Source: Fistulifera solaris
Lineage: Eukaryota
DNA: 64,000 nucleotides
Assembly (NCBI GenBank): GCA_030295235.1
Contig: AP026131.1
Location: 248,001-312,000 of the forward strand
Reading direction: 5' to 3'
In this document: piece after piece, positions 1-64,000 of the stretch
Numbering within the stretch: position 1 is the first letter of the stretch
How the letters are laid out: each line of letters starts with the position of its first letter
Position numbers and translations under genes: made by a program
Notes under the pieces: generated by a model
Seen by the model: only the letters and a program-made list of their open reading frames with translations
Told to the model about the DNA's origin: nothing
The model's database searches: none

Positions 1-398
1 TTCTCGCGTGCGGGGGTCGTGTCTTTGCCGTCGAATACGATGATGGCATTGACGGTCCTCCTCGTGTCTGGCTGGGCAACATGGACATTCCAGGACTGGC
101 GATGAGTCGCTCATTGGGGGATGTTGTGGCCCATTCGGCGGGTGTGATCTCCGATCCCGAGTTCACGGAGTTTGAGCTCAATCCTGAGACCGACAAGTTC
201 CTCGTCGTCGCCACCGATGGTCTATGGGAGTTTGTGGATAATCAAGAAACGGTGGAATTCGTGGACGCCCAGCCCGGACCTACAGATGCGGTCGACGTCT
301 TGGTGACCGAAGCCGCGACAAGGTGGATGCACGAGGAGCAAGTTATCGACGATACAACTATCATTGTCGCCAACTTGTTTGGCTACAAGTCAAGCTAA
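1..398 (+). CDS. Protein phosphatase 2C (PPM family), C-terminal part; 5' end lies outside the window
   Basis: PGLAMSRSLGD, FLVVATDGLWE and DDTTIIV are the conserved PP2C C-terminal motifs. Confidence 0.92.
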   Translation, partial: LACGGRVFAVEYDDGIDGPPRVWLGNMDIPGLAMSRSLGDVVAHSAGVISDPEFTEFELNPETDKFLVVATDGLWEFVDNQETVEFVDAQPGPTDAVDVLVTEAATRWMHEEQVIDDTTIIVANLFGYKSS

Positions 399-570
399 AG
401 ATTTCTCTCTTGTTTATAATAAGAAGAACGAAACGGGTACATTTGACAGAAGGAGTGGCTCCTTCCGATAAAATCGACACGAGCTGTCATTATAACAAAA
501 ACATTAAAAAATTAATGAAACCAATCATGAAATAATATATTGGACCTGGTTCTAGTTTATCTTGACTATT

Positions 571-876
571 CTATGACTTTCTTTCTTGTTTATATCCCTT
601 GGGTAAATCGGCTCTGACTTGATTCTTCAAATAGCTGTCATCGTCACTAGCATACCAATCTCGCTTGTCGATTTGATTGTCTTTACGTTCGTATTCTTCC
701 TTAATTTTCTCTTGAACGTCTTGAAAGTACGTTGAATCCATTGTTGGGTGATGCAGACGACCCCTCCAAACGTTCTTACTAATCTGATACGTTTGAAAGC
801 CAAAGAACGAGAAGAGTCCGAGTACAAGTCCTTTGTGGGCCACGTTAGCCACTTGAGAGAAAGCTGATGTCGACAT
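571..876 (-). CDS. Small single-TM protein, possibly a COX14-like mitochondrial assembly factor
   Basis: 101-aa ORF from ATG 876; 'VANVAHKGLVLGLFSFFGF' TM segment followed by a charged tail. The COX14 resemblance is weak and by eye. Confidence 0.45.
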   Translation of the reverse strand: MSTSAFSQVANVAHKGLVLGLFSFFGFQTYQISKNVWRGRLHHPTMDSTYFQDVQEKIKEEYERKDNQIDKRDWYASDDDSYLKNQVRADLPKGYKQERKS

Positions 877-1759
877 GGTTCTTATTCTATAGACTTTAAA
901 AAAAGAATACATTCATTCAAAAGCTCGAACTATTTTCGCAATGTTTTCTGTTCGGATTGTGATTGTGCACCTTCTTTATTTCGCCTTTTGTTGTGCGCTG
1001 GCAACGGTCGTCGGATTATTTTTCCGAGTCCGAGCGAAGTACGGACGCACCTACTACAAGTGAAACCGGCACCAATAAAATTGTTACGAGGCCCACGTGA
1101 AATCCACGTAGACTTTGAAGCGTTGCATCGTTAATACAATTTACGTTTCAAGGATGCAATTATGACGAGTATCGCTAATGGTTCCGATCGGTTCGTGAAA
1201 GCAAAAGATGGCTTTTAGCTTCATTTGAAAAAGTAGTGGCACAAAGGTTGTACAAACGGAAAAGATAGACGTTTTTGTCACGAGCCTCATGATTGAAATC
1301 CAGTCATGGAGAAAGGTCGCTTACATTTTGGAAGTATAGTGAACATAGCAGTCAACGATCCAGATGGATTTTCAACGTGAAAGATCTTAGGGTGGACCGT
1401 ATTTGCAAAGCGACCTTACATATTCCTTTGACCAAGAAACTTGCCAACTTTTTTTTTAATTTAAGGAATAAGTGCCACACTCGCGAAAGAGAGAGAATTA
1501 TGGCTCTTGTCTCGTGACTGAAATCTAGTCGTGGGGTAGTCTCCATAAGTCAACATTCCGGGCCATAGTGAATTTGAGCAAAGAAATGCAATGCGCGCAT
1601 TGATGCGACGAGGCAAACTGCAAAATGCATTTCAACTCCAATGCGAGTCGTTCTGGTAAAGCGATCTTCTGTATTCGAATCGAAATCACGTAAAAGCTTC
1701 GTTCGCGCTCAACTAAAGCTCTACTTGGCGACAACTCTCCAAAGGAAGCTTGAAGCAAA

Positions 1760-2868
1760 ATGGATCGAACGGCGTTTTTGGCAAGTATGCCATTCTTGCT
1801 GCCAACATGCCTTGACGATTTCCCTCGAAACGTTGATTACTCAGTTGAAATTCTTCTCAAAGAAACAATTTTTCTTTCGATCGAACCCTCATCGTGTAAG
1901 GGTCCGGCTTATTTTGCTGTGGAAGAGAGGTCTGATCCAAGTGTATGCCCTGTTGAATTGGCCTTTTTCTATCGACGCGCTTTGAACGACGACGATGCAA
2001 TCATTGAATCTGCACCCTTTCTAATGGATGATAGGACATCTTTGAATAAGCCGGAATATTCGGCTTTGGGAGTAATGATGCGTATCGAGGGGCATCTTTT
2101 GTCGTCGATGTTCGTCTCTTGCGCAGTTTAAAAATGAGCCTGCAATCCGCCGAGGAAGGTACAGAACGGCCCGCCTCCTTACTTTTCAATTTCACGTCGT
2201 CTATCTTTCGGATTTTCTCAAAATATCCGGATGATCGCTCCAAACTTCAAGAAGCCAAAAGCAAGCTTACCAGTCTCATTCAAAAGAATTCTGACGAAGT
2301 CTGGGAGCAAGGACTCCTCTGTCTTGACAAGTCCACCATCGACTCACCTTCCACTACGTCGACTCGACATAAAGAGAGCCAGAACAGCAGTGTCACCGTA
2401 GACGACTCGGCAAAGACAACCATTCGTGGAAATCCAACCGCCACTGCGCCCCCTGTTGTTGAACGCTTGCAGAAACGACGTCATTATCAAGACGAGTTCA
2501 ATGAGAGCATGACAAAGCTCGATATGATTACGAAACAAATTCCTCATTTGACGGATGCCGATATGCCTCATTATCGCCAAGCGGCGTGTAGCATGATGAC
2601 AGCTGCAGCCGAAGCGCAAGGAAAAGCGTTCGCTTCACCGTTGGATGTAAGCTCGGCGACCCAACACTTTGAAAGCGTGGCGCAGGATGCGTGCGAAAAC
2701 ATCAAACTGATGTTAGAAGCTTTCTTTCCATCCAAAACCCCCAGCGTTCGCCATGACAACGTCTTGGATCTGGAAGCGATGGAGGAACAAGTATCCGAAC
2801 AATTGCAAAAACGACAGAAGGCTGTGACGGAGCGGGCGAATCTAGTGCTCTTCCCGACCCGTGGGTAA
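1760..2868 (+). CDS. Hypothetical protein split by a frameshift near 2120
   Basis: Overlapping ORFs 1760..2131 and 2119..2868 with protein-like composition; no family recognised. Confidence 0.5.
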
Positions 2869-2982
2869 GGGAAGTCGTAAACCGAAACTAATAACTTGGT
2901 AGTTGTAGACGTTTCTCGAACAATATAATTGTATAAAAAAAAGTAAATGAGAATGTAACAGAATGATTTCGGTTGATCGACG

Positions 2983-4065
2983 CTACTCAACGTTTTGAAT
3001 TTGTTTCAAAATGCTGTCCGCTTCCGCGATCGTAATTCGTTTCAGGTCAAACTTCACCTCGGCCCAGTTTTCGAGCGATTTGCTCGGGGAGCCCTTCGCC
3101 ACCCAGATACGCCACGCTTTGGTTCGGTCCGATGACCAACGCACACCTTGTCCTACGATCTCATCATTCACGAATTGAAAGACTTCGACGGATTGATCTT
3201 CTTTCTCGATTTTGCCCACACCAAATCGCTTATTGCGAACAAACGTTCCTTCGAAACGAAGACCCGACGCGTAATAGTAGCGTCCCGTACCGTGCATGAA
3301 GTTGGTTTCCCAATCTCCCCAATAAGCGTCACCGTTCGAATAATAGAAACGCCCTTGCCCGTGGCGTTTGCCCATTTCGTAAGCTCCATCATAGACATCT
3401 CCGTTCGGATAGCGACGATATCCATGACCGTGCATCTTATCCTCGTGCCATTCCCCGAGATATTCGCCTTTATCGGGCGCAGTTGGGTTGATGCTGACTC
3501 CAAAGACCAAGAGTCCTCGTCCTTCTCGCAAGTCGTTATCAAAATGACCGCGAAAGACGTCTCCATTACTCCAAACGAGTTCTCCTTCGCCGTGTTTCTC
3601 ACCATAATCATTGTATGGGCCGTTGTACTTTGCCGTTCCCGGTACTAGCTGCTGCGCAATGGCAGTAATGGAACGAATATCATCGTCAGTGAATCGACAG
3701 CGACGTGATTGCGGCTCTTCGAGTGTCTTGGGAATAGCACAACAGACCATGCACTTTCCTTCATCGACGAGGAGCGGGACCGTCAAAGGAATACGCTCGG
3801 GTGCTTTATCATTTCCACACAACAAAGCCCATCGTGTCTTTAGTTGAAAGAGCTGCTGCCCGCACGAGGGGCAATGTCCCGTCTCTTTGCGTTCATTCGC
3901 GAGCGCCGCTGGACTTGGTTGCAAAGGCCACGGTAACTGTTGTATCACAATCTCTTCGGGTTCGTCTTCGAATTCTTCGTCTAAATTGTAGCGACTCGGA
4001 TCATGATCGCTGAATCCTCGCAAAGGAATGATTTCTGTAGGCACTTGTTTCATGACTGACAACAA
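2983..4065 (-). CDS. MORN-repeat protein with N-terminal Cys motifs
   Basis: Repeated YxGxWxxxxxHGxG units (YLGEWHEDKMHGHG, YDGAYEMGKRHGQG, YWGDWETNFMHGTG); CPSCG and CMVCC upstream. Confidence 0.9.
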   Translation of the reverse strand: MLSVMKQVPTEIIPLRGFSDHDPSRYNLDEEFEDEPEEIVIQQLPWPLQPSPAALANERKETGHCPSCGQQLFQLKTRWALLCGNDKAPERIPLTVPLLVDEGKCMVCCAIPKTLEEPQSRRCRFTDDDIRSITAIAQQLVPGTAKYNGPYNDYGEKHGEGELVWSNGDVFRGHFDNDLREGRGLLVFGVSINPTAPDKGEYLGEWHEDKMHGHGYRRYPNGDVYDGAYEMGKRHGQGRFYYSNGDAYWGDWETNFMHGTGRYYYASGLRFEGTFVRNKRFGVGKIEKEDQSVEVFQFVNDEIVGQGVRWSSDRTKAWRIWVAKGSPSKSLENWAEVKFDLKRITIAEADSILKQIQNVE

Positions 4066-4833
4066 CTTGTGGAAGGAAGGTTGCTGTCAACGAGAGCGAT
4101 CGATGAACTGTTTTGTCGAGCTGCGATTTGTGACAAAAGAATGATAATTCACATCGCGCTAAGACTCAGTGTCGCTGGGCAAGATGTCAAAGCGTGATGG
4201 AGAACATCATGTGTGTTTCAGTGGGAGGGACGCACTTTCTATTCCCGTCAAAGAATGTCCAAAAGATAGTGACGCAACAGAAGGTGCGGCTGTTATTTTT
4301 GCGTTTCGTGTTCTGCGGGTGTTTTTGGTGGGAGAATATTTGGAAGTAGGGTTATTATCCGGTACACGGTGGGCACATGTTAGGAAGAAACTCGTTTTAC
4401 GAAAATAGCGTTCTACTTATTATGGCTTTTACTGCGACAAATATTTGTTTTCGGACTACAGGTCAACATCATCTTTCATCGTTACACGCTCCCACGACAT
4501 CGCCGTTATGAGGATTACAAAAAAAACGAGGACGAGTGAGTCCGTTTCTGTTATTCGACAAGTCGTATTTCAAACATAACATTTTCCCACATGATCCCTG
4601 GAACCACATTAAGCAACACATGAAATGAACTAAGCTGTTACACAAAACGAAGATACGATTGGCTTTTGATCGACTCGCCGCTGTAGAAAGGCCGTTTTCA
4701 CGCAGAAAGATTGACGTATATTGTTAATAATCTACGAATCGATCGTACTTTTGCGAAAAAGGATTAGTTGATCCGATACCTCTAATAGGTTTTATCTCTG
4801 AGGCCATTGACGGATTCAAATTGAATTTTCATC

Positions 4834-7800
4834 ATGGATCGTTTTGCTGCTATGATTATCCTCTTGGGGACTTTGGTGGTGAGTATTTCTCTTCATCACG
4901 GATCACTTTGGCGTTTCGCAGAAATCTCACACGATAGAAAACAAACAGAGCTTGGTGCTTATCCTACTTTCCTTCTTTTCGGTGGCCCCGATTTTTTGCT
5001 CTTGCCTGCTGAGTCTCTTGTATAGTCTTTATTTATTCATGGCGTACGAAGAATCGGGGATTCATCACGCACAAGAATTCGAGAACCGCTTTTGGACGAT
5101 TTTTGCGTTGCTGTTAAGCACGGCTTTGTTTTTTGCTAAGGATTCACCGGTGGCCTTTGGTTTGACATGGTCACCTACGGTTGGTTTTATGGCGGTCATA
5201 CTCTCGGGTTATGCAATGCACGTGTGGGACCGATATACACATCGCGTTGCAATTAGCAGTCAGTCGGCTTCAATGTTGATACGGCGGTCCTCTCAGAACA
5301 GCAAACACGGTTTGCTGTCGCAGTCTCTGTTGCACCTGCGTGATTTGGGAATACCGGTGGAAGCACAGCTGGCCAAAATTAATGACTGCTTACAGGAAAT
5401 CGATCAGCTCTTGATTCCGTCGACAATTAACAATTTTATCAACATTCGCTACGTTCAGGCCAAAGAGCGTGAAATTATTGCCGTTTTTGAAGAATGTGAC
5501 GCCCGCGCTTTGAACTATCTGATAAGTCACGTGAAACTCGGGCTACTGTTTTACAAAATTAAAGATCACCGAAACTTTCACGGAAAGCACCGCACAGAAC
5601 TCATTAATTTGCTGGCCGTGGAACGCTTATCGATTCTGACCGTCATGAGTCGCGTCATCTTACTACATTCTTTGCAACTATTGAAATTGCGCGCCAATCC
5701 GAAGGCGGAGTACTGGGTTCGGCATATATTGCTAAATACACATCAAGACGATTTGTCCGAACTCAAGACGTTGACGGACGCGAAAGGTGATTACTTTTGC
5801 ATGAACAAATTAATATATGACGACATTCGATCTGAATCAGTTCGACAAGATATTCTTCATCATATTCGACGGGAGGCGGCTGTTCAACAGACAAAGTGGC
5901 AAATGGGCATGGCCCGGAGAAAGTCTCCACTGTCTAGTCGACCTGTCATGACTTGGCGGAAAGTCTTGTCCGATGTAGATGATACTCTGTCGTGCAGCGG
6001 CGGAATGTACCCAGCTGGCGTTGATAAGCGATATCCAAAGAAGACTATCTATCCGGGAGTGTTAGCATTTTATCGAGAACTCGATTTGGGCACGCAAGGC
6101 TCTGAACAATGGGAGGACGAGCGAGTAGGGAATCTTGTTTTCTTGTCGGCACGACCGCATGTTTACAAGGATATGTCAGAAAAGATTAATTTTGCGAAGT
6201 TTGAAAAGCTTCAAATGGTTGGAGAGGATGGGCGGAAAGGAATGCATACGACACCGAGTTTGCTGGCGGGGGACTTGGTTTCGGGGAGTCAATTTTTCGT
6301 GACAAATGATTACGAGCATCTAGCTCGGAAGAAATTTGACAACTTTCGGCGCTACGTTGGATTGTATCCTGAATTTCAACATGTCTTCGTTTGTGACAAC
6401 GGTCAAGGCGATGTGCGCGCTGGTGAAATGATGTTTGATAGCTTTCCATACGAATTCGAGGCATTGTACGTTCACGTGGTTCAGCCCGTGAACAAAACTC
6501 ATGGGTATAACTTGGAGCGTTGGCGAGACAAAGAGTTTTCACCGTTCTTTTTCCGCTCGTACCCCGAAGCGGCGCTACATGCAGCTAGTAGACATCCTCC
6601 ATTGATTCGCGTGAAAGGGCTGCAACGAATTTGCCAAGATGCTGTGAAAGATTTTGCTCAGATTAAGAATTGGCCCTCGGAGCAAGTGAAAGCGGCACGT
6701 CGACAGGAGCTGAACCAAGCCATTTGGCTTGCAAATCGTTTTCTTGTTCAAAATAATGAGGCGATGGTTGAGAATATTTTAGGGGAACAGATCTGGCGCA
6801 GCGGAGAAAAAGTGCGAACACCATATGGTGTGGCAAGGATTGTCAGCTACGATCCGGTACACGACATGTACGAGGTGAATCTTGACTGGAGACCTCTTGA
6901 CGTGCAATTGAAAGAGCACGAAGAAGACCTTAAAAGCAAGACAAACCGATCGGCACCCCCTTCCGCTCCGAGGCAGAAATCACTTGAGACTGTGCACGAG
7001 CAAGACGAGAGCGATGAAGAAGTGGCGGCGATATCCAGTGGCGTGGCAAGTGTCGTGACAACACAGGATGGCGGCGAGTCAGCTTTACCACAAGCCCCTA
7101 CTCGTCCATCGTCTACGATCGATCCGTTATCGGTATCCGAAGAGTTCCTGTGTGTTGAATCGAATGATTCGAGCTCTAATTCGAGAACGTCGACATCGCC
7201 GAATAACGAGCCTGATATTCCATCGTTAGAGGTCACCCCGCCCCGCCGATACAAGCCAAGACTGGCTTCTGGAGACCCTTCAGTGAAGGCGTATGTATCC
7301 GGTATGCTCATCACAAAGTACACAATGCCGCCTTTACCTAAACTGGAAAGGAAGTCTTCCGTTTTTACATTTTTCACGATTCCAGACACCCCCGTATCCC
7401 GAGATCCACCAAAGCGTCGAATCCTAGAAAAGGGCACAGAATGCAGCACACCTTACGGCCCCGTTGTAGTCGTTCAACATCGTATCGACGATCATGTGGT
7501 GATTGCTGACATGATAGGATGGAAAGCTCGGGCATACATTCACGAATCTCTTGTATCACCACTTCCGCGGAATCTACTGAGAGCTCTTCTTCGGCAATTC
7601 AGCTCTGATACTGCACCACACAAGCCATTAGAATTCCCACACTCAACAGGGCTGCAAATCAAAACGCCTTTCGGTCGCGGGTCAATAAAACGACCTATTC
7701 CAATCACAGCCCAGAATCGCCGGGATTCGCTTTCTACGCATCACATGTTGCCCACAATGGGAATTAGTCTCGACAACTGGACTTTAGCAAATGGATCTCA

Positions 7801-8625
7801 TCCCATGTTGTACTGCACGGAGGCGACTGCTCGTGCATGGAAAGACCGCAAGGAAGAAGATAACCCGTCGCTTTTCTTCACGCTTGGGTCAGCGTTGGTA
7901 ACCTCGTCTCGCTCCTTGTTTGAACCCTTTTACAACAGCCAAAGCGCGTGGTCAAAGAAGAGTTGCCAAAAACTTTCAATCGATTTTATCAAGACGGCGC
8001 GGCAGTTACTACGCCGTTCGGATATGGCCGCGTGGTCAACTTCCGTCCAGGTGACGGAATGTACGAAGTACTACTCGTGCAATGGACATTGGCGAGCGGC
8101 TCCCATCCGCGTGTTTACGCTAGGGAGGTTGATTTGAGCTCACGGGTAGCAAGTGGCTGCCAGGAGGGTTATCCAGTTTTGACAAGTTTGGGGCTATCCG
8201 GAATTCTTGCTTCTGTTGAACCTACGACAGGGGTTCATATTGTGACCATATCGTCAGTTCGAATGGTTTGCTACCTTCAACCGGATTGTGTCGTACGGCC
8301 TTTAAAGGCTGCGGTAGGTGAAGATGTATTGACTATCTTTGGCGATGGTTCAGTAGAAAACTACCATGCCGCTCGCGATATCTATACCATTCGTCTGTCG
8401 TGGGGAGCAAAGTTGTATGCTAAAGCAGACACCTTTGATCGAGTAGGAGAAGGAGTACAGGACCGAGATGAGCCTTTTGGCGTCAACTGGCTTTTAAGAC
8501 TCCTTTTCTTCTCACCTGCTTCTACTAGAAAAGGGGACTCAAACCCTCAATCACGCAGTCGAAGCAATAGCGTCGTCAGCGGTCTTAGTCAAAAAAAGCA
8601 AGCAGTGAATAGGGAACTTTTATAG
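4834..8625 (+). CDS. Large membrane-anchored protein with App1/LNS2-like HAD phosphatase domain and C-terminal TP[YF]G repeats; frameshifts near 4940 and 7945
   Basis: N-terminal TM segments; VLSDVDDT (DxDxT), YPGV..FY, FLSARP, FVCDNGQGD; ORFs 4834, 4952 and 7948 overlap in different frames. Confidence 0.7.
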
Positions 8626-8705
8626 AATGAATTGTACAATAATGATAACGTAGTTCTTTATTTAATTCTCTATTTGTAGTCAAACACGCTGAATAAATAT
8701 TGAAG

Positions 8706-9831
8706 TCAAGATACTTTTTCTGTTTTTGCCGAATTCGTAAGAGCCCCCGGTATCCATATTCGCCACAACCATTGGGGGCCTAAAACTTGAGCAATGTTGT
8801 TATACCAGGAGCCTTCATTGAACGGATTGGGTCGATCGAACGTCTTATGATGTTCGAGTTGATAGTCCATCACGATTCTGTGTTCTAACGTCGTGTAAGA
8901 CATGCTCATGAGTTTAAAGTGATAACCCAAGAATGCGGACATGACAGCACCAACACCCATGAGAATTGGATACGCTATATCGATCACAATTTGGGAGACT
9001 ACTACATCCGCAGTTCGTTCCGTCCGAATTCTTCGGAAAAGAAGCAAAAACATATCCCATAGCGGCGGTAGATTGAGCACACCAGTACCATTGTCGTAAA
9101 GCCAGCGGAAACCATGTTCTTTCACTCGTTCTCGGAGAGGCTCGTAGAAAGGCCAGAATAGCAACGCCGTCCCATACCAACAAGCTACCGTCAAATGGAT
9201 CATAAAGAGCACGAAGGAACGGTAATTGTTAAGACCCACGCAATTATTGATCCATATACAGTGATGATCATAGCGCAGTACGCAAATGTTACAGATACGG
9301 CAGTGATGCGCTCGCGGAGGTCGGTATATTTGACAAGTCTGACAATAAGAGTACTGTGGGGACGGGTGATATTGTGTCGTGTCATCATCTTTGGGGTTGA
9401 TCGACGATGTATCTGGAATTTCGCGACACATCTGTGATACTTTCCCTGGGCGGGACTTGACCGAAAGAACATAATAGATCAAGGTTGTTGCAAAGAGATA
9501 AAGCACAATGCTGTCATGAACCCAAGTCCACGCACACGGTTCCTCGGCAGCACACCATCGTTCCGTGACGACTGCCGAACGCAGCGATATTACGTAAGCC
9601 AGAAAAATGAGACTTTGAATTTCAATCGCAAAGCTCACAAGAAAAATGTTCCACGGAAGTCGATTGATGCGGGTGACGCTGAGCGCGTCATTTAAAGCAG
9701 CTCGCGTCAGTTGAAAGATCCATGTCCACGGATTGAAGGGAAGAGTGCGGAGAATACAACGCAGCCCGAAACTCCTTCCACTTTTCCGGAAATCTCATTC
9801 TTTCTCTGGGCGCCGTTTCCGACCTAGACAT
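8706..9831 (-). CDS. DHHC palmitoyltransferase
   Basis: [52 protein letters not shown]; start uncertain (ATG 9831 needs a frameshift near 9775). Confidence 0.95.
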
Positions 9832-10536
9832 CGCAGTGACTTTACTGCTCATTATTGATAAAAAGAGGCTATTTTTACTGATACTTCGGAGTTATTCATA
9901 TTATCTTGTCTTTATAATGCACCCACTATTATTTCGGCGCTCGTCATCGACCTTTTCGTCCTCGTCGTCATTTTTTTTGTGTCGAGCGTCTCGCTCTCGC
10001 GTACAGGCTGTACAGTAAGGGTTAAGGATAGGGTCATAGTTCGTGACCGAAATACATTCGTGGATAGTTGACGTGACACTCCGGGTCATAGTGATCCCTA
10101 GAGGAAAGAAGGTCCGCTAGGATTTTCGACACAATTAAATTGCAGCTTGTGTAGTAAATGAAGCTGCTGGTGATTACATCGTTTGATAGACAAATGTTGG
10201 GAGCCAAGCTATCAGAATGAACTATAATTTGAGCAGCAATCTTTCTCAATGGGATCTTGATTCAGGACTGAAATGCAGTCGTGGAAAAAAGTAATTTACA
10301 CTTTGGCTTTATAGTTTATGAGACCGGCGGGCGCGGCGTGACGCGTGACAGTACCGGTAGTCCGTTTTGCTTTGCTCCGCGAAGTATTGTGCGTGGTTGA
10401 CCATGGCGGCCTGCGGAAACGCGCATAACAGCAGATCCAGCGCAGTCGAATTGAAATATTTGCTCCTTTCGTATTACGGTGTCCTACGTATAAATTAGCC
10501 GGATTTTCCAATTTAAAGCAGGGGAAATTTGTGAGA

Positions 10537-11963
10537 ATGATCTCAATGCTCATGATTCTAAATCATAAGGGAGACATTATGATCTCCCGTCAATATCGGT
10601 AAGGCTCTGCTATCTTTATTGTATTTTCATACTCTTGAACGCCGCAATCTCAAACTAGCGTCGTCGATTTGTAGAGATGACGTCGGGAGAGCAGCAGCGG
10701 ATTCATTCCGTCTTCAGGTACGTTCAACGCAAACACACTCTCTCTTTTTCCTTTTGAAATCCTCACGAGCGATTTCGTCTCCTGCAAAAGGTCGTCGCCG
10801 CGAAAGAAACAGGCACCGATGCTCCCATCAAACGCATTGAAAACTGCTCTTTTCTTTATACACGGCACTTGAACATGTATTTTGTCGCCATGACAAGATC
10901 GAATGTCAATCCAGCACTCGTCTTTGAATATCTCTTTCAATTGGTCAAGATATTGAAAGCTTATTTGGGTGAAGAGTTTGATGAGAATGCGATGCGAAAC
11001 AACATGACGCTCATTTATGAACTCATGGACGAGACCATGGATTTCGGGTACCCCCAAAACTGTGCCGTGGATGTGCTGCGATTGTATATCAACTTGGGGA
11101 ATGTCAAACCACAAGACGAGCCAGAGCCCAGTCAGTTGACGAGTCAAATTACTGGCGCGATTGACTGGCGACGCGAAGGCATTCGTCACAAAAAGAACGA
11201 GGTGTACATTGATGTTCTCGAATCTGTGAATCTTCTCTTGTCGTCTACCGGAAGTGTGTTGCGCAATGAAGTGCAGGGTGCGGTGCAAATGAATACCAAG
11301 TTGACAGGTATGCCAGAATGCAAGTTTGGGCTCAATGATAAGCTTGTCATTGACAAAGACAAGGGTGATGGGAAACAGACGGTGGAAATTGATGACTGTA
11401 CGTTCCACCGGTGCGTGCGATTGGGAAAATTCGACGCTGACCGAACCATCACTTTCATTCCGCCGGACGGAGAGTTCGAGTTGATGCATTATCGAGTAAC
11501 GGACAATATCAATCTACCCTTCCGTGTCATCCCCGCAGTTCAAGAAGAGAACAATATGACAAAAGTATCGATCAATGTCAAAGTGATTGCCAGTTTCTCG
11601 GATCAGCTCTTTGCGACGCACGTTGTGATCAAAATACCGGTACCGAAGAATACGTCTAAGGCGAAAATCAAAAACTCTTTTGGTCGTGCCAAGTATGAGC
11701 CCGAACAGAACGCCATCGTTTGGCGTGTCAAGCGCTTTGCGGGAAAGGCGGAATGCATCATCACGGCAGATGTTGACCTCATGCCCATGACGCGTCCCAA
11801 GCCATGGAGTCGGCCTCCCATCCAATTGGAGTTTCAAGTTCCCATGTTTACTGCCAGTGGAGTGCACGTAAGGTTTCTTCGTGTTTACGACAAATCAGGT
11901 TACCACACCAATCGATGGGTCCGCTACATTACCAAGGCGGGCAACTATCAAATTCGAATTTAG
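10537..11963 (+). CDS. AP2M1: AP-2 adaptor complex subunit mu; introns 10599..10674 and 10718..10790
   Basis: Spliced N-terminus MISMLMILNHKGDIMISRQYRDD; IYELMDETMDFGYPQ, LTGMPECKFGLNDK, DCTFHRCVRL, FIPPDGEFELM, WVRYIT. Confidence 0.95.
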
Positions 11964-12028
11964 TTTGTGTTGATCGTAAAATAAATTTACTTATTATAAT
12001 TTGTTTTTAATACCATTTCATTTTTCGC

Positions 12029-13622
12029 TCAACGCTTCTTTGACGGCCGTCGTCGATAGGAACTTGATTTTGAAGAACTACTACTGCGGCTGCTGGAAGA
12101 AGCGCTGCGCCGCCGTCTGCTGGAACGAGAAGGACGACGGTCGGATGATGACGACGACGAGAACGATCTGGATCGGCTCCGTGTGGCCCTGCTGTCATCC
12201 GTATCCCGACGCCGATTGATTGTGCGACCTTCGGGTCGTTTTGACCGTGGTGAAAGGCTCCGACTTGGAGATCTTGACCTCGATACAGAACGGTTTCTAT
12301 CTGTTTCGCGACGGCTTTCGTTCGATGACACACTTCGACTTCGCTGACGAGACAACCGTTCTGGGCGTCTTTCACGTCCCGAGTCTTCAGAATTCGACGA
12401 CTGACTGCTCGCAGAAGATCGATTTCTCGGAGAAACCGATCGGTTTCGCCTTGGTGATGGCGATTGGCGACGACGCCCTTGTCGTTCCTTAAAATGCCGA
12501 GAATCGGGGCTGCGACTTCCCGGTGACCGCGAAACAGAACGACTTCGATCCGAGTCGCGACGACTCTTATCGGAGGAACTACTTCGACTTCGTGTGCGAG
12601 ACAGTGACTCTTGGCGATTTCCTCTTCCGGTCTTTTCATTACCCGAGGATCGGCTTCTCGCAGGAGAGTCTCTCGTCGGCGAAGGACTTCTGCGACGAAT
12701 TCCTTTTCGTTTGCTAGAGGATGATGCCGACCTACTCCGTCGGCTTCTTGATGAAAAAAGACGATGATCGGCTCGATGATCCGCTCGACGAGCTACTACC
12801 CGATGACGAACTATCACGACGACGACTCCTTCGTCGTCTTCTGCTTCTTCCCCGACTTCTCGAGGAGGATGACGAGGAAGAATAAGATGACGACGACGAT
12901 GACGACGAAGATGCTGAACTGGAACTTGTCGAGCTATCTCGTCTCTTCTTTTGCCGTTCTTTCTTGGGCTTTTCTTTGTGAAGCGCCGGATTGTCTTCCA
13001 CCGCTTTGCCTTCTTTGCGCTGACGACTGAATGCTTGCCCTGCCACATAATTCTTCGTATCGATACCAAAGGCAGCAGCCAAACGATCCTCAGGACCGCT
13101 TTTTGAGTTGTTGGGACAGTCTCTGGCCAAGTGACCGGGGGTTCCGCATTTGTAACATGCTTTCGATCGCATATGATTCCCTGTATTTGCGGCGACCAGC
13201 GCCGGCTCCAGTTCTCCTTCCTCCATTTCAGGTTGTTGAAGCCTTTTGACTCGCAACTCCTCTTCTTGTTGCTGTTGTTTTTCTTTTTTCTGTTTTTCTT
13301 CCTCCCAACCTTGCAAAGTAGCCCGCCGTTGCTCCGCAATACGTTCTTCAATATCTTGTTCCGTCCATTTTCCTTCTTCTTCGAGTTCCTCTCGCAAAAT
13401 CAATAAATCATTCTCTAACTTTCGCAATTTCTCATGATGCTGCAATTCCGAGTTAGGCTTCTTTTGCTGTTGTCGATCAAAAGGTCGTCGCGGTTGATTT
13501 TGCTGCCGATTTTGTTCGAGACGACGCCGTTGTTGCGCCGCTCGCACATGACTTTGATTCGTTTGCACGTATCCGGATGTGGCGGACCCACGAACGGAAG
13601 AAAGGCCGATCCCGTTGTACAT
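12029..13622 (-). CDS. CWC21: CWC21/SRRM2-like splicing factor with CCHC zinc knuckle and RS-rich tail; one frameshift near 12755
   Basis: N-terminus MYNGIGLSSVRGSATSGYVQTN; CYKCGTPGHLARDC; AAFGI; long RS/SP tail continues in the overlapping frame. Confidence 0.88.
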
Positions 13623-14385
13623 ACTGTTATTTCTTGTTGCTGCTTATCTTACGGGCGGGGTATATTATGGTGTGCGAGCCTGAATTATTTTAACGGAGTG
13701 GTCATTCAATCGCATCGCGTTTTTTTTTTTGCGGTGGTGGCTGTGCCGTGTCACGCATTGCGTGCACGCAAATAATAAAGACAATTGTCACACCGCGTAA
13801 TCGCATGTGGTTCAAAGTGTATGCGACCTTTTTCACGACTCCATTGCCCTCTTTAATCACGAATGGTTTTCGGCTCTTTGACACGAAGTTCCGCTGCAAA
13901 AATAGCAGCAACCCTGTTAAGATCAAAACATATTGTCGTAGTTAAAGACGTTCCTTAGGTGTACGTTACTCAGCGTTTCATTCCTCGATTTTTTACGTAG
14001 CAATAGGATCGAAACCGTTCGCAAGTTACTTTACTATAGCCTCAAAGTGTAAGTTTAGGAGACCAAGAGATGGAATTCTGGACCAGGTGTATTTTATTCA
14101 TACAGAAAATCTGGGTTGCTACCGCTGTGCTGCAAGCGGAACGTCAACCCAATGCTGTCGTACCGATACTATGAATATAGGTTAAAGAGTTGTTTACGCC
14201 ATCCAGACTACTTCTTGTGAGATAGTTAAAAGCACACCATCATTGGGAAAATAAATAGCACCGTTGACAAAAAGACCTCGTCGTCGTCTTCACAACCATA
14301 ATAATTACAACATCATCATTGCTAATTGCTACCATTATCGTAGTTCTTCCTCTGATTCTTCCTATTACATACAAAACGGAACAGG

Positions 14386-16474
14386 TTGCTCAACGCTGTA
14401 CGAAAGATGCGACAAAACACGTATCAAGCGCGATCGAAGCTCGTCTTAAAAACAGCCCGCCCATGGATGCTGCTGGCCACGGTATCCGTGTTGCTCGCGG
14501 GTGTTTCTGTCGTTCCGTCCACCCAATCGTCGCGAAGACGAAGACTGGATGAGTGGGACTGGAGTTTCTTGTCAGAATCGGAGCAACAGCAAAAGAATCT
14601 CCCAGCAAAGCAGCAAATGACAGAGACGATGACTGGAATTTTATAGAGGAAAATCCGAGGAACGAAGTATCTCCATCCAACAATTTAACCGATGACTGGG
14701 ATACACCGAATACACCCGCAAAGGCCATTACGACGGATGATGACGACGATTGGAATGTTGTGACGGAAAGTAGCACCAGCAACTCCGCAAATCAACAACC
14801 AGCAGCACTCGGCGAAGATGAATGGGGATTTGCGGAGATAACGCAGTCTACTTCACGCGAGAAACAGACATCTGGAGAAGTGGAAGTCAATGACGACGAC
14901 TGGAATATTGTGGGACAGGAGAAAGCTCCTTCACCACCCATCGTGACTCAAACAGTTACTAGGCCGAAAGGAATTACGGACGACGATGAAGGCGAATGGT
15001 TTTTAATAAATGACGCCACTCAAAAGTCCTACAATACGAAACCGTCATCGGAACACGCACATAGCAGCAATAGTCACAAGCATCATCATTCCGTGTTCAC
15101 AGAAGAGCACAAGGACTTGTTTCCGTTCAACTGGGCCGACTTTTGGGGCTTTGCCTTGGCAACAATAGGATTACTCTTGGCTGCCGGCGGTGGCATTGGT
15201 GGTGGAGGTATACTGGTCCCAATCTACTGTCTAGTTCTTGATTTCAGTCCGAAGCATGCGATTCCTTTATCTAATATTACGGTTTTGGGAGGTGCATTGG
15301 CAAACACAATTCTAAATGCATCGAAGCGTCATCCGACGGCAGATCGACCACTGATCGATTGGGATATGATTTTAGTGATGGAACCTTTGACGATAGCCGG
15401 AGCTTTGATGGGTGCACTGATCAACAAAGTTCTTCCGGAACTACTCTTGGCGGTTCTCCTTGTGCTGCTGCTGGCAATAACTGCGCAGAATACACTGTCT
15501 AAAAGCCATTCAGTTGTATCGGAAAGAAACGGCCCAAATGAATCATGAGTCTGAGCTTACCAAACTGGTGGAAGACCAGCAGCGCAATGACGACGACGGG
15601 GATGAAGAAGTTGATGACGAGAACAAGGACGCAAAAGGTGATGAACCGGACGAATCTCAGATGGTCACAGTCATGTCAAAGGAACACGAAGAACTACAAG
15701 CTATATTGGAGTACGAACGTCACCATTCTCAACACAACATTATACTTCTGGTGGTCATGTTCATTGTCGTATTGATCATCAACGTGTCGAAGGGTGGAGG
15801 TGCTTTCAAATCACCACTGGGCATCACCTGTGGCTCGTCGGCGTTCTGGATGTCAAACTTTCTTTTGCTAGCGTGGATTCTCGCGATTTCAATACATGCT
15901 CGCGTCGTCCTACTGCACAAATATGAGCGGAAAGCGGCCTGTAATTATGTTTACCAGCCGGGTGATATCGTATGGGACGAGCGCGCCACAGTCGTTTATC
16001 CAATCATTTGTACGTTTGCCGGTTTCTTTGCTGGAATGTTTGGGGTTGGTAAGTCCATGAAATATTTGTTAAGATTTCTTTCGATCGACTTTACTAACCA
16101 ATGCGACCTTAGGCGGAGGAATTGTCAAAGGGCCGCTCATGCTTGCCATGGGGATACACCCGGCTGTCAGCTCTGCAAGTACCGCCTGCATGATCCTTTT
16201 TACTTCATTTACAGCGACAACGTCTTTCGTCGTGTTCGGCTTGCTTGTGTATGACTATGCTATCATTTGTTTCGTTATCGGGTTCCTTGCGACTCTCGTT
16301 GGTCAAATTGCTTTGACTTATGTCATGAAACGAGCAGGACGCAATTCATACATCGCCTTCTCCATCGGAGGCGTGGTGCTGATATCCGCTATACTCATGA
16401 CCATCCAGTCACTGCTTAGTATCGCTGAGGGTGAAAAGCACCATGCAGGGGGCATTTGCGGCAAGGGCGATTAG
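14386..16474 (+). CDS. TauE/SafE (sulfite exporter-like) membrane protein with acidic N-terminal extension; intron 16049..16112; frameshifts near 14600 and 15505
   Basis: AAGGGIGGGGILVP, RHPTADRPLIDWD, AGMFGVGGGIVKGPLM, SASTACMILFTS motifs of the eukaryotic TauE family; start codon uncertain. Confidence 0.88.
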
Positions 16475-16890
16475 GTAATTGAAAGACGAAGTAAGAATGG
16501 ATCCATTTGCACATGTCAAACGAGTAGAATACGTTTCCTTTTGGATCCATTTATACGTTAATTTTGATGAATGAAGAAAAGTATAGACTCGGTAAATCAG
16601 TGCTAGCTTGCTCTTCTTCGCATTCTGGCTCACTAGAGCTTAAGATCACAACGAAACCTTACCTGTTAGTTAGCGTTCTTGAAAAGCTAGCAAACCGTTA
16701 AGACATTGACGATGTCATTTTACTATAAAGGTGAAGTACACACCAAAACTTCAAAAAAAACGGTGGAAGGTTGAAGTGAGCTTTTTTTTGATGCCATCAC
16801 AAAACGGAACGGATTTTCAATTTCTGCCATTGGCCATTGCGGACAACTGATCATCTTTGACCGGTCTTGCTGTCACTTTATTGAATCATT

Positions 16891-17914
16891 ATGCAAATAA
16901 AACTCAGTTTAGTTTGTGCGGCCATCATAGTCTCGAACGCGCAGGCGTTTAGCGGTGTACTTTTTCAGAAAGCCCCGACGCTTCAGCGCACAGCCCCGTC
17001 AAAGAAAGACGGGGTTGACATTCAGCTTCCGGATTTCGAGGAGCTTTTCAACCGTATCAGTCAAGTTTCTCCATTAGCTCGCCGTGTCATAGAATCTCAT
17101 AATGCTATTTCCAATAGCCATGAAGTCTTCGATGGTAAGCTTGAATTCCGTGTAAAAATGTTGATCCAACGTCGACAAACGTCTCACGCTATGTGTCACA
17201 GCTAATGATTTGCAATGGTCAACAATCGAATCACATCCGCGTCGTTTAGTCAATCATATAGAAAAGATAGACAATTTTGATGGAAAAGGTGCGCCAATTC
17301 TTCGTTTTCGGTCATCCATGGAGGGTCCGTGCGTCGGGGAATATTTTGCCGATTTCATCATGACGTTAGACCGTCGAGCGTTGTGGGATCCCCAAATCGA
17401 TGAAGTGTATGAAATCTATCCTATCCATGATTTAGATGCTGCGAACATCGCCATGAATTTTGGAAGATATGGTGATTGCTCGCGACTTGGAATTGGGTAT
17501 TGTCGGACAAAAGCGAATATTGTTTCTGCTCGCGAGCAGCTTACACTGTGCGGTATCCAGGATTTCGAGGACGGCTCATGCATCATTTGGGGGACTGAGA
17601 TGGAAGACTGGCACGATCATATGCTACCTCCAGGAAAGCGGGTGACGAGAGCTAAATCGCATATATTCTCCACGACATTGACTCCAACAGGTGCGAACAG
17701 CTTCGATGTCGAATACGTTCTTCAGCTGAACATTGGAGGGAAGATTCCTAGCTGGATGACGGCGCCCATTGTGACTGATACGGTGAAAAGCTTGTTCAAA
17801 ACGGCTGACCAGTACTTTCGTGGAAAAGACGGTCACCTCGCCGACTTCATAAAGCAAAAACAAATGGAAAGCGACAGTCTGATCAAACGCCATAGTTTAC
17901 TAATGACACCATAA
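16891..17914 (+). CDS. START/SRPBCC-like lipid-binding protein, paralogue A, probably plastid-targeted; intron 17135..17201
   Basis: Signal peptide ending AQA-F; R..WD, SAREQ and NIGGKIPSW are START-like; exons join in frame. Confidence 0.75.
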
Positions 17915-18025
17915 AAACTAAGCTATCATGCTATGAAACAGCATCCAACATCGTTAATAATGCAACGGAGGAACTGATACAATTCCAAAACCGAATAATC
18001 ATTTTTTCCGGAGAAATGCGAACTA

Positions 18026-21000
18026 CTAGTGCCTCGTTATTTTTTCAGCCCACCACTGATCAGCCCATAGAGGCTATAAATTTGCTACACTAAAACCTAT
18101 ACTGCGGAGTTTTTTGACCCCCCTGCCGAACAGCTTTTGTACATTATAGATATATAGTGCTCAGTTTTTATTTTAAAATCAAGTACAATAAAATGCATTG
18201 TAAATATGATTAAATGTCTTTCAGGCACTGATGAAGTTCTTCACACCGGCGCAAAATTTTGACATTACGCATCATCGTCTCCCACGATTTCTGCCATGAG
18301 CTGAAAGTCTTGAGACAAGCCGTAGTCAACGCTGCTGTCATCGCTGTCATTGCTATCACTGCGGTCGACATGTGCGGCGTTGTCGTCGGCACTTTCCAAA
18401 GAATCTGGCTGCGCGGAATCAGCATCTTCTGCGTCTTGTTCGGTCGCAGTATCTTCGGGCGTCGTCGAGAGCTGGCTGTGCTTCTTCGTCAGAAGAAGCA
18501 GTTAGATCAATGACGACTCCACGATCTGTAGGAACGTTGTTACGAATACGTCCTGGGACAACTACAATGTTCCACTGATCACCCGCGAGACGAGTGAGGA
18601 CAAAAATATCCCCATGGATAGGAGAGGAAACAAACTCCTCGATATTAGCCAAAACGCATCAACATGGTTCACGTGGAGTTTGAGATTTGACGTGTGTTTT
18701 TTGTGAGCCTGATCTTCGTGTCTCCTATTTTCAGGTGAAAGTTGAGGCGGTAAGTTGTCGAATTAAAAACGTTCTGGTGGGTAATGCGGAAGCGGCTTAA
18801 GTATGTCGTTGACTGCCACGCATTCGACGAACATGGGATCCAACGGTTCCTTCTTAATACAGCTTCGCCAATCGTGGGAATGCAAAGTAGCTGGCTGCCG
18901 TGGGACTCGGCAGGTTCTTTGCAGAGTTCCAGAATCGTGAAATTATCAACTCTTGACCTCACTCGACAACATACAGCTCTATTCATTTTGTGACCATGGC
19001 TGTTAGCAACGAGTTCGTGGTGCATTTAAGCTCAGCGAGGACGCGCTGATGAAAGGGGAGTAGACTACAATATTGTATTCTTCGCACTAGTTACTGTGGG
19101 CAACAGAACGATTTCAGTTTATGAGAGAGACAATTACTTGGAAGCTCGAGGACGCTGGTGCTCCTGCTAAGCCGGCACTTCAGATCCATTTCTCGGACAT
19201 TACCGTGCTCAAAGCAAAGGAACGGATTGAAGTGAGCATGGTAATCATGTCGGAAGCAGGATTCGAATCTATGGCACGTTTGATCGGGGGTCATAAGGAG
19301 CGCATCACCTTCAAATTGGACAGTGCCATCTTCACCCAATTTATGGCTCATCTGGAGTCGATCGAAAGCATTCGCGGAAAGGTAGTCCGTCACGGAACAC
19401 GACTTGCTTAGTTAATCACTACTCATTAGGAAACGTACTATAGGATGAAACTATGCTTCCTAATCAATGTATTATTTCATGTATTACCTAACTTACTTAG
19501 AAACTAGATTCATTTCCGCCAATCCTTTCGCAAAAGCAGCTACCTTAAACTCCTTGTTCTCGCCGAAGCTCTTTGACATGGTGCGTGATTGCACGGAAGG
19601 CGTCGATGGCGGTCATGCCAATCAAGGTACAGTTATTTCGAAACCAAGGATTTTGTGTCAGCCAATACTTTTCCAACCCCAAGCGATGCTGATGACAGTG
19701 ATTGTGAGAGTCGATTGCATCGGAGTCTGCAAAGTACTCGGAAAGGACAGCAGGACGCTTGATGCGGCGCTCTTTTACATTACCGTACGTGTCATTGAAT
19801 CTCGCTACGTATGGCTTTGGGCCAGGTGAAGTTTGACCTGCATTCCTCGTCATGACAAAACAAAGGGTGGTCTTCGAATTGAACTTGTAACCCACTGCAA
19901 CTAATTGGATATTTGTCTCTGGCGTGCAGCATTGCATCACGAGATGAGACCCACTGGGGTAATGCTTCATCCGGGATCGGAGCTCTTTCTTGGGAAAGCG
20001 ACCACTATTCGCCCTTGACCGACCCAATGAACTCGTGACCGTTCGGGTTCTCACCTCGACTTCTGTCTATCTTGTAGTTGCCGTTGCCATCAGGCCATAG
20101 AAGCTTGACACATTCAGCAGTTTTGGAACTGCCGAACCATGAATTGCCAGTCGCGAAGGTAGCGACGACCTTGGTCCAAAGCAGCACTCCTTTCTCCGTG
20201 AGATCCCGCACCGCAGTAGACAGACCCTAAAATGAGTCTTATGGCGCAGGCTGCATTTGTTCTGATCAATTGCGAGAACTCGGCTTTTCGCATGGGCTCT
20301 TTACCGCGCTGCACTTCCTGAAACAAAATCATCTTCGTCTTGGGACAAATCGCGTTCTGTAAAAGTGTGTGAGTCAATTATAAACAGGTCTTCCAATTTA
20401 AGCATATCACTAACCTTGTACTCAACACCAAGCGGCTTAGGCTTTCGTGAAGATGAATTGCAAATGCGGTAGCGAGGAGGTCTTTGTAGTGCGGGGCTTA
20501 AACGGACTCATTGATTCATCCAAAACGATTTTCGAACTGCTGGCAACAGTTCTTTTGCGATTCTCGTTGTAGCCGTTAAGAAGACCCAAAATGGGATGCC
20601 ATGGATCATCAGTTTGCTCGTTATCGTAGAAAGCATAGCAAACATTCGCTGAAATTGTAAAGAACCGCGACTTGCTCATGAACCCAAGGCCCTCTGTGCC
20701 AAAGTTGATTGTGGAGAACATGAAATCAAGATCACTTTGCTCGAACAACTTTGCCCCACCTTTCTGACAAGGGCATGCGGCAAAGATGATGCCCCAAAAG
20801 ACCCACCATTCCTTGCAAGTCAGCAAGCGCACTTTCTCTTTATGCTCGCCGAGATACGGCGTTCAGACTCTCTAGTTGCTTTCGCCAGTCACCTGTGAAT
20901 GACCGTGTCAGGTAATTGTGCACTATGTGATCAAGCCAACGACATTGTAATCTTACCTGGCCACAGATGCTGCAGGAGCCTGAGGAACGGGAAATCGTAG

Positions 21001-22547
21001 CTCTTAGTTTTGGTGTCGAGCTTCTCTTTTTTAAAGGCGGAAAAATCAAAGTCAAGCACACCAGATTGCCGAAATGGCAAGACTGGATTGATGGGATAGA
21101 CGTCGTCGGTGTAGACCCATTCGAAGACACGTTCGTCTTTGATCAAGATTAGCTCTGTCGACTTCACAAATTTCACTGCTTCGTCTTCGTGATTGAACCT
21201 CCCAGCATACTGTAGTCGTGCTCTTCATCCCTATTGTCAGCAACGACAAAACCGATTCGTCTCGGAGCTCTGCGCTGCTGAACTTGACTTCCAACATCAA
21301 TTCCTTGGTTCCTTGGGGGCTTACATTTAAATGGTACCCATCTTGATCAAAGCAGCTTTCTCCAATTCGACGCTCCCACTTCGGCTCTGTGCTTTTCATC
21401 GCCCTTGAGCTCTTCGATCATCGCTCTGTAGTTCAAATCCATATCTCCATCTTCATCGTCGTCATCGCCGTTGTCTCTCGGACGGTACACTCCAAGATCC
21501 TCCTCAAATTCAAGATCTGGATCGCCTTCCTCTTCGGATTCATCGTCACTAAGATCTTCGTACTCGCTGCCAGACGACTTCGTCATCGTTGGCTGCCGCT
21601 CCATTCGCGACATTTTGATCCTGCCCAATCACGCCCATCCGACAACTCATCTGAATTCTGCGATTCTGTCTCACTGAAGCCGCCATCATCACCGTCTTCA
21701 TCTCCGTCATCCAAGCCCAAGCCCGCCTTTGCCGATGTTGTGCTGGAACCATTTCCATTTTCATTTGACTCTAAGGAAGGTGCAGACTTCGTCATTGAGG
21801 GTCAAGAGAAGAGGTTGGTCTGCTTCTTCTGGTTCAGCCTCCGCGTCGTAGTCTTCCACCATAGGATGATGCTCTTGATCTCTGACCCTTTTTAGCCCAG
21901 TCGATGCAACTTCAGATCGAATGCCATTTGTCTTGCCGGACGGATCAACAAACTCAATGATCCATTTGTGCTTTTTCGTGGAATCAATAATGACAACCGG
22001 GTGGAGGATTATGCTTTCTTCTCAAGAAGCAAGGGTAGCCTTTCCCAAATGCTTCTTCCAACGCTGAACGAGGTAACTTCTTCATGATGACTTCTCCGTT
22101 CAATGACAGTGGCAAGCAAATGCGTTTCGCAAAACCCAACGAAATTATGGCCAGTGCACGGCATGCATTTGCAAGCTCGACAACTCATCTTCGCTCCAAT
22201 AAGATGTTCAAGCACCATTGTTGCCATGTGTAAATCTAAACAAGTTCACTCAGAGGTTGTATTGATAGAAAGACCGTTGGCGTCCGAAGTTTCTTCATGT
22301 TTCTTGTTGTCGAAGTTTCATTCGAGTCGACCGCCCGAGCTATTTCGAGTCGAACGGAAAATGAAAATAAGAAAACGGTCATGTTTGTGATCTCACGTTG
22401 AAAAATGCGACGTTAAGTACTGGGCTGATTAATTAGCCCTCGTGGTCTGTTGACCGGTATTTTTAGCCCGTTGGGGTGAAAATAGTACTGAGAACGACGG
22501 TTAGCCCCGTTAGACCGTTGTGTACTATAAAAATAACAAGGCACTAG
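18026..22547 (-). mobile_element. Decayed piggyBac-like DNA transposon with 19-bp terminal inverted repeats
   Basis: ctagtgcctcgttattttt (18026..18044) versus aaaaataacaaggcactag (22529..22547), one mismatch; internal transposase fragments. Confidence 0.82.
19500..22227 (-). pseudogene. piggyBac-type (DDE_Tnp_1_7) transposase, fragmented; introns 20357..20414 and 20893..20956
   Basis: IVLDESMSPF..LPHL..LGVEYK, TGNSWFGS, FIGSVK, YF..SDAIDSHNHCHQ..LGLEKYW.T..WFR; acidic N-terminal region; several frameshifts. Confidence 0.85.
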
Positions 22548-22636
22548 GTAAGGGTTGTTTATTAACCTTAGTGTTGATTTCTATCGGTATCCGCCGGAAA
22601 CTATAGACTAGCTAAAAGAGCTTTCCTGGAAAGGAT

Positions 22637-22699
22637 GTTAAAATTCTGCCTTTCAGTACAAATTTCTACGTAGAGCCTACGGCGAGGCAGAATTTTAAC
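22637..22699. repeat. Hairpin (inverted-repeat) element, copy 1
   Basis: gttaaaattctgcct ... aggcagaattttaac; reverse-complement homologue at 33630..33698. Confidence 0.85.
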
Positions 22700-23089
22700 G
22701 TCGTTTCCTCTTTTCAATCTTATAAGATTCAATACGTGGCGCTGCTGATAAGAGCAGCTGTTGACATTTTCTTTGGAATAAAGCAATCAGAAAAGTTGCT
22801 ATGACGTAATCCTCCTCAAAAGAATACTATCAACAAAAGAGAACCATCAAGGTGCGCATTCCTACTCTTTGAATGCCGCGGAAGAAGACACTAATGCGAA
22901 AAGTACTTTTAGAACACGTAGTGCAACTTTGACGTTCTTCATCATCGTCATGCTCGACCACCTCCGACCTCCGATCTCGTCGGTTTTCACGATCGATCCG
23001 ACAAAAGAAATAATGCGCATTGCTCACATAATAATTTGCTTACCATCATTCCTTTCACTCATTTAGAGAATTCGAAGGTAGAAGTCACG

Positions 23090-24104
23090 ATGGTTCTCGC
23101 AAAGCTTTTTATTGCAGCATCAATCTGCATGACCGTGTCCTCTTTCGCTCCAACTCGTGTTCCGAAAACATCTCCTTCGAGGGTGCTAAGTTCTCGCGAG
23201 AATGTTTTCGACGCTGTGGAACTACCTGATTTCGATTGTGTTTTCGAGAAGATTCAACAATTGTCACCTCTGGCTCGATCGATCATTAATACTGAATCAG
23301 CATCTGTGCCGACCGACGGTAAGTCTTTTTTGCAGGTCTATTCTTCTGAGGTGCACTCGAACTCACTTTCGATAATCTTTTTCACTCCCTCTAGATCCGA
23401 AACTGAGATGGAAAACCTTAGAGTCAAACGAAAATAAACCTGTTCAACAAATACAGAAACTTGATTGCTTTGGAGGTTTCTCTACGCCCGTCTTCCGCTT
23501 CCGATCCAAATTGGAAGGTCCATGCATTGGAGAATTTTTCGGGCGTTATATTATCGACTTGGGCGAGAGGCGGAAATGGGATGCACAGATTGAAAAAGTT
23601 CATGAGTTGCATATCGTAGAAGATTTGGAAAGGGTAAACGAGCGCATGGGTGGCGGTCGATATGGTCAGTGTTCGCGATTGGGAATTGGATACGGTCAAA
23701 CGAAGGCGTCAATCATCACGGCTCGTGAACAATTGTTTATGTACGGGCTACAACAATTCAAAGATGGATCGTCTCTCATTTGGGGTAAAGAAATGTCAGA
23801 CGAGTACAATCATCTCCTTCCTCCTGGAAAACGCCATATTCGGTCAAAGTCGCATCTTTTCTCGGCAACCTTAAAACCCTCCGACAACAACAGTTTTGAT
23901 GTCGAGTATGTGCTGCAATTGGATATTGGTGGGTCGATACCCAACTTTTTGACCACACCAGTTCTCATTGATACAGTGAAAAGCCTCTTTGAAACTGCGA
24001 AGCAAGAGTTTGCTGGTGCTACTGACAGCTTGCAACTTTTTCTTCAAGAAAAGATCCATGAAGAAAGTCACATTAACTGGCATGGTCTTTTGAATCCTAT
24101 GTAG
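23090..24104 (+). CDS. START/SRPBCC-like protein, paralogue B, probably plastid-targeted; intron 23319..23394
   Basis: Signal peptide ending VSS-FAP; shares LPDF..F..I.Q.SPLAR, EGPC.GE.F, RYG.CSRLGIGY, AREQL, KSHxFS and SFDVEYVLQL.IGG with paralogue A, and the intron is at an equivalent position. Confidence 0.75.
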
Positions 24105-24249
24105 AACCTGGAGGTTTATGTGGTTAAATGCCTCCTGTCAACGAAAAATATGCATAACATCGGATTACCTGGTAATGGTATAAAACAACAATGTACCAGG
24201 GTATCTTTTGAATTTTTGGAAAGTAGACGGGGGATGCTGTGTGATGTAA

Positions 24250-24370
24250 TGCACCTTGTCCAGATATTCTGGAAAATACACAGAATTTCTGTATGATGAA
24301 TTCCATTGCATCCAGAATTTCTGGAGGTACCACAGTATTTCTGTGTGCTGAAAAACACATTTTCCAGAAT
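24250..24370 (-). repeat. Short dispersed copy of the CCAGAAATTCTGG repeat family (reverse orientation)
   Basis: tccagatattctgga, acagaatttctgt, tccagaatttctgga. Confidence 0.7.
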
Positions 24371-24538
24371 ATTACTCCGTATTATTTCTTGATTCATTCT
24401 TGAACTCCTATTTCAGTCCCTGGCGTCTGGCCTCCCTCCGGTCATTTATGGCTCGCTCATAGCCGCGTGACGAGCGACGATGCTCTTTCACCCTTCCATA
24501 TTATTTTGCTCTTCATAATCTTCCGCTCTTTCATTAAA

Positions 24539-24866
24539 ATGGGTTTCTCAATATGGAATATATTCAAGGTAAATAATAAATACTGAATCCGGATATATTC
24601 TGCTGGCACCTCATCCGTTAAAACGTCTCCATCATTAAACGACGCAGGCCGGGCTGTTGTTGACGAACTCCGTCATGATTTTAAATCGCCGACGGTTTCT
24701 ATCAAAATTTGGTTTGCATGATATGCATTCTATGCAAGCTATGGGAGACAATCCGATGAAAGCGCAGGTAGTAGGTCTCTTGCATGCGGTTCAATATCTA
24801 AAAGTCCCTGTGATTGCCGCAAATATGGTCACGATTGTTTTTGAAATCATTCTGGGCGGAACATGA
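24539..24866 (+). CDS. YOS1: Yos1/IER3IP1-like ER-Golgi transport protein; intron 24569..24647
   Basis: Spliced MGFSIWNIFKAGLLLTNSVMILNRRRFLSKFG...KAQVVGLLHAVQYLKVPVIAANMVTIVFEIILG matches the Yos1 pattern. Confidence 0.85.
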
Positions 24867-25264
24867 TGATAAGGTTTTAACCTGCTTTCTCCTTTCTTTT
24901 ATAGAGTCTTAATCTAAGGCGTCCATTTATTTATTCATCCTTAAAGCAAGGAAGATCGCGAATAAGATCGGTCTAGTCTACCTCCACCCTCCACAATACG
25001 TTCTTAATAAGGTTACGGGTTCTGCTGAGCATTTTTTACCTCAAACCCTAAAAGTCGATGTGTATGCAGCGCATTTCCCCACTCGCGTCTCGCCGCTCGC
25101 CGCATCATCCACCGCCATGAGAAAGAATTTCGTTTTGTTTTTTTTATACGGAGTAGTAAATAAATTGATGGATGGTCGGCAACAAACAATCGAAGCATTG
25201 CATCTACATATATTCTTACCTGTGTTCAGCATCTCTAATACATCTATTTGTTTGAAATCACGCA

Positions 25265-26364
25265 ATGTTCTTCATACTCTTCCTCCTTGTGACTCCTCGT
25301 GCATTCTCCTTTTCCATACCCATCGGACGGCAGTTCGTCGAAAGGGACTATCTCCAGTGAAAGCTTCAAGTATTTCGACACACACCGATATTTCCATTAC
25401 ACTTCCTTCGGTTGTCAAGATAAATGATGCCTATCCATCCGCATTGCATACCATTCATGTCAAAACGGTATTGACGCCGGAGGAAACCAAGCACTGTCTA
25501 CGAATTGCGACCGACTATGCGACTTCGACGGGACGTTGGGATCGACCCGACTTTACTCGACACGCCAGTTACGCAACGTGTGACTTTTGTATTGAAGATT
25601 GTCTTCCCTTGCAGTCGTATCTGCAATCCATCCATTTCGATACGCGCATGTGGGATCTACTCCATTCGTTTTACGATATCGATCATGACGACATGTCGTA
25701 TTTGGATTTCTTTTGTGCGCATTATCGAGCCAAATCGGACGAAAATACGGAGACAATGGACCGCTTAGAAGCGCATCGTGATGGGTCGCTGCTCTCCTTC
25801 ACGTTGCTGTTGAATTCGCCGGATCAATTCGAAGGGGGTGGGACATTTTTCGAAGCGTTACGCGACGTTGAGCCGACAATGGAAAATAAGGATACTTTCC
25901 AGAAAGGCGGGGTGATTCGACCGCAGCAAGCTGGTGATGCGGTTATACATTGTGGAAAGATACTTCATGGAGCGGATGTAGTCACCAAAGGTCAACGGAC
26001 TGTGCTGGTTGGCTTTGTCGATGTAAGTGAATGGCGACAACGTCCTGGGGCACTGTCAACGGCATGCCGAGATTGGGGTCGCATGGATGTAGCTAAACGT
26101 CGTCTAGAACGACAAAAACAAAAAGGAGGCCGTGGGTGGTTTTTGAATCATCAAAAATGGCTTCCAAAAGTAGATGGAAATACGCATTCTATAATACAGG
26201 GCTACACTCCAGCATTTCGATCGGTAGAGCGCCGGGGAAACGAAGATTTTCAACGACGAAAACGACTGGAGGCTGAAGATGCTCTTCTTCGAACGATATT
26301 AATGGATCGAGATGAGGCAGAAAAATCATTTGATATATTTGATGGAGATGTGACGATTCTGTAA
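25265..26364 (+). CDS. 2-oxoglutarate/Fe(II)-dependent oxygenase (prolyl/lysyl hydroxylase-like)
   Basis: LEAHRDGSLLSFTLLLN..FEGGGTFF, HGADVVTKGQRTVLVGF (HxD...H...R); start uncertain. Confidence 0.88.
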
Positions 26365-26400
26365 ACAAAAAATATGAATCGAATGCTTAAATGATGTTGT

Positions 26401-27135
26401 TTATCCTATGCAGATTGACCTGGTAATGTCGTTGGCGAAATCACCCTGCGATGACTGGAAATCTGTTTGGAAGGAACCGCCCAACTCGTTCTGCAGTATC
26501 TTTCGATAATCGAGTAAAATGGTCTTGTGATCTGCAAAATAGGTGTGATTCTCAACTTCTGAAAAGGGGATTTTGATGACCTCTTTGACATCATCGGCGG
26601 CTTCTGGATGCTCCGTCCCGTCCAAATGGATCGCATACGTGACTGATACTGTATGTCGTCGATTGTCTCGTCGGGGGTCAGAGTAAATACCGATCAATCG
26701 CGGTCGAGAAGGGATCGTCTTGATACCCGTCTCCTCGGCTAGTTCGCGTAAAACAGCTTCTTCCACGGACTCTCCCATTTGCACGAATCCACCAACCGTC
26801 GCGAGTTGACTTGTATCCTTCCGTCTCACTAACCAAACGTGATCTCGACCCGTCATCACAACTAAATCAATAGCCAGACTGGGTGTGCAAAGACAGTAGC
26901 CATCCGTGTCGCCACACCAACACGAGCCAGCATGGGCATCGGACGGATGCCCTCCGTGCCATTCCCGTGCATAACTTCGTAAGTCTAACCGAAACATTGC
27001 GTTGTTACCTTTCCACATGAGCACGACGGCCCCAGCTAATAGGATATTCAGAGCAACGGAAAGAATCAGACGAATATTAGTCGTCGACGCCGCTCGCGGT
27101 GAATGCAGTTTCCATTTTCTTCTCGGGTACACCAT
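26401..27135 (-). CDS. Nudix hydrolase (ADP-ribose pyrophosphatase-like) with N-terminal TM anchor
   Basis: Nudix box GGFVQMGESVEEAVLRELAEETG; YSDPRRD.R.H.VS; A.DD; DH. Confidence 0.92.
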   Translation of the reverse strand: MVYPRRKWKLHSPRAASTTNIRLILSVALNILLAGAVVLMWKGNNAMFRLDLRSYAREWHGGHPSDAHAGSCWCGDTDGYCLCTPSLAIDLVVMTGRDHVWLVRRKDTSQLATVGGFVQMGESVEEAVLRELAEETGIKTIPSRPRLIGIYSDPRRDNRRHTVSVTYAIHLDGTEHPEAADDVKEVIKIPFSEVENHTYFADHKTILLDYRKILQNELGGSFQTDFQSSQGDFANDITRSICIG

Positions 27136-27558
27136 TTTAAAAGAAAAAGATTACTGGTCGTTTAATGTCTAGTCAGTTGTTGTCGCTTGCAAGCAAAGTT
27201 GTAACATTCTGCGGTGCTTCAACAAAAACGTGAATGGAGAAAATGCGCGAGACGACTTTCAATGCAGTGAGTACCGCGGTACTCATGAATAGAGTAAGAC
27301 AATTTAATTTTAAATGGCTAGCAACAGAACAACTTACCTCAAACGCGAACATAGCAAACATTCATTCAAACAAAACCGCGAACAAAAACAGAAAATGAAA
27401 TGGTTCACCATAAACGGAGGGATTATTTGTGAAAGCGCAATGCAACTATTAGTTTAGCAGATTTATGTGCAGACTCAGGTTGTTGGGAGGTGTGGTAGGT
27501 CTTCTGTGCGGTGAAGTTTTGCATTCTCCTTTATTTGGGGATAATGACTCGATCAATT

Positions 27559-28431
27559 TCATGGGGATAATGACTCGATCAATTTCATGGGAGAAGCTTT
27601 CCGAGACAACGATCTCAGTGACTTTGACTTGGATCGTTGGTAGGGCGATATTGCAACGTCCATTCTCGCAAATGATCGCTGTGACGACTTGAGCTTGGTA
27701 TTTATTGGACTTCCGGGACTTCCGGTTTGACAGGGATTTGTTAGTATCTTCGTTGATGTGCTAGCTTCTTCAACACGTACGTTCGGTGAAACATGTGTAC
27801 TTGACCGGGGAGCGTATGGAGGCCGCCGAGAACTTTCTATGTTGCTCAAGCATGAAATCATACTTGGGTTCATGGACTTTGTTCTCGAGTGTGTGAGAGC
27901 CAACATTTGTGGCTCATAATGAAACACAAGAGGCGACTCGTTATCATTCGGAACGACAAAATCATCCCCAGCGACTAAAGCATCTTGAACACCTCGCAAG
28001 TTCGCTCTTTGTGCAGAATGTGAACAAAACGATCGATAGATGCTGGAAATCTTGTGAGGGTCGCTTATGCCAGCTTTCCTTTGGCGGTCTTGTTCACTCG
28101 TCACGACCCATCGCGATAACGATTTTCTGAAGTGGTCATATTCACCACGCTCAAGTCCGCGAAAGGTGTGATCTGTCGTTTCAAAAAATCTTTTATCATT
28201 GGCCAGGGACATGATCATGTTGTCTCTCCTTTGGAAATTCTTGTAGTCGTCGCGATTGTACCATAATGAATCCGGCAAAACGCTCCAGTGGGTACCATCG
28301 TCGTCGACATGGTGGACTTGGACGTTATCGTCATCGAAACGGATTCGCGACTTGGTACTGGTAACTCTCTCCATTCTTGTCCACCTTCGAATGCCAATGC
28401 AAAAGTTTTGTGGGCATTGTATGCATTTCAC
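27559..28431 (-). CDS. Diatom-type hypothetical protein
   Basis: IRF...V, LWY...DY..F, RGLE, EQ.RQ, D...I...Y, A..RG..D pattern, recalled as common in diatom hypothetical families. Confidence 0.6.
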   Translation of the reverse strand: MKCIQCPQNFCIGIRRWTRMERVTSTKSRIRFDDDNVQVHHVDDDGTHWSVLPDSLWYNRDDYKNFQRRDNMIMSLANDKRFFETTDHTFRGLERGEYDHFRKSLSRWVVTSEQDRQRKAGISDPHKISSIYRSFCSHSAQRANLRGVQDALVAGDDFVVPNDNESPLVFHYEPQMLALTHSRTKSMNPSMISCLSNIESSRRPPYAPRSSTHVSPNVRVEEASTSTKILTNPCQTGSPGSPINTKLKSSQRSFARMDVAISPYQRSKSKSLRSLSRKASPMKLIESLSP

Positions 28432-29492
28432 TGAGATACCAAATTGCGTATCAGCTCGTGATGCTTCGTTTTCGTCGGTTGAATTTGTGAGTCAGAAAGG
28501 CAGAGAAGACAAACATCGGTAAGTCTACTGAAAATGAGTAGTTGCTATGCGCTATGGGGCAATGCGCAAGCTGTGCATACAGATAATAGATAATAGCGGA
28601 TAATAGTCTAGAACCTATTGATCCAAGATCTGGATACGATATCTACGATCTACGATCAACGTTCGACATGCGCTGTTTGCTGTTTGATGTTCGAGTGTTC
28701 CGTAGACTACAGTAACTCTCTAGCTAGAGACTCTAGAGACCAGAGACCAATCATCGTTCATCGTACCTGTTACAGTACTACGTAATAAGGTAGAAAGTTT
28801 AGTTTGTAGTAGACTAAGGTGTTCTACACCTGTATAAATCTGGAGGCACACGACAAACGACCAAAAGACAAAAGACACAAGACAAAAGACCCACGATGTC
28901 GATGATCGATGACTGATGACTGATGACATCTGAATACCGTAGTCATAATGAAAACCTTTTAGATACAGTACGTCATCGGCGCACTTCTATCGAGTGACAA
29001 GTGACGACAGCTCCTCAAGGGTTCATACTTTTTGCGAACTGATCGCAATCAATAACCAACTCATTGATCGCAATACGATCCAGAAATCTTTCACGACTAG
29101 AGCGGTTTTTGCCATAAAAAAAGACAGACTATGAACTATGAAGACTAGGCATTGAGCATTATCATTATGCATTAGGCATTATGCGAATTGCGAATCGGAA
29201 CATTTAGGAACTCTAGACTCTAGGTCTAATGGTTAATGTTCATGGTTCATGTTCACGACTAGGAACCTGGAGGCAATTGAAATTGAAAAGCACGAGAAGC
29301 CGAAGTCGAGCAGACCACTTTTACTGACTTGTTCATGAGTTTTCATGAAGGTTTTCATGTGTAAGTTGAAACGTGTGCCGCTGTCGCCTGTCTATCAAGG
29401 AAATAACACGGTCTCAATAATTCGAAAGGTTGCAATTCGCAGTGTTCGAGTTTTTAGTTGGTAAAACTACGTCACGTCATTAGAGCCACTCT

Positions 29493-30971
29493 CTAGATGT
29501 AACCATGAGTCGATCGAGCAAAACCATCCTTGTTGCGTAGAACGGTACGCGTATGTTGCATCACTTTACGAACGGACTCAATATCATTGCCAAGGTTGCC
29601 GTATCTCACCATGCAAGCCTTCCGGACTTGTGTCGTCCAGAAACGAAGTTTGTTGATTGTCAAATTTTGGTCCTTTGAAGCGGAGTGAATGAACCCCATC
29701 AATTCATAACAAAGGTGGAGAATCTTCAACGGGTGGGTGAGAAATTGGATGGACACATGAAACTCAGGAAATAGAAACACGTACCGACAGATGCTCTGTG
29801 CTGGCGTTGTTGCACGCTACCATTGACAGATGCAGAGGCAAGCAGATTTTCTGCAACAAATAATCAAGATGGTTGACTTCAACTGACTTCGTTGACTGTA
29901 GCGCATAGTTCAAGTATGAAATGTATATCTGGGTAAAGCCAACGCGAATAAAATGTTTCGTCCCGTTAGCAATGTCCTTGGCTTGTAACACGTCCTCTAA
30001 TAACCGAATGGTTGCCGAGCGTGCTTCTTGCACATCCACATCATCGAGTGTCCGATTGCATAGACGCACCCACGAGTCCAGCGTAGAAACTGATATCGAA
30101 TCGGGAGGTGCGTCCCAAAATTCGGCTTCACCGGTACAGCGACGACACTGACAGACGAACTCATGTCGATGGCGGAGTGTCGCGTGACGCTGAGGATAGG
30201 GTTGCGTCGGCGGAAGGTAACTCCATACAATTTCCTGTCCTGCCTTGATCGAATCACAGGCATGCGTAATCATCGTTTCACCGGCAAATACTCGAACAGC
30301 ATTGGGAACACAAGAATGATTGATCATCGCAGCTAGCGGGAAGAGACCCAAGAGTCGCCGAGGGGTAAAAGTGTTGTTGTCGAGCCATTGATGTTCGATG
30401 GATGAATAAGTTACAAAATCCGGTCCAAATGCGTTTTTTCGAATGATTTGTAGCAACCCATCGTCTGAAATATTGTTGATTGTAAATGAAGCTGTCGCTT
30501 CGTCGGATCCGCGTCCTAGAAGTTGTGCAATCGATAGAGAGGTTGTGTTGGAGGCCGTGGCACCCATCAACGCCATAAAACTTTCCACCGTCGCCTGTTC
30601 ATCCGCGTTGGAAATCAAGCTTTTCATTTTTCTACAAGAACTTGCTCAGAGATTTCCTCCAAGGTACCCGGCTCACTGTTTCGAGATACCCATAGTTGAT
30701 AGACGGATTCAACTCGTGCGGATACTGTTGCTGGGGTAACAAACAAACACTCTCCCGCCGCGATATTACGCATAGCAATAAGACCACGGCCACTCACAAC
30801 CGCTGTATTTGTGATTGCAACTGGTCCGACATAGTAACAAGATGTCCTTGTATTCGCATTTATATGATCATCGTTCTTTTGGAATAACAGTGACGAAATG
30901 TCGGAAGGATCGTCCACCTTGTTCCATTTCATTGCCGAATCGCCTATTTTTCCTGTTGAAGACATAACCAT
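29493..30971 (-). CDS. SET-domain (SMYD-like) lysine methyltransferase; frameshift near 30630, probable intron near 29725..29784
   Basis: GRGLIA..I.AGE, NAF, GLFPLAAMINHSCVPNA, GQEIVWSY, FVCQCRRC. Confidence 0.9.
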
Positions 30972-31108
30972 TAAACTGTCTAAAAAAGATTAAATGTGTT
31001 GATGATGATAAGGAGAACGAAGTATCAGTGCCTGTGAAGACGACAACAACAAACAAAAATAAAATGCATGTTCTTGTCTTCGTGACTGAAATGCAGTCGT
31101 GTTGAAAA

Positions 31109-31197
31109 CGGTAAACACTTTGAGCATACAGTGAAAAACGGAGAACACTTTGAGCATACAGTGAAAAACGGAAAACACTTTGAGCATACAGTGACAA
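31109..31197. repeat. 30-bp tandem repeat, three copies
   Basis: aacactttgagcatacagtga at 31114, 31144 and 31174. Confidence 0.9.
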
Positions 31198-31744
31198 GGA
31201 TCCGCAATTGTCGAGGGCGTGCCTTGTTAATGATGCTGATGGTGATTGCATCCTTTTAAGCCCATCAAGTTAATAGAACGGTGGTTGAAGCAGCAGTCCG
31301 GCTCAAAATAATGATCATGATTCATGACTGAAAGCAGTCGTGGCGAGTTAGCACCAAAGCACAATGACTTTCGATTTTAGGTCATTAGAAAAGGTCGGGA
31401 AAACATCAATTTGAAAAAATGATTGATTGCCAGGGAAGGGAATTCATCATTCAAACCGAGTTTTATTTAGCCTTTCGGCTCGGAGACTTTTTCTAATGCA
31501 GACATTTGAAATGGCCTCGACTCTGCGGGCCCTAGTGTAGCACGGATTGTCTACGGAACAATGGTGCAAACATTGTGAATCTTACATTAGCTAAGGATGA
31601 TTGCTATAACTATAAAAAGATTTTCAGTCTGTGTTCAAGCTTAGTGATCGGACGTAAGCTATAGCTCGCGGAAATTTGTATTGTTTTTGTTGCTGTACAG
31701 AAAACTTTAAAGCTAGCAGACTTTTATGCATGATTGTAATCTAA

Positions 31745-33352
31745 TCAAATTCTTTTCTCGAGTCGTACAAAATTATGAATGCGATCGGCTCCAAGAGCGT
31801 AGATGAGTGCATTCAAACCATACACTAAACTCCAGTCTTGGCCACTTGCATCGAGTATCCTTCCCGTCACGTAGGTGGCACCTGTTCCAATCAACACGGC
31901 TGGTAGGCTGGTTACACTGTACAATAGACCTGCCCACTTCGGGCCGCTCTTTTTCTTGATTGGCTGCATCATAGCCAGCCGAGTTGAAAGACAAGAACCC
32001 AATGTTGACGGCTATATACAGCTGGGCTACCCACGCTTGTTCGGGAATATGCCAAGCGAGCAAACCCAGCGACAGAGCTGGGACAAGAAGACCGATTGAT
32101 TGAAATAATTTTCGAATATTTGTTCGGGCCGTCTCATCCTCGGGATCTACGATCCGTTGCACAACGGAATCGGCCGTTGTCCCTGCAACTATCCCTCCCA
32201 TAACACCTGCTACACAAGGTAAAATCGACATCCAAGCCGAGCCGCGCACACCAATTCCATATTGTTCCAAGTAGAACGTCGGTGTCCATGCTAAAGCTAG
32301 ATAATTGCCCCAATTTTTGGCCGAGTGGGCCAGAAACATCATACGCTCCTTTCGATTGAATCATCTCTTTCCATGGTGCATCCTTTATGCTGAGCTGGCT
32401 ATCATTTGGATTAAAGTCATTTCCTTCCTTTGGCGTCGCAGGGCTATCTTCAGCGAGAAACAACCACGGAAGCAGCAAAAGTAGACTACCGCTGCCATAC
32501 ACATAAAATAGTTCTCTCCAATCTCCAAAAAAATCTAAAATGACCGGACTTAACAGCAATGCCACAATCGTTCCCGACTGGAAGCCGCTGAAAAGAAAAG
32601 CTAGTGCTGTTGCGCAAAACAGAAATGAGATCTACATGTGTGTGAGAGCGCATGCTTTATCGCAGACTTGTCGTACCTCTACTTTTCTCATTCACCAAAG
32701 TCCATTCATTGAGTATTCGCGTCGATGTGGGCAACAGAATACTCTCTCCTGCTCCGACAAGCATACGAGCAATCAAAAGTGGCCCGATGGAAGAAGGCCG
32801 AGACTATCGTCAGCGGTAGCAATGGTTGCGAGACTCCACAGCAATACCCGAAGCCATCAAGAGTCGCGGAGACCACTGTCCCGCCAAGAATCCAGCGGGT
32901 AATATAACGAGAGCGTAGCCAAAGCTCAACAATGATGAGATGGAACCTTTGGTGGTATCCGTGAAATGAAACTCTTCCGCCATGGGGATGATAGCTACCG
33001 ACATGGCGATGCGATCAATTGCCGATAAACACGCGGTAAGCCATAAAAGTCCCAGCATAGTGTACTTGAGTAACTCGGGTTTGTTGCTTGTTTCAACAAG
33101 CGAATTGTTTTTCTTTTGTGTCAGGGCAGCGAGGGGTTCGTCGAGATTCGTCGATGACGGTAATTCCAATTTTCTTTCAATAGCAGGACTCTCATCTTTT
33201 CGAGCAAATAGGCGTGATTGAAGCAATCGAAGTGAAAATGAAGAGTGCGGTATTGACGATATTCTTGTGGAAAGAACCGTAGGGAATGCGGAAAATGCGT
33301 CGACGCAATTGTAAAATATTATTGAATAGAGCAGAAGCTGTCGGCCGCCCAT
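31745..33352 (-). CDS. MFS anion/phosphate transporter (SLC17/PHT4-like), probably plastid-targeted; several frameshifts
   Basis: Signal peptide ending VDA-F; DRIAMSVAIIPMAEEF, GDWRELFYVYG, APWK, AH...NWG.Y..LAWTPTFY, RKLFQSIG. Confidence 0.85.
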
Positions 33353-33629
33353 CTTGATTCTCCTTCCTTTTCTGGTCATATTTTGCTTCTTTGGGCGAAT
33401 GAGAATCGCCTTTGTAGTTAATCAGGATAAATTATTGTTGCGGATCATTCGAGGGAAAGATTGCGATGGGAGACCGATGAGCGAATGAATAAAACGAAGG
33501 AAATAATGAAAATGAAAGGTGAAAAGCAATGAGATAATTGTGGCAGGCGCCCGTGAGAGGCGGAAAAGTTAAGGTTAAGGGCATGAAAAGAATTACAGTA
33601 ACCTTACTCCGGAGTACATAAAGGCAAAC

Positions 33630-33698
33630 GACGTTAAAATTCTGCCTCGCCGTAGGCCCTACGTAGAAACTTGTACTGAGAGGCAGAATTTTAACGTC
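33630..33698. repeat. Hairpin (inverted-repeat) element, copy 2
   Basis: 19-bp perfect inverted repeat gacgttaaaattctgcctc / gaggcagaattttaacgtc; loop homologous to copy 1. Confidence 0.88.
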
Positions 33699-33819
33699 CT
33701 TTCAAGTAGACGACTCTAGAGTCTAGTCTAGGTCTAGATAGTCATTCTATCATAAAAAAAAAAATTTTGGAATCATCGGTGTCTAAGCGACGTAAGGTTA
33801 ACAGAGATTCTGTATAAAT

Positions 33820-36800
33820 TTGAGAATTTGCTTGCGGTCAAACAAAGATTCTGTGGTCGTTCCAAAAATTCTGGAATGTTGATTGGGTCATGCGAAAGTC
33901 TGTGGCCGTTCCAGAAATTCTACAAGTAGAATCTAATTCTGGACTCGTTGTTTTGGGTAATACAGAGAATCTGTGCCCGTTCCAGAAATTCTAACGAAAG
34001 TCTGTGGGCGTTCCAGATATCTGGAATCCATATTTTGGAACAAACAAAATTTTTTTGGTCGTTCCAGAAATGCAAGAATCGTTGTTTCGGGTCAAACATA
34101 GATTCTGTGGTCGTACCAGAAATTCTGGAATCGAAGCTTTGGATCAAACAGAGATTCTTTGGTCGTTCCAGAAATTCTGGAATTTATATTTTGGAACAAA
34201 CAGAGGTTCGGTGGTCGTTCCAGAAATTCTGGAATCTATATTTGGAACAAACAGAGATTTGGTGGTCGTTCCAGAAATTCTGGAATGTTGTATTGGGTCA
34301 GAGGAAAGTGTGTGGGCCTTCCAAATTCTGAAAACAATATTTTATATCAAACAGAGATTCGGTGGTCGTTCCAGGTATTCTGGACTTGTTCGATTGGGTA
34401 ATACAGAGCTTCTGTGGTCGTTCCAGAAAATCTGGAATCGGAGATTTGGATCAAACCGAGATTCGGTGATTGTTCCAAAATTCAAAAATCGTTGTTTCGG
34501 GATAAACGTAGATTCTGTGCCCGTTCCAGAAATTCTGGAAAGTGTGTTCAGTAGAAAACAGAGATTCTGTGGTCGTTCCAGATATTCTGGAATCGAAGAT
34601 TTGAATCAAACATAGACTCTGTGCCCGTTCCAGAAATTCTGGAATCGTTGTATTGAATAATACGAAAGGCTTAAGTCGTTCCAGAAATTCTGGAATCTAT
34701 TTTTGGAACAAACAGAGATTCGGTGGTCGTTTCAGAAATTCTGGACTCGTTTTTTTGGGTAATACAGAGATTCTGTGCCTGTTCCAGAATTTCTGGAATC
34801 GAAGATTTGAATCAAACAGAGATTCTGTAATAGGTTCCAGAAATTCTGGAATCTATATTTTGGAACAAACAGAGATTCGGTGGTCTTTCCAGAAATTCTG
34901 GAATCTGTTTTTAGGAACACACCGACTGAGTAGCACAGTTGGTTACTCTCCGGTTGACGAACCCGGAGGGGCGAGGTTCGATACGGTGGTTGGTCGATCT
35001 TGGCGCCCAGCGCCGTAGATGAGAGTCTTGAGACGATCGGTGGTCCCCGGTCGTGTCTGAATCAGATAGGAGCCCCTCATTTCGCATGTTCCACATGTTT
35101 GACCTGGCAGCGGTTCGGTGTTCGGTGGATTTCATCCATTGTCCATTGGGTCAGTTGTGTTTCTCTAACTCGATTAGGGACTCGGTTCTCTTGTAGGGAT
35201 AGGACGTAAGCATAGTAGATTCTAGCCATTTTTTTTATTTTTTGGAACAAACAGAGATTCGTGTTCGTTTCAGAAATTCTGGACTCGTTTTTTTTGGGTA
35301 GTCTAATTCAGAGATTCCGTGCCCATTCCAGAAATTCTGGAATTGTTGTATTGGGTGAAACATTCTGTGGTTGTTCCAGAAATTCTGGAATCGAAGATTT
35401 GAATCAAACAGAGATTCTGTGCCAGTTTCAGAAATTCTGGAATCTATATTCTGGAGCAAACAGAGATTTGGTGGTCGTTCCAGAAATTCTGGAATCTATT
35501 TTTTGAACAAACAGAGATTCTTTGCCATTTCCAGAAATTCTGGAGTTGTTGTATTGGGTGAAACAGAGATTCTGTGGTCGTTCCAGACAATCTGGAATGA
35601 TGTATTGGGTCATAAGAAAGTCCGTGGGCGTTCCAAAATATTGAAAACCATATTATTCATCAAGCACAGATTCTGTGGTCGTTCCAGAAATTCTGGACTC
35701 GTTCGGTTGGGTAACACAGAGGTTCGGTGGTCGTTCCAGAAATTCTGGAATTTATATTTTGGACCAAACAGAGATCCTGTGGTTGTTCCAGAAATTCTGG
35801 AATCGAAGATTTGAATCAAACAGAGATTCTGTGTCCGTTCCGGAAATTCTGGAATCTTTTTTGGAACAAACAGAGATTTGGTGGTCGTTCCAGAAATTCT
35901 GGAAATAGTAATTGGGATCACACATAGATTTTCTGTGGTCGTTCCAGAATTTTGTGTATAATGTGTTTTGAAAGAAACAGAGATCCTGTGCCGGATCCAG
36001 AAATTCTGGAATGATGTATTGGGTCATAAGAAAGTCCGTGGGCATTCAAAAATATTGAAAACCATATTATTCATCAAGCACAGATTCTGTGGTCGTTCCA
36101 GAAATTCTGGAATCTATATTTTGGACCAAACAGAGATTCTGTGGTCGTTCCAGAAATTCTGGAATTTATATTTTTAAACCCACAGAGGTTCGGAGGTCGT
36201 TCAAGAAAATTTGGAATCTTTTTTTTGGAACAACAGAGGTTCGGTGGCCGCTCCAGAAATTCTGGAATCGAAGATTTGAATCAAACAGAAATTCTGTACC
36301 AGTTCCAGAAATTCTGGAATCTATATTTTGGAACAAACAGAGATTCGGTGGTCTTTCCAGAAATTCTGGAATCTATTTTTGCAACAAACAGAGATTCGTG
36401 TTCGTTTCAGAAATTCTGGACTCGTTTTTTTTTGGGTAGTCAAATTCAGAGATTCCGTGCCCATTCCAGAAATTCTGGAATTGTTGTATTGGGTGAAACA
36501 TTCTGTGGTCGTTCCAGAAATTCTGGAATCGAAGATTTGAATCAAACAGAGATTCTGTGCCAGTTTCAGAAATTCTGGAATCTATATTCTGGAGCAAACA
36601 GAGATTTGGTGGTCGTTCCAGAAATTCTGGAATCTATTTTTTTGAACAAACAGAGATTCTTTGCCATTTCCAGAAATTCTGGAGTTGTTGTATTGGGTGA
36701 AACAGAGATTCTGTGGTCGTTCCAGAAATTCTGGAATCGAAGCTTTAGATCAAAGAGAAGTTCGGTGGGCGTTCCTGAAATTCTGGATTCGGTAATTTGG

Positions 36801-37410
36801 ATCAAACAGAGTTTGTTTGCCCTTTCCAGAAATTTTGAAATTGTTGTATTGGGTGAAATATAGATTTTGTGGTCGTCCCAGAAATTCTGGAATCTTTTTT
36901 GGAACAGACAGAGGTTCGGAGGACGTTCCAGAAATTCTGGAAATTGTGGTTTGTTAGAAACAGAGATTCTGTGCCTGTTCCAGAAATTCTGGACTCGGTA
37001 ATTTGGATCAAACAGAGATTCTTTGCCATTTCCGGAAATTTTGGAATTGTTGTATTGTGTGGAACAGAGATTCTGTGGTCGTTCCAGAAATTCTAGAGCC
37101 TATATTTTGGAACAATCAGAGATTCGTTGGTCGTTCCAGAAATTCTGGATTCGTTTTTTTTGGGTAATACAGTGTTTTGGGTAATACAGAGATTCTGTGC
37201 CAGTCCCAGAAATTCTGGAATAGTTGTACTGGGTCAAACAGCAATTCTGTGGCTGTTCCAGAAATTCTGGAATGTTGTATTGGGTCATACGAAAATCTGT
37301 GGGCGTTCCAATTTCCAGAGCAATATAATATAGTAGCAACAATTGAATTATCTGCGCTTTATTTTGTAGTGAACATTCATACGAAAGTCTGTGGGCGTTC
37401 CAGGTTCCAG
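33820..37410 (+). repeat. Tandem array of ~52-bp units with a double-palindrome core
   Basis: Core AACAGAGATTCTGTGGTCGTTCCAGAAATTCTGGAA; CCAGAAATTCTGG at 34116, 34168, 34220 and 34271 (period 52, 52, 51); roughly 60 units estimated from length. Confidence 0.97.
34920..35243 (+). mobile_element. Putative tRNA-derived SINE (or Pol III ncRNA) inserted in the array
   Basis: A box TAGCACAGTTGG 34931..34942; B box GGTTCGATAC 34975..34984; degenerate cloverleaf 34924..34996; T-rich tail 35229..35243; ttttt(a)ggaaca on both flanks. Confidence 0.7.
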
Positions 37411-37752
37411 AACAATATATAGTAGCAACAATTGAATTATTTGTGCTTTATTTTGTAGTGAACATTCACTGCTCGAAGAACAGACACCAAGAACCAAGAA
37501 TTTATTTGGAAGTAATGAACACCACTTGTTCAAAGACAGTCTATAGTAGCAACTAGCAAACCATTGAATTTTCCGTCCTTTATTTTGTAGTGAACATTCA
37601 CTGCTCGTAGAACAGACACCAAGGATTTATTTGGAAGTAATGAACACCACTTGTTCATAATCAGTCCAGCGATGATCTGAAATTTCAAAGCTTTATCTAC
37701 AAGCTGGTTGTAAAAGACTCGAGTCCTGAATAATGAACACCACTTGTTCATA
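37289..37752. repeat. Nested tandem duplications at the right edge of the array
   Basis: tttattttgtagtgaacattca three times; taatgaacaccacttgttca three times; tagtagcaacaattgaattat twice. Confidence 0.85.
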
Positions 37753-38530
37753 GGCAGGTGTAACCAGCAACAAATATATTTTTTCACGGGACACAATTTT
37801 GGTGGATCAAGTCACCCTTTGACAACGGATATTTATTCGCCAAAATTGGCGAGAGGAATGAGACTAAAAGAGTAGGAAGTAGGAAGAAACGGTCAAGAAG
37901 CCGGCCGTCCATTTGACTCCAACGGAATAAATAAGTTTACTTCATTAGTGATACTAAATGCTTTCTTTCGACAAAAATACACGATTTTTCATACATCTTT
38001 GTACATCATTGATATTTTGAAATTTTCACAGCTATAAGCAAAAGTAGTAGTATCAATGACCTGTGGCGAGTCATTTAGCATACATTGGACCAAAGTAAAG
38101 TCCAAAATAAGTCCATGGATTCTCAAAAATCCCACCCCCACACCCCCTTGTCACAGCGAAAGTAAAACTTTTCGGATGCCCTGGCATTTTTAGCCGAAAA
38201 GCACGGTTTGAACACACTAAGTCCCTAAAGTACGCAAATTTTAAGTATCATATTAAAGAGTAGCAAGCATCGGAACGGTATTCGAGTTTTAATCTGTGTC
38301 GCAGTGTGGTTGCAAAATGTCGCAGAGGACGCACGGACAGACTGGACCCTCTTTCAGACTCGTGACTTAGAGATGAAGTAAGCTAGACAGTGACAAATAC
38401 TGTACCAGGTACATTAAAACTTTACACGGGACACAATTTGATTTGGAAAAATGCGATCGCGACCCGCCATTGTTGCAGCTTATCGAAAAGCAGCAAGCGT
38501 TTGCTCTTTGATCAAGTAATTCATTCTCAT

Positions 38531-39603
38531 ATGTCTTCATTCGCATTGGGTCTACTGGCCGCCTTGATGGCCCCGTTCCTCATGGCCGTTGGCTTTATTG
38601 TGTGGGATAATCACTGGCTGGGGAGTCCGTTTGCTCTCAATCTTTGCAAATGCAATTTGGCGGCCGTGGGATTTGCCATTGTAGTCTTTACCAACGAAGA
38701 CAGCGATTTTTCGTTTACCAACGTCGGGTTTCTTATTCTCTCTTCCATTTTGGGATTGCTCGTGGGCGATTGGGTCTGGTTGGAAGGAATGCGAGTGTTG
38801 GGGGCTCGCAAAGTCATTGTGATGGACACCTTGAAGCCATTTCTGGCTGCTTTGTTGGGTAGAGTCTTTCTCCATGAGCATCTGTCGATTTTGGCGTATC
38901 TGGGACTTGTTTTGACGGCCATTGGGGTGGTGATGGTAGGCTTAGATATGGAGTCCGAAAGTACAACTTCATCGAAGGATACAGAGCTTGACGCGACAGA
39001 AGACCCGGCGGAAAGTGATAACCTTGTACGAGGTGAAAGGGCCCACGACAAATCACTTCAACATTCCACCAGTTATTCAGAGATGCGCAAAAGCGAAAAC
39101 AACCTCTTCGAGAAACGTATTACGGGATTTTTATGGCAGTCTTGAATGTGCTCTTGCATACCTTCGGTGCTCTACTGACCAAATACTTTGGTGTGGGAAT
39201 GACGACTTGGGAAATCAATCTGATCCGATTTGGATTTTCGGGAGTCGTCATGACAATCATTTCTGTCTCATTCCATTTTCGCGCTTTCTTGTTTTCCTCG
39301 CAAGAAGTAAGGCTATCGATCGATCGTCCCTGGTATGCCCTGCCTCGAATGAATCTTTCGCAGTGGCTACACGTTTTAACGGGAATGGTCTTTGTATCCT
39401 TTCTCGCTCCTGCCTTGTCCAATTATGCCATGTTTCAAATTGCTTTGGCATTATTGTTGACACTCGAATCGTTGGGACCGTTGTATTCATTGCCGTTGGT
39501 GTTTTTGTTACAAGGAGAGCGTCCATCGGCACGGTCAGGTGCCGGTGCTGTGTTGGCCGTCTTGGGGATTGTTCTGTTGTCGTCACGTGGTATGGCATTT
39601 TGA
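38531..39603 (+). CDS. EamA/DMT family membrane transporter; frameshift near 39110
   Basis: About 10 hydrophobic segments; LSSILGLLVGD..W..G...LGARK..V..TLKPF.AALLG..FLHE; SLGPLYSLPL...L.GE. Confidence 0.88.
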
Positions 39604-39980
39604 TTCGAGTGCTGGATGAGTACGACGCGGCAATCGTTTATGACATTCGTATGTCGAATCATCTGTGACATGTTTCAATTTAAAAACGAATGAATCGACA
39701 TCATCGGTTCTCTTTGCACGAATTGCGAATAGGATTCTTAGCAATAATGGTGTATTCTACTAACAGGCATGGTGCGCTCACGGCCACAGAGTAGAATACC
39801 TCGCGTCAGCTTTAGCGAATCTCGACCGTGCATAGGAACTTCCTTGCTACCAAAACCAAAATTGAATTCATAACATCAAAATGATCAGGTCGAACAACCC
39901 TATAGAGGATTCAAGAGTAAACCCACCTATGATTAGCACGATTCTACAAATGCTTCTAAAAAATTTCTGATCTCCAGCAT

Positions 39981-41649
39981 TCAGTGGTACAAATCAGACA
40001 CATCACTTTTCACAGAACCATTGACGAGCTTGTGCGTAAATTGCTCCGGAATAGGCACCTCTTTCTGATCGTCACCATCGGGAAAGCTCACATTCATCTC
40101 GGAACTGAGACTGGTAGTGAATGTAGAAATTGCCAACGATTCTTGGCTCAGATAGACCACAATGTTGATGGTCTTATCAATCGTAAAGACGGGACACACT
40201 CCGTTCACTTGCAATTGTACCTTTTTGCAGTTGACAACTTCGGCACCCGAAATGAGATCGTCAAGTACGACGGCACAGCCCGTGCACATATCCAAGCACA
40301 TGGACTTGAATTTTCCCTTTATCTGGAAGGTCACACCGTCACAATTGTAAATGTAGACTTGTTGTTTCGGGTCACTGATTTCAATGGTAATGACACTGTC
40401 TTTCGAAACTTCTTTCGCGGCCGATTCTTTCGTGTGATTTTCTACCACCCATTTGAAACCTCGATCTTGATACTCGAAAATGGGTAGCCCCTTCAACGGT
40501 GTCTTCTTTTCCTTCTTTTCTGTTTTCGCGGGTGCCACCGGCACAGCTGGCGCCGGACCATCGGATGCTTTGAATTCCTTACGCCAGGTTTGCATGTCTT
40601 TTGTCACCTATGTAAAAGAGATACATGCAATGAGTACACGATTCACTTCAACAACGACTCACATCATATTCCTCAGCGTACCTTTTTGAGACCCGTCGCT
40701 GCCGAATCCCCTTCCGACGACTTGCGTTTGCTCAATTCTTCCATCATCCCGGCCATATTCCCACCGACAATCGCCGATCCGATCATCGGATGCCGCGTCG
40801 ACAATTTCCGGAACGAACCCTGTCGTTGGGGTTCTACTGGTTCTTCCACCGTAGGATCACTCAACCGAATGGCGGCTTCCGCCAAACTGACACCCCGCGG
40901 CGAAAACGTCAATCCCGTCTTGTGATATTCCTCAATGTACTCGGCCAATCCCTTAATGACGGCTGTGATGCTGTCACAAAAGGCAATTTGTGTATCATTC
41001 TTTCCTTTAAAGTCTTTGCGAATGCGGTTGGACCAGAATTCGGCACTCCCGAGTGTTTCTTTGACCATACCGACGGGGAGGGCTTGCGGAGGCCGCAAGT
41101 AGACCCAGGACAATCCCGCGAGCATTTCAATGACGGCCTTTTGATGACGATCCCAATCGCGATCGAGTTGGAGCTGGCGGATTCCGACAATCGCCTCTTG
41201 GACCGGTTTCATGTGCGGCGCCAAGGCTTCCGTGAGACTTTCTTCCGGAGCTTTGGAGCGTGATGCCAAGACAATAATCAATCGAATGCCTTCCCAGGCC
41301 TTTTGAATGAGATCTCCCATATTTTGTAAGCCACCGAGATCATCACAGGCTTGTGCCAAGTACGAAACGGAGTTCTTCATGTAACTGTCGTACGCTTTTA
41401 CGGAAGGGACTTCTCCGGCGGCTGCTCAATGTGTGTTGCAAATGTGAGTATGAAAATTGTAAAAACGAGATACTGTATTCAGTACGCACCAGCCAAATTG
41501 GCTTCATTCGGAGCCGGCGTCGTAAAAGCCGAACTGGCAGGATGCGGAGGAGCAATCCCCACTTTGGTTTCGAGATTCTCGAGACGCGACAAGACATCGC
41601 TCAACAAATCTTTCAAAGGATCGATTCCGTGCAGCGCTTTGTTCGTCAT
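39981..41649 (-). CDS. CAP: Adenylyl cyclase-associated protein (CAP/Srv2); introns 40608..40681 and 41422..41489
   Basis: LSRLENLE, AEFWSNRIRKDFK, EYHKTGL, TGLKKV-TKDMQTW, KWVVEN, IKGK, SSEMNV, EVPIPEQF. Confidence 0.95.
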
Positions 41650-41981
41650 TTTTGTTGTTAATATAAGTAAGAAGCAATGAATTGTTTTGTGAGGATACAA
41701 TAAGAAATGCAACGGCAACAGAATAAGATCTTGCTTGCGATAAAAGAAAAGGCATCGGTCATTTTGTGACATTTTCTCCTCCTTTGCGGGACTGCAATCG
41801 AATTAAGTCGTCGGAGAAAAAGTAATCTACACTTTGCCTCACACTAACAACTTACTCAAGCTCGAACCTTATTGTACCGCAGTGTGAAAATAGGAGGCGA
41901 CAATAATCAACGCAATAATGCGATCACAACATACAGTAGCAACAACACATCGCAATCGTTCATACTCATTAGCACCTCGAT

Positions 41982-43649
41982 ATGCTGTTAGTTCGTCATT
42001 GGAGTACTCGCAAGCCTTCATTCAAATATTCCTCTCGCTCTTATTTCGCACTCACAACGACGTTACTTCTCGCGAGTCGATCCTTCGTTCCGTCGTGTCA
42101 CGCCTTTTCGCGCACCTATTCGACGTCTTCGGCTACCATGCTGTCCGCAACACAATTGACTTTTGGAACATTCAATGACGAAAGCTTGTCTCCGACACAA
42201 ACACAAGCGACAGTCATTATTGGAAAGAAAGAACCCATTCAAAAAGTACTTGCTTCGGGACTGCTAACAGGATTGCAAGACGAAGCCTGCTTGAATGCAC
42301 TCGTCGCGTCGATTGACGGCGGCACCGGGAGTGCCACGACCTTATTGTCGGTCGCGCCACAACACTATCATCGTGTTACCATAGGATTACTTCCCGATAA
42401 GGTATCACGGAACAATCATCCTTTGTCGGTACATAAAATCACCGAAATGGTCGCTGCGGCGTGTGCGAGTGATAGCAGTCAGACGACGCGATTGCTGTTA
42501 GTGGGTGTGTCGCCGACGTGTTCTCCGGCCGTATTGACCTGTGCCATCGCCAAGGCGTTGCCCTTGTACAGTCGGAAAAGCCAGACAACGTCCGAACGCC
42601 GCGTGCACGTGGCGTTTGTCGAGGAAGACAGCGGAGCCGTGGTGACTCTTCTAAAAGACTGCGAGGCGGTCGCACACGCCGTCCGCCTGGCGGCCGATCT
42701 CGTGGATCGCACACCGGAAGAGCTCACGACGGATGCGTATGCGGAAGAAGTCCAACGCATCGTACAAGAACTGGTGGCGGACGGGGCGTCGGTGACCATG
42801 ACACAAATGGTGGGAGAGGAATTAAACGAGAAAGGATACGGTGGCTTGTATGGCGTCGGAAAAGCTGCAACATGTCCTCCTCGCTTCATTGAAGTCACGT
42901 ATACACCCACCCGTCCAGCCACACAAAAAGTGGCCTTGGTCGGAAAAGGGATCGTGTATGATACCGGTGGATTGTCATTGAAACCAAAAGAAGGAATGGG
43001 CGGAATGAAAATGGATATGGGAGGATCGGCCGGTTTGCTGGGGGCATTTTACGCTGCCGTCAAATTGCAAACGCCCGTCCACCTGACATTGGTGCTGTGT
43101 TTGGCGGAAAACGCCATTGGGCCAAAGGCATTTCGCAATGACGACATTTTGACACTGTATTCGGGAAAAGCAGTCGAAGTCAACAATTGCGATGCCGAAG
43201 GACGATTGGTACTGGGTGATGGAGTCGCTCATGTCACGAAGCACATTGAAAACTTGGATCTCGTCGTCGATATGGCGACACTGACCGGAGCGCAGCTGGT
43301 GGCGACGGGTAAAAAGCATGCTGCCATTTTAGCAAATCAGGAAGAATTGGAACGACGAGCGGTGGCGGCGGGTCTTCGATCGGGTGATCTGTGTTATCCG
43401 ATTCTGTACGCCCCAGAGCTGTTGAAACAAGAGTTCAATTCGAAAGTGGCGGATATGAAAAATTCCGTCAAGGATCGTAGCAATGCGCAGACGTCATGTG
43501 CGGGGCATTTTATTGAAGCGCATCTAGCCGAGGACTACAAAGGCGGATGGATACACATTGATATGGCTGGACCGGCATGGAAGGACGATCGAGGAACCGG
43601 ATATGGTGTTGGACTGGTCTTGTCGTTATTAGGTGCTCCTGGCTTCTAA
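41982..43649 (+). CDS. M17 leucyl aminopeptidase (NPEPL1-like)
   Basis: LVGKGIVYDTGGLSLK, MKMDMGG, VEVNNCDAEGRLVLGD, DMATLTGA, HIDMAGP. Confidence 0.95.
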   Translation: MLLVRHWSTRKPSFKYSSRSYFALTTTLLLASRSFVPSCHAFSRTYSTSSATMLSATQLTFGTFNDESLSPTQTQATVIIGKKEPIQKVLASGLLTGLQDEACLNALVASIDGGTGSATTLLSVAPQHYHRVTIGLLPDKVSRNNHPLSVHKITEMVAAACASDSSQTTRLLLVGVSPTCSPAVLTCAIAKALPLYSRKSQTTSERRVHVAFVEEDSGAVVTLLKDCEAVAHAVRLAADLVDRTPEELTTDAYAEEVQRIVQELVADGASVTMTQMVGEELNEKGYGGLYGVGKAATCPPRFIEVTYTPTRPATQKVALVGKGIVYDTGGLSLKPKEGMGGMKMDMGGSAGLLGAFYAAVKLQTPVHLTLVLCLAENAIGPKAFRNDDILTLYSGKAVEVNNCDAEGRLVLGDGVAHVTKHIENLDLVVDMATLTGAQLVATGKKHAAILANQEELERRAVAAGLRSGDLCYPILYAPELLKQEFNSKVADMKNSVKDRSNAQTSCAGHFIEAHLAEDYKGGWIHIDMAGPAWKDDRGTGYGVGLVLSLLGAPGF

Positions 43650-43825
43650 ACGATTTGCTATTTGCCAAATAAGCTATAGAAGTCATTGAGACTCAAACTT
43701 TTGCTTAAGATTTGTGGAGTCATTAGCCTATACTAGCGGGGATGATATAAAGCGTCGTGACTTGCGTTTGAGTAAGAAGATTGCTAAGCTGACGCGAATG
43801 ACCCATCGGAGTGACTGCAGTCAAT

Positions 43826-44677
43826 TTACTCATCACTTTTGACAGCAATCGGTCCATCCTCAAACGTAAGAGCCTCCTTGATGTACTTGTAAGAAAGGCC
43901 GGCCGAAACGAGGGCAGCGAATGCCGCTTCGCCAATCCAGGGGATAGAGTCCGAGTAACCAACTCCACGCGCCATAAGTGTCGCTGTGAGAGGAATCACT
44001 CCAAGAGCAACAATTTCCGCGTTGCAAATTTGAATCATGCGCTTTGCGAGAGCATCGCCCAGTGGTTCGAGTTCTCCGTTTCGTTTTGCCACGGCGCGTT
44101 TGATGATTGTTGTAGTGTTGAAGAAGCTTGCTGCGCCAAGGATTCCTACAAACGCAATCTTGAGCCAGAAAAGAGGTTCATTTTGGTAAAATAACCATCC
44201 TTTCTCGTACTGGGTCAAACGCAAATAGCCAGTGTATACCAAAGAGAGTCCAAAGAGACCGTATGCGATGTCAGCTGCTGCTACCAAATCTTCGTCTTCG
44301 CCACTCATGCCCGGTTTGATCGTAATTCTTTCAATCATAACACATCCCAGCATACCCAGGATCGACACGAAATGGCCGTAAGCAGCGAGTGCTGAGGGGA
44401 CGGCGGCTGGAGCAAAGGCAGTGGCAGCTGACGATGCCATGGGGGCTCCGAGAAGAGCAATACTCGATACGAGAATCGCCTTGGCAGTGACGCTTTTCTC
44501 ATTTGTCATGTTCAATGGGTCAAAGTCAGTCTTCTTTTCAAAGAGAGCAATTTTGGTCTTTGTGGTGGAAGTGAGGGGATGGCCGTGATGTTGCAATTTT
44601 GGTGCCCATGCATTCGCGATCGAGATAAGAAGGCCGGCGAGCACGACAGAGGTGAAAATCTTGGTCATGGTGATCAC
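43826..44677 (-). CDS. DUF2214-like membrane protein with bipartite plastid-type presequence
   Basis: Signal peptide ending ANA-WAP; AYGHF, AADIAYG, TGYLRL...EKG..FY...PLFWLK, PL.ATLMARG.G. Confidence 0.8.
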   Translation of the reverse strand: MITMTKIFTSVVLAGLLISIANAWAPKLQHHGHPLTSTTKTKIALFEKKTDFDPLNMTNEKSVTAKAILVSSIALLGAPMASSAATAFAPAAVPSALAAYGHFVSILGMLGCVMIERITIKPGMSGEDEDLVAAADIAYGLFGLSLVYTGYLRLTQYEKGWLFYQNEPLFWLKIAFVGILGAASFFNTTTIIKRAVAKRNGELEPLGDALAKRMIQICNAEIVALGVIPLTATLMARGVGYSDSIPWIGEAAFAALVSAGLSYKYIKEALTFEDGPIAVKSDE

Positions 44678-45513
44678 GTTGATTTACGAGAAGATTGGTT
44701 ACGACTGTGTGTTGCGAGATGCCGATCGTATCGGAATATGCTTTATACCTCAAGTCGAAAGCAAGGTCGAAAGGTGCCGACTGCAAACACAAACATCGCG
44801 TACATCATTCATCTTGTCACTTCGGTCTTCGGTTTGTCTTGGTAAAACGGGTGTTTGTCTCATAATGTCTCATACCTAATAACACAGAACGGTGCTGGTA
44901 CGACATATGATTAGATTTTAGTATCATGCTTTTGATGATTTCCGAACTAAGTACTAACTACGGATACAAGATACAAGTACCGGTTGCTAAGTTCTAATAG
45001 TACGACCTATGACCTATGCGTAAAACTTACGGCAGGATGTACATTCTACGATCAGCGGCTTATATCTTTGTTTCCGTGTCTGTGCTATATGATGATAGTA
45101 AGTGTTGGATAAGCGGTACTAAATACTACTGGTTTGCATGGCGAAAGAAGCTTTTTGAATTGACACGGCACATAAATACGAAAATGCCCACCGTCAACCT
45201 TTTCATACAATTTGTCTGTATAGAATGACCATCAATCCGCGGAAGAAGTCATTTTGCGAACCTTGGGTTCAATTTTAAGTACTAAACATCCGGGAACGGA
45301 AACCGAAATTTAAAGCTATGCAACGGATAGTATGTTTAGAACTTATCAGCGGTTGAATAACATGTGCCTTGTGCCTTGTGCCTTGTGGGGAAACCCATTC
45401 CGTTCGACCTCGAGACAATCCGTCGAGGTGCAAGGCTTGTTGTGCCTCTTCGACAAGTCAAAAGGGAACATTTGATCACCCAATTGACAAATACAATCAA
45501 ATTATCGCGAAAG

Positions 45514-47601
45514 ATGAGTTATCATCAACAATCTCCTGTTATATCGTATCATACGGAGGGCACGGAAGACCATCATGCGCGCGCTCAAATGGAATTGATA
45601 ACCCGAATGAACAACATGGGTGTCGCCAGTTTAGAGGCTTCCGATCATGAGCCGGCTCGAGAGTTATTTCGTAGGGCTTTGGATAAAGCGAATGAGACAA
45701 CTTTCTTTCCAATTCCGAATACACCCTCCGCCACCAAAGGCGGGGAAGTTTCGAAAAGTTTATATATTTATCAGCGAGGAGAATACGATGAAGGCATGCA
45801 CACCTTCTCGGAGCCTTTATCTCTAGACCCCTCCGTTACGTCGCTACATTGCGCGACAGCGACAATATTATTCAATCTCGGTCAACTGTACCTTCGTGTC
45901 AATGACAATGAGGCCGCTTTGAACTCGTTTCAATGTGCGTTACAGATTGCGCAGTGGCGATCGTCTTCCGATAGCAAGGAACCCGCTGGCGGAGGAGTCG
46001 GCGTTATGGCCATCTTGCACAACATCGGTCACGTGCAATACCGAAGCGGGCAGTATGAGGATGCGGTCCGCACCTATGCGAAAGCTCTCAATATTGGAAA
46101 GACGTCGTATAACAAGAGCTCGCACAGCATGCTTCAAGTCGCGGCAACGTTAAACTGCCTCGGCGTACTCTACTTTCATCTACCGAATGCCGAGACCGAG
46201 CGGGCCATGGAGCTATACACAGAGTCGCTCGCGATCCGAAAAGCGGTGCTCGGTGTGAATTACGAATGCCCGGAGGTTGCTACAACCTTGAATAACATCG
46301 GACGCATTCATTACATGAAGAGCGAACACCCGAAAGCGTTAGAAATATACAATGAAGCACTGCGCATGCGACGTAAACTGCTCGGTGATGACCACTTGGA
46401 TGTAGCAGCTACGATTTACAATGCTGGTCAGACACATCATCAACGAGGTGATCTCATGGAGGCGATGAGACTATACCAAGAGTTTCTGGTAATTGCCCGC
46501 AAAGATTAGGTACTCACCATCGTGATGTCGCGATCATGCTCAAGTGCATGGCTCAGATTCATCACGAGCGCAAGGATTACGATAGTGCGAAACGTCTATA
46601 CGAAGAAGCATTGACTGTCGGACGTGCTGCACTGGGCAATTTTCATCCGGAAGTAGCGAGTACTTTAAACAAGCTGGGAAATCTACATTACGAAAAGGGA
46701 GATTTTGAAGAAGCTATTCGAGTTTACAAGGAAGGACTGGAAGTCGAACGTGCTGTGTTGGATGTGTTCCATCCCAACATAGTCGTGACCCTCACAAATA
46801 TTGGACAAATTCATAAGTTGCGGGGGGAGCATCAAGCGGCGTTGCGACTATACAAAGAAGCTGTTGCGATTCAGCGCCACAGTCTCGGCCCTGGTCATCC
46901 CAGCATCGCCACTTCGCTCTCTTCAATCGCGTTAATCCATTATCAGGCTCGCAGTTACGCCAAAGCACTGGACGTCTATCAAGAGGCGCTTCGAATTCGT
47001 CGCGATGCTTTCGGCGACTTAAATTTGGACGTGGCCTCAAATTTGAACTCAATAGGTTTGGTTTTGTTCAAGATGGAGCTACATGACCTTGCCATGCAAA
47101 GTTTTCAAGAAAGTCTGCGCATTCGACGTAGACTGCTCGGGGCGAACCACAGAGACGTCGCTATCATCCTTTACAATATTGCTACGATTCATCTTGGAAA
47201 CAGGAGATGACGATGAGGCTATGGTGTACTATCGCGAAACGCTTCGGGTAGAACGGGCCGCTCTGGGAGACAGGCATCGTGATGTTGTACTCACCATCCA
47301 ACATATTGGACAGGTTCACCAGCAACGAGGAGAATTATCAGACGCTCTGAAATACTATCAAGAAGCCCTGGATATTCAAATGACATCTGAAGATTCGGAG
47401 GACGCGTCCATTGCGCAGACTTTGAATCATATTGGTAATGTATTTTTGCAGCGGGGTGATGCTAGAGAAATGGTGGCGGCTCTTTCTGAATCTCTTCGAG
47501 CCTTTCGTAAGGCCGGTCAAAGTGACGACGAGCTACAAATATCAGGACTCAACTTTTACGGTCTTTCCAAGATGCACCCAGAGTGTGCTCCATCGGCCTA
47601 G
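45514..47601 (+). CDS. TPR-repeat protein (kinesin-light-chain-like 42-aa repeats); frameshifts near 46505 and 47200
   Basis: Repeated HP.VA.TLNN[IL]G..H...G....A...Y.EAL.I.R..LG units. Confidence 0.9.
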
Positions 47602-47699
47602 CCGGCACTTCTTGTTCTTATTAAGCTCTTAAATTGAAAATGTTGCCGTTTTGCTAGTTGTGCTGCATAGCAGGTCAATAAAGTACGACGGTGTTTGGG

Positions 47700-48250
47700 A
47701 TCAAAGCGAAATGCTGTGCGAGTTACAAAAATTCTGGAAAACTTACTCCGTCCTATTTCTGATCATACAGAAATTCTGTGGTGGTCCAGAAATTCTGGAC
47801 CAGTTCTCTCGATTCTACCGAACTGCTGTGGACGTTCCGGAAATTCTGGACAGGTTGTTTTATAGCCTAATGAAAGAGTGGGCGCGTTCCAAAATTGTGG
47901 AAACTTTGTTTTGAATCTTAACGAGAGATACTGCGCGTTCCAGATATTCTGGAAATGTTATTCCGCACTATTTCTGATCATACAGAAATTCTGTGGTGGT
48001 CCAGAAATTCTGGACTAGTTCTTTCGATTCTTCCGACATGCTGTGGACGTTCCGGAAATTCTGGATTCCAGAAATTCCGGAAATTTGATTCTTGACTATT
48101 TCTGATCATACAGAAATTCTGTGATGGTCCAGAAATTCTGGACCAGTTCTTTCGATCCTGCCGAACTGCTGTAAAAGTACCAGAAATTCTGGATACGGTG
48201 TTTTGGATCAAAGCGATAGAAAGTGCGTCTCTCAGAAATTCTGGAAACAT
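47700..48250 (+). repeat. Second cluster of the CCAGAAATTCTGG repeat family (about 10 boxes)
   Basis: tttctgatcatacagaaattctgtg(g/a)tggtccagaaattctggac block three times (about 47756, 47971, 48099). Confidence 0.9.
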
Positions 48251-48443
48251 TGTTGTGAATCATACATAACTCGTGACTAAAACATTGATCTTTGCAAGAC
48301 CTACGTAGCCCCTGCTAGTATCTTTTGTACGCAAGGACCGTGAAAGCAAAAAAAAAGATACGTTCACGGTCTATTGAACACAATGCGCGCAATGAGATTG
48401 GAAGAAAGGTTCATCACTATCCATACTTATTAATTAATCAACC

Positions 48444-52328
<3,885 letters not shown>

Positions 52329-52352
52329 ATCTAACAGGAGGCGTCTTGTCGC

Positions 52353-54715
52353 TCAGCTAAAGTGATGGTCATCGGGACTACTTGCGTTTGTTGAGTGGGT
52401 TCCAGCACCAGCGTCTGCAGCTGCGGGTCGAATGTACGAATTTTGTAAAACTAATCTGGGTTCAGCAACGGCTTGCTCTCCTAAAGCTGCTAGGGTTTCA
52501 AGTTGCCGTGCTACCACATCACGGTGTAAATTCTGCTCGAAATGATTAGAGATGGAATCCACTTGACCAATCTCTGGACTTGTGCATCGCCAACTTGGAT
52601 GAGTTGCCTGGAAAGATGTGAGTCCGAGTGATTTCTACAAGTCCGCTCGCCAATATCCACTTACTCGAAAAGATTCAAGACTCTGCTTCATCTTCCCCAG
52701 TTTCGCTTTCGGTTTGGGATACGCTTGAACAGCTTCGTGAACGCTTTTGTGTAGTAGAACGCTTTCTGCTAATGCACCTGTCATCGGTTCGTCTGCTCGA
52801 ACGCCGAAAGCTTCATCTCCAAACAAATAAAAATCGAAGGTGGCGTAACCACACACATCGCCAGCTCCTGGTACTTCCTTTTAATTGCCAAAATAAATTC
52901 GCATATCGGTTCTGCACAATCAGCCAGGGATACACATAGTATGTAGGGCGCCAGAATCAAGGCCAAAACTTCCCGAGCGAAGTTCTTAGCTTTAAACTGA
53001 AACATAGCAGAAAAAGCTTGAAAAACTGAGGGGTCCCACCCTCGCCCTTTCCATATTTCAGGATAGTAGTGAGTATGCTTTGCTACCTCCTCCAACGACA
53101 AGTTCATTTCGTCGTACAGATTTCTCGCACTGCTCGGCTGCTGCAAGGCAGTGGGAATAAGTCCCTGCCAATCGAGTAAAGGGCCCCCACCATTCCAGCA
53201 TACCACAAAAGATTCCAATCCGCGATTTTGATATGCAACAGAATAGCATCATTTATGGCAGCAAGTGCAAACAAAACCGCTCCAAGAGACCCACCCAAGA
53301 AAACACAAATACGACCAATTGTTGCCAGTACTTCACTCGACCCAAACAAGTCCAAGTAGTTTTCCGCTGCTTTGTAACTTGGAGCAAGGCGCCGTTCAAA
53401 ATGATGAGGAAGTTCGTTGAGCTCACGAAAAGTCCACTTAGCATGGAGAGACCAGTCTTTTGGACCAAGATACCGTTTGGAATTCTTCCAGTCATACGCA
53501 TTGGACAAGCCAAAGTACAAAGTCAAGAAGAAGAGTAAGAAAGGCATGAATACCAAATGTGCCACTCCACAAAGAATGAAGCGCCTTCGAAGAGATCCAG
53601 GATCCAAGTAAAAAGCCGGCCGTATCTTGTACTTATGATTAAACATGAAGTTGAGAACACAAAAGTACAAGCTCCACTGGAAGAAGATGTACGTAAGTTG
53701 AATATGCAAGACAGAGGAAAGCCAAGGAAAACAAACAACGTACTTCCAAACTAGGACACAACAGTTGCCCTTTTATTCCAGGTACCGTCAAGTCCAGGAG
53801 CTGACGATTAAAGAGAGCAACAAGAAAATTCTCTTTTCTCATGATTCGTTGCGCAATGACCAAGGCGTCTAACTCTTGTCCGTGAATGGCAATGCGGTAG
53901 GTCCCCGATTGTTGTAATTCCAAAATTTTTCCGACAACATCATGATCCCAGTCAACAGCACCGCCTAGTAATCGATGCGCGCTTATTCCGAGACGCTCTT
54001 CGAACACCCATTTCGCTTGCAGAGCATCTTGAAAAGTCCTCCAAAACGACGTGAAAGCAAATGCGGTGTAGATCAGAAAGATGATACTGTAAGTAACCAC
54101 CAAAAGTGTGGCTCGGGGACGCGGTCGGATGTATTCTGAAAATTGAGGTCGACAGGTGCTTTCATCTGTGCATTGACTCAAACCGTGCCAATCGACGTAA
54201 GCGAATAAAAAAATCGATAGCAACAGCGTAAATACCAGTGTCAGCAGCTCCACGACACCTTTACCAATGATGGGCACCAGACCGCGGTGATAAAAATAAG
54301 AATACAATGACTGAAAATATAGATCCAGATTCGAAACGGCACCCCATCCTTCGTTTCTTGGACGGAATCGAAGTTGCGGCAAAAATACGAAATCGGTCTT
54401 ATTGCTTTGCGCGTGTTGCTGATTTTCAGGAAATGATGTGTATTGCATCATGGTAGGATCTTCGTCGTCGTCATTTATATCAGCACTAGTATTGGGAATA
54501 CCGAAATCTTGCAAGTCGACTGAATTAGAAAGATTGATGGCACGATATTCTACTTGTCTCATCTTATGTTCGTTCCACGCATCGACAGCTGCTTGGTAAA
54601 AAACATTGAAGCCACGAGAGACCTCGGAAGTCGTTTGACGCACAAATGGGCTTTCTCGATGAGGCTGATGACGCGCCTGATGCTGTTGCATTTCACGGGT
54701 GTGTTGTGATTGCAA
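52353..54715 (-). CDS. ATG9: Autophagy protein ATG9; intron 53677..53743 plus frameshifts in the 3' half
   Basis: NLDLYF..LY.Y...RG, QRIMRKENF.VAL.N, W.FRE.NELPH.FERRL, HTHY.P..W, F...FQ.K, G.VC.YA.FD, GKM..S. Confidence 0.92.
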
Positions 54716-55527
54716 TTCTGTCGAGGAAGAATTTATTTGAGAATAATGTGCTCAAAGAGCACGCACAAACATTCTTGCAGTCTTACCTTCCCACAACCCC
54801 TCATCTTCCTCATGCGTTGCCATGGTTAATCGTATACGGAATGAAATGTTACTAACGAGAAAGGCATGATCGAGAATAGTATTTACAGAATTCAGACGAC
54901 TCGACTCTTCGAGTTATTTCGTTTTTCAACATCACACAAAAATTTTGTTTGCTTTCGGAAAAAGCCGCCTGCGACTGCGGCCGCGACCAAAACCTCTGCG
55001 ATGAACGGAGCATGTCACACCGCGCGCGCGCCCGCCGGTCTCTCGTCTACGTAGTGGTATTTACTATGACCCACAGTGTAGGCTCAATAATCCACGACTA
55101 CATTTCGGTCATGAGTCATGAATTAGAAGAATTGGGATATTACAACACTCACTTGCAAAATTTTTGCTTATTTCGCACCAAATACTTCACTTTACTTCCT
55201 GGTGCAAATTAAGCGTCGTGAATAAGTTTCAAAATGTGAAAGGATGTAAGCTTTCCAATGTCTACGTGGATTTCACGTAGGCTTAGTAAGGAAATTTATC
55301 GACAGAGGGGGTACCCGGAAATAGATCTGTAAGCGTCTGGCCTGGTACGGCGGAGCTCTCGCACTTTTTCGTGGTGACGAAAGTGCAACACAAACGAGAA
55401 AGTTGAACTTTTCGCTTTTCCATCGGCCATCGATGGATTGAAATGTAAACATTACTTTCCTCTTTGACTGAATGTGGATAAGCTCACAGATAGAAGAAAG
55501 GAACAAGAGCTTTGAGCTGCAAGCAAA

Positions 55528-56706
55528 ATGAATTATCTTCGCACCACACCTTTCAAATTGGCAAATGCCAGGACGATGTTGTCACGACGCATCAAATCCT
55601 CAGCTGCAACCGAAAAAGTTCTCCCCAAGACTGAAAATTCTGGCGTGCCTGTGGCTTCGTCCATGTTGGCCGCCATTCTTGGTATCGGAGCAGTCTCAGC
55701 TGCTGCTTACATCGTTGAGGACGTCACAGCCTCTTCAGTGCCTCCGTTTCACCCAAAGAGCCAACGCTTCGACCAAAGCAGCTTTCTTGGTCGATTTTCA
55801 AAGATGCTTTTGGCGTGCGATCCTCGTCTTCTCTTCTATACCGAGGCACAGGTCCGGGAATCACAGAAACTTCTTGAAAGTTACAAAGACCAGGATAGTA
55901 GCATGGATCGAGCGCTTTGGGAAGCTCAGCGCATCGTCAACGCGGCCCTCCATCCCGATACCGGTGAAGTCATTCCTCGACCCTTTCGCATGTCCGGCTA
56001 CGTGCCCTACAATGGGCCCATTTGCGTTGCTATGGTAGCTTCGACTTCAACCCCGGCTCTTCTCTTTTGGTCCTGGACCAATCAAAGTCAAAATGCCCTG
56101 GTCAACTATTTTAATCGCAACGCCTCCAGTCCCATGTCCAACGAGACCTTGGCCAAGTCGTACGCCGCTGCCGTCGGTTCTGCACTGCTAGTGGCATTCG
56201 GGCTGGCTACTTTCATTCAAAAGAAATATCCTCCTGCCCAAGCCAAGGCATTGTTGAGATGGGTCGCTTTCCCCAGTGCAGTCATTGCAAGCAGTCTCAA
56301 TTGTTATATTGTAAGAAGTCCGGAAATCGAATCCGGTGTTCCCTTACAAGATTCCAATGGCAATATTGTTTTGGAGGGTGCTACCTCCCAGATTGCTGCC
56401 AGACGTGGGGTTGAGTCGACAACAGCCAGCCGTGCCATCCTCCAGGCTCCCGTGTACTTCTTGCCACCCGCTTTGCTTTCCATGGGACCCTTGTCTCGAT
56501 TGGTGGCATCGAAACCAAGCCTTTCGGTTCCCTTGACAACATTTCTTGTCTTGACTGCGTTCGGTCTCGGTCTACCTGCTACAGTGGCCATTTTCCCACA
56601 AATGAGCGAGATCCCAGTGAAAGATTTAGAAGAGCGCTATCATCATTTACGAGATCCGGTCACACAGCAACCGTATACTACTCTTTTTTACAATAAAGGA
56701 TTATAA
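55528..56706 (+). CDS. Sideroflexin (mitochondrial tricarboxylate/serine carrier family)
   Basis: RFDQSSFLGRF, HPDTGE.IP.PFRMSGYVP.N, FW.W.NQS.NA.VNY.NRNA, A.FPQ, C-terminal YNKGL. Confidence 0.95.
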   Translation: MNYLRTTPFKLANARTMLSRRIKSSAATEKVLPKTENSGVPVASSMLAAILGIGAVSAAAYIVEDVTASSVPPFHPKSQRFDQSSFLGRFSKMLLACDPRLLFYTEAQVRESQKLLESYKDQDSSMDRALWEAQRIVNAALHPDTGEVIPRPFRMSGYVPYNGPICVAMVASTSTPALLFWSWTNQSQNALVNYFNRNASSPMSNETLAKSYAAAVGSALLVAFGLATFIQKKYPPAQAKALLRWVAFPSAVIASSLNCYIVRSPEIESGVPLQDSNGNIVLEGATSQIAARRGVESTTASRAILQAPVYFLPPALLSMGPLSRLVASKPSLSVPLTTFLVLTAFGLGLPATVAIFPQMSEIPVKDLEERYHHLRDPVTQQPYTTLFYNKGL

Positions 56707-56774
56707 GCTATTGTTTACTTTCGCTATAGTACGTATGATACTGCATTTCAGCTGTAGATAAATTCCTCCATCTC

Positions 56775-57095
56775 CCGAATGTCTGGAACGTCCACAGAAT
56801 TTCTGTATGAGGAAATACGTTGTTTTAGATTTTCTGGAATATTAGTTTACTTCAGAAGTATCAACCGAAATCCAAGCACCTGGGCAAACGTTTTACAAGT
56901 ATCGGAACTTCGGTCACCTCCCCTAAGGTTCTCTTAAGCCTCCTAGCCCATTGGAGCTTGTTAACTACTCCGTATCAACCAAACCAAAAGCCATAACCGT
57001 CTCCTCTGCATGAAATACACCTTGTCCAGAATTTCTGGACCAGTACACAGAATTCCTGTATGACAAGAACCATTTTCCAGATTTTCTGGAAAGCA
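56775..57095 (-). repeat. Dispersed degenerate copies of the CCAGAAATTCTGG family (reverse orientation)
   Basis: acagaatttctgtatga near 56794; tccagaatttctggaccagtacacagaattcctgtatga at 57025; tccagattttctgga near 57075. Confidence 0.7.
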
Positions 57096-57320
57096 ATGAT
57101 CGAAATTATTTTTCGCCGCGCACACAAAAATGACGACAAGCAATAGAAGCTATGTGCGTCTTTTATTCAACCTATAGGCAACCTACAATTAAAAAAGTAT
57201 TCACAATCACCGCTGCTCCAAGGAACGAGATCCAGTCAACTCATTTATTTAAGCACGATCGATTGTGCCGCACGCTTTGGAGGACATTCTTGTACGGACT
57301 ACTTGAAAAGACAATGAAAG

Positions 57321-59598
57321 ATGCAGAGACCGAAAGAAAATAATACTGGTAATGACTACCATGGCAAAGTCTTGAAGTTATCACAGGAAAGACTTCGTTA
57401 TCCCTGGCAGCAGCGTCTCCATGAGCCTAGATATTCGACGACAGCTAATTTACTTTCACAGTGCCAATCGACCGAGACGTCATTGCAACAACCGTCGCAC
57501 CTTTTTCAACCACCGAGAAAAGTTGACAGAGAGAATACGCACAGCAAAGAAAAGATTCGGGTACAAGAAAACGATCATAATCGTTTGTCCGTATTGCCTT
57601 CTGTGAGCAGCGATGAGCTGTCAAAACGTTGTCTTCCGTCCGACTCGACAACAGAATCTATGGCATTGCAACGAAAGAGCAAATATCTTGCTCAGGATGA
57701 AGCAGCATCAAATCAGCTAGGTGCTGCAACAGACCGGTTTCTTGAAGATAGTAAGAGCTGTGCTGTCAGAAGCCCCCGGATAGACTTTAACTCCACTAAC
57801 AAAGCCGATCTGGCAATGACAGCCCGCTCTGTAACATCGAACCACGAAAGCGCAAAGAACAGACAAATTCCAATCTCCCATATCCTTTCCCTTCAAGCTG
57901 CATACGGTAACAAAGTTGATCTTTATTGTGATGTGTTGAAAATCAAACCAAATGCAACGGAACGGCAGATCCGGATCGCGTACTTTCGCCAGGGTCGTTT
58001 GATCTTGACCTGATGATGAGCTTCTACCGGAATCCAAACAACATTTCGAAGCCATCAGTCTTGCCTACGAAATTCTCTCTCGTTGGAGAGAGCAGTATGA
58101 TTCCTGTGATTGTGACCTGAACCAGCTATTAAGTGGTTCGCGTCTAGAATCTGGTGAAAAGCAACCTGCCCCGCAGAATCAAACACCCATCCAAACCGCC
58201 TCTTCCGAGAAGACGGGTACGGGGATGCCGTCTTTGACGAATAAGAGTCGCGGCATCCACTGGAATGAAAAAGTTGAAGAATGGCTGTATGAACAAAGTC
58301 CTCAGAAATCTGACAATGCATTTATCGGTGAACAAGCTACCAGTATGGGGACAGACGAACAACTACAGCATCACCATCATGTGCTCAACAAATCAGAAAT
58401 CAATAGGGAGTTGTCAAACGATAGCGAGGAATTGTGTCAACCCGAAGCAAAGCATTTAGAATGTGCTACCGAGACTGCGCGTTCTCTGGCCAAACGTCTG
58501 ACAAATTTTGACCCTCAAACTGTCAACGCGTTTCTCGAAAGTAATGCTTGTGAAGAAAGCTTCGGCACTTTTGTTGAGTGTTCAAGTAAAAACGATTTTC
58601 ACTTGAATGATAGCCGAACTCCCAAGAAAAGCAACAGGACGAAAAAGTGCTACGAAGACTTTATCGTGGACCTCTATCAATCTTTGGAAAAGTCTTTAAG
58701 TCCGAACGACGTTTTGCCGCGGTCACCGCCCAAGTACCACGCGAATGATACGCTGGCTCGGAACCTATTTCAAGAAGACATTTCGCATCCGATGCCAAAG
58801 ACATCGAAAAGTAACAGTCGAGTCGAACAAAATGAATGTTGTGTTGATGAGTGGTCAGAGTTTCAGCTGAGCCTTGATGAGAACAGTCTTCGTTCCGCCT
58901 TTTCGAGAGACCCCTTTGCAGACTTGTATATCCCCTCACTGGGAAGCTCGGAGCTGCCACCAGAGTTCCGTCCGTCTAAGACGTCATTTGAAGCTCCGCA
59001 ACTGATTGTCGAAACAGAGCCTACAAATGAGAAGCAACCATTAGCTGATTGTCCTGCGGCTGGCAATAAGAAACCTTCCCAAATGCTCGACCGAACATAT
59101 CCAAAGGTCATTGTTTCAAGTCCTTTGCAGTCGGGGTACGATCACCCTAGAAAAACATCATCGTCACGTAAAGCCATCGACTTTCCGAAGGCTCCAGAGA
59201 TGCCAGTGGGAACCGTCAGGTTAAGGCGATTTCGGTCAAACTTGTCCACGAATAGCGGCATCACCTTTGAAGATACTACCACTGCTACTGGAGGTGCTTC
59301 CATTACCCCTCTCTGTGACGACGCCTTTTTGGATCACATTTCGAGTTACTTCAGTCAACTCGGCCTTGATATGGCTGAACTGGGCAATCGAGTCAATGCG
59401 GAGATGAACAAGATTGGCACGACTGTCGAAACGACCCTAACCCAATACTCGCATGATGCTTCCGTCGGCCTAAGGGATATTGGAAAATCAATGTCACAAA
59501 GATGGGAGCATGCTAACCAAGCAATTGATTCCTCCGTCAATTCCATGGCCGATGATGTAGGAAAAAATGAATCTCAGTTTATGGAAAAGCGGCCGTGA
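57321..59598 (+). CDS. Hypothetical low-complexity protein with degenerate DnaJ-like domain; frameshifted around 58010..58220
   Basis: DLY.DVLKI...AT..QIRIAYFR then F.AIS.AYEILS in the next frame; no HPD motif seen. Confidence 0.6.
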
Positions 59599-59949
59599 AT
59601 TTGCTTTCAAAAACATATCTATTAATATAAAGTAGTACTCCGGAGTAGTTATTGAATCTCGCAGCACTTCTCTTTGCTATTAAGTAGATTAGACTTGTGA
59701 ACTAAAGGTATCAAATAGACTAATAAGCCTTAGCGTTTCTACTCAATCGATACCGGTACGCCACGGGTCTGTCCTTCAAGGTGTAGGATTGTATTTTTAT
59801 TTAACTCTAAAACGTGCTCGCTACGCTTTCGCCATTTGCCGCGGAAACACAAACCATGTCCAATAACACAAGCCATTCATTCGTCTCCGTACGACCCTAT
59901 TTCATGTCATATTGAGTAAGCTGAAGTTGAACAAATGACCACAACTCAG

Positions 59950-61070
59950 CATGTTCGACCAAAAAGAGGGATTCGTCGGTCACCGCACCGACAAGCTCCG
60001 ATAGCGTGTCAACAGAACAATCATCAGTCAAGGGAATTTTGAAAAAGTCGTCCAAATATACGTCTTCTGGAGTTGCAAACAATGGAGCTTTAGCTGATGA
60101 TAATGCTGCGGATTCATTTCAAACAGCACATACCGATTTTTCTTCGAACAGGGCTACAATCGTTCAAGATTTCGTTGTCGAACGGCCGCGGCAACCGCGC
60201 ACGAAAAAGAAAGCCGAAAAATCAGAGAAAACGGACGAGCCGATTTTGTCGTTTAACTCCATCAGTGACTTGATGGAAGCAGCTGGATCACAATTACCAC
60301 CGCAACTTATCGAAGAGGGAGCCGTGGTCGAGGCCGGCTTGGAGTTTTCGTGCTGCGACCCGGTCGAATATCATGAGGAATCACGGGACGAGCAATACCG
60401 CGTGTTTCTTGGTTTGCAGGATGACGAAGAAGAAAAGCAAGTCGAAAACAAAGAGAATACGGATAGCTGGGATATTATGGACGATGACAATGATGACGAA
60501 GAAAGTGCCGTAGAGGCGCGGCAGTTTGCACGAGATCTTTTGGAGGAAGAGAAGAACGGCCCTAACTATGAAGCGGATGACTATTACAGCGATTCCGGTG
60601 AGGAAGAGGAATGCGAAGCACAACCGAAACCGTTTTTGGTATTATGGAAAGCATTGGCACAATGGATAAGCCCCGAAGCAGTGGCTTATGTGAAGCAAAT
60701 TCGTGATGGATTGTCGGAGGCACCGGTACCCGAACGAACGACCACGGTGAGCGATATTGAAGCCTCTCGCTGCTCCGGACTGTGGTCGACACTGCAGATG
60801 CATGTTCAGTCTTGTTGGATTTCGTTAGACGAAACAAGAGAAGAGTACCCGATTAGCCAGCAGCGATTGATTTGCTTGCTCCAGTTACTGGACTATCAGC
60901 ACCCCACCCCTTCCTTGTCCATAATTATGATAAAGGCTTTGACGTGCATTTTACTTGACACGGTTGCCTTATCAGGCTCGGCGTTGCCAGAACCATGCGA
61001 ACGCGCTGGTTTGCAAGAAGAAGAGTATCGCTATTTGGTTCGACAAGCTTTTCTTTCGTTTTCTAATTAA
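59950..61070 (+). CDS. Hypothetical acidic protein; C-terminus weakly resembles the plant RPAP2 tail; start unresolved
   Basis: 354-aa ORF; KGILKKS and PF..LW.AL..WI motif resemblance only. Confidence 0.5.
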
Positions 61071-61856
61071 TATAGACGTGTAATTTCCTCTTCAGTGAAC
61101 TACTTGGATAATTTAAGGATTACGGAGTATGGAGTTTCATTTACCCTGTATGCATTAGCCCAGCCTATTCGACTAAACTGGAAGACCTTTGGAAAGGCGG
61201 TGCTTGTTGCGTCGCCATGGATCCAAGCACTCTGAAAAGGCGTGTCGAGAGGGCAACGCAGCCTATTGCGTCACATCACATCTTGGCCTTGAAGGATCAA
61301 TTCAACAGTAAAAGTTCTGGCACTTTTAGAGAGAAGCGTCGGATATAGTCGTACCAGGTATAATAAACAGCTGAATGCCATAGCTCTAGCTAAGCGATTT
61401 AAGAATGGGCTGTGGGTGTGGTGGGATGTCATTATCATTACCAGGTATTTTCAAAACCGTATCGAGTCGTGTACCTCGACGAACGGCAAAATGGATGTCG
61501 CAGCGAGTATGACCAGAGTCATCCATACTATTGGATCTATAGTACAAGTCACGCCGAAAACGATCGGCATGACCAAAAATGGGGGAGATCGTAAACGCGT
61601 TTCACCACGACGGAAGCATCTCGGTGCAGGCGATGAAAGCGTGAAAGCGATGCGAAAAGACACTTGAAAACAAGAAATCGTGTTAGATACAGCAATCTCA
61701 ATCACCAGGCTTAACTTTAAAAGTGATAATCGACTAGGTTTATCGGAGATTTTCAAGTCAAGTAGCGGTTTCTTTGCAGTCATCATCGAATTGAACAAGA
61801 CCCTCTCTCAACCTTTTGTCGTTCAACAACACGCTCATCGACCTGTCTTATCAACC

Positions 61857-64000
61857 ATGTACGGAAATCACCCTTTGAGAAACGTTGCTCATATTCATGC
61901 GCACGACGTATTGTGTGGAAGGTACGTTCGATTCAAATGTGAATTGCCAGCGCAGAGATCTTTCGCTCTAACGAATCATCAATGTCTATTATTTCATCAG
62001 AGGAGGAGGAACAAATGCACACGTCGGAAATTCTCACTGGAGGATGCTGGTAGCTGCAAACAAGGAATTGTATGTTTCGCTACCGAAAAAGCAGAAGATG
62101 CTGTTGAGCAAGTCGATTGTGAACGCGGTGCGCAGTCAAAATCCACCGGGACGATTTTTGCAAAAGACAATAAAACGAACCTCTGGTACGATGTGGGCGA
62201 TCAACGTGCGCAAGAAAAAACATCACAGGCATTGCGGGAGGGTGCACCGGTGATTCGATCGAAGAATAACAAGGAAAGCGGGTCAGATGATGACGACGAT
62301 GGCGACGAACATTCGGTATCTCCGGAGAAAAGCCAGGCATTAACAGATGAAAAGAGTCCAAGAGTAGCACGCGTGCACTCCGGGAATATACCCGTTACTT
62401 CTCCTGTTGTTCCGGTTCAGCAATACTCAACACAAACGATGCCTTCTGGACCGCCTGTTTACATGAATCCAGCAAGCAACATGGGAATGATGTACAGTCC
62501 GCAACCGCCGCAGTATCCGTTCCCTTCTCCACACCCGATAAATCCACTTCCACCGCATGGTGCCCCGCCTGTCTATGCGCCCAATCACACGGTGGGTCCG
62601 TATCCTCCTATCATCTTGAATCCACATGGTATGCCGCACGGAATGGTCGCTATACCAGCTCCCGTCCCAGCTCAAGGACCGGTTCCGGATCGAAACCGGA
62701 AACAGAAAAGTCCGGCGAAGAAGAAAACAGACAAGGACGGTGACAGCGGTGATGACAAAGAAGTGGAAGCGAAAAAAGTCATCGAAAGCCAATTCACCGC
62801 AGCAAGAGTCGCATCCTCCTCCGTCACATCCGCCGCCTCAGCCGAGTCGATCGAGTCACAGCAATAACGGAACCGTTGAGCCAATTTCTTACGTTCGAAC
62901 AGACCCGCGATATCCACAACAAAAACCGTACCAACACACTCAGGCACAGAACGTTTATTATGAAGGAGAGCAATCAATACCTATGCCTCCATCACTATTG
63001 GAAGATCAAGTCGGTTGTAGTTTCGGTTCCCTTGCCATGTCCGAGGTAGAGCATGCTCGCTTATTGGATGGATCCGTTTCGGCGTACAATCAAGGAGGAA
63101 TGCCGCAGCAGCATTACAATGGGGCACAAAATCACTACACTCAGATACAACAACAACAATACTATGACAATTATCAATCACCGTACCCGGGTCAAGTGCA
63201 TCAGTACCGGCAAGATTCGTATTCATCTCAACCTCCGCCACGGCCACCTCGACAACAACAGCAGCAACAGCAGGAGATGCCGTCTCAATCTTTAATGCGC
63301 AACGACTACAGGAATGGTAGCGAGAGCAGTGACCTGGCTCCGCTACCAGTAGACGGTGGCTTGGATGGTGGTGTTGGCTTTTCGTTCGGATCCATTATGA
63401 GTTTAGAGGGACCGAAATTGGATGGCGGTGTTGGGCTATCGTTTGGATCTGCCATGTCGTATTCTATGCGAGGAGATATTGCGCCACCGGATGGGGGCTT
63501 GGAAGCCATTGGAACCAGTTTTGGTAGCATGTCATTGATGGAAAGCAGAACACAGCCAGTGGATGGAGGCTTAGACGGAGTTGGGACCAGTTTTGGATCA
63601 TTTACGTTGTCACAAGACAGAGACAAGTTGGTCGAAATACCCCCGCCAGTGCCGGCTGAAGATGAAGCTCTCTGTGCCCAGCCGCCGTCGTTCCGTCAGC
63701 ATAAGTCAAAAGGCAGCTTGCTCGAATGCAGTGATACTGATTCCGACGACGAAGCGTCAGGGAGCGCTAGAAGTGCTCGAAAATCTGCGGACTGGCAGAA
63801 ATTGCAAGACACGTGGGCAGCCCAAAAAATGCCCCCTGCCTCTCATATACCTCCAAATTTCGGTCCAGGGAGCTCGTCACAGAAACAAAACTACTACGAA
63901 GTTCCTCGCCACGTTCCTGCCACCCATTTGGGTCGTGACTTTTCTCAAATGTCAGCGATCAGCGTCGGCGATTTCAACGAGAACGATCATTATCAGGTCA
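61857..64000 (+). CDS. DUF6824-like diatom protein with P/Q-rich region and C-terminal repeats; intron 61922..62000; frameshifts; runs off the window
   Basis: HDVLCGR-GGGTN.H.GN..WR.LV, KM..S.SIV..VR...PPGRFL, W.DVGD..A.EKTSQALRE. Confidence 0.85.

Follow-up and report, generated by a model that had tools for sequence, protein, structure and literature searches.

The window analyzed here is a stretch of 64,000 bp from contig AP026131.1 (positions 248,001 to 312,000) of Fistulifera solaris, a diatom whose two chromosome sets are colinear. It contains four arrays of one 52-bp repeat family, the largest of which lies inside a 4.6-kb non-coding element. This element starts with TCCG at 38176 and ends with CCACAA at 33538, is inserted between A and T, and comes to within about 120 bp of the 5' part of a frame for an MFS transporter. 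The features of the locus, in window coordinates, are as follows.

24237..24370, minus strand: short stand-alone array, shared with the homeologous site of contig C10
33538..38176, minus strand: non-autonomous Helitron2/HINE-type element, 4,639 bp, non-coding, both ends common to other loci with unrelated flanks
33548..33562, minus strand: 3' hairpin (CGCC-loop-GGCG)
33561..33570, minus strand: 3' subterminal inverted repeat, stopping 23 bp short of the 3' end
33626..33703, no strand assigned: 78-bp high-copy hairpin element with 29-bp arms, in the 3' arm
33816..37304, plus strand: central tandem array, ~59 units of 52 bp by unit-profile scan
34920..35235, plus strand: SINE-like insertion of 316 bp in a linker, with A/B boxes of tRNA type by eye, a T tail and a degenerate 14-bp target duplication
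37305..38156, minus strand: non-coding 5' arm with 89- to 132-bp internal duplications
38157..38174, minus strand: 5' terminal hairpin containing the 5' inverted repeat, from the DNA fold
38166..38175, minus strand: 5' asymmetric terminal inverted repeat, 10 bp, 9/10 complementary to the 3' copy, from the sequence and the table of ends
47726..48269, plus strand: stand-alone array of 9 units, not at the C10 homeolog
56789..57091, minus strand: decayed stand-alone units, not at the C10 homeolog

The 52-bp double-dyad array reported in the first-pass annotation is real. TRF gave a period of 52 bp and 60.7 copies with 65% matches over 34001-37160, and both dyads are present, each unit being composed of a 13-bp dyad, a 5-bp gap, a 17-bp dyad and a 17-bp linker. 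The proposed distance of about 20 bp between dyad centres was recovered in 515 of the 599 units examined across 39 arrays (18- to 24-bp spacings accepted). The period, described as a constant 51-53 bp, has this value in 37 of the 55 dyad-anchor intervals within the array, whereas the remaining spacings are mostly 48-50 or 54-61 bp, or double units of 100-103 bp. Similarly, the array is located where it was first drawn (33820..37410), but it stops near 37304, beyond which the element's arm begins, and it is split by the SINE-like insertion. The latter has 44 matches in the genome, with 10- to 14-bp duplications bordering the paralogues L022, L023, L024 and L027; the 78-bp hairpin element has 414 genome candidates, the best copies being 93-100% identical. 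An internal duplication relates 35239-36010 to 36376-37149 (84%). The array, of 40% GC, lies in the lowest-GC part of the window (36-37% in the lowest 500 bp). Its exact 15-mer core was counted 1159+1177 times genome-wide, compared with 0 for the reversed control, and is thus not a product of chance. ARAGORN found no tRNA, and 11 sub-threshold Rfam matches were judged to be chance.

Divergence is not uniform along the unit, as the first-pass annotation had held. Among 40 window units (leaving out six duplicated ones and any with spacings outside 47-60 bp), mean pairwise identity was 0.894 for the 17-bp dyad, a score inflated by anchoring the units on it, and 0.783 for the 13-bp dyad, whereas the linker reached 0.612 (p=0.0001 by column permutation); the 13-bp dyad by itself, which was not the anchor, gave p=0.0044. 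Across the 39 arrays, with four near-identical copies (L038, L039, L040 and L042) left out, most dyad positions had a consensus of 0.79-0.98 versus 0.39-0.73 in the linker, and the centre AAT was retained in 459 of 599 units. This non-uniform divergence means that some constraint acts on the dyads. The postulated ~36-bp conserved core consists of two conserved dyads, but the 5-bp gap between them is as variable as the linker (identity 0.614). The linkers themselves had been taken for interchangeable sequences drawn from a few classes. In fact, the classes agree mutually at 9-11 of 17 positions, and linker class is statistically associated with the variants beside it (p=0.0014 and p=0.0092; a third test gave p=0.07); the linkers are therefore diverged homologous subfamilies linked to their neighbours, not interchangeable cassettes. 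A CRISPR-like repeat-spacer array was also considered and rejected, since the linker classes recur and resemble one another to this extent, rather than being unique, unrelated spacers.

Genome searches with the ends of the element yielded 12 matches for the 3' end and 13 for the 5' end (controls 0), with unrelated flanks, and seven complete elements of 1.9-5.7 kb carry 52-bp arrays. All 25 collected 5' ends begin with TCCG and are preceded by A (21 ends) or G (4 ends). All 28 collected 3' ends are followed by T, and their hairpin stem is kept around seven different loop sequences, the stem having been a requirement of the 3'-end pattern after it was first seen independently of that pattern. 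Empty homeologous sites were read for copies L040 and L079, on C20 and C40; both show A|T and lack a target duplication. A third comparison beyond the window, of L036 with its C4 homeolog, aligned one flank only, and the C10 homeolog of the window site yielded no exact empty site, as it diverges ~60 bp before the element and does not have the next gene.

The terminal structures correspond to those of Helitron2 (HLE2), for which inverted repeats of 8-15 bp are expected 0-2 bp and 20-30 bp from the ends. Here, the 10-bp repeats lie 1 bp from the 5' end and 23 bp from the 3' end, and those of a 290-bp sister element are 14 bp long, matching at 13/14 positions. DNA folds of three families include the 5' repeat in a hairpin and place a hairpin after the 3' repeat; the 5' hairpin of a 1.57-kb sister family has a perfect 8-bp stem. 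Asymmetric inverted repeats of this kind appear in the consulted parts of the accounts of Helitron2 (PMC3627910), HLE2 (PMC11417382) and the Fusarium elements FoHeli1/2 (PMC5148889), and the positions of the two copies relative to ends and hairpins are likewise those of Helitron2/HLE2. In contrast, the 5'-TC start and the A|T target follow the Helitron1 (HLE1) pattern, and the 3' ends (CACAA, as in the window element, CTACAA or CACA) have neither the 3'-CTRR of Helitron1 nor a T run. The T|T insertion preference usual for HLE2 was not seen (21 A|T and 4 G|T among 25 5' ends); passages in PMC5148889 and PMC11417382 term T|T 'general' for HLE2 and give exceptions.

Related ends enclose quite different contents elsewhere in the genome, namely a 34-bp repeat on C12 and C33, no repeat in the 290-bp element on C36, a DUF6570-like fragment in six 1.57-kb copies, and a frameshifted RepHel-coding element of 8.2 kb on C36 (G000:C36, L115:620-8826). 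The last is the sole helicase-bearing copy found, and the first 135 bp of the window element are 72% identical to it. Its domain order is DUF6570, Helitron_like_N, PIF1, Pif1_2B and UvrD_C_2 (E 1e-4 to 5e-4, each below the cut-off), and its alignment to an intact RepHel of 1,839 aa, in 13 pieces, covers residues 29-1805; the DUF6570, Helitron_like_N and PIF1 matches of the intact protein pass their cut-offs. We used DUF6570 as the HLE2 marker for assigning RepHel, as it is in the part of PMC11417382 that describes HLE2; by this marker, L115:620-8826 is the autonomous-type relative, with related ends, RepHel and DUF6570, that an HLE2 family should have. Table S10 of the same source places HLE2 in two diatoms, Nitzschia sp. 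DOCU1 and Epithemia pelagica. The actual mobilising partner was not found, the C36 copy being broken and of only 72% identity over those 135 bp. RepHel was reached only via the fragment in the sister family, for which a word-based search for longer homologues was blank and a full HMMER search returned 22 homologues. Genome family searches for PF14214, PF05970 and PF20209 were blank, as were two controls, though the C36 element holds these domains weakly. The apurinic endonuclease of Helentrons had no Pfam match in 13 frames of L115 or in five homologues (three of full length). Metagenome contigs gave 0 matches to the 5'-end pattern, and in three contig sets aligned at the locus none of the joints listed crosses the element, a result uninformative on expression or empty alleles.

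The repeat family extends well beyond its carrier. The first-pass annotation had set its proposal against an internal minisatellite of a transposon; this is what the large window array proved to be, but not most arrays of the family, as 29 of the 43 examined lie outside element ends. At ten position-picked sites on C1, element ends were found for 0 of 11 arrays, and the stand-alone arrays had, by eye, no common termini and no fixed start phase. The large array is also missing from the C10 homeolog. Since the short array is present on both homeologs (C9 and C10) and most arrays are unenclosed, the repeat predates the element; the many short arrays without an element suggest that it is probably an older satellite that was taken up and copied. 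The 52-bp and 34-bp repeats have a CAGA-N3-TCTG dyad in common and are biased toward opposite contig sets. That the 52-bp repeat predates the split of the chromosome sets, while sister elements of the other set carry a different repeat, is consistent with its capture as filler.

We consider it highly probable that the array is cargo of a 4.6-kb Helitron2-type element. In this scheme, a related autonomous element likely supplied the Rep-helicase transposase that copied the window element to new A|T sites, judging from its family by rolling-circle transposition via single-stranded or circular intermediates. The 52-bp repeat would be an older dispersed minisatellite captured as filler. The weakest step, on which our confidence is evenly divided, is that intact dyads would favour the amplification and spread of a unit, a constraint both selfish and sequence-specific, while the T-rich linkers would drift into subfamilies that multiply in complete units. 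Central tandem repeats have been described in non-autonomous Helentron/Helitron2 elements of Drosophila (DINE-1), mites (HINE-Mo; PMC4067079) and oyster (Cg_HINE; PMC7492417). In the portions of these sources consulted, they resemble the window element in a 5' subterminal repeat with a nested inverted repeat, a central satellite-like array, a 3' subterminal repeat with a stem-loop, and the absence of target duplication; as in Cg_HINE group 2 (PMC7492417), related flanks surround unrelated repeats. Unlike these elements, the diatom element inserts at A|T or G|T instead of TT, no microsatellite was noticed in its left arm, its partner has no endonuclease match, its host is a diatom, and its cargo is unlike between the two chromosome sets. 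Our literature search, with most subscription journals and Repbase outside its scope, found neither the 52-bp repeat nor any satellite-carrying HINE from a diatom described.

A Helitron2 carrier could also have dyads that selection keeps as binding sites for a dimeric protein of the host (half-site CAGA with a spacer of 3 bp), the arrays then acting as chromatin or regulatory modules by genes. The contrast between dyad and linker consensus, the retained AAT centre, the constant dyad spacing, the recurrence of CAGA-N3-TCTG in the 34-bp repeat and the proximity of the MFS transporter frame are all in line with this alternative, and the dyads may form a phased protein-binding array, as envisaged earlier (52 bp corresponds to 4.95 helical turns and 20 bp to 1.9, but the related 34-bp repeat to 3.24). 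However, arrays turn over between homeologs, with two of the three short arrays and the large one missing on C10; the large array tolerates a SINE-like insertion and its element a hairpin insertion, and anchoring inflates the dyad conservation. We thus regard such host selection as rather unlikely. Still less probable is its extension, in which a different satellite with this host site (52 versus 34 bp) would have expanded in each parental lineage of the diatom, been spread near genes by A|T-targeting Helitron2 elements, and would bias homeolog expression or chromatin. If the dyads were instead kept as hairpins or cruciforms through compensatory change or template-switch repair, symmetric double changes should abound, and overall they do (76 versus 22 expected); real units also fold as DNA hairpins. 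Most of this excess, however, is due to a single subfamily, whose outermost pair accounts for 59 of the 76; at pairs 4-8 there are 4 symmetric changes versus 4.7 expected, changes in one arm are frequent, and the 3-base centre that would form the loop is conserved. The earlier suggestion of a cruciform-forming element was accordingly not borne out, and we consider this explanation very improbable. Slimmer still is the chance that the dyads are heat-shock elements (HSEs) spread by a Helitron. Caenorhabditis Helitrons carry HSE arrays that, in the excerpts of PMC6927752, bind HSF-1 in C. elegans, and the likeness lies in tandem GAA/TTC dyads near genes: the 17-bp dyad is composed of two TTCnnGAA pairs, 76 of which occur in the array. 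Nevertheless, the pairs are 1 bp apart and out of register, the array contains 0 canonical three-unit HSEs (alternating nGAAn in register) and 0 GAAnnTTC, and the one diatom HSF motif compared, from part of PMC11986044, is unrelated.

The first-pass annotation had raised a centromere, with one array per chromosome as its signature. The array is intergenic, a few kb long and in the lowest-GC part of the window, as diatom centromeres are intergenic, of a few kb and below the genome in GC, and the functional predicted centromeres of Fistulifera, an allopolyploid diatom, have 36-37% GC (10.1101/2021.11.10.468027, in part). A centromere is nonetheless unlikely, because the first 100 forward matches form 20 clusters in 1.8 Mb of contig C1. 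Moreover, the window alone holds four arrays, C13 carries two complete element copies, and the array is missing at the homeologous site. By the sections consulted, Phaeodactylum centromeres need <33% GC in 500 bp and have no repeats (10.1101/096016), and those of Fistulifera are without highly repeated elements (10.1101/2021.11.10.468027), whereas the array is highly repetitive, mobile and present many times per contig; the 14-bp core of Fistulifera centromere motif 1 from the latter source is not in the window. A centromere or replication origin consequently retains hardly any credence. We give equally little to a carrier of another class (a MITE, or a Harbinger or Crypton derivative). Short inverted repeats do lie close to both ends, but they are asymmetric, and this option is already largely refuted by the RepHel relative and the duplication-free empty sites; for Harbinger, the 52-bp unit was in 0 of 20 DDE_Tnp_4 loci, within flanks of ~1.5 kb.

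As transposon cargo, a striking array finds an explanation that extends to diatoms the pattern of satellite-carrying HINEs of flies, mites and oysters, in an HLE2 family that inserts at the A|T target typical of Helitron1. The 52-bp and 34-bp repeats, like the element families, show a reciprocal bias that provides markers for phasing and dating the two chromosome sets, an approach named in part of PMC5935921, which states that long-read assemblies are needed for it. Homeolog pairs with and without an array would serve as natural controls for an effect of the dyads on nearby genes. If the improbable host-site extension were true, the two chromosome sets would carry differently spaced arrays of one putative binding site.

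The 52-bp palindromic array lies inside a non-coding element with sharply defined ends, and the features discussed below are as follows.

Window 38176 to 33538, minus strand: carrier element, 4,639 bp
Window 33816-37304: array of 59 units, detected with a profile of the unit
Window 34920-35235: SINE-like insertion in the array, tRNA-type, with A and B boxes recognized by eye and a T tail
Window 33626-33703: 78-bp hairpin element, 414 candidates
Window 38314-38367: 54-bp high-copy repeat, directly outside the carrier

Comparison with twenty other arrays fetched from the genome revealed sharp sequence boundaries common to the window and many of these arrays, on one side or both. The 5' end of the carrier begins TCCG and forms a hairpin in which one 10-bp inverted repeat lies; its partner stops 23 bp short of the 3' end and precedes a second hairpin. 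The two ends had 12 and 13 genome matches (reversed controls, 0). Seven complete copies of 1.9-5.7 kb enclose 52-bp arrays, and in five of these the best blocks mostly agree at 94-98%, with some at 83-88%. The window copy stands further apart, at 86% in the arm and 74-77% in the array. Across all fetched ends, the 5' end is preceded by A (21/25) or G (4/25) and the 3' end is followed by T (28/28), and the homeologous empty sites of two related copies, other than the window's own, read A|T with no target duplication. The same anatomy of terminal inverted repeats and hairpins appears in the available part of the Helitron2 description (PMC3627910), and the excerpts on DINE-1/HINE elements with central repeats also match (PMC4067079, PMC7492417). 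The carrier belongs to a known kind of element, the non-autonomous Helitron2 carrying satellite DNA; a literature search, with most subscription journals outside its reach, found no description of this satellite-bearing one.

The SINE-like element has 44 genome matches, many of them 5'-truncated; its paralogues show target duplications of 10-14 bp, and contigs from sequencing run X4 continue as poly-A past its 3' end. The best 40 of the 414 hairpin-element candidates are 93-100% identical and share the contig set of the 52-bp repeat. A stretch resembling the 54-bp repeat occupies, on contig C10, the place of the array that lies near position 47.7 kb in the window.

A looser end pattern yielded 23 3' ends, six of them from near-identical 1.57-kb copies, and a fragment in these copies, with DUF6570 as its sole Pfam match (E 0.043), led to an 8.2-kb element on C36 (L115:620-8826) with related ends. 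Its domains are ordered DUF6570, Helitron_like_N, PIF1, Pif1_2B, and UvrD_C_2, each matched below its cut-off. An intact RepHel of 1,839 aa matches it over residues 29-1805, the alignment falling into 13 pieces; in this protein DUF6570, Helitron_like_N, and PIF1 exceed their cut-offs, with no match to an endonuclease domain. The C36 RepHel element is near-complete but frameshifted, and its breaks may reflect decay or assembly error. DUF6570 is given as an HLE2-specific marker in the accessible text of PMC11417382, Table S10 of which already lists two diatoms with HLE2. The genome gave a single helicase match, that on C36, which is 72% identical to the opening 135 bp of the window carrier. The C36 element is a relative, though not demonstrably the carrier's partner; by analogy with its family, the carrier probably moved by rolling circle.

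The 52-bp period proposed in the first-pass annotation was recovered by TRF (period 52, 60.7 copies, 65% matches), and 37 of 55 anchor-to-anchor spacings were 51-53 bp. In each unit, a 13-bp dyad is separated by a 5-bp gap from a 17-bp dyad, after which comes a linker of 17 bp. The conserved core described there held for both dyads and failed for the gap between them: mean pairwise identity across 40 units was 0.894 for the 17-bp dyad and 0.783 for the 13-bp dyad, which was not the anchor, versus 0.612 for the linker and 0.614 for the gap (dyads over linker, p=0.0001; non-anchor dyad, p=0.0044). The linkers did not prove interchangeable as had been suggested, since their classes agree with one another at 9-11 of the 17 positions and vary in step with the positions next to them (p=0.0014, 0.0092, and 0.07), indicating that whole units, rather than linkers, are the evolving entities. 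The array also contains an internal duplication (35239-36010 and 36376-37149, 84%).

Dyad conservation extends to 599 units, themselves picked by their dyads, from 39 arrays, in which the consensus share is 0.79-0.98 at most dyad positions and 0.39-0.73 in the linker. Because the commonest class is the perfect 17-mer (179/599), this way of picking units is unlikely to be the sole cause. The excess of symmetric double changes over expectation came largely from a single subfamily, at its outermost pair (59/76); inner pairs of the 599 units showed no such excess and the dyad centre is conserved, which points to constraint on sequence rather than structure. Intact dyads would favour amplification and spread of their units, and we favour such a selfish constraint, at about even odds, over retention of the dyads as putative host-protein binding sites, which we consider possible but doubtful. 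The dyads resemble paired TTCnnGAA units, yet no canonical heat-shock element occurs in the array, unlike the Caenorhabditis Helitrons, for which heat-shock elements are reported in the part of PMC6927752 available.

The genome comprises 51.7 Mb in 62 contigs, of which C9 contains the window (G000:C9:248001-312000), and the named homologues of one protein encoded there come from diatoms. Colinearity with C10 runs along the window, with long syntenic blocks of 80-91% identity, and three further flanks had one partner contig apiece (C19/C20, C41/C40, and C3/C4); the genome therefore has two diverged chromosome sets, as published for the allopolyploid diatom Fistulifera (PMC5935921, in its available portion). 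Among the matches listed, 52-bp patterns fell on 19 contigs and the 34-bp pattern of certain sister elements on 8 others, the two lists sharing no contig (chance 0.007-0.04). In stretches fetched for other reasons and covering few independent loci, 52-bp units numbered 35 in 210 kb on one set versus 2 in 200 kb on the other, and the 34-bp word showed the reverse (1 versus 23), the sets being partly defined by the repeats themselves, with four contig pairs verified. The bias has exceptions: the old 52-bp array is present on C10, and at L044 (G000:C1:909.5-910.9 kb) a 34-bp-type array encloses a 27-unit 52-bp array. Both repeats contain CAGA-N3-TCTG. Two families of young deletion derivatives lie on opposite contig sets, one with six 1.57-kb copies (L072, L073, L075, L077, L078, and L079 on C12, C18, C24, C29, C33, and C41) and one with three 1.49-kb copies, 99% alike (L107, L109, and L111 on C3, C5, and C34). 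The window EamA transporter gene (38387-39500) has no counterpart at the homeologous place (G000:C10:296921-301388), where a 34-bp-type array and unrelated sequence lie instead.

Exact matches to the 15-mer core number 2,336 in the genome. In a sample of 43 arrays biased towards the carrier, 14 adjoin carrier ends and 29 do not, and none of 11 arrays from ten position-picked C1 sites had such ends. The short array that starts at window 24237 has a counterpart at the homeologous site on C10, whereas the arrays at 47726 and 56789 lack one, as does the large array. Related ends elsewhere enclose the 34-bp repeat (C12, C33) or no repeat. From these sequence comparisons, the 52-bp repeat appears older than the carrier, and the simplest reading is that the carrier captured a resident minisatellite.

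The earlier suggestion of a centromere was rejected on the number and mobility of such arrays. Array GC is 40% (500-bp minimum, 37%), above the 33% of the Phaeodactylum rule as excerpted from 10.1101/096016; the minimum is close to the 36-37% of predicted Fistulifera centromeres, from which highly repeated elements are absent according to the accessible part of that study (10.1101/2021.11.10.468027). The core of the published Fistulifera centromere motif is absent from the 64-kb window and occurs at three places in the genome. At L069:3649 (G000:C10) this core falls within a sister element copy, with the 3' end on one side and an internal block on the other, so that such elements may also move the centromere/ARS motif. 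The window carrier is a variation on the known Helitron2 kind, with an A|T target and a cargo biased by chromosome set.
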